Source of the DNA: Okamejei kenojei
Lineage: Eukaryota
NCBI GenBank assembly: GCA_035221665.1
Contig: CM069136.1
Span: forward strand, 53,506,001 to 53,570,000
Length of the DNA: 64,000 nt
Reading direction: 5' to 3'
Shown: positions 1-64,000 of the stretch, piece after piece
How positions within the stretch are numbered: the stretch's first letter is position 1
How the letters are laid out: every line of letters begins with the position of its first letter
Program-made: the position numbers and the translations under genes
The notes under the pieces: generated by a model
What the model was told of the DNA's origin: nothing
Seen by the model: the letters and a program-made list of their open reading frames with translations, nothing else
Databases searched by the model: none

Positions 1-16
1 TGGTCATCAATAGGGA

Positions 17-175
17 CACAAGGATTACTGCAGTTGCTGGAACGAGAGAAAAACACAAGCTGGAAGAATTCAGCAGCTCCGTTGACTGAAGAAAGGTCCC
101 GGACCCAAAACGTTGCCCGTTCATTCCCCCACAAAGCTGCCAGACCCGCCAAATTTCTCCAGTACTTTGTGTTGT
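17..175. repeat. Degenerate Penelope-tail-derived quasi-palindromic repeat
   Basis: ctgaagaaaggtcccggacccaaaacgtt core plus acacaag...gctgga / tccagtactttgtgt arms; same family as 14670-14866 and 56015-56225. Confidence 0.55.
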
Positions 176-1091
176 GGTCATCAATATTTGGACAAATACG
201 GTATCCTACCCTCAAGAACTTTCATAGTAAATCTCAAGAAAGCATTTTTTGGACGTGAAACTGCATTCTATTTTCATTTTCACCATATTTCCACTTGTTT
301 ATGAAAATATGTTAGAGTTACTATACATTTTCATTCATTCCAATATAATTCAATGTAATTCAACATATCTGATCAGAACTAGGTGTATTGGTTCTGTGGG
401 AGCAATTTACGGTTGATCCAAAGTCATTGAACTTAGTGTCTTTTTGGTGACATTCACATTTCCGGCGAGTCTTTGTATAGATCATACAAATTTCTTGAGC
501 CAATTCAATTTGCTGGGTAATCTTCACAACATTCACAAGTACATAAATTGGGGACTAACTGATGAGTAAATCCAACTCAAATCACAGTTATTGGAAATTA
601 TCTGCAGAAATAAATGATGCATTACACAAAGGAATTAGTGTGAGTAATTCTCTAGAGTGTTCTTCTCATGTTATATTTTGGTCCCATAATGTGTATGTTT
701 GCAATCATGACACAGATGTAGAAATTCTTCCATTGTAGAATGTAGTACACCTAATTGTGGCAGTTCGAGAGGTGTGATCAGGAAAGAGTTCAGTTTTTTT
801 TAACAATTGTGGATTGTTACGATGATGGTGGAGAGAGTCACAAACTTCACATTCTTGGGCATGCATATTTCCGAAGATCTTTCCTGATGCAATTATAAAT
901 ATAGCACATCAAAGCACATTATTGCTACTTTTCCTGCATCTGTATTCAATTGGTCATGTTTTATAGTTAGTCCAAATGGGCAGCTGCTTGGTGAACGGAT
1001 GCAGCAGAAATGCAAAACATCGCTCACAAATGCGTGGTTGTTCTTAAATGTCAACAGTCTGTAAAATCGTGAACTGATTTTCGTTTTGACT

Positions 1092-1385
1092 TTACTTCAG
1101 ACTTTTGAGATACAGCCTGGAAACAAGCCCTTGAGGCCACTGAGTCCGCGCCAACCAGCGATCACCACGTACGCACCTACACATGATGGACAATTTACAA
1201 ATTTTACCAAAGCCTATTAACCAGCAAATGTGTGTCTTTGGAGTGCAGGAGGGAACCCAGGGAAAACACAAGCGGTCGCGGGGAGAAGGTCCAAACTTCG
1301 TACAGACAACACTTGTAGTCAGCATTGAACCCGGGTCTCTGGCGCCGCTAGGCAACAGCTCTGCCTCTGCGCCACTGTGCCGTTA
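1092..1385 (-). mobile_element. HE1-like tRNA-derived SINE
   Basis: Minus strand reads ggcacagtggcgcag...gacccgggttcaat (A/B box-like head) and ends in the ggcttgtttccaggctgtatctc tail shared with other copies. Confidence 0.8.
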
Positions 1386-1789
1386 ACACTTGCGTGCATT
1401 GGACGATGCTTTTGTTGCAGTGCTGGTCTGAAATCGGTCAATTTTGGGATGAAAGTGGGATGGCGATAGCTCAGAGATCAGTCAATGGAAAGGAGTTCAG
1501 AAACGATAAATTTAAAATAAGGGCACAGTGAGAACAGGAGCACAGCAGTTTTGATGAAAGCTTCTTGGCATGGTGCCGATTTTGCTGAGAAATACCAGCA
1601 GGTTCAGGATTTCCACAGATGCTTCCACTACATGGGAGTTCCAGTCTTTCTGACAGCAGTTCACGTGTGCTCCTATAATTGCGATCGCCATTGCACTCCT
1701 CACAGAGTCTAATAACAAAGTGTAACATAGCAGCAGTTCTGAGGAATTCACGCACATCTGTGCTGGCTTAGACTTGTAGCACTGAGTTC

Positions 1790-2385
1790 TTAGTTAAGTT
1801 TAGAGATACAGAGTGGAAACAAGACAATTGGCCTACCGAGCCCATGCTGACCAAATAGCACCTGTATACTAGTTCTATGCTACACACTAGGTATAATTTA
1901 CAGAAACTAATTAACATACAAACCTGGACTTCATAAGTGATAGGAGTAGAATTGGGCCATTCGACCTATCAAGTATTCGACCTATCAAGGGCCGAGAGGG
2001 CCTGTTTCCGTGCTGTAATTGTTATATGGTTATATGGTTATAAGTCTACTCTGCCATTCAATCATGGGTGAGCTATCACGTGCTCCTAACCTCTTTCACG
2101 TGCCTTCTCCCCATAACCTCTGGCACTTGTACGAATCAAGAATCTATTTCTGCCTTAAAAATATCAACTGACAGCCTGTACAGCCTTCTGTGGCAAAGAA
2201 TTCCACAGATTCACCACCCTCTGACTAAAGTATTCCAAATGCGTGCGTCTTTGGAATGTAAACCGGAGCACTTGGAGAAAACCCACGGGAGAACATACAA
2301 ATTCCATACAGTTAGCACCCATAGTCAGGATTGAACCCGGGTCTTTGGCGCTGTAAGGCAGCAGCTTTATCACTCTGCCACTGGT
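1790..2385 (-). mobile_element. HE1-like SINE interrupted by nested CR1 3' fragments (~1931-2235)
   Basis: SINE tail 1790-1930 and head 2240-2385; between them CR1 peptide FSQRVVNLWNSLPQKAV and a second CR1 tail flanked by duplicated ttcgacctatcaag. Confidence 0.7.
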
Positions 2386-2424
2386 CTACCCCTTCTTGTA
2401 TTCAAATTAAAGAGAATGGTAGCA

Positions 2425-3178
2425 AACCATATAACCATATAACCATATAACAATTATAGCACGGAAACAGGCCCTCTCGGCCCTTCCAGTCCGTGCCGAC
2501 CATTTGTTTTCCCCTAGTCCCATCTACCTGTACTCAGACCATACCCCTCCATTCCCTTCACGTCCATATACCTATCCACTTTACTTTTAAATGTTAAAAT
2601 CGATCCTGCCTCCACCACTTCTGCTGGAAGCTCATTTCACACAGCCACCACCCTCTGAGTAAAGAAGTTCCCCCTTACGTTACCCCTAAACTTCTGTCCC
2701 TTAATTCTCATGTCATGCCCTCTTGTTTGAATCTTCCCTACCCTCAATGGGAAAAATGTATCCACGTCAACTCTGTCTATCCCTTTCATCATTTTAAAGA
2801 CCTCAATCAAGTCCCCCCTTAACCTTCTGCACTCCAAAGAATAAAGACCTAACTTGTTCAACCTTTCTCTGTAACATAGTTGCTGGAACCCTGGCAACAT
2901 TCTAGTAAATCTCCTCTGTACTCTCTCTATTTTGTTGACATCCTTCCTATAATTAGGCGACCAAAATTGTACACCATACTCCAGAATTGGTCTTACCAAT
3001 GCTTTGTACAATTTTAACATTACTTCCCTACTCCTATATTCAATGCTCTGATTTATAAAGGCCAGCACACCAAAGGCTTTCTTTACCACCCCATCTACAT
3101 GCGATTCCACCTTCAGGGAACTATGCACAGTTATTCCTAGATCCCTCTGTTCCACAACATTCCTCAATTCCCTACCAT
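2425..3178 (-). mobile_element. CR1 LINE, 5'-truncated (RT C-terminus + 3' UTR)
   Basis: ORF 2637-3167: LYKALVRPILEYGVQFWSP...RRLRGDLIEVFK...FFTQRVV; (ataaccat)n microsatellite tail. Confidence 0.95.
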
Positions 3179-3279
3179 AAACGATTAAGTTAAGTGTTTG
3201 TCGCTTTAATTGTATGTTTACTTAAATGTTATCACGTATTAGTGTTTTAGTTTCCAACCATTATTAAATGTTCAATGCT

Positions 3280-3545
3280 TAAAGATACAGTGCGGAAACA
3301 GGCCCTTCTGCCCACCGAATCCATGCCGACATTGATCGCTCCTTGCATGACCACTCCCCTACCCACTAGGGGCAATTTATAATAACAGAAGCCTATTAAC
3401 CTACAAACCTATACTTCTTTAGAGTGTGGGAGGAAACTGGAGTACGCAGGGAGAACATACAAACTCCTTGCAGACAGCGCCCCTAAACAGGATTAAACGC
3501 ATGTCTCTAGTGCTGTAAGGCAGGAACTCTACCTCTGTGCCACAC
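3280..3545 (-). mobile_element. HE1-like SINE
   Basis: gatacagtgcggaaacaggccc tail; attaacctacaaacc...gagtgtgggaggaaac body. Confidence 0.75.
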
Positions 3546-4050
3546 ACTGTTTTGGAATGTTTCTGAATAGACAATCATCAAGCAATATTGACAACTTTGG
3601 AGAGACTGCCATTCAAATGCAGTGACCAATTTGATAGGCTGAGCTTGTTCTGGTCCTGTCTCTCATCTCCCCATGGCAAGGATTTATGCACCCCAGGTCC
3701 TGCTTCGGCCCCTATTGTTGAGAGGAGCCACCTAACTTCTTCCAGCAACCTCCACCAGGAAAGGCAATTAGATTAGTAAACACTGGAAGCACTACGGAGA
3801 GTCCATGGAAAGGGAAACAGAATTACCATTCAAAGTCTAAGATATTTCGACAGAACAATTTGAGTTCTGAAGAAGTCTCGGAGTTGAAATGTCAGCTATA
3901 ACATTTTCTCCTTCCAAGCTGCAGCCTGACCTGCTGAGTGCTACCAGTGTTTACTGTTTTTCTTTCAGATTTTCAGCAACTAAACTTTTATTTTATTTTT
4001 TTAATTAATGGTAGAATCGGATACATTTGTATTTAATCCAGAGATCAGCA

Positions 4051-4852
4051 AGGGCGGCACGGGAGCACAGTGGTAGAGTTGCTGCCTTACAGCGCCTGGG
4101 ACCTGGGTTCGATCCTGATTATGGTGCTGTCTGCATGGAGTTTGTACATTCTACCTGTGACCACGTGGATTTTCTCCAGCTGCTCCGGTTTCCTCCCTTG
4201 CTCTAAAGACGTACAGGTTTGTAGGTTAATTGGCTTTGGTATAAAATTGTCATTAATGTGTAGAATCCATTCCCGCACGATGACTCCATGCTCGGCAGCC
4301 TCGCCAGCAGCTCGTGTGTTTCTTTGGACTCTTTGTTGTTTCCTGTGTGTCTGAATGTATGTCTCCCGGTGTGTCTTGTGTGCGGGGTGCTGGGGGGGAA
4401 ATAGGGGCAACCGCTCCCAGTCACTTACCTCGACGGAGATGCAACTTTTTTCCGTGTCGCATTTTTGCCCCTCTCGCGACCTAACAACTGGATCAGTGCA
4501 GCCTTTCCGACCGGATACTGGCCCAGAGCTTCAGCAGCGGGCGCAGTGTGGACCTTAACGTAGCGGAGCTGCTGTACTTTGCCGGGCCTGCTGACATTAC
4601 CATCATGGAACTTGGTCTGTGGGCGCTGCGCGAACATCACGGAGCTGCCTGCGATCCTTTGTCAAGGAACGCCAGAAGAAGTGCTCTGACCACGGGGCCT
4701 GTGGACTTGGTATTATAAATCCGCGATCTCCGGTAGGAAGCGGCTGATTCGGCAATTCCACGCCGCAGAGTGTTCCAATCCATCCCGATGTCCAAGTTTC
4801 GATCTTCCCAGCCCTTGTATTTCCATGCTGTTTCTCTAAACTGAACTAAAAC
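4051..4852 (+). mobile_element. HE1-like SINE with a GC-rich repeat replacing or inserted in its middle (~4270-4810)
   Basis: Head gggcggcacgg...ggttcgatcc at 4051; tail ttccatgctgtttctctaaactgaactaaa; the insert resembles the reverse complement of part of 19300-20035. Confidence 0.65.
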
Positions 4853-5156
4853 TGAGCAATGAAGCACACAATTCCGTGTTAACTGCCACATTGAACCAAT
4901 GGTTTTGAATGTTAGGCTAATGCTAAATGCCTGTTAGAATTTCCAGAATTGTCAAGAAATTTTATTTAATGTTAATTTTCTGGTGATACAGTTGAGCAAT
5001 TTTATGCCCTGTAGACTTCTGATCATAATGTTTTTGAAAGGAAAAAACCATAACCATTTTGTGTCTACAATAATAATATCTCCTACTCAATTTCTTTAGA
5101 ATTATAAGAAATTCCATATGAAAGGTGTAGACTTGCGAAAGAGCCAAAGAGTGGGA

Positions 5157-5740
5157 ATCACTGAGGATGCATCCCAGCTCATCTAGAAGATGTATATTTT
5201 TCACACTGAAGTCTGGCTCAGCCAGTGGCACCTAGGAATAGACTGGGTGACAACCAAGAATAGTTTGGTGACAACTGGAGAGACAGTTGACGGCACGGAA
5301 AGACGGCACCCGGGCCAGGCTGGGTTAGCACCCCAGTCTGTGTCTTTCATGAGAAAGTCGCCCAATAAAGCTACGGAAAGGCCTAATGAACCACCTTGGC
5401 CTAAAAATCCATCAGGGGAGAGTGAAATGCTCAGAGAAGGAGAAAGAGGTGCAGCGCACAGGCCTCGAACCTGGTGAGATGCAGGAGGAGCCTGGCCACG
5501 ACTCACCCCACTTACCCCAGTCCCTCCATGCACTAGAATCTCCCAACCCCTGCAGAGTAGTTATTAAGATGGCTGATCCGTGGGCGGTTGCCACTGGGAC
5601 GAAAGTCGGGGCCTGATCAACCCCGGCTGGGTCGCCTGGGCGAGGGTGTCTGATGTTGCGAGGCCCAAAACACCCGATGACCCCAGATCACATCACTGAG
5701 GATGTGTCCCAGCGCATCTAGAAGATGTATATTTTTCACA
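5157..5740 (+). mobile_element. Short internally deleted HERO-like (RLE-clade non-LTR) element with 49-bp terminal direct repeats
   Basis: Direct repeat 5157-5205 / 5692-5740 (3 mismatches). ORF 5386-5616 fuses an N-terminal Zn-finger tail (GLKIHQGRVKC...QRTGLEPGEMQEEPG) to a C-terminal IKMADPWAVATGT*. Structured UTRs. Confidence 0.7.
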
Positions 5741-6639
5741 GCTGCCCTCATTACTGGAGAGGTAGATAATCTTAATACATAACAAGAGACAGCAGATCTT
5801 AATATATCATACCTCAGAGTTTACAAAAGCATATGAACTCATTGTTGGAAGGAAAAAGTATGTAAGCTTCCTTGGTTTTGAGGATGAAGAGGGATGTGAG
5901 TTGTCTGAACCCTTCAAACCTGCGACAAATTTTCAGTGAAATGAATCAGTGTATATTGGCACAACACAATGATTCACTGGACAATTAAAAACCAATTGCA
6001 AGTACTTAAAAACGAGTCTGGAAAAACATTTATTCCACAATTATGATGGTTATAATTAAAATATAATTTAGTATTAGATTTCAAACTTTTTATTTACTCA
6101 TGGATGTCTTTGAAGATACTGAAGAATGGTGCTTATGTTCAAAATCTCCTGAATGTATTTAACTTTGATTTCTATAAACATGGAGCACGTCTACAGTTGT
6201 GTCCTAATAGCTCATGACTGAAGATGTAGTAACTGTACCACTTGTGGCTCAGTTTTAATTAAGGAATGAATAATTAATACAAAAGTCAATAATTTCTCAT
6301 TACTGTAGTTTACAATTAAATTGATATTGCCCTGCATAGAATGTTAACATTATTTCAATATACCAATCATTAAATTAATTTTGCTTAATTTTTTGTGGTA
6401 CTTAACATCAAGTTTTTTTTGAAGCATGAAGGTGCTTCTGAACTGAAATACGCAAGCACATGTAAAACATATCTATTTTAAGTCTTCTCTGTGGAACAAT
6501 TTATTTTTGTAAATTTGGTGCTCAGAGCACTGGACGGCAAATATTTTTCTTTCAGAACGAAAACTATTTTCAAATAACTAAACTTGACCTGAGTAATAAA
6601 ACTTACCTTTGCTAACGGATAAGGTTAAATGGTCTTAAG

Positions 6640-7075
6640 TACTCTAATGTTCATACCGCTGGGGTAAACTGAAATATGAAATGCTGTTCCTCCAATTTGC
6701 GCTGGGCCTCACTCTGACAATGGAGGAGGCCTAGGACAGAAAGGTCAGATTGGGAATGAGAGGGGGGGTTGAAGTGCCAAGCCTCCGGGAGATCAGGTAG
6801 GTTTAAACGGACGGCGCGGAGGTGTATAGTGAAATGATTGCTGAGCCTGCGCTTCGTCTCGCCGATGTAAGGTTGACACCTGGAACAGCGGATACATTAG
6901 ATGAGGTTGGAGGAGGTGCAAGTGAACCTCTGCCTCACCAAAAAAGACTGTTTGGGTCCTTGGAGTTGAGGGGGGAGACAAAAGGACAGGTGTTGCATCT
7001 CCTGTGGTTGCAGGGGAATGTAGCTGCGGAGGGTGGGAAGGGACGAGTTGACCAGGGAGTTTCGGAGGGAACAAT
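6640..7075 (-). mobile_element. Penelope-like element fragment (GIY-YIG endonuclease region)
   Basis: Minus strand encodes F(T)CTSSNL..C...IGE(T)K and KLEEQHFIF-like peptide; homologous to 28290-28620. Confidence 0.8.
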
Positions 7076-7269
7076 TATTAAATGAAAATGAGTTTGTAAA
7101 CTTTTGTTGGGTGCAGTTAGTCCAATCTAGCTGCCCTAAATCCTATTGCCCACAAATCGAACAATCACTGCAGTTCCTCATGGATTGCTCAGTCGACTTT
7201 CACACTGGAACATGTAATGATAAAACTACTTCAGCGCGCTAACCTGCACATGGGCTCTGGGAGTGAAGA

Positions 7270-7775
7270 ATGCTTTATTATCATATGCACCAACAATGGA
7301 ACAATGAAATTCATACCTGCAACAGCATAACAGGGCAGTAAATAGAATACACATAGATAATATTTAATATACAAAAATCCAAAAATGTTATAACCACGAT
7401 GCTAGTGCAAAACAAAACCCCGGTCCTTGGTGCAACCAAAGATGGGCCAAATAATTTCCTAGTTGAGGTTAGTGCTGTGTGGTGTTCAAGAGGCTGATGG
7501 TTGTTGGGAAGAAAATTGTGGTTGTGGATTTCAGATTGCTGTACCTTCTTCCCGATGGCAGGAGTGAAATAAGATTGTGACCAGGGTGATGTGGGTCTTT
7601 TATTTTGATATTGGCTGCTTTTTTTGAAGTAGTGCTTCCTACAGATCCCGTCGATGGTGGAGAGGTCAGTTCCTTTGATGGCCTGGGCAGAATCTACCAT
7701 TCTCCGTTATCTCCTGGGCGTTTGAGTTGCTGAACCAGGCCATGATACAACCAATCACGATGCTGTCTACCATTT
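7270..7775 (-). mobile_element. Rex1/Babar LINE 3' fragment
   Basis: MVDSAQAIKGTDLSTIDGI peptide, homologous to 58323-58823. Confidence 0.75.
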
Positions 7776-7789
7776 TGTATGGTATTGAA

Positions 7790-8366
7790 TATTGAAGTTG
7801 GGAAGTCATGTTCCAGTTATATAAGACATCAGGAAGGCTGCATTGAGAGTATTGTGTTCAGTTCTGGACACCATGTCATAGGGTTAGGCTGGAGAGGGTG
7901 CACAGAAAATTCACGATGATATCGAAGGCCTGAGCTGGAGGGAGTGGTAGAGCAGGCTAAGATCTATTCCTTGGAGCGCAGGAGGATGAGGGGTGATCTT
8001 ATGGAGGTGTATAAAATCATGAGAGGAATAGATTGGGTAGACATACAGTGCCTCTTGCCCAGAGTTGGGGAATTGAGAACATACAAACATAGAACCATTG
8101 GACATAGGTTTAAGGTGAGGGGGGAAAGATTTAATAAGAACCTGATGGGTAACTGTTTCACACAAATGGTGGTGGTTGTATGGATCAAGCTGACGGAGGA
8201 GCTAGTCAAGGCAGGTACTATCGCAATGTTTAAGAAACATTTTGATAGGTTTAGAGGGATATGGATCAAGCACTGGCAGGTAGTGTAGATGGGACATGTC
8301 CGGTGTTGGCAAGTTGGGCTGAAGGGCCTGTTTCCACACTGTATCACTCAATGACTCTATGACTCT
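7790..8366 (+). mobile_element. CR1 LINE 3' fragment
   Basis: YSLERRRMRGDLMEVYKIMRG; (atgactct)n tail. Confidence 0.9.
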
Positions 8367-9199
8367 TTTGGTAACCTATTGTGTTTCTGATAGTTGGTTC
8401 TACAGCATAAAGCCAATGGTGTTCAAGTTTTGACAGTAAAAATAAAATCATGAAATATTTAAAAAAAAGGCAGAAGGAAGTCATCATTGATTACAACCAA
8501 CAGTGCAAAGATTTACTGGTCTTGCCTGATATTTTTGTGATTAATAGTTGCTGGGAGATTTTTTTTGCCTGGTTTGTGGATTATATTTCAACCAGATGGT
8601 AAACACGTCTCACCTTGGAAGTGTAGCTTTCCGTGACAATCTTTTAAAAGGTAATATTCAAAGTTAATGTGAAGTGTTTTCTTTGCTGACTTACCAGCTT
8701 TAATTCATTGAAATTTGCATACTTTGAATGTGTTCAAATATTATGGAGCATTGGGTTTGGAAATATCCTCTGATCAATTCAGAGGTGATTTTTGTAATGT
8801 CAGTTTTCATTTACAGTCTGACCTTCAGAATCTTTCGTAAATCCAAAATCAAGGCAGCAGGCTTTTTACCAGTGTATCCAATTTTGATGTTTGACAAGAT
8901 CATCTGGAGGAACAGATATCTTGGTTTTTTTGCTGATGGAAAACTCTGATCTGAATTTGAAGGCTGATTATCCTCTGGCCATAACAACATCAGCCTGAAA
9001 GCTCGTCTGTTCTTATCAGGTTGACAGATCTCTTGGATATGTTGATACTTGACCTTTGCATTCTTACTTGCATCTGTTGTCATTTGGGTTGTGCACTGAA
9101 CATTTCAAATGAATTATAATTCCCTATTATAAATCTCTAGAAAAATATACCTAAATAATAACGATGGAAAGATCAAATTGATCTGAATTATTAGAATTA

Positions 9200-9505
9200 C
9201 AGACTCATCCAGCACAGAAACAGATCCTTCAGCCTTCCATCTCCATGCTGATCAACGTACCCATCTACACTTATCCCATTAGCTTTCACTTGGTTGTAGC
9301 CTTGCCAGTCTTAGCAATTTAAATGTTTGATTCAAATGTTGTTGGGTTACCCTCTACCACTTTCTCAGGCAATGCAATACAGATTCCATTCATACTGTGG
9401 GGTGAAAATAATCTTTATCTGAGCCCCTCTAAACTATTTAAACCTTTTCCCAAACCTTTGCTCTCCAGTTTTAGAGAGCACTTCAAGAGGAAATGTTTTC
9501 TCCCA
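9200..9505 (-). mobile_element. Old CR1 3' fragment
   Basis: Degenerate match to CR1 tail (cagcacagaaacag...ctctaccactttctcaggcaatgc...cattcatactgtggggtgaaa). Confidence 0.55.
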
Positions 9506-9860
9506 TATATTCCACAATTTTACTTTGTGACTATGTGAAGACCCCACCAGCACGCATGCGCGACATATCGTCCAACGCATTGCGAGCAACAGGCAGGGAG
9601 GAGCGTCGCTCCTCCAGCAGTAGGTTTAAAATGGACCTGCAGGTAAGTTTTTACTATTCTGAGGTCGTTTTTTGGCCACTCTGTATAATTTATTTTACAA
9701 AGCATAAACTACTATGGACAAGTCTAGGACGAAGTCCAAATGGACCGCAACAAAACTGACTGCGGAGGACCGCGGGAATGCGGGCAGTCAGCAGCGGCCA
9801 ACTTCACCTGAGCTGCTAACCGTACGGCCAGCAGCCCCCTACTTGGCACCGTAACTGCCC

Positions 9861-10718
9861 GTGGGTGTACCTTGGACTAGCGGTAAAGCCACCCAAAAGT
9901 CGGATCGGCCCGGAGGCTCGGCAGGGTCCGGGCTGGAAGATTCACCACCTGCGGAGAACGACAGTGGCCGTTTATCTCGCATGGAGCGGTTAATGGAGCA
10001 ACTGCTCCAACATAACCTACTCCAACAAATGGAGTCTGGTCACCATGGGTCTCCTCGGACACCCATGGCAGCACCTTTTACAGGGCTGCCAAATGTCTCC
10101 CTCATCTCAGAGGGGAGCATTAGGAGTCAATACTGGGCTGACTCTGAACATGGGGATTTGGCTGAGGACTCTTCCAGAGTGCTAGGGGTGCAGGAACAAC
10201 AAGAGCTGCTCGGCATGGTCTCCAAATTTGCGATGCCCTCGCAAAAGGGACAGCCGTTACAACCGCAGCTGGCAGCCAGCATCAACTATCTCACCGTCAA
10301 CCAGCTGCAGGAACAAACCATGAGTGACACAGCTGCTAAATATTTAGCACCAGACAACTGTGTTTCACTCAATGTTCCTCCGGTGAACAATCCGATCTGG
10401 GGAAACATCGGTGCTGGCATCAGAACCCAGGAAATAAAGATACAGAAGATCCTTAAACTACTGGCTTCCGGAATAACAGCATTTGCCAGGTCAGTGGATG
10501 GCAAGGACATGTCAGAAGAACAACAGGACACCTTGGCACTCTTCTGCAATGCACAGTTTGAAATAAACTGTTTTAGGAAGAGTGTTATCGGACCTGCTCT
10601 AAATCCCAAATTTGCGGGGTTGTGCAAGACCAGCAGCACGCAACCGCACGCAACCGCCTACTTTACTGTTCGGGGACAACCTGCTGTTAAAGACCTCGAC
10701 GAGGAGCCGTCGGTCTAA
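9861..10718 (+). pseudogene. DIRS gag-like ORF1 (frameshifted near C-terminus)
   Basis: 285-aa ORF upstream of RT; PDNCVSLNVPPVNNPIW motif typical of DIRS ORF1. Confidence 0.7.
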
Positions 10719-11059
10719 TGAAAGCGTCGTCCACTGCCAAGACCTCGTATCCTCGGTGGCAGCACCCCTACGCATCCATCAGCAAGCCAAGATACTACAA
10801 CAAAAGAACAGCAGCTGGTGAAAGTTCCAAGGCTGTACGTTCAGGACAAAGGTCTTTTTTAGACCAAGGCCCATAACGGCCTTCGTGGAAGATGCTCAAC
10901 CCCACACCCGAGCGCCTCCAAACCCCAAGAGACAAGGACGGAAGAAACCAACACAGCACCACCGGTAACCATGGAGGTCGGAGGGTCTGGTTTCTTCCGG
11001 AACATAGCATATGTAAATTCTTCACAAACTAGGGGAAGGTTACACTTGTTTAGAAATGC

Positions 11060-12350
11060 ATGAGTTCCATAACCTCTGATCCTTTTATACTGCAAAGTAT
11101 CCAGGGATACAAAATTGAATCTTTTCACAAAATCCTCCCTCCGGTTCAGCATGCACCTAGCCGAACGTTCGTGCTTTCACAAAAAGAAAGATTGGAAGGT
11201 CATGCAGAACTTTTGAGGTTACATACAAAAGGAGTAATTGGGAAATCCAAACACGAATCTCTTGAGTTTTTATCAAATATTTTCACAAAAAACAAAAAAG
11301 ATGGTGGATGTCGCATCATCATTGCTTTGACACAACTGAATACCTTTGTGTCGTGTACGCACTTCAAAATGGAAACATTTGTTACTGCCGAACAATTAGT
11401 TTCAAAAAGATACTTCATGGCTTGCATCGACCTAAAAGATGCATACTATTCAGTACCAATAGAGAAGGGTCACTGCAAATATCTGAAATGTAACTGGATG
11501 GGGCAGCTCTGGCAATACAAAGCGCTGCCTAATGGATTAACATCAGCCCCCAGACTATTTACCAAAATATTGAAACCAGCCTTGGCGTTTCTCCGAAAAC
11601 AGAAACATATCATCATGGCATATCTGGATGACATCTTAATTGTGGGAAAAACCCTGGAGTTGGCCAAATTGGCTGTTTCAGCCACCAAGCTCTTATTTGA
11701 AAAGTTGGGGTTTATCATCCATCCAGATAAATCCAAGTTAACGCCTTCTATGAAAATGGACTACTTGGGGTTCACAATTGACTCTGTTCACATGTCTGTG
11801 ACTTTGCCAAAGGACAAAGTAACAGACTTAATAGAGGCATGCAACTCCCTTGTTTGCGTCAGTTAACCATCTATTCGACAAGTAGCTAGGGTATTTGGGA
11901 AGCTCGTGGCTGCATTCCCAGCCACACAATTTGGACCCTTGTATAACCAGAAGAAGCACTCAAATACCATGCTGGCCATTTTTACAGGCCAATGCAGTTA
12001 CCAGTCAAAGCAGTTTTGGAGTTGCAATGGTGGATTAACAACACTCGACATTGCTCTAATCCCATCATAATCAAGAACCCTTCAGTTGTGTTACAAATTG
12101 ATGCCGGCGCTCACGGCTGGAGAGCAAACAATACCACCTCCAGTTGCGGTGGTAGATGGAATGCACATTAGTTAACTTTACTTCAGACACTGGGAATAAA
12201 TCATCTAGAGATGTTGGGAGCGTTCCATGGGCTTTGGGCCTATTGTTCGGACATGCACCATCTGCATGTTCGCCTACAAATTAATAATACCACCGTGGTG
12301 GCATATATTAATCATATGGGTGGAATTAAGTCGATATCTTGTGATTAATT
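11060..12350 (+). pseudogene. DIRS reverse transcriptase + RNase H (disrupted)
   Basis: IDLKDAYYSVPI, LPNGLTSAPRLFTK, YLDD; downstream DA..GW and INHLEMLG / NTTVVAYINHMGG RNase H motifs with stops and frameshifts. Confidence 0.92.
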
Positions 12351-12834
12351 GGTCAATACAATCTGGCACTGGTGCATCGAGAGAAATATCTGGGTGTCAG
12401 CTACCTACCTTCCAGGTAAGCTCAATACAGTGGCGGATGACAACACCGAATGGATGTTGGACCACCAAGTATTTACTGACATTGTAGCTCGGTATGGAAC
12501 ACCAGATATCGATCTATTCACATCCAGACTTAATCACCAATTACCAACATATGTTGCATGGGAACCAGACTCTGGGGCAGTAGCGATGGACGCTTTCTCA
12601 TTACACTGGGGGGAATTGTTTTTCTATGCATTTCTCCCCTTCTGCCTCATAAGTCGGGTCTTGCGGAAAATACAACAAGGCTCCCCGTCGGGTATCTTGG
12701 TAGTACCCGACTGGCCTACTCAGCCATGGTTTCCTGTGGTACTCGACATGGTCTCAGAACCATGTATACCCATCTCCAAACGCCCGAGTTTATTGGTTCA
12801 TCCTGTGACAGGCAAAAGTCACCCCGTGCCATGA
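12349..12834 (+). pseudogene. DIRS RNase H end + adenine-methyltransferase-like domain
   Basis: PDIDLFTSRLNHQL, DAFSLHW, YAFLPF (consensus YAFPPF), VVPDWPTQPWFP. Confidence 0.85.
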
Positions 12835-12852
12835 CAGAAAAAACCTGTTGAT

Positions 12853-13824
12853 TTGCAGGATCTAAAAAGGCCACTCCTGAAATTTGGACTGTCGGACCGA
12901 GCCATGAACATCATCACAGCAGCCTACAGAGAGTCCACCAGGAAACAATACCTCTCATATATAAAAAAAATGGGAGAAATTGAGAAATCCAAAGCAAACA
13001 TCACTTACCATACGGCTACTATAACGAATGTTCTGGAATTGTTGGCGCGCCTACACCTTGATGAAGGCTTGAGCCATCAACTGAGCTAGGAGTGCCCTAT
13101 CATCATACCTGGGACAGGGTTTAGGATACCACGGGGTTGGATCTCACCCGCTAGTATCTAAACTAATGAAGGGTATTTTCAACTCTAATCCCCCCAGGCG
13201 TAGGTACTCCCACACCTGGGATATTGGTATTGTGTTAAGCCTGCTCAGGGGTTGGGTATCAGCTACGTCCCTAACACTAGCGAAACTAACATATAAAATG
13301 GTGAAGTTGATGGCACTAGTAATGGCACAACGGGTCCAGACTCTACACAAATTAAGACTGGACACAATGGTAACATCCAAGAATAGAATAACTTTCTATA
13401 TATTTGAGTTACTTAAACAGAACAGGCCTGGATCGCCTGGCTTAAAATTGGAGTTCCTGGCATACCCATAGACCTTCTTCTATGGTATAGTGACCCAGCT
13501 ATTACATTACCTAGAGGTCACCAAAAGCCTAAGAGGCACGGAAATGGCTTTATTAATAAACGTCCTCATAAAAGCGTGACCGTGCAGACGATTTCAAGAT
13601 GGCTTAGACAGGTATTAGGTGCAGCAGGGGTGGACACTGATGTCTTTAAATCTCATTCCACCACGGCTGCAGCTACATCGGCAGCAAGAATGTTGGACGT
13701 TCCCATGGACCACATCCTTGCAACGGCGGGATGGTCTAATGAAAGAACCTTCCAACGGTTTTATAATAAACCCGTTGCCAGACCTGAGACATTTGCAGAC
13801 ACGATTTTGAGTTCTGTATTATGA
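12853..13824 (+). pseudogene. DIRS tyrosine recombinase (fragmented)
   Basis: AQRVQTL (catalytic R), HSTT (consensus HSTR), AGWSNERTFQRFY (catalytic Y) across ORFs 12853, 13166 and 13576. Confidence 0.9.
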
Positions 13825-14189
13825 TTTTACCCTGAATTAGGGGTAATTATTATTTGTTAATAAATGCATCATTGTTTTTCAGCACCCGATTCATGTCCGA
13901 ATACGTTAACATACTTCCTCCATTGGTCATTATGGCAGTGTGTGAGCATGGACTCATTTCCACGGCCTGAAATCACAGAGCTTTGAAATCTTCACGTAGT
14001 CACTCACATGACTCCGCTTATCTTACTATATTTAGTCAACTTCTGTTATCTGTGATTTCACACCGCTGCTTTGAAGAATGTCATGCATGCAAGCTGGCAA
14101 GGTCTTTATGTAATCCCTCAATGTAACTCCTCATAAAATAAAGATCAAACTTCAAACTGGTAAGTTCACGTTTAATCTTACTATTTATG

Positions 14190-14447
14190 CCTCATCTATC
14201 CTTCATTCGACCTCTGCTTGGCCTTTTCCATTCCATGGAAAACAAACCCAACCTATCATTGTTGGCTACACTTTTCCTGAGTTGTTGGTGACAGGTCTGA
14301 TTTGCTCTGTACCTTTTCATACCTCTAGTTTCTTCTTTCCCCTGATTCTCAGTCTGAAGAAGGATCATGACCCGAAACATCACATCTTCTTTTTCTCCAG
14401 AGATGCTGCCTGACCTGCTGAGTTGCTCCAGCATATTGTGTCTATCC
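14190..14447 (+). mobile_element. Penelope 3' tail/pLTR fragment with hammerhead-like core
   Basis: agtCTGAAGAaggatcatgacccGAAAcatc...agatgctgcctgacctgctgagttgctccagc. Confidence 0.65.
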
Positions 14448-14542
14448 TGTCACATGATAACTAAAACTTTCCTTCCCCAGTGACATGCAATCTCCTCTCC
14501 ACCCTCCCCAAAGCAATGATGCCCTCATTTTACACTTAGTTA

Positions 14543-15228
14543 AGGGCTTGTCCCACTTGCGTGTCCTGGGCATGCAAATTACGTGACCTCGTGGTCGTGT
14601 TGAGCCATGACGGTCCTGCGAAGGTCGTGCGTGATTTCATGCACAGCCGTCTGGAGCGCGTGACGTAAATTGAAGATAGACACAAAATGCCGGTGTAACT
14701 CAGCAGGACCGGCAGCATCTCTGGAGAGAAGGAATGGGTGATGTTTCGTGTCGAGACTCTTCTTCAGTCTGAAAAGAAGGGTCTTGACCCTAAATGTCAC
14801 CCATTGCTTCTCTCCAAGATGCTGCCATTCCCGCTGAGTTACTCCTGCATTTTGTGTCCATCTTCAATTTTCTTGGCCCCGCTCTGGGAGTAGAAGTGGG
14901 GCGGATCCGGATCGCAATGGCCGTGAGCCCCAGGCCCCGCTCGGCGATCGTTTGCCTGCATCTGCTGCTGTTGGAGGTGAGACGTTGCTCACACCAGGGT
15001 CTTGGGCCTGTCCCACTTTGGCTGTTAGTTACGCGACAGACCGTTGGCGCGCGAAGATTTTGTTCACCACAAAAATTCGTAGCCCCGCGCGATGTTGCAC
15101 ACAACTACATACCCCTCCTCGCTTCTCAGTGGGACTGGCCCCACACGGCCATACGATGCCCATGCACTTCAACGCGAACACGAGGTTGTGTAATTTGCGT
15201 GCCAAGGACACGTAAGTGGACAGGTCCT
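14543..15228 (+). mobile_element. Harbinger-type MITE copy 1 carrying a palindromic Penelope-tail cassette
   Basis: TTA on both flanks; ~40-bp TIR agggc(t)tgtcccacttgcgtgtcc...ggacacgtaagtggacaggtcct; internal palindrome 14670-14866. Confidence 0.85.
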
Positions 15229-16154
15229 TTATTCTCTACATATAGCGTAAACCTAGATAAGCAATGCTGATGATGGGAATGGTGGCAGAAGATCTACTTG
15301 GATCTTGAATCAAAACGTAGTTGTGCCAAATGGCCTCGGAATAATTTGTTACAGTAGTTTTATGTAAATACTGTACCAGACTGCTCCCAGATTTCTCTTG
15401 GCCATAGATTTGCATCATGAACTGGTCTTTATAATTTTTCAATGGTCTAAACTGAATGGGATGGAAGAACATTCATTCCTGTGGTTACCTCGCAAACATT
15501 TTTGAGCTGAAACCATGTTCACCTTTGGTGATAGAAATGAATGCCTAGCTATTTTTACGGAGATAAAGTTAGATAATTGATGCATGCAATTTTACCCCCA
15601 CCGGGAGAATGATTCAGATTTGCTTGACTCTCACACAGAACTTGTAATGAAATAAAGGAGCAGATGGTGCAACTTTCCATGTATGTTTTGTTTAATATTC
15701 AACAAATTGTTAATTAAAGTAATTTTAATTTCCACTGTAAATCACTATATAATTAGCTTTCAGATAGCCTAATGTTTCAGAGATAAAACTTTGAGATATG
15801 CAGACTTAAAATGTCCTGGGCTCATTTCTCAATCCATATTTACTCAGATAGCATCAGTTGAGGCAACAAAGGTGTCATTGTTCATTTCATTCTCTTTTGA
15901 AAAAGAAGACAGGGATGTGCTTAGTTGCTCTATGGTAAATTTGACAATGTATAAATCTGTAGATGCAGGGAAAGCATTAGACCAAGCTTAGTTGTGTCTT
16001 TGTAACTAATATACCAATGTTTCCTATTTCAATTAATACCCCAAGCCAGAATTACATGTGTGCACTTTGCTTTTTACACATGATCTGCATGGCTATGATT
16101 TAATAGCTTTTATCCAATTCGTTTTTATTCAATTCATTTTTTTACAATGCATAC

Positions 16155-16350
16155 TCAAGGAACTGCAGATGCTGGAATCTTGAGCAAAACAAAGTGCTGG
16201 AGTAACTCAGCAGGTCAGGGAGCAACTGTGGAGAAAATGTATAGGTGACGTTTCTGGTCAGTGCTCCTCGCCATCCTCTCCAGCCTGAAACATTGTCCTT
16301 CCATTCCCTCCTGCCTGACCCGCTGGGTTACTCTAGCTCTTTGGTTTTCT
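16155..16350. repeat. Penelope-tail-derived palindromic repeat
   Basis: gctggagtaactcagcaggtcagg ... cctgacccgctgggttactctagc inverted arms. Confidence 0.65.
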
Positions 16351-17280
16351 AGAGTTCATATGACCCGTTTTACTTTAAGGTTGCGTTCACAAAATGTATA
16401 AAGTTAACCGAGGGTATGCGTCTATTGTTATATTTTCCCAACAAAACGTGTTCTTAAACCATGCCCACAAATTGATTTCTGGAACTATTTTGTGCAGTTA
16501 ATACTGGCACCAGACTCGATCAGAAGTTTCAGCAGAATCCTTCCATTAGACAAAAGGTTGGTTCCAAGGACTCTCCATAATCTTAGTCAAGCAAGAACTG
16601 GAGAACATGCAGGCAGGTTAATTAGTCTCAGTAAAGGGCCTGTCCCACTTTCACAACCTAATTGCCGTAATGTACGACCTCCTATGACCTTCCACGACTA
16701 TGTGTACGAGCTCCTACGACTAGGTTGAAGATCTCCCACGACTATGAAGATGACCTCCTTCGACTATGTTGAAGACTGGCTTCGACCATGTACGTTTTAC
16801 TGCTGTTTGCAGTAGCCCTTTTGCTTCAGCAGCCTTTTAAGAAAGGCAGAAGGGGAAGAGCAAGGGTGAAGAGGAAGCACAAGAAGAGGTCTCAATGGGT
16901 GAATGGAGATGATGTGATGGACTGTCCCAGTACACCAGATGACTGGAAGAGAGTGGCTCTGGGCTTTGACAAAAGATGGAACTTAAAGCACACATGTAGG
17001 GCAGTGGATGGCAAGCATGCCATTCTTGTCCCTGTCCTGATACCCGTCATTTTCCTTTTCGTACAGGATGGCATTCTGCTGGAACCATTCCTCAAGGTCC
17101 CCCTCCTGCTGCCTGGTGAAGGTGTAGGGCATATCCTTCCTCCAGCCTCCCTCACCACCAATGGGGCATCTGCCTCTGATGCTGTGTCAGACACAGGAGA
17201 AAGGGCTGCTTTGCTGCCTTCAAATGAGGCAGTGAAGGATGGGGTGGTGGTGGGGACATATACTACCACCCTGGTCTCCT

Positions 17281-17394
17281 TGATCATATTGAATGGCGGT
17301 GCAGCCATGATCATATTGAATGGCGGTGCAGGCTCGAAGGGCTGAATGGCCTACTCCTGCACCTAATTTCTATGTTTCTATGTTTCTATGTTTC
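17281..17394 (+). mobile_element. Very short young CR1 3' tail with tandem-duplicated 5' end
   Basis: tgatcatattgaatggcggtgcag present twice; (tttctatg)n tail; matches 30347-30435; ctcct on both flanks. Confidence 0.8.
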
Positions 17395-17641
17395 CTCCTC
17401 CAGATGTCTCTCATGCAGGGCTACCTCCTCCTGCACTGTCACCTCCTGTGGCATTACCTCCTGCCACTCCTCCTCTTGGGTGGACAACACCTGCATGGCC
17501 GTTTTTTTTTTTGGGTTGTGCCCTCCCCCTGCGATGCTGCCTTTTTGGTGCCATCTCTAAAACACAAGTCTCCTCTGCAAAAAACTCTCCAGCTATGAAT
17601 GAACATGGCTTGGAATGACAGAGGTGAAGTTCTGCTGTTTA

Positions 17642-17971
17642 GAAGCCCTACCCACGGTACGAGTTCATTCCAAGTGCTCTCCCGAGTTTGCCCTGATCCG
17701 AACTCGGAGATTTACAGTAATGGCCACTGGTCGGTACTCAGGCTCTTGTGGACATTTTTCAACATGTTGAAAAATCTTCACGAGTCATCCCATGCTTACC
17801 TGCCATTAGGGAATCTTCCCGAGTACCTGCTGTTAGCATTATGAGCCGCTAAGAGACATCCCCGAGCTCTGACGTATCCGCTACGTTCATTCTCTGTGCT
17901 TACCACGAGTTTGATTTTTGTTTTACTTGGGAGAGCTCTTGGAATGAACTCGTACCATGGGACAGGGCTAT
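17642..17971. mobile_element. Second Harbinger-type MITE nested inside the 16635-18325 element
   Basis: TIR agccctacccacggtacgagttcattccaagtgctctcccgag / ttgggagagctcttggaatgaactcgtaccatgggacagggct. Confidence 0.8.
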
Positions 17972-18555
17972 TAATAACCTTATTTTTTCTACTGACCTTT
18001 TTTTCACCCCGGAGCTATCATCTTCGACTACCTCCGACCACCTACGACTACTTACGACTAGCATCACGACCTATTACGACCTACCTACGAGTAAAAACTA
18101 TTGTTTTTTTTCCATGCCAAAGTTTTTTTACTCGTGGACATTTTTTATCAGGCTAGAAAAAACGTCGCGACCTGCTTGATGTCACGAGTACCTACGACTG
18201 GCATCACAACCTACTACGACCTACCTACGACCTCCTACGACCTCTTGGCGACATTGCTGCCAGTATGAGTCAAGGGCAAACTCGGCAGAGGTCATGAATT
18301 AGGTTGTGAAAGTGGGACAGGGGCTTTACTGTGTTTCACAGTTACTGTGAACTGGTTGCTGGAATGCTTGCTGAGAATAAATCTTGCAAGTCTTAATTCA
18401 TTCCACTTGGAACATATTAATTGACAAATTGGTGACAGTGTGGCCCAAAAGTCATGTCACGAGCAGTCCCATGTGATGCAATCCACATTTTAAAAAGACA
18501 ATGCGATTATCTCAGGTTTTGCCTGCATCATTATTAGAACAAGCATTTCTCAGAA

Positions 18556-18860
18556 GCATAGTAGCGCAGCGGTAGAGTTGCTGCCTTACCGCGCTTGCAG
18601 CGCCGGAGACCTGGGCTCAATCCTGACTACGGGTGCTGTCTGTACGGAGTCTGTACGTGGTCACGTAGGTTTTACCTGAGTCCTTCGGTTTCCTCCCACA
18701 CTCCAAAGATGTACAGGTTTGTTGGTTAATTGGCTTGGTATAAGTGTACATTTTCCCTAGTGTGTGTAGGATAGTGTTAATGTGCGGGGATCGTTGGTCG
18801 GGCGGGACCCAGCGGGCCGAATGGCCTGTTTCCGCGCTGTATCTCTAAACTAAACTAAAG
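18556..18860 (+). mobile_element. HE1-like SINE
   Basis: tagcgcagcggtagagttgctgcc head; ggcctgtttccgcgctgtatctctaaactaaactaaa tail. Confidence 0.85.
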
Positions 18861-19297
18861 TAAAAGTAATTTTGTGGATTTCCTTACAAACCTTGTGATC
18901 TCAAATGTACTGGTTGAGCACAGGCACAATGTTTTCTGGCTAGTTGCCCTATGGAGAGGCCATTGAACTTTATGGAGGACACGACTGTCTGATTACACCT
19001 CTGCCAATAATGCACAGATGTTGTTGTTGGATTCAAAGGGAAAACATGTAAATGGAGGAACAGCTGTGGTTACACAGACCAGGAGGGAAGATTCGGAAGT
19101 AATTAAAAGAAAATTAGAAGTACATGGAGTTTATGTCAGCAGCACCCAGAGAGTTGCAGGGGCAGCATTGACATGGAAATAAAAATGTTCGAAGCTAAAT
19201 TTTGGATGAGCTGAAGATTACAGCATGAAAGCAATAGGGAGCCAACCAGGAAAACATTGAAATAGCAATTTGCAAGTAAGATGGCATAATTGATAAC

Positions 19298-20035
19298 ATA
19301 GAATAGAATAGAATTTCCTTTGTTGTCATTCAAACAAAAAGGTTTGAATGAAATTTCGTACCATGCAGTCATGACAGCAAAAAAAACTCACAATTAACAC
19401 AAATATCCTTCACAGTGAATATCCAGATACCTCCTCACTGTGATGGAAGGCAAAATGTCTTATCTCTTCCCTGCAACTTCTCCCGTGGTCAGGCAGTCAA
19501 ACTGCTGCAGCGAGGCAATCGAGGCTCTTGATCTTGAAGCCCCCGGTGGGCAATGGTAGATCCCGCGGCCAATTAAGCCGCGCCAGGCGATGAAAGGCCC
19601 TGCGATGGGCTGATTCAAACGCCGCGATTCGGGACAAATGTGCTGTTGCGGGAGCTCCCGAAAATCGGTCCCCAACCAGGGACCTGCGAGCCCCCGATGT
19701 TACTGTCCACAGGGCCCGCAGCCGCTGCGCCACCACAGCCTCCGAAGTCAGCCAGCTCCACGATGGTGAGTCCACTGGCTCTGAGACCAGAGCCTTCAGA
19801 TCGATTCCAGTTGGAGGCCGCCAGCTCCACGATGTTAGACCTCAGCGAAAACAGAGACATGACAAGGAAAAGGTCGCGTCCCCGTTGAAGGAAGAGATTT
19901 TTTAAAGTCCCCCCCCCCTCCCCCCGCATATACACAACTAAAAATAAACCAAAACATACCTCTAACAAGACAAAAAAAAGACAAAAAGGAAAAAAGACAA
20001 ACGGACTGCAGGCGAGCCGCAGCTGCTTGGGTAAT
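19298..20035 (-). mobile_element. GC-rich non-autonomous retroposon with Rex-like 3' tail
   Basis: Minus 3' end gaaatttcattc...aatgacaacaaagg + (ttcta)n; CpG-rich body with no credible ORF. Confidence 0.55.
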
Positions 20036-20819
20036 GCTAACACTACATGTTATACAGAGAGGACATGGAGGGAAGATGCGTTATCTTTATAAAATACTAA
20101 TTCTGTTGTCTCAGCACCAGCCTGACCCCCTCTCCCTTCAACACACCTTAACATCATGCACTTGTGGGGCCAAACCACATGATTGCTGGTATGTGACAAA
20201 TTAATGTAACTCTTCATGCATCAAGGGATTTCTACACTATTGTGATTCCTATCTACTTAAACCTGAAGCAAGGCTGTGCTCAATGGCCGGAGATGAGATT
20301 ATGTCAAAAAAGACAGTGCTGAAGCATTTTGTCTTTTTTGTAAAACCACATCACTTTGTCTCTTTTTTTGTGAACCAGCATCTGCAGTTCCTCGTTTCTA
20401 CATGATGATGTGTCAGTCTGCTTTCCCAGATTACCTACCACGTAGTACAATAATCTCAGCCATTCTAATCAAGAATGGACCAATGATCTTTTAGTTTACT
20501 TCATGAACCAGGATCAGTTTGAGAATATTCTATTATTCATTCTACTCTATTCTATTCTATTGTCCAATTTACAAAATTTAGCAATGTTACAAAATTTTGA
20601 GATTTTAAAAATCAAGTCTGCAATTTATCCCATCAGATAAAGCTTAAAAATAAGTTTAATTTGACACCCAATTCACTTTCATACCTTCAGTATTAAAAAA
20701 GTTATGGCCATTTTCATACTTGGAAATTAGCGTTTTGTTCCCTATTGCTTTTCCATTGACAAAACACAAAAGCTGTGATCGAGTTATCAAAAGCCCATAA
20801 CTTTCTTAAAAATTAAGAG

Positions 20820-23800
20820 CCGCAAGGGAGTATATATCTAAAATAGCAAATGGATCTTTTTTTTGAAATAAATGACACGCCAGACACATCACCAACATTA
20901 TTATGGGAATCTTTCAAAGCTTTTATTAGAGGTGTTTTAATCTCATACCAAGCCTTTCAGAATAAAAAAAATAAGAATGAACAACGGCACCTAGAATAAC
21001 AAATTAGACAATTGGATATAGATAATGCTAAAGACCCGTCCATGTATACACATAATAAAATATTAATACTAAAATTTAAATTAAATAAATTACTATCAGA
21101 GAAAGTTCTAAGATTATTCCAAATTACAAGACATGAACAGTTTGAATTTGGGGATAAGTCCCATAAACTTCTCGCACGCCAGTTAAACAAACGAGAAAAG
21201 GAACACACAATTTCAAAGATTAAATCAGATAGAGGGGAAGTATTAACATTACCGAATTAAATTAATAAAAGATTTGTGAAATTTTATGAGAATTTGTATA
21301 CATCCAAAACGACAACGGACACCAACAAAGTCACTGAGTTCTGGATAATTGCAATCTTCCCAAACTAGAATTGCAGGAACAAGAGGAATTGGGAGCACAA
21401 ATCTCAAGTAAGGAAATAGAAGAAACAATAATCTAATTAAAAAATGGAAAAACACCAGGTCCCGACGGATTCAGTAATGAATTCTATAAAAGTTTTTACA
21501 ATATATTTAGTCCTCGTCTACAGAAAATGTACACACACGCTTTCAGAGAACAAATATTACCTGATACATTAGCAGAATCTACGATTACATTAATAGTTAA
21601 GAAAGATAAAGATGAGGAAGAACCTGGATCTTACAGAGCTATCGCGTTGTTAACTATAGATCAAAAAATATTAGCAAAATTATTAGCAAGAAGATTAAGT
21701 AAGTACGCCAGTAAACTAATACATCTGGATCAAACGGGGTTTATCCCTATGAGACAATCATTTGAGAGTAATAATTTCAGACGTCTGCTTAACATAATGC
21801 ACTCACACCAAACTAAAGATCCAAATCTCGCAATTATTTCGCTGGATGCAGAGAAAGCATTCGATCAGGTTGATTTGAAATATATGGTTAAGGTATTGCA
21901 AAAATTTAAACTGGGAGAGACCTTCATTCAATGGATTAAATTAATATATAAAAAGCCAATGGCCAGAATATTAACTAATAATATTTTATCCACAAAATTT
22001 CAACTGTCAAGGGGTAATAGACAAGGCTGTTCATTATCACCATTGTTATTGCCCTCATAATTGAACCACTAGCGGAAACAATTAGAACTCATCCGAATAT
22101 CCATTGATATAATACAAAATATTCAAACAATAAAATATAATTATAAGCTGATGATGTACCTTTGTACATCACAAAGCCTCATATCACTATACCCAATATT
22201 TTAAATTTAATTGAGGATTTCGGTTAATTTTCAGGTTATAGAATAAACTGGAATAAAACTGAAATCATGTTAATATAACCGAAAGATTCTCCACATCTCG
22301 TACAATTTCCTTTTAAAATAGCTGTGGAAAGATATAAATATTTGGGTATTGAAATCACCAGAAGATATCAAGACATGTTTAAAGCAAACTATAACCCTGT
22401 ACTTAAGAAACTACATAATTTAATTAAATTCTGGAAAACGCTTCCGATGTCCGTAATAGGTTGAATAAATGCCACAAAAATGATTTTTCTACCACAAATC
22501 CTATACTTGTTCCAATCAATCACATTATACCTACCCAAAAAGTTTTTTTTTAAATTGGACTCAGATATTACAAATTTGATTTGGGATTATAAGTCCCATA
22601 GAATACAAAGACCACACCTGAATAAACCCAAAGTAGTAGGGGGGTTAGCACTCCCCAACTTCATGTATTATTATTGGTTGGTAAATATTAGAAATATGAT
22701 TCAATTGTTGCATAATTCTATTCATCAACCGGAATGGAACATTATGGAGAAAGAGGACTGCTCCCCTTTTAATATTGGTGCGATCCTTCTTTCACCGAAG
22801 ATGGTGAATAATACAAACTACAACAAAAACCCAATTATACATAGTACAATCAAAATTTGGAAACAAATAAAATACAACTTAAAATTAAGAAACTTATCTC
22901 TCCTATCTCCTATTGCTTAAAACCCTCTATTTAAACTCTCAATTATAGATAAAGCATTTATAGAGCAGGAATTAAAATTTTGGGAGCATTGTATGATACG
23001 GGAAAACTATTATCATTTAAACAATTACAACTAAAATACAATCTGGGTAACAATCAGTATTTTAAATATTTCCAAATATGTGATTATCTGAAAAAACATC
23101 ACAAAATGCCAATAGACTTACTAGATGAAGTAATGAATACAAAGGCGGAATCAGCAAATTTAATTTCATATGTATATAATATTATACTAAATGCAGTAAT
23201 ACCAACAACGGAAGGTATTAGAGGTGAGTGGGAAAACGAACTAAGCATAACAATTTCCAATGAAAGGTGGAAAGAGTACTTATTAAATGTGCACAAATGC
23301 TCAAATAACATAAGACACACTTTAATACAATTTTAAATTTTACACAGATTATACTATTCAAAAACTAAATTAAATAACTGTTTCCCCAACGTTTCCCCAA
23401 CGTCTCACAAAATGCCAGTTTCAAGAGGCTACTATAACGCACTCATTCATCTTTTGTACAAAAATTCAAAGGTTTTGGATTGAAATCTTTGAAATCTTCA
23501 CAAAACTGTTTAAAATAAAAATGACACCAAAGCCAGAATGGATTAATTTCGGAATGACAGAAAGTAGTTCGGAATTAAATAAATAATCTATTTGATTACA
23601 GCTTAATAATAGGAAAAAAGCTAATCGTAAAATTCTGGAAAAATTATACCAACATTAAATATGTGGATTTCAACTATGTTTGAAACATTACATCTGGAAG
23701 ATATGAGACTCTGCCTGGCAGGAAAATCAGATTGCTTCTATCAGACGTGGTCTGCATTTATAGAATTGCTACAAAGATAGGGTGCAGGAGTACCTCGGGC

Positions 23801-24146
23801 CTTGGTCGGGGGGGATGAAAAACTATTGAGTTGGTGGATTCCTTTTGCGTGATGTATATAATATAGTAACTGGCTTTTTTTCTCTTTGTCTCTCTTTCTT
23901 TTTTCTTTTTCTTTTCTAGGGTCTATCTCTTAATCCCCTTTCTCTAATTCTTTGACCAAGGGTTTTTTTTTCTCCCCTTTGGCACGCTCTTTCACTTTCA
24001 CAACTCTTTTCACCTGCTTCACTCTCTTTCTTTCTATTCTTTTTCTTTAAAAGCCATAAAATTATGGGGTACAATGATTGTAACAATATATATGTGATGT
24101 ACACTGATGTATTTTAATAAATACAAATATTTAAAAAAAATAAAAC
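20820..24146 (+). mobile_element. L1-clade LINE, 5'-truncated (ORF2 from end of endonuclease to 3' UTR)
   Basis: TSD aaaattaagag (20809-20819 / 24147-24157) at a TT/AAAA site; PGPDGF, SLDAEKAFDQV, RQGCSLSPLL motifs; aataaa plus A-rich tail. Confidence 0.95.
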
Positions 24147-25249
24147 AAAATTAAGAGAACTGAAAGATATTTTCAGTTATTATAGATTGAAGCATTCTGA
24201 AACAAATATGAAACAATCTTACTTGGATAACCTGAAATTAAAGCATATAATCAGTTAGTTACGTAATTGTAGCTAATTACAAAATTCAATTACCAGATCT
24301 AAACATCTATCCATTTCTTAAGAAAAGATTAACATTTTTAAATAGCCTAAGTGTCCAAATAACATTCACACAAGAATTCACAATATAACATGATTTTTAA
24401 ATCTCATTGTCATGAATTTATAGGCCAAATGGAAGGAATTTAATGTTTAATTCCCGTAAATTAATGGGCATTTTAATCATCTTGCGGGTGGGTTTTTGTG
24501 GAACGCGATCGATTGGAACGTTGTGGTTGCAGTGAATTTAAGAATCACTTAAGCAAAATATTCCTTTATTTTGGTTGCAGAAACAGTATAGAAAGGAAAC
24601 ACTATTTTGCAGAAAATGCTTTGTCATTGTTGAAATGCCGCTGAATAAAACAAAAGGTTTTAAACATAACAGATTCCAGTGTCAACTGAGTGAACTTCTT
24701 TACATTTTGAAAATTGATGTATTTGGAGGGATAATTTTTTTTTGTGATCTGATGCTGCCTTTTGCTAATTGCATTGCCTGTGTGCTATCTTGATGGTTAT
24801 CATACCATGACTACGTAGTTGACAAACATGTTAATTGAGCACAATACATTTAATAAATCTATTATTTCGATTATTTATCTGTATTTATCTAAACATTGCT
24901 ATCACTACGTACTGACACTAAACTGCATTTCGTTGTACCCATACTTGTATCTGTGCAATGACATTAAATTTGAATTGAATTGAATTATTTGAGTAAAAAT
25001 GTATGAAATGGATTCGCCAGTGACTAGAATGGGGATGGATGTGGCAGACTGAATTAAACTTTTCTGTACTAAAGAACTACTGAATTATTCGCATGTATTT
25101 ATACTGGGTGCCAAAAGTAAAATGTATTGAATTCTGCAACACTTATTTCCAATTAATTGTTAAAACTATTTCCCACGTTCTTATTTCATGAAATGTTCAT
25201 CCTTTTATCCTGATGTCAAATTTATCTCATTTTTTACAATTGTTACCAC

Positions 25250-25565
25250 TTAGTCATAGAGTCTTACAGTGAACAACATGTCCCATCTACACTACCACCT
25301 GCTTACATTTGGCCCATATTTCCCTCTGAACTTGTCCTATCCTTGTACCTGTCTAAATGTTTCTTAAATGTTGCAATAGTACCGGCCTCAACTACCTTCT
25401 CTGGCAGCTCGTTCCATACACCCACATCCTTTATGTGAAATATTTACCCCTCAGGTCCTTATTTAATCTTTCCCCCTTCACTTTAAACCTACATCCTCTT
25501 GTTCTCGATTCCCCTACTCTGGGAAAGAGACTGTGTGCATTTACCAGATCAATTCCTCTCATGGT
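25250..25565 (-). mobile_element. CR1 3' fragment
   Basis: Reverse complement of the 8000-8360 type tail. Confidence 0.8.
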
Positions 25566-25854
25566 TTTTCGTGACTTCAAAATTATGTTGTATTTTCTAT
25601 GCTCTCAATCAAGTAATACAGAATCCGGTTAGTTCCAGATTTAATCTGGATTATGGTCACGAGAGGGCAGAATTCCTGCCTTTGTAATACCCAGTAAACT
25701 TAGGATAAAAATTGGAAGGAGCTTTTTGATAATTGTAGCTGAATCCTTGTCCTCTCCTTCGGTCCTCCATCCCAACCATACCCAGTGCAACCACATGCAT
25801 CTCAATAGTCTAAATCCCTTTAGCTCCTCCTACTGATTCTACCAAAGACCTACA

Positions 25855-26047
25855 TGCTGGGAGCATTGTCTAATTCACCTACAATCTTGCAAGTCTTTTG
25901 GATGTGGGAGGACACCAGCGCAGCTGGAGGAAGCCCATGTGGGTGACAGGGACCAAGTGCAAACTCCACCCAGACAATATTGCAGGTCTGGATCTAACAC
26001 TGCCGCTGCTGCTCCTGTCTGATAGTGGCTCTACTCGCTGTGCCACT
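25855..26047 (-). mobile_element. Degenerate HE1-like SINE head
   Basis: gatgtgggaggacacc...tgcaaactccacccagaca...ctctactcgctgtgccac. Confidence 0.6.
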
Positions 26048-26168
26048 TTGCTGTCCCAAAGCATTTTTTGAGTAGGTCACTGTTCCCTTTCGGGACTCAA
26101 TTAATTGGAATTGAGTGTCAGAGAATTCAAAGTATTTTACCTTGTGCACCTCGCTTAAGTACATGTTA

Positions 26169-26871
26169 AGGGCCTGTCCCACTTACGTATCCTTGGCACG
26201 CAAATTAAGTGGCCTCGTGGTCGCATTCAGACGAGCGGGCATCGTACGGCCGCGCGGGGCCGGTCCCACTGAGAATCGCGGAGAGATATGTAGTTGTGTG
26301 CGACATCGCGCGGGGCTCCGAAATTCTTGTAGCAAATGAAATCTTCGCTCTCAACGGCCTGTCACGGAACTGATAGCTGAAGTGGGACAGGCCCAAGATC
26401 CCGGCGCGACGCAACGTCTCACCTCAAACTTTTGACACTCAAATGGCAGAAGCAGGCAAACGATCACTGAGCTTGGCCTGGGGCTCACGGCCTTGCGGTC
26501 CGGATCCTCCCCCACTTCTACTCCCAGAGCGGGGCCAAGAAAATTGAAGATAGACACAAAATTTAGGAGTAACTCAGCGGGACCGGCAGCATCTCTTGAG
26601 AGAAGAAATGGGTGACGTTTCGGGTCAAGGCCCTTCTTTTCAGACTGAAGAGGTCTCGACACGAAACGTCACCCATTGCTTCTCTCCAGAGATGCCGCCG
26701 GTCCCGCTGAGTTACTCCGGCTTTGTGGCCTTCTTCAAATGACGGCACGCGCTCCAGATAGCTGTGCGTTCGCATGAAATCGCGTGCGACCTTCGCGGGA
26801 CCGTCGCGGCTCAACACGACCACGAAGTCGCGTCATTTGCATGCCAAGGACACGTAAGTGGGACAGGCCCT
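26169..26871 (-). mobile_element. Harbinger-type MITE copy 2 (inverted relative to 14543-15228)
   Basis: TTA flanks; TIR agggcctgtcccacttacgtatccttggca / tgccaaggacacgtaagtgggacaggccct; colinear reverse complement of copy 1. Confidence 0.88.
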
Positions 26872-27589
26872 TTACTCATCCTGCAGATATTTGGTACAGA
26901 AATGTTCCATTCAAACAGCAACCTTGAACCACAATGTTCAAGTGCACATGGGTGAAATATTGAGACACTGTGGTGCGAGTGTCTTATAATATACTACGGA
27001 TCAACACATTTCAGTCCATGTAATCTAAAGGGCCATTGTTAATCCTCCCTTTGTTAATCTCTCGGGTGCAGTGCTGTAGTTTATTCCTTAATTTTTACTG
27101 AAAGGTAACAATGAGCCAAGAGAAGTAATGAACACAACTGGGGATGTGAACTGAATCTTACTCATCATTCTGAATGTGTGCCTAATCAGTAAACTGCCTT
27201 ATTTCACAGCAAGTAAACACACAAAACCAACAGTGCAGATCAGCTTCACAAGTAAATTGCTATCATTTGTATTTACTTAACTGGACAAAATAATGCAAAT
27301 GTTCCATTTCACCACACAAATACGTTGGCACTCTTGAATTAAACAAAACCGTTCCTCTGGGATTGCCCTCGTAGCTTTATTTAGAAAGCCTGAATGACTT
27401 TACAGCTTTCCTTGGGTCTGAAAACATGAGTCTCTGCTTTTATTTAGATCTGGGTTCACAGCCAGGGGAGCAGGTTTGCCAGGCAACCTGAGCAAGCAAT
27501 TGGGATCTGCATCCTCCCAGCACAGAGTGTAGATGTGGATTGATTATTGAGATAAACAATCATGATATTTTGAGTCTTTGGTGGGAACT

Positions 27590-27962
27590 AGCTTAGTTTA
27601 GTTTAGAAATGCAGCGTGGAAACAGGCACTGGTCCACCGAGTTCGCGCCGACTAGTGACACCCACACACGAGCACTATCTTATACAAACACGAGGGACAA
27701 TTTACAATTATACCAAGCCAAATAACCTACAAATCAGTACGTCTTTGGAGTGTGGGAGGAAGCCAAAGATCCCAGAGAAAACCCACGCAAGTCACGGGGA
27801 GAACGCACAAACTCCGTACAGACAGCACCCGTAGTCAAGATCGAACATGGGTCTCCGGATGAATATTTACTTCTCTAACTTCAAGTAAACATTGCTTTCC
27901 GTTTCTCTTCATCCTTGCCCATCCTAGGAAGCAACTCTACAACTGCTGCACTGTGCTGCCAC
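27590..27962 (-). mobile_element. HE1-like SINE with a 70-bp Penelope-tail insert (27858-27927)
   Basis: (tttag)n tail and body; head split by atgaatatttacttctc...cccatcctag. Confidence 0.75.
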
Positions 27963-28089
27963 CGAGCATTTAGTAGCATTTAGCCACCTGTTGTTTGTGG
28001 ATGCTTTTTCTAATTTGTGTAGAATATTTTTGGTTCTAAAATTATTCTAACACCCCCTATGTAACAGAAAATAATTAACATGTCCTGAC

Positions 28090-28910
28090 TTTAGGTTGCA
28101 GGGGAAAGTATCCAGCGAGGGGGGTGGTTTAGGTGGGAAGGGATGAGTTAATCAAGGAGTTGCGAAGGGAACGGTCTCTGCAGAAAGCGGTGGAGATGGG
28201 AAAATGTAGCTAGTGGTGGGATCCCGTTGGAAGTGGCAAAAGTGCCACAGGGTTATGTGCTCTATGCGATGGCTAAAAGAGTGGAAGGTGACCTCAACAG
28301 GCCTTTCAGGTAAGGCAGAGGTTCACTTGCATCTCCTCCAGCCTCATCTACTGTATCCGATGTTCCAGGTGTGAACTCCTAAATATCGGCGAGACCAAGC
28401 GCAGGCTCGGCGATTATTTCGCTGAACAACTCCACTCAGTCCGTCTAGGCCTACATGTTCCCCCAGTTGCTGATCACTCCCGCTCCCATTCCCACACAGA
28501 CATTTCTGTCCTGGGCCTCCTCCATTGTCACAGTGAGGCCCAATGCAAATTGGAGGAATAACATCTCATATTTTACATGGGCAGCTTACAACCCAGCGGT
28601 ATGAATATTTATTTCTCTATCTTCAAGTAAACATTGCTTTCCGCCTCTCTTCATCCCTGCCCATCCTAGTTCTCCGACTCGTTCTACTGTCTTCCTAATG
28701 AAATATTACCTTCCCCTCAGCAAACAATGAGCCATTCTACATTTCCTGATTATCATCTGCTTTGAGCTGTCATTTTCACACCTGACCCTTCTATATCTCC
28801 AGACTCTCTCTCTCCCCTGACTCTCCGTCTGAAGGGTCTCGACCCAAAACATCACCCATTCTCTCTAGAGATGCTGCCTGTCCCGCTGAGTTACTCCAGC
28901 ATTTTGTTTC
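28090..28910 (+). mobile_element. Penelope-like element with inverted 5' segment, GIY-YIG domain and 3' tail
   Basis: 28090-28290 is minus-strand PLE; 28290-28620 encodes FQVRQRFTCISSSLIYCIRCSRCELLNIGETKRRLG...KLEE*HLIF..GSLQPSGMN; hammerhead-like remnant near 28828. Confidence 0.85.
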
Positions 28911-29857
28911 CTTTTATAAATGTCTTTCGAATACCAATTTCAAACAGGATGATGACTGGGATGGGAAGACAAAGATAGTGGTGTGTTCGTGCATTTGAAT
29001 CCCTTGTCCTTCTAGATGAAAAAGGTTGTGTCAGAAGGTGCTGAGGTAGTATTCTAGTTTTGTATTTTGTACTCGGTTTTTGTACTCAATGCATTTTGCA
29101 TTCAGTTTATCCTAAAGAAATGCAAGAAAGTTATAGTTGCCTGCTGGCACCACGAGGAGTCCACTGCAGCCATCGGTGGTGGAAGAAATGAATGTTTAGA
29201 GTGGTGGATGGAGAACTTCCCAAAGGGACTTCTTTATCAAGCTTCTAGACTACTTTTGGAAGCAGCTAGAGAGTATTCCATTGCAATCCTGATGTACTTT
29301 ATTAGAAAGGTTTGGGGGTGTCAGGAGGCAAGTCGTTTGACTCATCCCCTGACCTCCTCGTGTAGCCACAGTATTTGCGTGGCTGATCCATCATGCCCCC
29401 TTACCCTTCCCCTCCCCCCCCCCCCCCCCAATGATGGAGGATTAGTGAAGCTAATGCCATGAGTGCCATGATCAGGAGGGCAGACACACTCTTGTTGGAG
29501 ATAGTCCTTATCTAGCTCATTTGTTTGTAATGCTTTTTCATATAATTATTATGCCTTCAATTACAGTTAAGTCAGTTGAATTAAACTTGTAGATGTCACT
29601 TTCTATCTCATTAGAATGATCTTTCCTCTGCAAGAAACGTGTTCTGGATATATTTCAGTCACGATGAGAGTCCTCGGGGATCAGTTGAAATAATTTATCA
29701 ATATGGAGATGGCTGCATTGCCCTTGTTTACTCCTAAGGGAGATAGCACTAACTTCCTCATATTTCCTCATGTTAAACGAGGCACAAATAGTGTGGGGCA
29801 GTGCAGACAAGGGAGAAGAAGGGGCTACTGCGGACGAGTAGGTAAATATGTCCCTAT

Positions 29858-30170
29858 GTCTGAAGAAGGGTCTTGACCCGAAACATCATCAATTCCTTCT
29901 CTCCAGAGATGCTGCTTGACCCGCTGAGTTACTCCAGCTTTTTATGTCTATCTGAGGTAAATCTTTCTATTCAGTTTTGAGATACAGTACAGAAACAGGC
30001 CCGTTGTCCCACCAAGTGTGTGCTGATCCACGTTCCCCGCACAACTAACACTATCCTACACACACTCGGGACAATTTAAAATTTTACAAAGCCAATTAAC
30101 CTACAAACCTGCATGTCTTTGGAATGTTGGAGGAAACCCATGCGGTCATAGGGAGAAAGTACAAATTCCA
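29858..30170. repeat. Penelope tail (+, 29858-29952) followed by HE1-like SINE fragment (-)
   Basis: gtCTGAAGAagggtcttgacccGAAAcatc; then gagatacagtacagaaacaggccc. Confidence 0.7.
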
Positions 30171-30346
30171 TTTAAATTGTTTCTTTTTTAAACGTGTTAG
30201 ATTATTTTATTTTTCAAAAATCTAACTTTTTTTAATACATGCCAGATGTTTTGGAGTTGTTTGTAAATATCAAAGACACTTTGATATTTGAAACACAATA
30301 ATAATGACGGATGTTGCAGCAGTGATCTTGGTGCAGAGCTGGGAAG

Positions 30347-30722
30347 AAACATAGAAACATAGAAACATAGAAATTAGGTGCAGGAGTAGGCCATTCAGCC
30401 CTTCGAGCCTGCACCGCCATTCAATATGATCATGGCTGATCATCCAACTCAGTATCCCGTACCTGCCTTCTCTCCATACCCTCTGATCCCCTTAGCCACA
30501 AGGGCCACATCCAACTCACTCTTAAATATAGCCAATGAACTGGCCTCAACTACCCTCTGTGGCAGAGAGTTCCAGAGACTCACCACTCTCTGTGTGAAGA
30601 AAGTCTTTCTCATCTCGGTCTTAAAGGATTTCCCCCTTATCCTTAAGCTGTGACCCCTTGTCCTGGACTTCCCCAACATCGGGAACAATCTTCCTGCATC
30701 TAGCCTGTCCAACCCCTTAAGA
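30347..30722 (-). mobile_element. Young CR1 3' fragment
   Basis: LKGLDRLDAGRLFPMLGKSRTRGHSLRIRG...FFTQRVVSLWNSLP; (gaaacata)n tail. Confidence 0.92.
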
Positions 30723-31369
30723 ACTGCAGCAGTGCAGTATGAATAGTGATGCATTGTGATGAAGAAGGGTCTTGACCTGAAACGTTGCCATTCCCTTATC
30801 TCCAGAGATGCTGCCTCTCCCGCTAAGTTACTACAGCATTTAGAGGCTCTCTCTGGCTTGTAATGAGGTGCCTTGATGCTTTGCTGGGAGCGGGGCTTCC
30901 AGAAGGAGACCATGCCTGAAGGAAATTGCGTGTCCAAGGGCAGGCCACCATTGCACGTGATTGCTCCTTAGAACATGGAACATAGAAAAGTGCAGCATGG
31001 AAACAGGCCCTTCGGCCCACAATGTCTGTGCCAAATATTATACAAAAGTAAGCCATCTCCGTTGCCTACCTGAGGAGGTACTTTAGGCAGATACTATAAC
31101 AGCATTTAAAAGCTAGTTGAATTGGAAAGATTTGGAGAGTTATAGGCCAAAGAACAGGCAATGGGACTAGTTTCGATGGAACAATTTTGTTGGCATGGAT
31201 GAGTTGGGCAGGTATGTAGATAGGAAAGGTTTAGAGAAAGAAAGAGGAATGAGAGAAGAAAGAAAGATGTTTATAGGAAAGACATATGGGGCAAATGGGA
31301 CTTGCTGAGATGGGGTATATTGGTCAGCATTGCTTGTGTCATAGGGGCTTGTTTCCATGTTAGAAGGTG

Positions 31370-31725
31370 TGAGACAAAAGGATGAAGAGTTGTGACTTGT
31401 AAAGCCGGAGAAGGGAATGTAGGTGGAGGTGGAGGGGAGAAATAGGTGTGAGTCTAGGTGGAACACAGGTTAGGTCGTGGAGAAAAGGTGGTAGGGGAGA
31501 AAATGGGGTGTGGGAGAGAGAGGGGAGGGGGCTATTAGAGGTTACAAAACATCTCTGAATTCAATGTTTGTACCATTAGGTTGTAAGCTACCAAAGCGGA
31601 ATATGAGGTGCTGTTCCTCCAATTTGCGTGTGGCTTCACTCTGACACTGGAGGAGGCCCAGGACAGAAACGCCAGTATGGGAAGGGCGAGTTAAAATAGT
31701 TAGAAACTGGGAGATTCAGTAGACC
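31370..31725 (-). mobile_element. Penelope-like fragment (GIY-YIG C-terminus + purine-rich tail)
   Basis: aatatgaggtgctgttcctccaatttgcg = KLEEQHLIF on the minus strand. Confidence 0.7.
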
Positions 31726-31739
31726 TTGGTGGGCCATGT

Positions 31740-32110
31740 GGATAATAAGTGTGTCAGTACTCTCTTTCCACCACTTTCACTTCTGCTTGGCCTTGATGTG
31801 CTTCCAAAATAGTTATTCAAAGGCCTCAGTGTCATCCTGAATGTCCTTTCACCACATTGAATGATCATGGGCATGCATTTGAGAGGTCTGTTACATAATT
31901 TGAAGGAGCTTTTGAGAAGATCCTTGAGTCTTTCCCACAATCTACCTACCAAACTCTTCTCATGGCAGAACTCCGAATCTCTTGCACGTTTTGGTAGCTC
32001 GGAGGCAGGTGCATTATGTGAACTATCCAACACGACTGACTCAGTGGAATTAGGTCCAGGGAGAGAGCACTGACACTGCTTTGCTTTTTCTTGCTGTGGA
32101 ACTCTCAAGT
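31740..32110 (-). mobile_element. Old RTE-type LINE 3' fragment
   Basis: LPKRARDSEFCHEKSLVGRLWERLKDLLKSSFKLCN resembles the RTE C-terminal motif (LPK..Y.EL..GKR..G...R.KD.LK.SLK.C.I). Confidence 0.55.
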
Positions 32111-32351
32111 ATGTCTTCTTGTTGATTTGTTCCTGTCCCTTGATTCCAGGTTTTTCAGCTGCCAGTGAGATTCAGCCAGAAGATCCTAAGATTCAAAGAG
32201 CTAACACAAATAGTATGTCTTTTGCTATTAAAATGTAGCTTCTGGTTGTTCTCTCCCCATGTTGCAGCTCCCTTCAGACTATTGATCCAGGGCTGGTATA
32301 GATACTGCATGTTTTTTTGGATGTCTCTGGGGACAAAGATAGCTGAATGAA

Positions 32352-32486
32352 GTATTTCTGGAGAAAAGGAATAGGTCATGTTATGGGTTGAGAAGAAGTG
32401 TGTCGACTCAAAACATCACCTACTCCTTTTCTCCAGAGATGCTGTCTGACCTACTGAGTTACTCAAGCTTTTTGTGCCTATCTTCA
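32352..32486. repeat. Penelope-tail-derived palindromic repeat
   Basis: tctggagaaaaggaataggt ... acctactccttttctccaga arms; atagctgaatga duplicated on both flanks (32339-32350 / 32488-32499). Confidence 0.7.
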
Positions 32487-33519
32487 ATAGCTGAATGATG
32501 TTGGCACCAAAGTATACTCCCTCCCATCTTATTCACATGGTTACAATGGGTATTAACCACATACCAGTTAACTTCGATCAACATCCACCAACATATCCCT
32601 TCCCCACAACCCTGGGAATTGCAAGGATATATGAAGTGTTACCTTGAGAGTCAAGTTCCAATCACCTTTTTTCTCACAATATGCTCAGAGGATGGGTTTT
32701 CCCCAAGGGAAAATCAACAAAATTGGTTCATACATCTCTTTTCCATATGTTTTTTAAATAGATGAATATATTGCAAAGTTTAAATACATTGCCTGCTCCT
32801 GAAAACAATTATTTCATGTGTGTGGGGAGAAGTGAGTTGAATATTGCCTGGAGATAGTTAGTTTGCAGGAAACTGCCTCTGTTAATGGGCTGCTTGTATC
32901 GAAAATCCAATTTTACCTTGGCTTCCTCAAGGTTATTGAAATAATAATATACAAAAGATTTTCACCGCTCTCTTTGATGTGAATCATTGTATGTGATTGC
33001 TTCAACTCTTTGGGATGTGAAAATTACCATAACTGTGTTTCAAGGAATAGCTTGGTAAACAACTCTTCAGACAGTAAAGGAGCCACCACTACTCATATCC
33101 CAATACGCTTGCTTAATAGAAATAATAATTATTATAATTACTTGGGGGCTTCTTCAAAGGATGTTGTCAGGAATGAAAGGACTGTTTTGATCTGCATTGA
33201 TAAGAGCAGGAGTGAAGAAATCACAGTTACTGTATCGTTCCCTTCTTTCAACTTTTCTTTCCCATGCTGCATCGGTTATAAAACGTTTTCACACAAAACC
33301 TATTTATATATTATCTCCTCCGAGAAATGAATGGGTTCTGCTTTTACAGATATCCATAGGTCGATTTTATCCATGTAAAAAATACACAAAGATCATTTGA
33401 TAAGATAACCATATCTTCACACTTTGTAATGAATTAAATTAAAAGCACATACGTCTGATAAGAGAGAACAGTTTTTCTGATAACTGTTGTGAAAGCGGTG
33501 GTTATTCCCCGTGGTGTAA

Positions 33520-34145
33520 TCCTCAACTCCATTCTATCCCCCCTGGTCCAATCCCTCCCAACCTATCTCCAAGAAACCTCACACGCCCCTCCTCTCTGTA
33601 ATAACTTCAGTTTTCCAGGCCTTCGTTCCCTCATGTTTACTATGGACGTTCAGTCACTACACACCTCAATCCCCCACCAGGAAGGTCGTAAAGCCCTCCA
33701 TTTCTTTCTCGTCCGGAGAGCCAGCCAATTCCCCTCTCCTCCATTTCCACACTGACCTTTCTGTCCTGGCCCGCTTCCTTTGTCAAAATGAGGCCAAACG
33801 CAAATTGGAGGAACAGCACCTCATATTTTGCTTGGACAGCTTACAACCCAGCGGAATGAAAAGAAAGACTAATAAGGGCTGCGTGGTGGTGCAGCTGGCA
33901 GAGCTGTTGCCTCACAGTGTCAGGGACCCAGATCCTCCGGGTGCTCCACTTTCCTCCGCTACAGTTTTCTCCCACATCCCAAATATATGACAGTTAATTT
34001 GCCTCTGTAAAATTGCCCCTAAACGGGAGAGAGTGGATGAGAAAGGATAACATAAAACTTATATGAACAAGTGGACTCAACGTGTGGATAATGTGGACTC
34101 ATTGGGCAAAAGGAACTGATTCCATGCTGTATCCATCAAACTAAA
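33520..34145 (+). mobile_element. Internally deleted Penelope fragment (33520-33860) followed by HE1-like SINE (33875-34145)
   Basis: PLVQSLPTY...FTMDVQSLHTSIPHQEG (PLE RT) joined to LEEQHLIFCLDSLQPSGM; SINE head ggtggtgcagctggcagagctgttgcctcacag. Confidence 0.75.
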
Positions 34146-35211
34146 ATAAAACAATTATTAAAAATGGAGAGGAATCGGAAACCAATTCTGCCATTCATTG
34201 GGCCGAACATTTGTCGGTCTGTAAGAATTTGTGTTATGGGAGGTTGTTCAAATGTCGGTTGTCATTTAGGCAGATATATAGAGAGGTACATGAACCAGGA
34301 AATGTTTCAAGGATTATGGGCCTATGAGCAAATGGAGCTAGCTTAGATGGACATCTTGGTTAGGCCGAAGGGCCTGTTTCCATGCTGTATAAGCGTGTTC
34401 GGTATTTCAACTGCGCATGCCCAGGTTATGGGTGATTCGGGATAAACATTCTCACCAGCTGAGCTATTGTTTGTGTATGGACCTGCATTTCTTATTTTTT
34501 TTTTTTTTTTTTTTAAATATTTTTTTATTGTAGAAACAGTATATACCAAGTACACTCTTATACGACATTGAGATTTATACAATGTGTAAAATTATAACGT
34601 ATTGATTATTAATTAGTACTATTTATGATAATTGTAGTATTATCCATTATACATTCCGTTATTATTTATTTTATATAATTGGGAGTATATGTAGTATATT
34701 CCTAATATAAGTAATACACTTAGATTTCTCAAATCATAGATATTCTTCTAATTACCAAATAGAAATCCCCGCTAATTTAACTACGTAGTACCCAATCTTA
34801 AACAACATTTTTTTTAATATTCATAATGTTATCAAAATATTAATAATGTTTGTATTATTGTTAATTTTATATTTCATAGTTATTGTATAATTGAAAGTAC
34901 ATAGTTTTATATAATTACAAGTTTAAGACATCTATAATCTTTTTCATACAAACAGAGATAAGTGTGTACATATTAAAAATTTATATAGTATGTTTCTATA
35001 ATTTTTTTTCCTTAATTAAAGATAGAGAGATAGAAAAAAGGAATAGAAAATAGAAAAGAAGGTATGAAAAGTTTGATGGAGAATAAAGTATTACTAAGTA
35101 ATCCAATCTTGGAGATACATTCATGATTTGTTATGTGTATTTCTTCATCCACTCAGATATTCAGGCCTCAGTCAAGTCCCTGCGCCGAACCATTGTGACC
35201 CTGTAGATATT

Positions 35212-38200
35212 TTAATATAGGGAGACCATATCTCCTTGAAGAGATCTAACCTGTCCATGAGGGACAAGTCTCAATCTCTCCAAGTGAAGTGTCTCCGTCA
35301 TTTCTGTATTCCACATTTTAATTGTTGGGGATACAGGGCCTTTCCAAAATTTTAATATTAATTTTTTCCCAATTATTAAAGAATAGTCGATAAAAGTTCT
35401 ATGATTCCTTGTAATTATTTGTTCCATTTCCGGTATTCCAAGTATGATTAACTTTGGGTCATAAATCATAGTAATATTAATAACTTTCGAGATTGTTTTG
35501 AATATTTCATTCCAATATTGTAAAATCTTCGTACAATTTAGTAAATGAGTGTGACAGAGTTGCTTCCATGATTTGACATTTATCACATATAGGTGATAGT
35601 TTTGGAAATATATTATGTAGTTTAGATTTAGAATAATGTAATCTATGTAAGATTTTAAACTGTATAAGTGCATGTTTAGCGTTTAAAGAGCAATAATGTA
35701 TATGTTGTAGGCTTTCTTCCCATATTTCTGGACTTATTATTTGACTTAGTTCATTTTCCCAGCGCTGTCTATGTATTTCCGATGATGGGATATCACTTTC
35801 CAACAAAATGTTATAAATGTATGATATCATTTTTTCTGTATTTGGGTGTTTATTCAAGCATTCATCTAAAATTTCACTCTTTCTATTTCTAAGTTCTTGT
35901 GTATTTGCGGAAATATAGTTTCTGATTTGTAAATATCTGAAATATTCATTATTATGAAGCCCGTAAATTTGTTGTAATTCTTGAAATGAAAGAAATGAAT
36001 TATCCTTATAGAGATCCCCTATGTTTAGAATTCCTTTATTTTTCCATTGTATAAAAGCTTTATCCATCATTGACGGTTTAAACGTAAAATTATTGGCAAT
36101 TGTAAGAGCTAGCGGTATAAATTTTAGTTTTAATGTTTTTCTTTATTTGTTTCCAAATACGTATTCCACTTTCTATTATCAGATTTTCGCTATAAGTTTT
36201 CTTAGGTACATTAATATTAGCAAATATTTAGAGCTAATTTCAAATGGAAAACAGTCTTCTCTTTCCATTTTTAACCAATTTGGTTTATTATCTATTTCTC
36301 CTAACCAAAAATTCATATTTCTAATATTAACTGCCCAATAATAGAACATAAAATTTGGTAAAGCTAAACCCCCGTTTATTTTAGCTTTACATAAATGTTT
36401 TTTATTTATTCTATGATTTTTGTAGTCCCAAATAAAGTTAGTGACTATTGAGTCTACTTTTTTAAAGAAATTTTTAGAAAGATATATCGGGATTGATTGA
36501 AATAAATATAATAATTGTGGGAGGAAAATCATTTTTATTGCGTTTATTTTACCTAACATTGAGATAGGTAAGCTTTTCCAATATAAGATATTTTATTTAA
36601 TTTATTCAATAATAACGGGAAATTAGATTTAAATAAAGAGTCAAATCTTTTTGTAACAAAAATACCAAGATATTTTAATATTTTCATTTGTTATCTTGAA
36701 AGGAAATTGTTGTAATATCTGTAAATTATTCATGGTTTATTGGCATAAGTTCACTTTTATTCCAATTGATGCTATATCCTGAAATTAAACCAAATTCCGT
36801 TATTAGTTTTAACAAATTACAGATACTTATTTCCGGTTTTGTAATATAAAGTAGTATATCGTCCGCATATAACGAGATTTTATTCTTAGTATCTTTAGTA
36901 TCGTATCCATATATTTCTGGATGTAGTCTTACCCTTTGAGCAAGGGGTTCGATTGCTAACGCAAACAGTAATGGTGATAAAGGACAGCCTTGTCTACAAC
37001 CTCGAGATAAACTAAACTTAGTTGATAACATATAATTTGTTATTATTCTAGCTGTTGGATTTGCGTATAATAATTTAATCCAAGTAGTAAACTTATCACC
37101 AAGCTTAAAGGCTTCCATCACCGAAAATAGATAAGGCCATTCCACCTGGTCAAAAGCTTTTTCTGCATCCAACGAGATGACTACTAAGTCTTTTTTATCA
37201 CTTCTTTTCGAGTATATAATATTAAATAACCGTCTTAAATTATATGAAGAATATCTTTTAGGTATAAATCCTGTTTGATCAGGATGAATTAATTCATTAA
37301 CAATTTTGCTTAGTCTTTGTGCAAGAATTTTTGTTAAAAATTTTTTGATCGGTATTTAATAAAGCAATTGCTCTATACGATCCTGGATCATCCAAATCTT
37401 TATTTATTTTGGGTATAAGTGTTTATAATAGATTCGTTCAATGTGTCTGGTAATTTCTCTTGTATATATATCTGTTCATATAATGATTTTAAATATGGGA
37501 CCATTTGGGCATGAAAAATTTTATAAAATTCCGAGCCTATACCATCTGGTCCTGGAGTTTTACCATTTTTTAAAGATTTAATAGATTCTTGGATTTCTTT
37601 TATTGAAATATCGGCATTTTAAAAATTCTCTATTTTGTAAATCTAATTCTTTTAAGTTACATACATTTAAAAAAGGCATCTATTTCTGTTTTATTTACTG
37701 TTGTGTTACCAGTATACAAATTTTTATAATATTGCATAAATCTTTCATTAATATCCTTGGGTTGTATTAATAATTCACCGTTTTGTGATTTTAATCCTAT
37801 GTATAATTTTTTCCGCTTCAATTTTCCTTAATTGTCGAGCCAATAGTTTTTGTGGTTTGTCTCCAAATTCAAACAACAATTGTTTAGTATGTTGGTAGTA
37901 TTTTAAAACTTGATCAGTATATTTTATTTAATTTATACTTCAATGCTACAATTTTATTATGTATTATTATATCTGATTTTGTTGCATTCTGTATATCTAA
38001 TTGTTTGATCTCCCTTTCTAAGTCATGTTGTTCCTTCCGAATCTTCTTATTATGGAATGCTTGTGAAGAAATCATAATTCCTCGAAGATATGCTTTAAAT
38101 GTTTCCCATAATAAAGAGCGAGATATTTCTGGTTGATCATTTATTTCAAAAACATCTTAATCTGGGTTATGATGTATTCCTGAGTTGTTTTATTTTTTAA

Positions 38201-38985
38201 AATTTGTGGATTAAGTTTCCATTGTCCTAGATTTCCTGTTTTACCATTTATTTTAATTTTAAATGTTAATGGTGCGTGATCTGAAAATTATAATATTATG
38301 GATATTTGGATTCGTAAGTAAGTGAAATAAGCTTTGCATCTACTAGGAAGTAATCTATTCTTGAATAGGTTTTATGTACTGGCGAGTAGAAGGAATATTC
38401 TCGACCAGTAGGATTTTCTGTTCTCCAAAAACATCTTTAATGTTAGACGTTTGAATGTATGCGTTTAATAAATCACTAGAGTGCGATTTAGTTTTCCTTT
38501 GTTTTGAAGATCTATCTAAATAAGGGTCTAATGTACAATTAAAATCTCCTCCAATTATCAAATTGTAGTGTGTTAATTCTGGAATATTATTAAGTACTTT
38601 CTTAAAGAATAAAGGACTATCAAAATTTGGACCATAGATGTTAACAAAAATCATTTTTTCCCTATTTATTTCTCCTATTACAATAATGTATCTGCCATCT
38701 TTATCAGATATAGTAGATATATGCTTAAATAAAGTACCTTTACGAAATAATATTGCTACGCCTCTTGATTTGTGTGTAAAGGAAGAGTGGTATATTTTAT
38801 CTATCCATTTAGCTTTCAGCCTATTTTCAGCGTCTTTCTTTAGGTGAGTTTCTTGGATGTAAATTACATCAGCTTTCATTGCCTTTAAGTGTGTCAATAT
38901 TTTTCCTCTTTTTATTGGTTCATTGATACCTTTAAGCATTCCAACTGCAAAAGGTTCCCCATATTTCTTTTTAAATCCTGCATTT
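35212..38985 (-). pseudogene. L1 ORF2 (APE endonuclease-RT-Cys domain), frameshifted
   Basis: IYIQETHL, IGGDFN, SDHAP, DAEKAFDQV, RQGCPLSPLLF, LYADD, CDKC...ATLSH. Confidence 0.93.
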
Positions 38986-39986
38986 TAGATTTGTGGGAAT
39001 CTAGAATAGGGTCCAAGGGTCCGCGCAGTAGACTTAACCTTACACCCGAACACCGAGTAGATGAATTTTAGATCTCTCTTATGTGCTTCACGAGTGTATC
39101 TCCATTGTTCCAGTATATAACTCCATTCAAACTGAAAGATATAGTAAACATAAAAACATAATGAGAAGTGAATAAAAAGCTTAGAAAGGTGTATAAAGAA
39201 TAGAAGAACTACAAATAAAATATTTGTAGTTTGTGAAAGCCAAGTTGTGTTGGCCATTAATCTAAAGGCTTCCGGCATTGATGTTATTAATTTAGCCAGC
39301 TCCTAATTTTAAGGAATTATTATTCCATAGTAATATTTTAACGGGAATATAGTATTAAAGAAATGAAAAGAATGATATTAAACATCATAAAAGTATATAT
39401 ATCTAAGGTTAGTTTTAAAAAAAAATCCAATTATAAAGCCACAGTTAAAGAAAATTTTTTTTTAAAAATACAAAAAATAGAAGTCATTATTAAAAAAGGG
39501 AGAAATATATTGAGGAAGGGATATCCCCATATGTAACAGGACATAAGATATTAATTATTAGTAGTATTAGTTAGCGATGGTGCAGAGTCTTGGTTAATAA
39601 CAGTCATAGTAATAATAAAACCGCGTTATCATTTTAGTAGGTGTGTTATTTGTTTATGTTAGTTGTATATTATGAATAATTGTCAATGTTCGGTGAGCTT
39701 CTTCCAATCCGGGAAAACATTTCGTTCCATACGACATTGTCCATTCCTTCTGATTTCTTCTAATTCCATGTTGTCGTATAAAGTTTCATAAAATGTCAAG
39801 AGACCGTGCTAGGTCTTTAAAAATAGAAAAAGGCAGTATATTTGCTTGTAGATGGTTTTCAAGTGTCAAACTGCTTTGCAAATTCCATTGCTTCTGTTGG
39901 AGTCTTGAAAAAGTGTTCCACGTTGTTATAAGTAACTCTTAAGATGGCGGGGTAATTCAGACCGTATCTCAAGTTTTTCTACACCC

Positions 39987-40784
39987 TCATAAGGTTTTTG
40001 GCTTCGTTAAACGCTTTTCGTTTTCTGGCAACCTCTGGGGGATAGTCTCGATAGATATGATTCTTTGTCCTTGAAACATCAGATTCTTTGTTCTCGAGGC
40101 TCTTTGCATAATGTCCTCGAGGGTGAAATCATATTGTAACTTGACAATGATTTGTCTTGGGGGGGCGTTTGTACTGGTCTGTCTTCTGCCGACTCGGTGT
40201 GCACGAGCTAAAACAGGCATATCATCCAAAGATAAAACAGCTTGCAGTAATTTAGCAGTGAATTCTCGAGTGTCTTCGTGTTTCTCTAAACCTTCAGGAA
40301 TCCCTGCAATCCTCAAGTTCTGCCTTCTTTGATAGCCTTCCAGCTGCGTGCATTTATCTGTTACTTTGGATAACAACTCCAGTAGACGTTCTTGTTCTGT
40401 TATCAGCTTTGCTGTAGACACAGTACTAGCCTCCGCTATCTTTTCAAGGTTTTTAATGCCGTCAACTTGTTGTTCGACCACTTTTGCAATAGGGTCAATC
40501 TTATGTTTAAAGTCTTTTTTAACATTTTCAAGTTTACCCTCCATCTTGCGTTCCAAGTTATTAATCATATCAATGATTTCATTCTTCAATATTTCTGATT
40601 CTTTCTTGAACTTATTATCAATTTGCGTCTTTGTATCTTTTTGAAATTCACACCATTGATTTTTCATCAAGTCCATCTGATTATTAATTTGAGATATTTC
40701 TTCCTTTATATCTTCCTGTATTACTTTCATTTCTTTCTTTATATCTTTCATTTCTGCCTTGAACTCACGTTTTAAATCAGCCAT
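39987..40784 (-). pseudogene. L1 ORF1 (coiled coil + RRM); frameshifted at both ends
   Basis: Heptad-rich N-half; LEGYQRRQNLRIAGIPEG, RAHRVG, PPRQIIVKL (Transposase_22-like motifs). Confidence 0.92.
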
Positions 40785-41158
40785 CTGATGAGAAATAAAA
40801 AATTCTCAAGTCCTCACCTCCTGTGTCTGCTTTCCTGGAAACGTCTTCCACGGAGCTGGCCCTACTCGAGTCCGAGGCTTCTCCCAGGCCTTCTCCGCTC
40901 TCGCCCGGGTTTTTTTACCCTTCGTTTTCTCGGTAGGCTCCGTGCCGTCATGATTCGTCGCAGGGCTGATGACGTCAGCCGGTACCGTCGGTGTTGAGGC
41001 GGCAGACAGTGAAAGCAGTCGATCGGTAAGTGCTTTTAAATCTGTTTAAAATCCCCGTTTTTTGCAGAATTTTTGCGGAGCTGGCTGGTGCTGTGGCTTA
41101 CTGCTCCATAGCGCCACCGGAAGTCCCTGGACCTGCATTTCTTATATGTATTTTCCAG

Positions 41159-41173
41159 TTTTGCTTCTTTGAG
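41159..41173 (+). other. Candidate 15-nt frame-preserving microexon
   Basis: ttttccAG|TTTTGCTTCTTTGAG|GTAAGA; TGC motif ~24 nt upstream of the acceptor; open in two frames (FCFFE or xFASL[R/S]). Confidence 0.4.
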
Positions 41174-41520
41174 GTAAGAAAATACTGCTTTCAAAACTAT
41201 TAGCTAGGTGCATATATGGTTCATTTGTACCAAACTGCGATGATTTTGGTGGTTTTATTGTTTTATGCTTCAGTGAGTGAGCGAGATTGTGACGATGAAT
41301 TACAACCATTTTTTATTGTTTTCGTTTTGGGGGGGGGCAGAATGAAATGAAATTTATGACCTCTAAAACTATCAATAGATAATATGAAAAGCATTTGTGG
41401 GGTTTTCACATACTATCTATGGCCATGGGCTGTGTGCACGTTTGTTGACTTCTGAATGAGTTCTGCATGTACATGTGTAAGTAAAGTTGTGTAGTACGAA
41501 ACTTATCATGAGTCTCCAGA

Positions 41521-41980
41521 CTAATCATGTCCCTTCTGATTCCCATTACATTGGGTAATTTTGATCAGTACTTGACATTCCAATTTTCTGTTATATTGAG
41601 ACGTCAGTGAAGTAGTTGGCTGGTTAGCCTTATCATAACTAGCAAGATGATTTGACAGCTCAACGATGGATGTGGGAGGCCAGCAGTTTAGTCCTTTCGA
41701 TTCTCCAAGCCACACATCTTTCCGTTCGCTTATAGGGATCGGGAATAATTTTTTTCCACATTTCAAGAGTTCCTTGTATTGATCAGCATGACGACGTTTT
41801 TCTTCACCGGCAGTCGGTAGCACAGGCTTCTTCATGTACGATGCAGCATAAGCAGGAGCAGCAAGTTCGTTTTTTCGTCCCGTCTTTTTCAACCCTCTGT
41901 CTGCTAAAAAATGTTTCAATGCTTCGACTTTCCATCACAGAAAGTCATCCTGTGTCATATCGTCGTAATTTGGGTCAGTC
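41521..41980 (-). pseudogene. SAP-like-domain ORF fragment, probably a DNA-transposon accessory gene
   Basis: (WKVEA)LKHFLADRGLKKTGRKNELAA = SAP-like motif; later W.GESKG..CWPP..I..L..HL. Confidence 0.55.
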
Positions 41981-42163
41981 ATAACCAATATGTGATTCAA
42001 AGAACAGGAAAACTCAGACCGAAAATGTACTCACATTTTGTACAGTGTTGCATTCGCTTTTTAAAAAATCCCGAATAACCTTTGCCAAATCCCATGATTC
42101 CTTACGTTTATTGAGATAGGGAACTCGCTTATTCAGCTATGACTCTATATTATTCCATCAGGC

Positions 42164-42436
42164 TTGGATAAAGTGGATGTGGAGAGGATGTTTCCATTAG
42201 TGGGAGAGTCTAGGTCTAGAGGTCATAGCCTCAGATTTAAAGGACGTTCCTTTAGGAAGATGAGGATAAATGTCTTTAGCCAGCGGGTGGTGAATCTGTG
42301 GAATTCTTTGACACACAAGGCTGTGGAGGTAGTCAGTGGATATTTTTTAAGGCAGAGATAGACAGATTTGTGATTAGTACAGGTGTCAGAGGTTATGGGG
42401 AAAAGGCGAGAGAGATGGGGTTAGGAGAGAGAGATA
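42164..42436 (+). mobile_element. CR1 3' fragment split by the Tc1 insertion (resumes 43587-43650)
   Basis: DKVDVERMFPLVGESRSRGHSL...FSQRVVNLWNSL; tail resumes attgaatggcagagtag...ttctgctcctat. Confidence 0.85.
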
Positions 42437-43586
42437 CAGTAGTCTTTCCGCCAGTCTTTCCATCACCTTTGAAAACTTTTATTGCTGTTTATCCACATGA
42501 GGACCAAAGTTGTGCCAATGAAAGTCAAAGAAGCAATTATGAGACCATGGGACAAGAATAAAACTGTTAGAAACATCAGCCAACCGTTAGGCTTACCAAA
42601 ATCAACTGTTTGGAACATCATTAAGAAGAAAGGGAGCGCTGGTTAGCTTACTAATCACAAAGGGACTGGCAGGCCAAGGAAGACCTCCACAGCTGATGAC
42701 TGAAGAATTCTCTCTACAATAAATAAAAATCCCCAAACACCTGTCTGACAGATCAGAAACATTCTTCAGAAGTCAGGTGTTTATTTGTCAATGACCACTA
42801 TGCGCAGAAGACTTCATGAACAGAAATACTTAGGCTACGCTGCAAGATGCAAACCACTGGTTGCCCGCAAAAATAGGATGGCCAGGTTACAGTTTGCCAA
42901 GAAGTACTTACAAGAGCAACCACAATTCTGGAAAAAGTTCTTGTGGACAAATGAAACGAAGATTAACATATCAGAGTGATGGCAGGAGCAAAGTATGAAG
43001 GAGAGTAGGATCAGCCCAAGATCCAAAGCATACTACCTCATCTGTGAAACACAGTGGTGGGGGTGTTAAGGTCAGGGCATGTATGGCTGCTGAAGGTACT
43101 GACTCACTTAACTTAATTGATGATACAACTGCTGATGGTAGTAGCATAATGAATTCTGAAGTGCATAGACACATCCTAACTGCTCAAACAAATGCCTCAA
43201 AACACATTGGCCGACGGTTTATTCTACAACAAGACAATGATCCCAAACATACTGCTAAAGGAACAAAGGAGTTTTTCAAAGCTAAAAAATGGTCTATTCT
43301 TGAGTGGGCAAGTCAATCACATGATCTGAACCCAATTGAGCATGTCTATTATTTGCCGATAAGAAAACTGAAGGGGACTAGCCCCCAAAACAAGCATAAG
43401 CTAAAGATGGCTACAATACAGGCCTGGCAGATCATCACCAGAGAAGACACCCAGCAACTGTTGATGGCCATGAATCACAGACTTCAAACAGTCATTGCAA
43501 TGAAAGGATATGCAACAAAATACTAAACATGACTACTTTCATTTACATGACATTGCTGTGTCCCAAACATTATGGTGCCCTGAAAT
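42437..43586 (+). mobile_element. Tc1-family DNA transposon (defective)
   Basis: TA|CAGT left end; HTH (GLPKSTVWNIIKK, GRPRKTS); WTNETK, QQDNDPKH, DLNPIEH (DD34E-type, first D mutated); right TIR incomplete. Confidence 0.92.
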
Positions 43587-43849
43587 GATTGAATGGCAGA
43601 GTAGAAATGATGGGCCGAATGGCCTCATTCTGCTCCTATTTCTTATGACCTCTTTAAGTCGAGTGTTCAAGGATGGATTATATTGTTATTAGTATAAACA
43701 GCAATGTATTATGACTTCTGAGCCAGGAGGATTTGAATAACAGTGGACGGTGCTGTTATTGGACGAAGATGATGAGCAAGTAGTTGGACTAAGTTTATAT
43801 AATTCCATGACAGGAATCCTCATGTTATTACCAACATTTACCAAATCAA

Positions 43850-45735
43850 CAAAGATTCAAGAGAGTTTATTGTCCCAGATGGAACAATGAAATTCTCTCT
43901 TTGCATCAGCACAACAGAATATAGTAGGCATGAATGGAAGGGCTGAATGGCCTACTCCTGCACCTAATTTCTAGAACAGATCAGTTCAGTAATAATGGGC
44001 TATTAATGTTCAGTGTTTTGTTTGAGTTGAGTTTAATAGCCTGATGGCTGTGGGGAAGTAGCTATTCCTGAACCAGGACGTTGCAGTCTTCAGGCTCCTG
44101 TACCTTCTACCTGAAGGTAGCAGGGAGATGATTGTGTGGGCAGGATGGTGTGGGTCCTTGATGATGCTGCCAGCCTTTTTGATGCAGCGACTGTGGTAGA
44201 TCCCCTCCATGGTAGGGAGGTCAGAGCTGATGATGGACTGGGCAGTGTTACTACTTTTTGTAGTCTTTTCCGCTCCTGGGCACTCAAGTTGCCGAGCAAA
44301 GCCACGATGCAACCGGTCAGCTTGCTTTCAACTGTGCACCTGTAGAAGTTAGAGAGAGTCCTCCTTGACAAACTGACTCTCCATAATCTTCTCAGGATGT
44401 AGAGGCGCTGATGTGCTCTTTATAATTGCATCAGTGTTCTTGGACCAGGAGATATCTTCGGAGATGCGCACGCCCAGGAATTTGAAACTCTTGACACTTT
44501 CCACCATCGACCCGTTGATATAAACGGGACTGTGGGTCCCCATCCTACCCCTTCCAAAGTCTACAATCAGTTCCTTGGTTTTGCTCGTGTTGAGGGCCAG
44601 GTTATTGTGCTGGCACCATTTGGTCAGTCGGCCGATCTCTCTTCTATACGCAGACTCGTCCCCATCAGTGATACGTCAGTCAGCGAACTTGATGATGGAG
44701 TTCGCACTATGACCGGCTACGCAGTCATGAGTATAGAGTGAGTACAGCGGGGGGCTGAGCACACAGACTTGAGGTGCTCCCGTGCTGATTGTTATCGAGG
44801 CTGACACATTTCCACCAATACGAACAGTCTGTGGTCCGTGAATTGGAAGTCGAGGATCCAATTGCAGAGGAATGTGCAGAGACCCAGTTCTACGAGTTTG
44901 GTAACCAGCTTGGAGGGGATGATTGTATTAAATGCCGAGCTGTAATCGATGAATAACAGCCTGACATATGAGTTTCTGTTGTCCAAGTGGTCCAGAGCGG
45001 AGTGGAGAGCCAGCGAGATCGCATCCACCGTTGATCTGTTGTGGCGGCAGGCGAACTGCATTGGGTCCAGGTTTTTTTCGAGGTAGGAGTTGATTTGCGC
45101 CATGACCAACCTCTCAAAACACTTCATCACCACCGATGTTAGTGCCACTGGTCGATAGTCATTGAGGCACGTCACCTTGCTCTTCTTGGGCACCGGTATA
45201 ATTGATGCTCTTTTAAAGCAGGTGGGAACCTCAGACCTCAGAAGTGAGAGCTTGACAATGTCCGTAAAAACTCCAGCAGGTTGGTCCGCACAGGATTTTA
45301 GAACACGGCCGGGTATACCATCAGGTCCAGGCACTGTTCGAGGATTCACCCCTCTGAAGGATTTTCTGATGTCTGCCTCTTTGACTGTGACTGAAATACC
45401 ATCACTGCGAATAGGGGCTTGAGAAGGCACATCAGTGTTCTCCCTATTAAAGCGTGCGTAAAACGCATTGAGTTTGTCAGGGAGTGATGCTACGCCGACA
45501 TACGAACTACCTCCTGGTTTCGCCTTGTAGGAGGTAATTGCGTTCAGGCCCCGCCACAGCTGCCGACCATCTGTCTCATCCTCCAGCTAGGAGCAGAGGT
45601 CCCTTTTGGCCTTTTTGATGGCCTTACCAAGGTCGTATCTGGACTTCTTGTAGACCACTGTAAGATCAGACATCATTGCCCGGTGTCTGGTCTTCAGAAG
45701 AGTGCGGATCTCAAAGTTCATCCATGGCTTCTGAA
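43850..45735 (-). mobile_element. Rex1/Babar LINE, 5'-truncated (RT + 3' end)
   Basis: PGPDGIPGRVLK, PVPKKSKVTCLNDYRPVALT, FIDYSSAFNTI, IKFAD(D), LLPSGRRYRS; gacaataaa + (ctcttga) tail. Confidence 0.93.
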
Positions 45736-45789
45736 ACTAAAAGTGCCAAAACCAGATTGTTTACTGATTCATCTGTTTTAATAATCTTG

Positions 45790-46262
45790 TGATACAGAAA
45801 AGATTTACGAGGATGTTGCCAAGACTCGAGGGTCTGAGCTATAAGAAGAGGATGAGTAGGCTTGGACTCTATTCCCTGGAGCACAGGAGGATGAGGGGAT
45901 GATTCTAATAGAGGTGTATCAAATCATGAGAGGAAAAGATTGGGTAGATGTACAGAGTCTCTTGCCATCAGTAGGGGAATTGAGAACCTGAGGACATACG
46001 TTTAAGGTGAAGGGGAAAAAAATTAATAGGAATCTGAGATGTAAAGGATGGTGAGTGAATGAACGATCTGCCAGAGGAGGTAGTTGAAGCAGGGACTATT
46101 GCAACTTTTAAGACAATTGGACAGTACATGGATAGGACAGGTTTAGAGAGATGTGAGCCAAACGCAGGCAGGTGGGACTAGTGTAGGTGGGACATGTTGG
46201 TTGGTGTGGGCAAGTTGGGCCGAAGAGCCTGTTTCCACACTGTATGACTCCATGACCCTATG
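45790..46262 (+). mobile_element. CR1 3' fragment
   Basis: agatttacgaggatgttgcc...(atgactcc) tail, similar to 7790-8366. Confidence 0.85.
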
Positions 46263-47134
46263 AACGTAAGCTGTTTAACAATGGTGAATGTGATTCCAAA
46301 ATAATTCAATGGTTGCAAAGTTCCTTCGGATATGCTGAAGGTGTGATAATATTTTATAAATCAGCTAACTTCTGAACTTGGTGAAACAGCTCTAACAATA
46401 CAATTAGTAATTTTAAAACAGTTTAATGTACTTAAACGTTTAGTATCTGTGCGCTTGATTGCTTTGCTGTATTCCTCTGCAGCAGACCTGACCACTGACT
46501 AAATGTAAAATCTAATCTTGGCATGAAGATCTGCATGAACCAAATGTGCTTGTAACTCTGTTAATTGAAACAAGGCAGGTAATTCTAATAAAGCCTCCTG
46601 TATGAAAAACTAGCAGGATTACATCTATTGCCAATTTTACATCTCACCCCACCTGATTTTATTTTCTATTGAAAAGGTTGATAAACAAAACTGTGAACAC
46701 AGTAGTTTATTGTTCTTGTTTCAGTCGATCTGTGCAAAGAAGCAATTGACCTGATCTGATCGGGTTTCCATGGGGACCAACATGTAAAATTATCCCTGAA
46801 ATAAGTCTCTCCGATTAAAATATTTACTGATCCGGGGCTCCTGCATCAGATAGTTGTAAAAGACAGTAACTTTGACTTTTCAGAATCGGAGATGCTGGTG
46901 AATTTAGGAAACAACATTTTCTAATAAATTTGTAATGGACCCTTTTGAACAAAGCTTCATAGTCAATACATACCTTGTGATTTTTGTGTTACCTCTCAAT
47001 TGCGTTTTCATTGAAGATGATTTTTAACCATGGAGTTTTACCAGCAAAGATAAACAACACATCGACCGTGGTGTATAGACAGTACTGTGGATTTCACATG
47101 AAAGGCCATCTACTTTACTTTCTGAAAGGACTTT

Positions 47135-47740
47135 ATTGAGTCAAACAACATGGAAACAGGCCCTTCAGCTGAACTCCTCCATGCCGACCGAGATGCCCGA
47201 ACTAAGCTAGTTTGCCGGCATTTGACCCTTTTTATTTTACTTTTTGAGTTATCAGACTAATTATATTGCTGTTGGTATGCTGCCTGAATTTGAGGTTGTT
47301 GGCTTTATAGAGAGGTTGGACAAACATGGAGAGTTTTCTCTGGAGCATTGGAGGCTGAAGGGAGATCTAATGAAGTTTATAAAATTATGAGAGGAACTGT
47401 TAAAGTTGACAACCAAAACCTTTTCTCCAGGGTGAAAATGTCAAATACCTGAGGGTTACAGCTTTCAGACGAGATGGGGAAAGAATGCAGGAGATGTGCG
47501 GGGCAGACCACAGAGAGTGGTGGGGGCTTGGAAAGCTATGGGTAGTGGTGCAAATAGAATGATAGTTGCAATTAAGACCCTTTTGGATAGGCACATGAAT
47601 GTGAATGGCGAGATATGGATCATGCAGAAGCAGAAAGGATTAATTTAATTTAATTTGGATTAGTTTAATTTGTCATCATATTTGTTACAGACATCATGGG
47701 CTAAAGGTGCTGCTCCTATGCTGTATTATTACGTGTTCTT
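47135..47740. mobile_element. Two old CR1 3' fragments (47135-47230 minus; 47280-47740 plus)
   Basis: atggaaacaggcccttc tail; tctctggagcattggaggctgaagggagatctaatgaagtttataaaattatgagagg. Confidence 0.65.
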
Positions 47741-47791
47741 GGAAAATGTATGTATTCTATGTACATCTCTTCATTGTTGAAATATTGCTGC

Positions 47792-48092
47792 TTTAGTTTA
47801 GTCTAGAGATACAGCGTGGAAACTGGTCCATCAGCCCACAGAGTCCACGCTGATCACCAAACACCCGTACAATCGCTCTATCCTACACACAAGGGGCAAT
47901 TTACAGAAGCCAATCAACCTACAAACCTGCATGTCTTTGGAATGTGGGAGGAAACCGGAGCACCCGGAGAAAATCCATGTGGTCACAGGGAGAACATACA
48001 AACTCCGTACAGACAGCACCTGTAGTCAGGAACGAATCTGGGTCTCTGGCACGATATGGCAGCAGTTTTACTGCTACATCACTATGCTGCAC
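47792..48092 (-). mobile_element. HE1-like SINE
   Basis: (tttag) tail, gaatgtgggaggaaaccggagcacccggagaaaa body. Confidence 0.85.
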
Positions 48093-50279
48093 CGAACAAT
48101 TTATTTACAATGGTTACAAGGTTTAGCTTTAATGTTATTCAGAGGTAAGGATGTGTCCTGTTCAATAATATGCAGAAATGTGTTGAACAGTACAATAAAG
48201 GAAAGTCAAGGAATTAAGTGCAAAGCTCATGAAAGCTCTCCCACTCCCACTCCCACTCTCTTTCTCTCAACACAGATCACTACATGCCAAAGAATAACCT
48301 TTAAGCATTCCCTCTAAGTGTATTTGCATGTTGGATGCCACTGCATCAGTCCAAGCATTAATGTTCAATGACAGAAAATGCCTTGTATTTGGAGCATTTT
48401 CAAACGTTGATGCAAACATTCCCTCAAAGAAAACATCCATTTGTCTCTTGTGCATCACAAATTAACATGCCTATCCAGGTGTCATTTCATTTTTGCTCCA
48501 CATAGTCAGATTCAGCTTCTTTCACACCATAACTGCCAGACAGCATCATCACTGAACACTTAATGAGTGCAAAACAGCCATGCATAATAAGAACAAATAA
48601 CTGAGTGCAATCTTTCACCTATTCCAAGAGCAAAAGTCACCTTGCATCAACATCTTACAAATTCACCTTTTTCTTTAACAGTGCTTCCATGAGATGTGAC
48701 CTTGGGACCAGCTTCCTCTCGCACTACTGTGCCGTACCTTGGGACAATTTTCTATATAAAGGACATTGTGTGAAATATCTGTTGACCTGAATGCTGCAGT
48801 TGAAATGACAGTGAGTCACACAGCAGATTCCAGTGACCAGACATAAAGGTATGCAATTAAATGAAGCAATGGTTTGCTTCCTGAGCTGCCTTGTTCTTCC
48901 TGAAGCTGCACTTCACCAGTCCCTTATAATGGGACTCATCTTTGAAACATAATGAACAACTTGAACTTACTCTGCTTTATTACAGAGACATTAAAGAATT
49001 AGAGTCAGATCATCCCAATACACATTTTTAATTGGGTTAGAAATTCTAATGATTACCAAAAATACACCAGCACTGAAAAGTGTGGATTTTCATTTGGTTA
49101 ACTTTTAATAAACATTGGAGATTTTTTTTTAAATATAGAAAAATTGCCTTTTTAAACATTGCCTTTTATTAAAATCTCCATCTCTTTCTTAATCCGATGA
49201 TGTGTTCCCTGCACTGATGGTTTTGCATATTGCTTAGAGAGATATGCGCAAAATGGGGCTTGCTTAGATAGAGCACCTTAGTCTGTCGGCATGGATGAGT
49301 TAAGCTGAAGGGCCTGTGCTGTATAACCATATGCTTCATATCCCTCCATATACATGTGCCTATCTAAAAACCTTGTAACTGACACCACCTAATGCCTCCA
49401 CCACCACCCCTGGCAGTGTGATCCAGGTACCTACTACCTTTGTGTTGAAAAACTTGAGAGACACATCTCATTTAAACATTGCCCTTTTCACCTCAGAGCT
49501 GTGCTGTTGTCTGATAATGGACCAATGGATTGCCTATCTAAAATGGCGCTCATCATTATATTTATTTAACTTAAACTTTCTTCCTGACAGTGTTAATGAC
49601 AGATGCAAGGGGAACCCTTGAATGTAAACCATTTGTTTATTTCTGTCCAAATTAGCTTTATAAATTCGCTTTAATGATGATATATAGGTGTATGATCTCT
49701 TTCAGTTTGTGACAGAAAAATGATGAATGTGTAAATTTGCATTCTATGTGGGCTGGAACATCAATATCTTTGTGGAAGTAAACTGGGAGTTTGCTTAATT
49801 TATTAGTTCTCATTATAGGAGCCTTGTGGAAGCCAAGTTCCCACCTGCAATTGATCTGACATTTGTGTTACACACATCAATCTACCAGATGTTAAATCTG
49901 CTTATTTTTATTTTTAAAAGTTACTGCAACTGTCAATTGTTATACGTGAATGTAAATATGGTAACCTTTTAATACAGCAGGCATTTGAAGCATCATTCAA
50001 AGTGCCTAAATTGACATCTTCTAGATTGATATTTATTTGGAAGTAGGCATATAGCCCCTTTGTTGCTTCTTCCATTTCATTACACCATGGATAATTTGCA
50101 TCTCAGCTCAAATTACCAAATGTTATTCCTTCCTCAATATTTTTTTTCAGATGAGAGGTGATTCACTGATTACATTTCCAAATGATTAGGCTGCAAGAAT
50201 AAAATGTCTGCTCTGTTTTTCACGACTCCCTGCATCCACCCACCCCTTCGCCGTAAGAAATTATTTCTGAGCATCATAA

Positions 50280-50615
50280 GAGTAATAGGATGGGTAAATG
50301 TACAGAGTCTTTACCCAGAGTAGGGGAATCAAAAACCAGAGGACATAGAGTTAAGTTTAATAGGAACCTGAGATGCATCTATTTGACACAAAGGGTTGTG
50401 GGTACATGGAACGAGCTGTCGGAGGGGATAATTGAGACAGGCACTATCACAACATTAAAAAATATATATTTGGACGGGTACATGAGAAGCATGGGTTTGA
50501 TGGGATATGAGTCAAGCACAGGCAAGTTGGATTAGCGTAGATGGGACATGTTGGTCAGGATGGGTAGGTTGGGCTGAAGGGCCTGTTTCCATGGTGCATG
50601 CCTCTACAACTATGG
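50280..50615 (+). mobile_element. CR1 3' fragment
   Basis: SLPRVGESKTRGH...TQRVVGTWNEL; gggctgaagggcctgtttcc. Confidence 0.8.
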
Positions 50616-52269
50616 CTCCGTCTGCACCTCCAAACCCCATTTTATAAAATAACGCGTTGAATCACCCTTGAACATTCCAAATCCAAGTGTTTAAATAACA
50701 AATTTACACACAGTCATCATAAATAAACTATTTAAATCATGAAAGAATTTTGATGAATCTGCACTCTATGCATAATTTAACTTTCTAGAGGCTAGATCAG
50801 TTCAGTATTTCTGAAACTGAAGCAGAACGTAATCACTTTTGTATTACAAACCTCTTGAGAATCATCAATTGGGCGACGAGGCGTCGGATAAAATGATCAA
50901 ACCTGCCATTAAATTAGAGCTTCAATGATTTTTGTATTTTGTACCATTCTTCCACCAACATGCACAGGAAACAATTTGGGTGATTATAAGACTGTATCAA
51001 AAGCTGTTTTGTAATGAAATTCTATTTGCTTTAATTTGGCATCCTGAGTTTTTATCGTCCCTGAAGTATTTTGATGTTTTTCAGAGGCCAGATTTTTGGC
51101 TCCACATTTATTTTGAGAGTCAGATGTCTTGATATCAGACGCTGAAAAGATGGGCAGCAGAACATTTTCTTTGGAAAAGTGTGATTCTGCTCCTTTAGAT
51201 TGTACCTGTGGTATTGATTTGATTTTAAAATTAATGTGCAGTCAAGGTTGTATAGCTTTTTCACTTTGCTATAAAGCTGTGAAAGGCAGAGCATATTGCG
51301 AGCACCAGCCAAAAATTGCTTGTGAGTTTTCAAAAGAAATGATGCAAATAGCCAATACCTTTCATCCAGTTAGCTTTGAATGATGGCATGTGAGGCACTG
51401 GGACTTTTTAAAGTTTTGAAACTTTTTTTATCTTCCAACTAGGTTTTGTGCTAATTATTTTAGTAGTGTAGGAAATGTATATTGGTGCATCTGCAGAATA
51501 ACTATAAACAGCATAAAAATAAAAATAAAAATAAATCAACTGGGATTAATGTAGGAATAATATGAATGTGTGGTTGATGACGAGTGTGAATTTGGTGACA
51601 CCATTTTCATGCTGTATGTTTGATTCTACATTTACCATGTACATGGTGAGCAAACATGTAATATTTATGAATTATGCTTCTGAAAATTCATTCCAAAACA
51701 TTAATGGGACCATGCTTTGGCAGAAGATTTGAACAAGCAAGTAGTATAGTATTGCATGCTTATGGTATGTGAATGGGGATGAATGTCTTTGTGCTCCACC
51801 TTAACAAAACGGTTTTCCCAATATTGCCCCTTTAAGCAGTGGCATAGGTTTGCCTATTTTATTCTGGTTGTTGCAATTGGATTAATGCCCTGGAGTTTAT
51901 TCTATGTTTACCTTCAGAGAAGTATCAAGGGCATTTAATGAGGGCATCCATGGGGACCAATGCATTAGGTAGAAGTGACTGTTAAACTTATATAAAGTTT
52001 AATGTCACTGAAAATTATTGAATGTCATTAGAGTGGAATTGAATGAGCTGAAGAAACAGAGATATGGAACTAATTTTTTGGTTGAAGAGGAATATTTTGA
52101 GATTTTATTTTTGACAACCGGTGTGATTTAACTCTTCCTGCCAAGTAATCAAACGGGTTAGATAAGCATGAAAACAGGGCTTTCAGCTTCTGATAGTAAT
52201 TTGCAGTATTGTTCTGTAATTTCCAATTTTCAAAAATAACAGCAAAGTCTACTATTTAACATACAAACA

Positions 52270-52822
52270 AAAACAAGACAAGTGCATGAGGAACTCAACG
52301 AGTCAGGCAGCATCTGCGTTGGGAATCAATAGGCGGCATTTCGGGTTGAGAGTCTTTTTCTGACTCGGTCTTGACTCGGTCTAAAGAGAGATCCTAATTC
52401 AAAACTCTCCATTAATCCACAGATGCTGGCGATACAAATAACTACAGATGCTAGCTCGTGAAAAAAGACACAAAGTGCTGGAGTAACTCAACGGGTCGGG
52501 CAACGTCTCTGAAGAACATGGATAGGTAATGTTTCAGATCAGAACCCTTCAGTTGTGATGGATGGGGGGAAGAAAGGTGGATGAGAGGAGGGGCAAGACA
52601 AAGCCTGGCAAGTGATCAGTGGATACAGGTGAGGGGGGGAAATCACACCCCTCTCACTGATATCCACCGACCACTCACCAGTCTTTGTGCTGTCCCACCT
52701 CTTTTCTTGCTTCACCCCCCTCCCCCACCACAAACCGTCTGAAGAAGCTGCTGCCTGACCCGTTGAGTTACTCCAGCAATTTGCCTTTTGCTCAAGATTA
52801 CAACATCTGCAGTTCCTTGTGA
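52270..52822. repeat. Cluster of Penelope-tail-derived inverted repeats
   Basis: actacagatgct...gctggagtaactcaacgggtc / gacccgttgagttactccagc...acatctgcagtt arms with an internal inverted purine/pyrimidine tract. Confidence 0.65.
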
Positions 52823-53164
52823 TGTCAATTAGCATGTTATTAATGGTTTATATTATATGCTCTCCTAGTGGTGCCAGATGCTGCAGGACTGAATTACCCA
52901 TCAATTTCTCATATTGGATAATCTTATTGATGAAGGCCTTTGTTGCAATGGACATCTTGGATTAAGCTGCTTTATACTTACAGGGAAACTACGTAGTTAA
53001 TTTTCTCCAAGGTAACGGAGGCTGATAGGGTCAGCAAATTTTGTGAAGGAACCAGCTAGAGGTTGTGCAGATCGGTGAATTGAAAGATTATATGCTAACA
53101 TGTTTTTAAACTTGAACTGTTACCTTGGCCCTGTGATAACTTTTTATACTTTGAGTTAAATGAT

Positions 53165-53415
53165 TCAGGTTGAAAGTCCCTTTTTACAGTTTGAGCATAT
53201 AATCTCGCTGTCAGTGTGGGGGTAACTGGGAGAACACTGGGTTTTATTTTCCATGCTTTGTTTTAAAAATTATGTGCTCAAAAAAAAAACGCTCTATTTT
53301 TCCAGCTCAGGCAGATATAAGAGAGACTGTTTGATCAGGGTGAAGATGTCTTATGGTGTCTGAGTCAATATTAATCACACAATCAGGGCTGCCAAAATAA
53401 GTTATCCAGCTGCAC
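53165..53415 (+). mobile_element. Highly degenerate DeuSINE (SacSINE1/AmnSINE1-like) remnant
   Basis: Colinear remnants ttgagcatataatct.gctg, ctcaggcagatataa, ggtgtc...caatatt.atc.c.caa, aaaa...ttatc resemble the recalled Deu-domain consensus. Confidence 0.4.
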
Positions 53416-53789
53416 CTCAAGAACAACACAAGGATACGAGCTGCTGCTGCAAAAACTGTCACCATAACATCTTGTTAGATTTCCACTCCTCCAGTGTGAT
53501 CAGAGAGGAGGGTGCCACAGTGACCTTGGAATTGCTGAGGTCATGTACATTGCAAATCAAATGTCCACATAGGGATGTCCTTTAGGCCTTTCCACGTGTT
53601 TGTTATTCAAGGGTTCTATTTTATTTACAACATTGTTTTAAATTTCATATATGGGAAGAGGATAGCCATATTTCATTTTAGCAGATGTCACTCAAACTGT
53701 GTCAGAATTAATTTCAAATCCACATGCTCGATTCAAAGGTGAAACATTTATGCAAATAATTTATTTAAGATTTATTTAATTTTTTTTTT

Positions 53790-54600
53790 CATAATAGGAG
53801 CAGAATTAGGCCATTCGGCCCATCAAGTCTGCTCCACCGTTCGATCATGGCTGAGGTTATTTTTCCCTCTCAACCCCATTCTCCTGCCTTCTCCCTGTGA
53901 CCCCATCTTGATCAAGAACATTTCAAACTCTGTTTTAAAAATACACAAATTACTCTCCACAGCCATCTGTGGCAATTAATTCCATTGATTCCCCACCCTC
54001 TGGCAAAATGAATCCTCGGCTCTATTCTAAAGGTGCATCTTTTTATTCTGAGGCAATGTCCTCCGGTTGTTGATTCTCCTGCTACTTCCCAAGGTGCCAC
54101 GGCCGCAGTGCGCATCCTGAAGACCCGAAGGCTCATCGGACCGCGGAATCTGGCCAAAGGCTCCTCGGACTGCAGTACTGGGAGGGGGCCACTGGAGACA
54201 TCGGTCACAAGGACTAGTTCAGCAGAAGGGTAAACAAGGGTAATGCCTCCAGCACCATTAAGGTCGGTGGCACGAGGCACCCCCGGGACGTCAACGATGA
54301 ACGGGCGAGGAGAGTGACATTGGTTTGTGGTCCGATCTGGTCGAAGACAATGGGGCAAGGCCCTGCAGGAGCCTAGGGGTTACCAAGGTCGGGAACTACT
54401 CCTATAGATCAAGTGTGCGGGCGATTTTTCGACTGTGGAAATTGTCCCAAAATATGGTTGATCCGGCATATGTAATCGATGCCAAACGAATTTCGCTGTG
54501 TAGTTGCATATGTGACAAATGAAGCACCATTGAACTGGAAACATCCTCTCCACATCCACACTCGGCAGGGTTTTGACAGGTTTATGCATTGTATCTGTTT
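53790..54600 (-). mobile_element. CR1 3' fragment split by a ~450-bp GC-rich insert (54087-54534, +) with Rex-like tail
   Basis: CR1 gattctcctgctact | ... | actggaaacatcctctccacatcc; the insert ends gaatttcgctgtg...atgtgacaaatgaagcaccattga. Confidence 0.7.
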
Positions 54601-56014
54601 TTAAAAACATGTTGACAGGAAAAAACTCAGACTGGTATTTGTAATCTAGTCCAAGTTGTTTAAAATCTACCTCGTGTAAGCTCGTTTACCCAGGGATATT
54701 GAGGCTAATGATAATGTCATTATCAGTTGCCAATTAAACCTGCAGCTCCTTCACCAGCCAAGTATCAAGCACACTGAGCTTTCCCCAATTGCATTGTTCA
54801 TCATCAGCTTTAGATTGAGAAACTGAATTGGCAGGAGAAAAGCACTTTCACCATTTCCACATGGAATCAATCTATGAGCAAACTGCGCAGTGCAGTTAGA
54901 TTGCAACAGGTGGAAAGCTCAACATTTATAAAGCTATTTCCTCTTCAAATCAACACCACATCAAAAGCAAACTCTGTTTTCCCTCTTCTAGGCACTGGCC
55001 GATTCATATTGCTTTGACTATAACATTTTTTTTTTAGTTACCAGAAAATAATCTGCTTTGTACCCGCTCTGGTCAGATCGCCATTTACCATTGGTGGGAG
55101 GCACAGTTCCTCATTAATTCAACATGCTTTTGCTTACTGCCAAGAACTGAAATCTCTGTGAGAGAAAGGGAAGCTATCATTGGGTGACCAGTATTTATGC
55201 ATTTCTAAATGCAGATTGATATTGTTGGATTAGCAAGGATGAATAATAATTTTGCGTCCTGTTTTCATCTCCAATTATCTTTTGCAACCAGTGGAAACTT
55301 TTTTTTCAGAAAGTTCTTACAGTGAACTTCTGACAATAGATTTACGTTGACTAGCTTTAAGCCAAAAGTGTTTAGTGCATTGTTCAGTAATCATGCGTCA
55401 TAATTCCCATTACATCTAATTTATCATGACTAATTAATCTTTCATTATATTTTTCTGCTGCTCTGTATTTTATTCTACGACCTTATTTTATATCACCTTT
55501 ATTTTTAATCCTTTGTGTGTGCATCCAATAACCCTTTGTTCCCTAAGTAATTTTTTTCCCCAATTTAGTCTTTTTATTTATCTTTGTACTTTGTATCCAT
55601 AGGCTACTGCAATGTTTGGCTAAAGCTATTTGTTTAACAAGCCTTTCTCCAGACTATTTATTCTTACTGCAGGCACTTTGCTTTAAACTGAGTTCAGATG
55701 CATCATATCCCAATGGCATATTTCTGTTTTTGTCCCAGCGTTGGTGTCAATGTCACCTGAACTTGAGCACTTCCTGCCTGCACTTCTCTTCAACCACAAT
55801 TAATTTTCCTGATCTATTTCTCCTGATGCCAATTAGCATGTGGCTCAGGTTGTCATCCGGAAACCTATTTCCCCACAGGTCCTGCTTTTTAATTTAACTC
55901 CTAGCTAAATCCCAATTAGCTGAATGTCAGTGGCAAGAAATATCCTTGCTCACAGATGTAAGCGAAAATCAACCAGGAGCTGAAATGAAGAGGTGGTCCA
56001 AAAGTGAATATGCA

Positions 56015-56226
56015 GGAAAGAACTGCAGGTGCTGGTTTACACCGAACATTGACACAAAATACTGGAGTAACTCAGCGTCTCTGGAGAAAAGGAATGTGTG
56101 AATAGGTCGAGACCCCTCCTCTGTCCCAGTATGAGGAAGGGTCTCGACTGGAAAAGGGACCTATTCTTTTTCTCCAGAGATGCTGCCTAACCCGCTGAGT
56201 TACGGCAGCATTTTGTGTATGTCTTG
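56015..56226. repeat. Free-standing Penelope-tail palindrome
   Basis: gacacaaaatactggagtaactcagcg...ggtcgagaccc / gggtctcgac...cgctgagttacggcagcattttgtgt; aaaagtgaat duplicated on both flanks. Confidence 0.7.
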
Positions 56227-56529
56227 TAAAAGTGAATGCCATAACTGAGTACCCTTTTGTATCCTATTTTGAAGAGGTAACAGAAGGGATCAATAAGGGG
56301 AGTATAATATACTTAAGGCTTTGCATAAAGTCCTGTTTAGTGATTCATGATTAAGGTTAAAGATCGTGAAGTCTAGGAATTTGTAATGGAAGTGTAATAT
56401 TTTACCTGCACAATGGGGTTTAAAGGCAACTCTGTACTCTGGCAAAAGGTAGGAAATGGAGTCCCACAATGATTGGCAACATGATCACTGTCATTTACAG
56501 TTTACATAAATTATTTTGAGTTTGGAATC

Positions 56530-56920
56530 GTATTTTTTCAGTTTATTATTGTCATGTGTACCGAGGTACAATGAAAAGCTCTTGTGTTGCATACCATCGA
56601 GTCAGCGAAAAGACTATACATGATTACAATCAAGCAGCCCTCAGTGTACAGATGCAGTATAAAGGGAATAACGTTTAGTGCAAGTCCAATAAACTCTGAT
56701 TAAAGATAGTTTGAGGGTCTCCAATGGGGTATGTGGAAATCAGGTCCGCTCTCCAGTTTGGTGATAGGATGGTTCAGTTGCTTGATTACAGCTGGGAAGA
56801 AACTGTCCCTGAATCTGGAGATATGTGTTTTCACACTTCTATACCTCTTGCCTGATGTGAGAGGGGAGAAGAGGGAGTAACCGGGGTGAGACTCATCCTT
56901 GATTATTCTGGTGGCCAATT
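56530..56920 (-). mobile_element. Rex1/Babar 3' fragment
   Basis: IIKDESHPGYSLFSPLTSGKRYRSVKTHISRFRDSFFPAVIKQLN. Confidence 0.8.
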
Positions 56921-57362
56921 TGAAAGTGTTCAAGTACTGAATTGGTGCCTGTAGACGGGTCAGTCCAGGCTTGGGCCTACAACCCAGAGGTTCAAATTCA
57001 AATCTAATCAAAGCTGAGGAGGAAATTTATGTTCTATTTATAATATGGATTTGGAACAACTGCTAGCTTAAGTAATGATGGCCACAACAAACTGCAAGTT
57101 TTTCAGAAAAAAATCGAGTTAGTTCACTCCAGTCCTTCAGGTGAGGAAATTAACTATCCCTGACCAGACTTCTACATAAATGGCCTCCTCATAAATCTCT
57201 CAGTTCTACCAGCACTACCATCCATTTGATCAGAGGAATAAATTGGATGGACCCTCTCATGTCAACCTTTGCAACCTATGCTCCCAACCCAATCAATTTG
57301 CAGTCCTCATCTCTAACATCTCCGGATTAGTGCTTGCGTTGGGAGGGTTGATCCACAATCAT

Positions 57363-57652
57363 TGGTGCGGCACAGTGGTGCAGGGGTAGAGTTGTTGCCT
57401 TACAGCGCCTGAGACCCAGGTTTCATCCTGAATATGGGTGCTGTCTGTGCAGAGTTTGCACGTTCTCCCTGTGACCATGTGGATTTTCTCCACGTGCTCT
57501 GGTTTCCCCACATTCCAAATGCTGGTATGTAGGTTAATTGGCTTCGGTAAATTGCCCCCTAGCGTGTGCAATAGAACTAGTGATCCCTGGTTGGCATGGA
57601 CTTGATGGCCAAAGGGCCTGTTTCCACATTGTATCTCTAAACTAAACTAAAA
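57363..57652 (+). mobile_element. HE1-like SINE
   Basis: gcggcacagtggtgcag head; ctctaaactaaactaaa tail. Confidence 0.85.
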
Positions 57653-57694
57653 CCCTATCAAGTTGAACAATAATTATCCTCACCGAATCACTTA

Positions 57695-58120
57695 TGGGCC
57701 TTTCCCATTTAGACGACTTTTGAGGCAACTACAGGAGATTATGCGGTCGGCACGTAGTCACCGCATGTTCGCGGGTCGTTGCTGGGAAGTCGCCTTTATG
57801 GTCATGAGGAGTTCCCGCATTCTCAGAACTAGTTGTATGTTGGAAAATTAGCGGCGACCAAAATGAAGTCGCCATGGAGAGTAAGGAGAATTCTCATGCC
57901 GTAGTGGGTGGTAGTGGGTCTCCAGGAGGTCGTAGGTGCTGACCGGTGAATTTCATTGGCTCATTAGGGGGAAAAAAACATGAAGAGTTGTTTTCAGAAC
58001 CAAGGATAACCGACTGGTAATGTTAAATGTCCGCCGAGCTTCACAGCCGTGTATCTTTGGCTTCTTAAAAGTTGTCTCCACTTCTACTCCCCACCCCATC
58101 TCCCCCTTCTCCCCTCTTCT
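57695..58120 (+). mobile_element. Truncated Harbinger-type MITE (third family)
   Basis: tta|tgggcctttcccatttagacgac left end resembles the gggcctgtcccactt TIR; gtcg-rich body; no right TIR seen. Confidence 0.45.
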
Positions 58121-58121
58121 C

Positions 58122-58870
58122 AAAGTCAAAAAAGTCCAAAGAGTTTATTGTCATGTGTCCCTGATAGGACAATGAAATTCTTTCTTTGCTTAGCACAACA
58201 GAACATAGTAGGCATTGACTACAAAACAGATCACATGTGTCCATATACCATTATATACGTAAATACACACATGAATGAATAAATGGATAAAGTGCAAATA
58301 ACAGATAAAGGGGTATTAATGTTCAGAGTTTTGTTCGAGCCAAGTTTAATAGCCTGATGACTGTGGGGAAGTAGCTATTCCTGAACATGGGAGTTTCAGT
58401 CCTCAGGCTCCTGTACCTTCTACCCGAAGGTAGCAGGGAGATGAGTGTGTGGCCAGGATGGTGTGGGTCCTTGATGATGCTGCCAGCCTTTTTGAGGCAG
58501 CGACTGTGATAGATCCCCTCGATGGAAGGAAGGTCAGACCCGATGATGGACTGGGCAGTGTTTACTACTTTTTGTAGTCTTTTCCTCTCCAGGGCGCTCA
58601 AGTTGCCGAACCAAGCCACAATGCAACCAGTCAGCAAGCTCTCTACTATGCACCTGTAGAAGTTAGAGAGAGTCCTCCTTGACAGACCAACTCTCCGTAA
58701 TCTTCTCAGGAAGTAGAGGTGCTGATGAGCTTTCTTAATAATTGCATCTGTGTTCTCAGACCAGGAAAGATCTTCAGAGATGTGCACGCCCAGGAATTTG
58801 AAGCTCTTGACCCTTTCAACCATCCTGTTTATCCCGTTGATATAAACAGGACTGTGGATATAAAACAGGA
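58122..58870 (-). mobile_element. Rex1/Babar 3' fragment, relatively young
   Basis: ORF 58323-58823 intact (FKFLGVHISEDLSW...LLPSGRRYRS); ~90% similar by eye to 43850-44535. Confidence 0.92.
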
Positions 58871-59084
58871 CTCCTTCCTCTTTTAAAGGAAGTGACCCTT
58901 CCCGTATGCTGTGCTTTCACCGTCTTAATTACAGCGCCAACCTTCGTGTTCATCGTGGCGTGTGTCTGTATCACATTTGCTTTGCACCATGTGAATTTCA
59001 TTCAGACAGCACTTGTCCTGCTTGCCCTGTTCCAGGCCTGCATAACTAGCTGGTGAAGGAAGCGATGTGTGTGTGTGTTCGACC

Positions 59085-59341
59085 CATTGTCCACGCCCAC
59101 TTTCAATCACCTGTTCACATTAGTCATACGTTCTCACCCACTGCCTATACACTGGGACAATTTTATGGCGGCAAATTACAAACTCGCACATCTTTGGGGT
59201 GGGGGAGGAAACCAGAGCACCCGGAGGAAAGCCATGCGGCCACAGGGAGAATGTGCAAACTCCACACAGAGTACCCGAGATCAGGATCAAACCCTGGCAC
59301 TCTGAGATAGCATCTCTACCAGCTGCAACACTGTGCCGCCA
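59085..59341 (-). mobile_element. HE1-like SINE
   Basis: ggaggaaaccagagcacccggaggaaa...tgcaaactccacacaga...ctgtgccgcc. Confidence 0.75.
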
Positions 59342-59414
59342 AATTCGCCACTGTACCGCTGTACCTTCATTACTTAATGTCTGATAAATAATATCAATCT
59401 CAGCTCAAGTGCAG

Positions 59415-60824
59415 CAGTGGATATATATATACCATGAGTAATTACTCAGGGTAGGCTGTCAGTCGGCTTTAAAAAAAAATTTAAACCGCGCATGCGCAGA
59501 TTGTTCTCTCCATTAAAATAAAAAATAAAAACAGTAACAATTCAATTTGCCCAAGGCTTCCTAGTCTCCTTTATTCTGAATTACTGAATGGGTGGGGGGT
59601 GAAGGGTGATGGCAGGTGCAGAGATGGTGGGAAAAACGGGAGCACATGGAAAAGTTGAATCAGTTGTCATCTAATTGAATGACAACACTTGTTCAAGGGA
59701 CCAATTGGGGGGAGAGTTCCTTTCACAGTGTGTGGAGAGTCTGTGCCAGGGGTAAAGTTGCGGAGAGAGCAGGAGTGTTCAGAACGAGGGGGTCGGGTAA
59801 CTCACTCACCGCTGCTGCAGCTCTCCCGTTGCGAAGCCACCGCATTGTAGACGGGGATAGAAGCAGCTCGGGGAGCTGCGAGCGGCCGCCGGGACCCGAC
59901 AGCAGAACTGGCCGCCACTTCAGTGCCTTCTGCCGGACCACTCACCTCTGGCAGTGCTTTCCATCTGAACACCTCTCACCTGCCGCTCGCTCATGTCAGC
60001 CGTTTCCTGCAAATCCTTAAATTCCCGCAGCCGAATAACCTCAATCGTGCTGTCGGAATTTAAGGATTTGCGAGAAGCTGACATGAGTGAGGCCAGCTTG
60101 CAGCAGGAGAGAGGTTTTTAGACAGAGAGCTGCCAGAGGTGAGCGGGGGCCGGCAGAAGGCACTGAGGTGGCGGCCGGTTCCACTGTCCTTTCCGGCGGC
60201 CGCTCGCAGCCACCCGAGCTGCTTCTCCCCCCCCCCCCCCACCGGCCACAATGTGGTGGCTCTGTGCAAGGAGCATCACAAGTGGGTTACTGGCATGATT
60301 CCCTCCTTCACAATGCTCCTACCCTCCCCGCAACTTTACCCCGGGCCAGACTCCCCAAACACTGTGAAAGCAGCTCTCCCCCCACCCCCACACCCCGGGA
60401 AATACGGTATTTAAAAACATCACCAAGAAATGTACTTACCACATCATTGGTACACGAGCTCCATTCTTCTCTCTCTGTTTCCTAAGATACACTTAAAATA
60501 ATGCCAATCCATATTTGAAAACCCCGCCAAGAAACTCGTACTGCGCATGCACGGTAGGCCGCTGCGCCTGCGCCTGCTGCAAAGGCAGAATTTCAGCTGC
60601 CTTCAGCCCCGCTTGAAATTGTCGGCTTCCAGCAGCACTGACAGCACGTGGGCTGCACAGGCCTTCAAGGGTTACAAGCGCTGCGTATGAAAGACACGGA
60701 GAATTATGCATACCTAAGAGATTGATCTCTTAGATAGGCATAATTCTCCCATGCCTTAACTATTTATATTTTGTAATTACCATGTTATAATTTTAGTCAG
60801 GGTAGGCAGTGCCTATCTTGCCTA
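59415..60824. mobile_element. Putative non-autonomous DNA transposon containing a ~680-bp foldback; right end lost in the gap
   Basis: Starts cagtgg; tcagggtaggc repeated at 59445 and 60797; inverted arms 59707-60034 / 60045-60383. Confidence 0.45.
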
Positions 60825-61004
60825 NNNNNNNNNNNNNNNNNNNNNNNNNNNNNNNNNNNNNNNNNNNNNNNNNNNNNNNNNNNNNNNNNNNNNNNNNNNN
60901 NNNNNNNNNNNNNNNNNNNNNNNNNNNNNNNNNNNNNNNNNNNNNNNNNNNNNNNNNNNNNNNNNNNNNNNNNNNNNNNNNNNNNNNNNNNNNNNNNNNN
61001 NNNN
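60825..61004. other. Assembly gap (180 N)
   Basis: Run of n. Confidence 1.
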
Positions 61005-62571
61005 AAATTAAAATACTGTCATTGAACATGCACTTATCAAAAATGGAAAAGTTCCATAAATATGGGTTTGTAAAAATTACCCATTCACAGGCTTGAGATT
61101 CATAACACTACCTTGTACTTAATGGCAATGATTTCCTTCTTTAATAGACAGACATTCCAACCAATTAATCTCATCTATGTGACAGCCAGCTCCACTCATT
61201 TAAGGTCAAGAATTGTATCACTCACACTTGATGCCTTTCAAGGATGATTTAAGAGAATTGTACCATGCTCATTCTCTCTCTGAACTGTATTTATCAAATC
61301 GAACCATTCATAAATATTCATTATTTTGAAATACAGATCTTAAATGAAGGGAAATGTGACTGCATGTTAATGTGATTGACTGATGTTGTAAATCTATTTA
61401 AAGTATCACCGGCCTAAAACAACACCGATTATCACTGTAAATGTATCCTCTGGGTATGTTTGCCATGATACTGCATCTGGTAAGTTGGGGGATACATAGT
61501 CTGATTGGGATCTACGTTGAAACAGAGAATAACATTTGATATATAGAGCCATGAAATCCTTCAGCCAAGAAAGAAATAATTTAGCCCATCATGTCTCTGC
61601 CAAGATTAATTCAAAATTAATTGCATTGCCTTTAGCACATCCTATTATTCTTTCCATCCTTGTTTGTTTAAATTACATGCATCCAGTTTTCCCTTTCATT
61701 TCACTTTAGTTTATGGTCACATGTACTGAGGTACAGTGAAAAGCTTTTGCTATGTGCTATCCAGTCCTACCTTGAAGATGAAATACCATTTGTATGAGTC
61801 ATTACTGGCACATGGTGTCAATGGCCCAGATATCGCTCGGTTAATACATCTATTCCAACTTACCAGAAAGATCATTTAAACTTCATCTTTCCTGATCTGT
61901 GACTCCCTAACTAGAACAAATGATCTTTTCAACTTGTACACACTGAACTGTTTTTCTCCCGTTATGTATTATGTTTACATATTCTGTTGTGCTGCAGCAA
62001 GCAAGAATTTCATTGTCCTATCTGGGACATTTGACAATAAAACACTCTTGACTCTTGATTATTAATACTTTCAGGGCATTTTCTCATATAACCACAACAA
62101 GCAGTGTGTTAAAGGGAATATATTATAGGACTCAAAGCAAATTATCTGTTTTTCAAAAAAAACAAAGTAAAAAAAATGAAAATTAAAAGGAGAAAACAGA
62201 AACAACATCAACCTCTCCCAAAACCAACATAATAATACCAGAAAATTTGATTCCCATTACCTTAAAGGTTATATGGTCAGAATATGTTGATTATAAAGCT
62301 ATCAAAATTACAGTTGCTCCTCGTGTCAATGAGTGGGTAACCAAGTGGAAGGTGTCCTTTATAGTTTCTCTATCAACATCCGCTTTCATCATTCCAATAA
62401 TTATAAGCTACAATTTTGGATGATTTTTGTCTATCCTGACGTACTGGCCATTGATTGAGAAATGAAATATAACCTATAAGATTATAAATTTTAGATAATA
62501 TTCTTCTGTTCAAATAAATTGTCTGATATTGTTGTTTCATTCAGTACTTTGATAGTTGTGCAGAGGAGTGG

Positions 62572-62865
62572 GTGGGACGGTGGCGCAGCAGTAGATTTCC
62601 AGCCTTATAGCGCCAAAGACCCGGGTTCAATCCTGACTACGGGGGCTGTTTCTACGGAGTTTCTATGTTCTCCTCGTAACCGCACAGCTTCCCTCCAGGT
62701 GCTCCAGTTTCCACCCACATTCCAAAGGCATAATTGGCTTTGGTAAAATATTGTAAATTGTGCCTAGTGTGTAGGATAGTGCTAGTGTACGGGGTGATCG
62801 CTGGTTGGCACGGACTCAATGGGCTGAAGGGCCTGTTTTGGCCCGGTTCTCTAAACTAAACTAAA
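62572..62865 (+). mobile_element. HE1-like SINE
   Basis: acggtggcgcagcagtag...gacccgggttcaatcctgactacggg; ctctaaactaaactaaa. Confidence 0.88.
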
Positions 62866-63879
62866 GTTGACACAAATGCTCAGTGAATGAGGCACCTTGC
62901 AATAAAATGAACAATAAAATCAATTTTCGATACAAAAGGAGGCAGCATGTTTGAAAAAGGCACTCACATCAGCAACAGAAAACCTTAGTCGAAAAATGAG
63001 ATTAAAAAGTTCTGTTTACTCAACTGTGATAAATCTTAGCACCAATGAACTCTGAAATGGTGGGATTATTGGTAGCCTTTATTAGATTTCTTACTTTCTT
63101 CCCCAGTGATTGCATTCTGCAAAAGTTATTTAGTGCATGTTCTAACGGGGCGTTTCTGCTTACATACCTTCTGATGAACATTGCTACATCAATAAACTAA
63201 CTCGCAGTCTGTTGTGGATTGCTACTGGAGATATAGATTTATCTTTTTCAAGAGTTCAATTAATTTCCAGCAGGAATGTAGCCTGAGAAGGTCCTGTAGA
63301 GTAAGCTGAAGCTTGGTTCTGCTGCGCTTTGTTTGAAACCTGCTTGTTCACAGCTGACGCTTGTATCATTGCAAACACAAGGTTAAAAATCTCAAACTGA
63401 CAAACTTTTGTTTTTTCCGGCGATCTGCTGGTTGCAGATCTTTAATGGGATGGGATTGACAAAGCAATTAAGTACCTGCCCTAGAGCTGTAAACTTATTG
63501 AGTTCTGTCGACTTTACCCTAATTTTAAGAGGAGCCGATGTGAGGCATTTCCTTGTCATGCAGACGACTTTTTGATGAGCTCAAATCCCACTGAAGCGGA
63601 AAAATTTCACTCTCAAATCCAAGTGAAGACCTAATGTTAAACAGCTCCAAATACTTATGGCCATTCACTGGACCTTCAACCATTATTGAAATAAAAATAG
63701 ATATGGCATCAGAAGGTCACAGCAAGTCTAATCTTATCTTCTTGCAACGCCAATACCATGCCTATCTTTAGAAGGCACACTTAGGCACGTTTATTTACTT
63801 TTCTTTATTTCATATGTTTATGGTTAATTAATGATTAAAATTGCCATGTGTTTTCAAATAATTCATCATTTTAATGTAG

Positions 63880-64000
63880 ATGCGAGGAATTTATTTAGCC
63901 AGAGGGTGGTGGATCTGTGGAATTCATTACCATAGATGGCTCTGGTAATAATTTTTAAAGATTTATAGGTTCTTGATTTGAAAGGACATCAAGAGTTATG
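63880..64000 (+). mobile_element. CR1 3' fragment running off the window
   Basis: tttagccagagggtggtggatctgtggaattcattacc = FSQRVVDLWNSLP. Confidence 0.75.

Follow-up and report, generated by a model that had tools for sequence, protein, structure and literature searches.

A multicopy, doubly deleted derivative of HERO-type retrotransposons with a candidate type-SGC hammerhead in its 3′ UTR

Between positions 5157 and 5740 of the 64,000 nt of Okamejei kenojei DNA analysed here (the whole stretch is hereafter called the window), a compact unit is preceded by a repetition of its own last bases. The direct repeat (5157-5205 / 5692-5740) is 49 nt long, with a spacing of 535 nt and an identity of 46/49, and it raises the question of how a retroelement comes to carry part of its tail in front of its head. 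An initial annotation, made from the letters of this DNA, took the unit for a retrozyme-like, terminally redundant mini-retroelement of HERO-like ancestry. Here we follow the insertion through genomic contigs, metagenome contigs, and protein relatives, and weigh the mechanisms that could place a tail before a head.

Limits of the insertion

The three mismatches of the repeat are C/T, A/G, and T/G, the first two being CA versus TG of one decayed CpG, just as initially described. The repeat pair is unique for this sequence within the window (BLAST of the window, E 1e-15), and the same search yielded no second copy of the element within the 64 kb. The unit is, as had been noted, richer in GC than its surroundings (0.54 inside, 0.33 in either flank), and all of the hairpin arms named in the initial annotation are present in the sequence, the tcgcc/ggcga hairpin as written having a loop of just 2 nt. 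The excess of folding is modest: the entire element has a z of -1.77, with 3 of 100 shuffles equally good, and the head (5206-5345) a z of -2.61, with 4 of 200 shuffles equally good.

The window contains 180 N and is otherwise rich in LINE, SINE, and DNA-transposon debris. A broken multi-ORF retroelement at 9855-12834, which we take to be DIRS-like, matches RVT_1 at 11054-11863; L1-like elements occur at 20860-22962 and, oppositely oriented, at 36050-38152, and the two are 66% identical over 2.1 kb; a Tc1-like DDE fragment lies at 42999-43526; and the sequence at 4054-4266, 900 nt upstream of the element, belongs to a SINE-like family of which the window has about ten copies.

Logan contigs were taken from four runs (X1, X6, X9, and X17; organisms A, B, C, and F) among 24 runs listed. 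In organism F, one 1,513-nt contig runs from the left flank to 5739 with the element missing, and its empty site reads GGGAATCA followed directly by GCTGCC. Neither copy of the 49-mer is there, which identifies the repeat as the 3′ end of the element itself rather than a target-site duplication, as the initial annotation had already argued from the hairpin that the repeat completes. Judged by this site, the junctions consist of 4 nt of microhomology on the 5′ side and a 2-nt CA overlap on the 3′ side. The ATCA at 5157-5160 belongs to the host, its agreement with the element being due to chance or microhomology; the inserted redundancy is consequently 45 nt (5161-5205) and the insertion 5161-5740, so that the 3′ end first proposed stands and the 5′ start moves from 5157 to 5161. 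The insertion and its surroundings are delimited as follows.

4850 to 5156, no strand: left flank, single-copy; one contig per run, depth 7-22
5157 to 5160, + strand: host ATCA that also occurs in the empty site of organism F; 4 nt of microhomology with the element at its 5′ junction
5161 to 5205, + strand: partial upstream copy (45 nt) of the element's 3′ end, repeating 5696-5740 and absent from the empty site
5741 to 6150, no strand: right flank, single-copy; depth mostly 7-22, one long contig per run

The orthologous insertion is found in A and C (both junctions) and in B (3′ junction), and the flanks diverge from the window by ~0.2% in A, 2% in B, and 5-6% in F. Loss of the element from F through recombination between the repeats was considered and rejected, since one 49-mer would remain. 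The GA-rich stretch adjoining the insertion on the left (5116-5156) shows small indels between A, C, and F. If a one-off deleted copy had been framed by a long target-site duplication, the unit would likewise be flanked by direct repeats, but such an origin has practically no chance of being correct: it is refuted by an empty site without either copy, other elements have 3′ ends homologous to the repeat, and the deletion junctions described below are common to other copies in four species.

Parentage and spread of the unit

A motif scan of metagenome contigs gave five loci (L001-L005), four of which match 5608-5708 at 89-91% and the fifth at 76%. In two of them (L002 and L003), sequence coding for an RT thumb and endonuclease lies immediately upstream of the matched 3′ UTR. 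The L003 ORF, used as a query, retrieved 241 proteins, the 120 listed being for the most part fish proteins of ~1,050-1,250 aa with RVT_1. The parent proteins are encoded by a single ORF and carry an N-terminal zinc finger, RT, a C-terminal CCHC, and PD..E.K-type endonuclease motifs. Among the retrieved relatives is P0060, annotated as 'Polyprotein, Tetraodon nigroviridis, Q7T1J8', which is presumably Zebulon of Tetraodon, and we take HERO / Zebulon as the labels of the parent group. A quick tree of 22 relatives, P0060 included, was drawn without an outgroup, and the clade assignment is not based on it.

Comparison with these proteins resolves the unit into the following parts.

5206 to 5388, + strand: head / 5′ UTR of a HERO-type parent with several hairpins, by comparison with relatives (fold z -2.61 over 5206-5345)
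5386 to 5390, + strand: deletion junction 1, ~130 nt (43 codons) gone; 43 residues skipped in 3/3 informative relatives
5389 to 5562, + strand: N-terminal coding remnant (zinc-finger tail and linker), with matches in 41/120 listed relatives
5562 to 5563, + strand: deletion junction 2, ~2.97 kb (989 codons of P0119) gone, from the alignment to P0119
5563 to 5616, + strand: final codons of the parent ORF and stop, IKMADPWAVATGTKVGA*, 14/17 identical to the P0119 C-terminus
5386 to 5616, + strand: 76-codon ORF, judged incidental; ATG at junction 1, no homologue
5617 to 5740, + strand: 3′ UTR with a short T run and CA at its end, without poly(A); ~90% identity to L001-L004 over 83-101 nt

Between the window ORF and P0119, residues 17-81 are matched at 58% identity (E 2e-23), and the ORF corresponds to residues 17-75 of a full-length relative followed by its last 16 residues. 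Upstream, 5262-5390 resembles the region ahead of the zinc finger in 3 of the 120 listed relatives (P0117, P0021, and P0116). The three relatives informative for junction 1 are those whose annotated ORFs reach far enough upstream. What was lost at this junction is the native start region together with the front half of the zinc finger (CxCGKxC), and the short ORF owes its ATG to this deletion. Junction 2 removes all of the RT and the RLE endonuclease. By sequence comparison, the unit is thus a doubly deleted (~130 nt and ~3 kb) derivative of a fish HERO-type RT/RLE element.

Several claims of the initial annotation can be judged against this parentage. The HERO likeness of both ends is confirmed, since both match HERO-type RT/RLE elements (P0119, L001-L004), and the deletion junction expected near 5555-5565 falls between 5562 and 5563. 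The 76-aa ORF does join a zinc-finger tail to a C-terminus, but a second deletion, of ~130 nt at its ATG, had been overlooked. Given that this ATG was made by junction 1, the 76-codon ORF is best regarded as incidental. No Pfam match was found for the 87-codon frame and no candidate homologue of 41-133 aa for the 76-aa ORF, and a genuine protein was rejected on these grounds.

Longer parent copies exist in the same genomes, as the parent C-terminus AAEKATRWLW can be read from loose ends before 5563 in 8 contigs each of X6 and X17. A 412-nt scaffold in a bacterial genome record (L006, 1-412) carries a fragment 90% identical to a fish element RT and is probably host contamination of the bacterial assembly. 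P0147 and P0152 pass from sequence like 5400-5527 into the 3′ UTR frame in the space of a few dozen codons, at a junction common to both and unlike that of the window; both also carry the U-R variant of a stem I pair considered below, and they probably represent another, independent mini-element family.

The mini-element is a mobile, multicopy family whose members share deletion junctions at different loci. Among the 32 pieces listed (8,814 others), junction 1 is spanned by contigs of ~10% divergence in each of the four runs, and junction 2 by such contigs in X1, X9, and X17; they occur also in F, which does not have the window insertion. The many copies with the same junction that the initial annotation had anticipated are thus present, and the unit is no single copy with a unique deletion. 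The median element depth over 5202-5553 is 628-2,887 times that of the flank, rising at the 3′ end to as much as 5,755-10,830 times flank (3-9 times the depth of the head); contig depth is not copy number, and we take these values to mean the order of a thousand or more. Behind 5740, which is the usual 3′ end of the family and whose CA (5739-5740) overlaps the target, 35, 37, 60, and 51 contigs per run exit into unlike flanks. The loose-end consensus shows a bias to C, T, and G right after 5740 that partly reflects the first bases of the head and is too weak to count. At 5513 and 5515 the window copy has a private T and C where nearly all other copies in the four runs have G. In each of the four runs, 10-18 contigs carry unrelated sequence ahead of 5603 and run into the 3′ UTR at that position; a second family of HERO type has this 3′ UTR in common with the unit and raises the 3′ depth.

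Since short 3′ fragments are this abundant, and RLE elements are often sequence-specific (PMC4640811), the tail in front of the head could in principle stem from self-targeting, that is, from insertion of the unit into the end of an older, 5′-truncated family copy in two separate events. We regard this as very unlikely, because the empty site of F has no element fragment and two insertions would have had to hit one spot after the split from F, and because the repeat copies differ at just 3 of 49 positions, two of them from one CpG.

Among known systems, the closest by homology is the HERO clade of RLE non-LTR elements of fish, with HEROTn, HEROFr, and HERODr among its members. Most elements of this RLE clade insert without site specificity (PMC4640811, PMC3636483, PMC7650587, PMC13708176, and PMC13580325). 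Both ends of the unit are homologous to such single-ORF RT+RLE elements, but the unit lacks RT and endonuclease and spreads as a 535-nt family. The joining of 5′ and 3′ ends by internal deletion, with mobilisation in trans, resembles R2 SIDEs and other bipartite non-autonomous LINEs (PMC3414825), which, according to PMC5786205, had as of 2018 been reported for RTE, Ingi, Vingi, and R2 only. Like SIDEs, the window family has parts joined by internal deletion, no RT, and a junction shared by many copies; it differs in its HERO-type parent, its two deletions, its dispersal, and its roughly thousand-fold depth. Neither the 5′ HDV-like ribozyme nor the rDNA target of R2 SIDEs was found, there being no HDV-like match and the flanks being single-copy and AT-rich; the candidate ribozyme of the window family is located 3′, and only the terminal redundancy brings it to the 5′ side.

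A candidate type-SGC hammerhead

In the 3′ UTR, hammerhead blocks run in the order cleavage site, GAAA, CUGAnGA (S-G-C). This is the order of type SGC, which was named and validated in vitro by Eckert et al. 2023 (PMC10085705), whose examples all come from assembled metatranscriptomes (Supplementary Note 1 of that paper), and whose descriptor includes an extra U after CUGAUGA. The predicted parts of the motif are given below.

5644 to 5709, + strand: type-SGC (non-circularly permuted) hammerhead-like motif, predicted from the sequence
5644-5649 with 5670-5675, + strand: predicted stem III, 6/6 pairs in the window
5651-5656 with 5690-5695, + strand: predicted stem I, 6/6 pairs in the window
5661-5666 with 5704-5709, + strand: predicted stem II, weak
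Between 5650 and 5651, + strand: predicted cleavage site, from a descriptor match to the sequence
5696-5702, + strand: CUGAnGA block, with the extra U at 5703, from the descriptor
5667, + strand: G12 position, A in the window copy

Stem III had been seen initially as the gggtgt/acaccc hairpin, and the cacatc/gatgtg hairpin noted at the same time overlaps the CUGAnGA block.

The strict published descriptor matches none of six sequences (the window and L001-L005). When one stem II mismatch is allowed it matches L004, and when CpG decay at C11.1/G12 is also allowed it matches L002 and one place in the 64 kb, both strands having been scanned. At the relaxed level 0 of 20,000 shuffles of the unit match, and at a looser level 1 of 20,000, figures that overstate the significance because the descriptor was relaxed post hoc with the sequences known. 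All core nucleotides (UH, GAAA, CUGAnGA, and G10.1-C11.1) in S-G-C order are found in L004, which retains CGAAA and CUGAUGAUG; the window copy fails at G12. L001 stops at a contig edge, and L005 is without the GAAA block. Of the five DNA copies with the position, two (L001 and L004) keep G at G12 and three (the window, L002, and L003) have A there; N7 also varies among the DNA relatives. In the alignment of the six DNA sequences, pairing amounts to 100% for stem III, 94% for stem I, and 81% for stem II, with no pair changed on both sides; a pyrimidine mismatch adjoins G10.1-C11.1 in three of four sequences, and the position is paired in L002.

Further DNA relatives were sought in viral contigs, with none found, and in genome contigs, which gave none by pattern and one 412-nt RT fragment by protein. 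As DNA relatives are few, covariation rests on the six DNA sequences together with translations. A 40-codon frame over the motif, used as a query, retrieved 45 proteins, of which 44 were kept after removal of P0173, a repetitive chance match; these relatives were chosen by likeness to the query, and bases were inferred from residues. The G12 codon reads E (GAR) in 29/44, K in 11, and another residue in 4, K being the change expected from CpG decay. The codon covering U16.1/H17 reads S in 26, Y in 16, H in 1, and C in 1 (n=44), which makes H17 a C or A in 42/44 and G in 1. For G5-A6-N7, the 15 relatives in that frame give D (10), E (2), K (2), and N (1). Every readable core letter is intact in 16 of the 44 translated relatives, and the positions that vary, N7 and H17, appear to be those that a hammerhead leaves free. 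At the stem I pair 5653/5693, after 12 of the 44 were set aside as too short or ambiguous, the remaining 32 read A-Y (25), U-R (5), A-R (2), and U-Y (0); the association has a Fisher p of 1e-4, in which the five U-R sequences may represent one or two lineages. The compensated pair would belong to the pseudoknotted stem I and not to the rival hairpin.

The fold itself is predicted to have competitors. Rival hairpins over the CUGAnGA block reach -6.6 and -6.2 kcal/mol alone, compared with -2.4 for stem I and +2.0 for stem II, and the minimum-energy fold favours other hairpins. The fourth helix between the far sides of stems I and II, which SGC ribozymes need, was not found; a 3-bp candidate pairs in the window and fails at 2/3 pairs in the L loci, where the region is poorly aligned. 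A second helix (5627-5640 with 5679-5686, CUGGG/CCCAG) seems to prolong stem III and is invariant in 6/6 DNA sequences, its 5627-5633 register being more conserved in the translations.

Other ribozyme classes gave no match. A search of Rfam returned 0 matches at the gathering level and five chance-level ones at E up to 10, with no ribozyme among them. With the unit treated as a circle, an HDV-like descriptor, itself without a positive control, matched neither strand, and ordinary hammerhead descriptors found nothing complete and no circularly permuted form with GAAA after stem II.

The window motif and published SGC ribozymes (HRIMA-1 and variants) share the S-G-C order, a short stem I-II linker, CUGAnGA with the extra U and G, GAAA, a UH site, and 6-bp stems I and III (PMC10085705). 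They differ in fold: stem II of the window motif is predicted to be mismatched beyond its first pair, a search for the I-II helix did not find one, and stem III seems extended. They differ also in setting: published examples come from metatranscriptomes and were linked to virus-like circular RNAs (PMC10085705), the window motif from the 3′ UTR of an animal retrotransposon. The available text of Eckert et al. 2023 makes no mention of HERO, fish, or Danio (PMC10085705). The literature searched, in which few subscription journals were covered, contained, among the listings covered, no report of a ribozyme for HERO, and no prior report of an SGC hammerhead in a retrotransposon or of a HERO bipartite family was found in it; a hammerhead and a restriction-like endonuclease came together in a paper on R2 engineering.

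From its ordered core and its pattern of variation, we consider it likely that the motif self-cleaves between 5650 and 5651 in intact family members. The window copy is probably dead, given its G12 to A change and a redundancy too short for a second ribozyme (45 against ~97 nt): 5161-5205 contains the CUGAnGA block, the 3′ strand of stem II, and the T/CA tail, and has no room for an entire ribozyme.

How the tail comes to precede the head

Redundancy is a trait of the family as a whole. Head-to-tail joints that go back from tail to head, such as the other redundant or tandem copies sought at the suggestion of the initial annotation, occur in X1, X6, and X9, one of them at a depth of 277, and in all four runs the depth immediately before the head is 0.88-2.07 times that immediately after it. 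Among the 24 loose-end rows listed (873 more; ranking rule unstated), there is no pile-up before 5206 or 5651, and no indel near 5205 is found among the rows listed. Loose ends before 5157 run on as further tail sequence in 4 and 9 contigs. Heads that are normally preceded by tails of variable length would account for both the missing pile-up and the comparable depth on either side of the head. In X1, the depth is 277 (~40 times flank) both at a joint from 5739 to 5282 that includes 3 extra letters and at a deletion of 16 nt located at 5303; a shorter, ~445-nt unit (5282-5739) with a junction of its own seems to have multiplied there, as a subfamily or a tandem array.

The redundancy first noted for the mini-element is therefore real, but it is not peculiar to it. 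P0117, an annotated full-length relative of 1,216 aa, opens with translated 5589-5731, then continues with the head and the full ORF, and so has at least ~150 nt of tail upstream, reaching past the predicted cut with a core that reads intact at the protein level. A full-length relative with its tail before its head indicates that the redundancy was inherited from the parent. Zebulon of Tetraodon reportedly occurs in partial tandem (head-to-tail) arrays, as Bouneau et al. are said to have described in 2003.

As the predicted cut falls 90 nt short of the usual 3′ end, a ribozyme there would be of use only in a terminally redundant or tandem copy. Our preferred reading, which we rate as evenly poised between right and wrong, is that the family is reverse-transcribed by the parent RT/endonuclease from a self-cleaved, ligated RNA circle, giving a tail before the head. 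A source copy with at least ~97 nt of redundancy would carry two ribozymes, and its read-through RNA would be cut twice into a unit-length monomer and ligated, as shown for retrozymes. Priming by the parent protein would then take place near 5740, with microhomology of a few bases (CA in the window copy), and the RT would go once round the circle and halt at a variable point in the second round. Copies extending beyond ~97 nt alone would regain two ribozymes, which the window copy (45 nt, G12 to A) would not have done. Such a cycle predicts a fixed head-to-tail junction, redundancy able to pass the cut (as in P0117), and no pile-up of 5′ ends, and the contigs agree with these expectations. It counts against the circle that insertions end at 5740, 90 nt past the predicted cut, so that priming would have to be internal.

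The same cycle, with reverse transcription of more than a unit length, has been proposed for Penelope-like elements (PMC4209133), and RNA circles have been demonstrated in animal retrozymes (PMC7229834). As small, non-coding, head-to-tail units with a hammerhead and a proposed circular template, animal non-LTR retrozymes and Penelope-like elements resemble the window unit (PMC7229834, PMC4209133). Animal retrozymes, however, have a type I hammerhead, a length of 170-400 nt, GC <50%, an origin from Penelope pLTRs, and a GIY-YIG partner (bioRxiv 10.64898/2026.07.22.740005), whereas the window unit has 535 nt, 54% GC, a type-SGC candidate, and coding remnants from both ends of an RLE parent. The unit may work like a retrozyme and is not one by the type I / Penelope pLTR definition; the retrozyme-like reading in the initial annotation is strengthened by a specific candidate ribozyme in the 3′ UTR, which it had not named.

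An active hammerhead could also act on linear RNA. If only the upstream ribozyme cut, the RNA would have a 90-nt leader repeating the 3′ end, RT would start from the true 3′ end, and an occasional transfer to a homologous 3′ UTR, on the same or a second RNA, would restore the upstream ribozyme. R2 has a 5′ ribozyme, and R2 SIDEs use it (PMC3414825). All of the ribozyme evidence would serve this explanation equally; 3′ ends at 5740 would need no internal priming, 45 nt fits within the 90-nt leader, and the rival hairpin could keep the downstream ribozyme off. It also predicts many 5′ ends at the equivalent of 5651, of which none is seen among the 24 loose-end rows listed, and the at least 150 nt of P0117 would demand an additional strand transfer; we consider it unlikely.

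A working ribozyme might be dispensed with altogether, the redundancy arising by R2-style template jumping, in which the RT passes from one RNA's 5′ end to another RNA's 3′ end, or by read-through of genomic tandems with a promoter in the upstream tail; the 3′ UTR fold would then be a mere protein-binding signal or the relic of a ribozyme. R2 RT does jump templates in vivo (PMC3414825), and the failure of the strict descriptor, the weak stem II, the missing fourth helix, and the preference of the minimum-energy fold for other hairpins all point this way. What such an account leaves unexplained is the complete and ordered core, the freedom of N7 and H17, and the compensated stem I pair. Jumping would moreover be expected to give many tailless heads and ragged junctions, but the listed rows show neither a pile-up before 5206 nor an indel near 5205. 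We hold this account, too, to be unlikely.

Taken together with the circular template, our fullest proposal is a tentative one, to which we give slightly less than an even chance: HERO/Zebulon-type fish LINEs would have an active, non-circularly permuted 3′ UTR hammerhead and rolling reverse transcription of circular RNA, and the 535-nt family would be a viroid-sized circular-RNA parasite in thousands of copies, giving the type-SGC ribozyme its first genomic home, and one in an animal. The novelty lies in a multicopy HERO-derived family together with a candidate SGC hammerhead, which makes the circular-template idea directly testable. With this family, HERO would become the fifth LINE clade to spawn two-part non-autonomous families (four are given in PMC5786205), and again one with a ribozyme, here a candidate. 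If the motif cleaves, a ribozyme fold known from environmental RNA alone would be a common vertebrate genomic repeat, offering thousands of natural variants for structure studies. If the circular template is real, it would provide a testable cause of head-to-tail HERO-type copies and imply an R2-related RT/endonuclease able to prime inside a circular template, and such internal priming would be relevant both to gene-insertion tools of the R2 type and to the handling of RNA by non-LTR elements.
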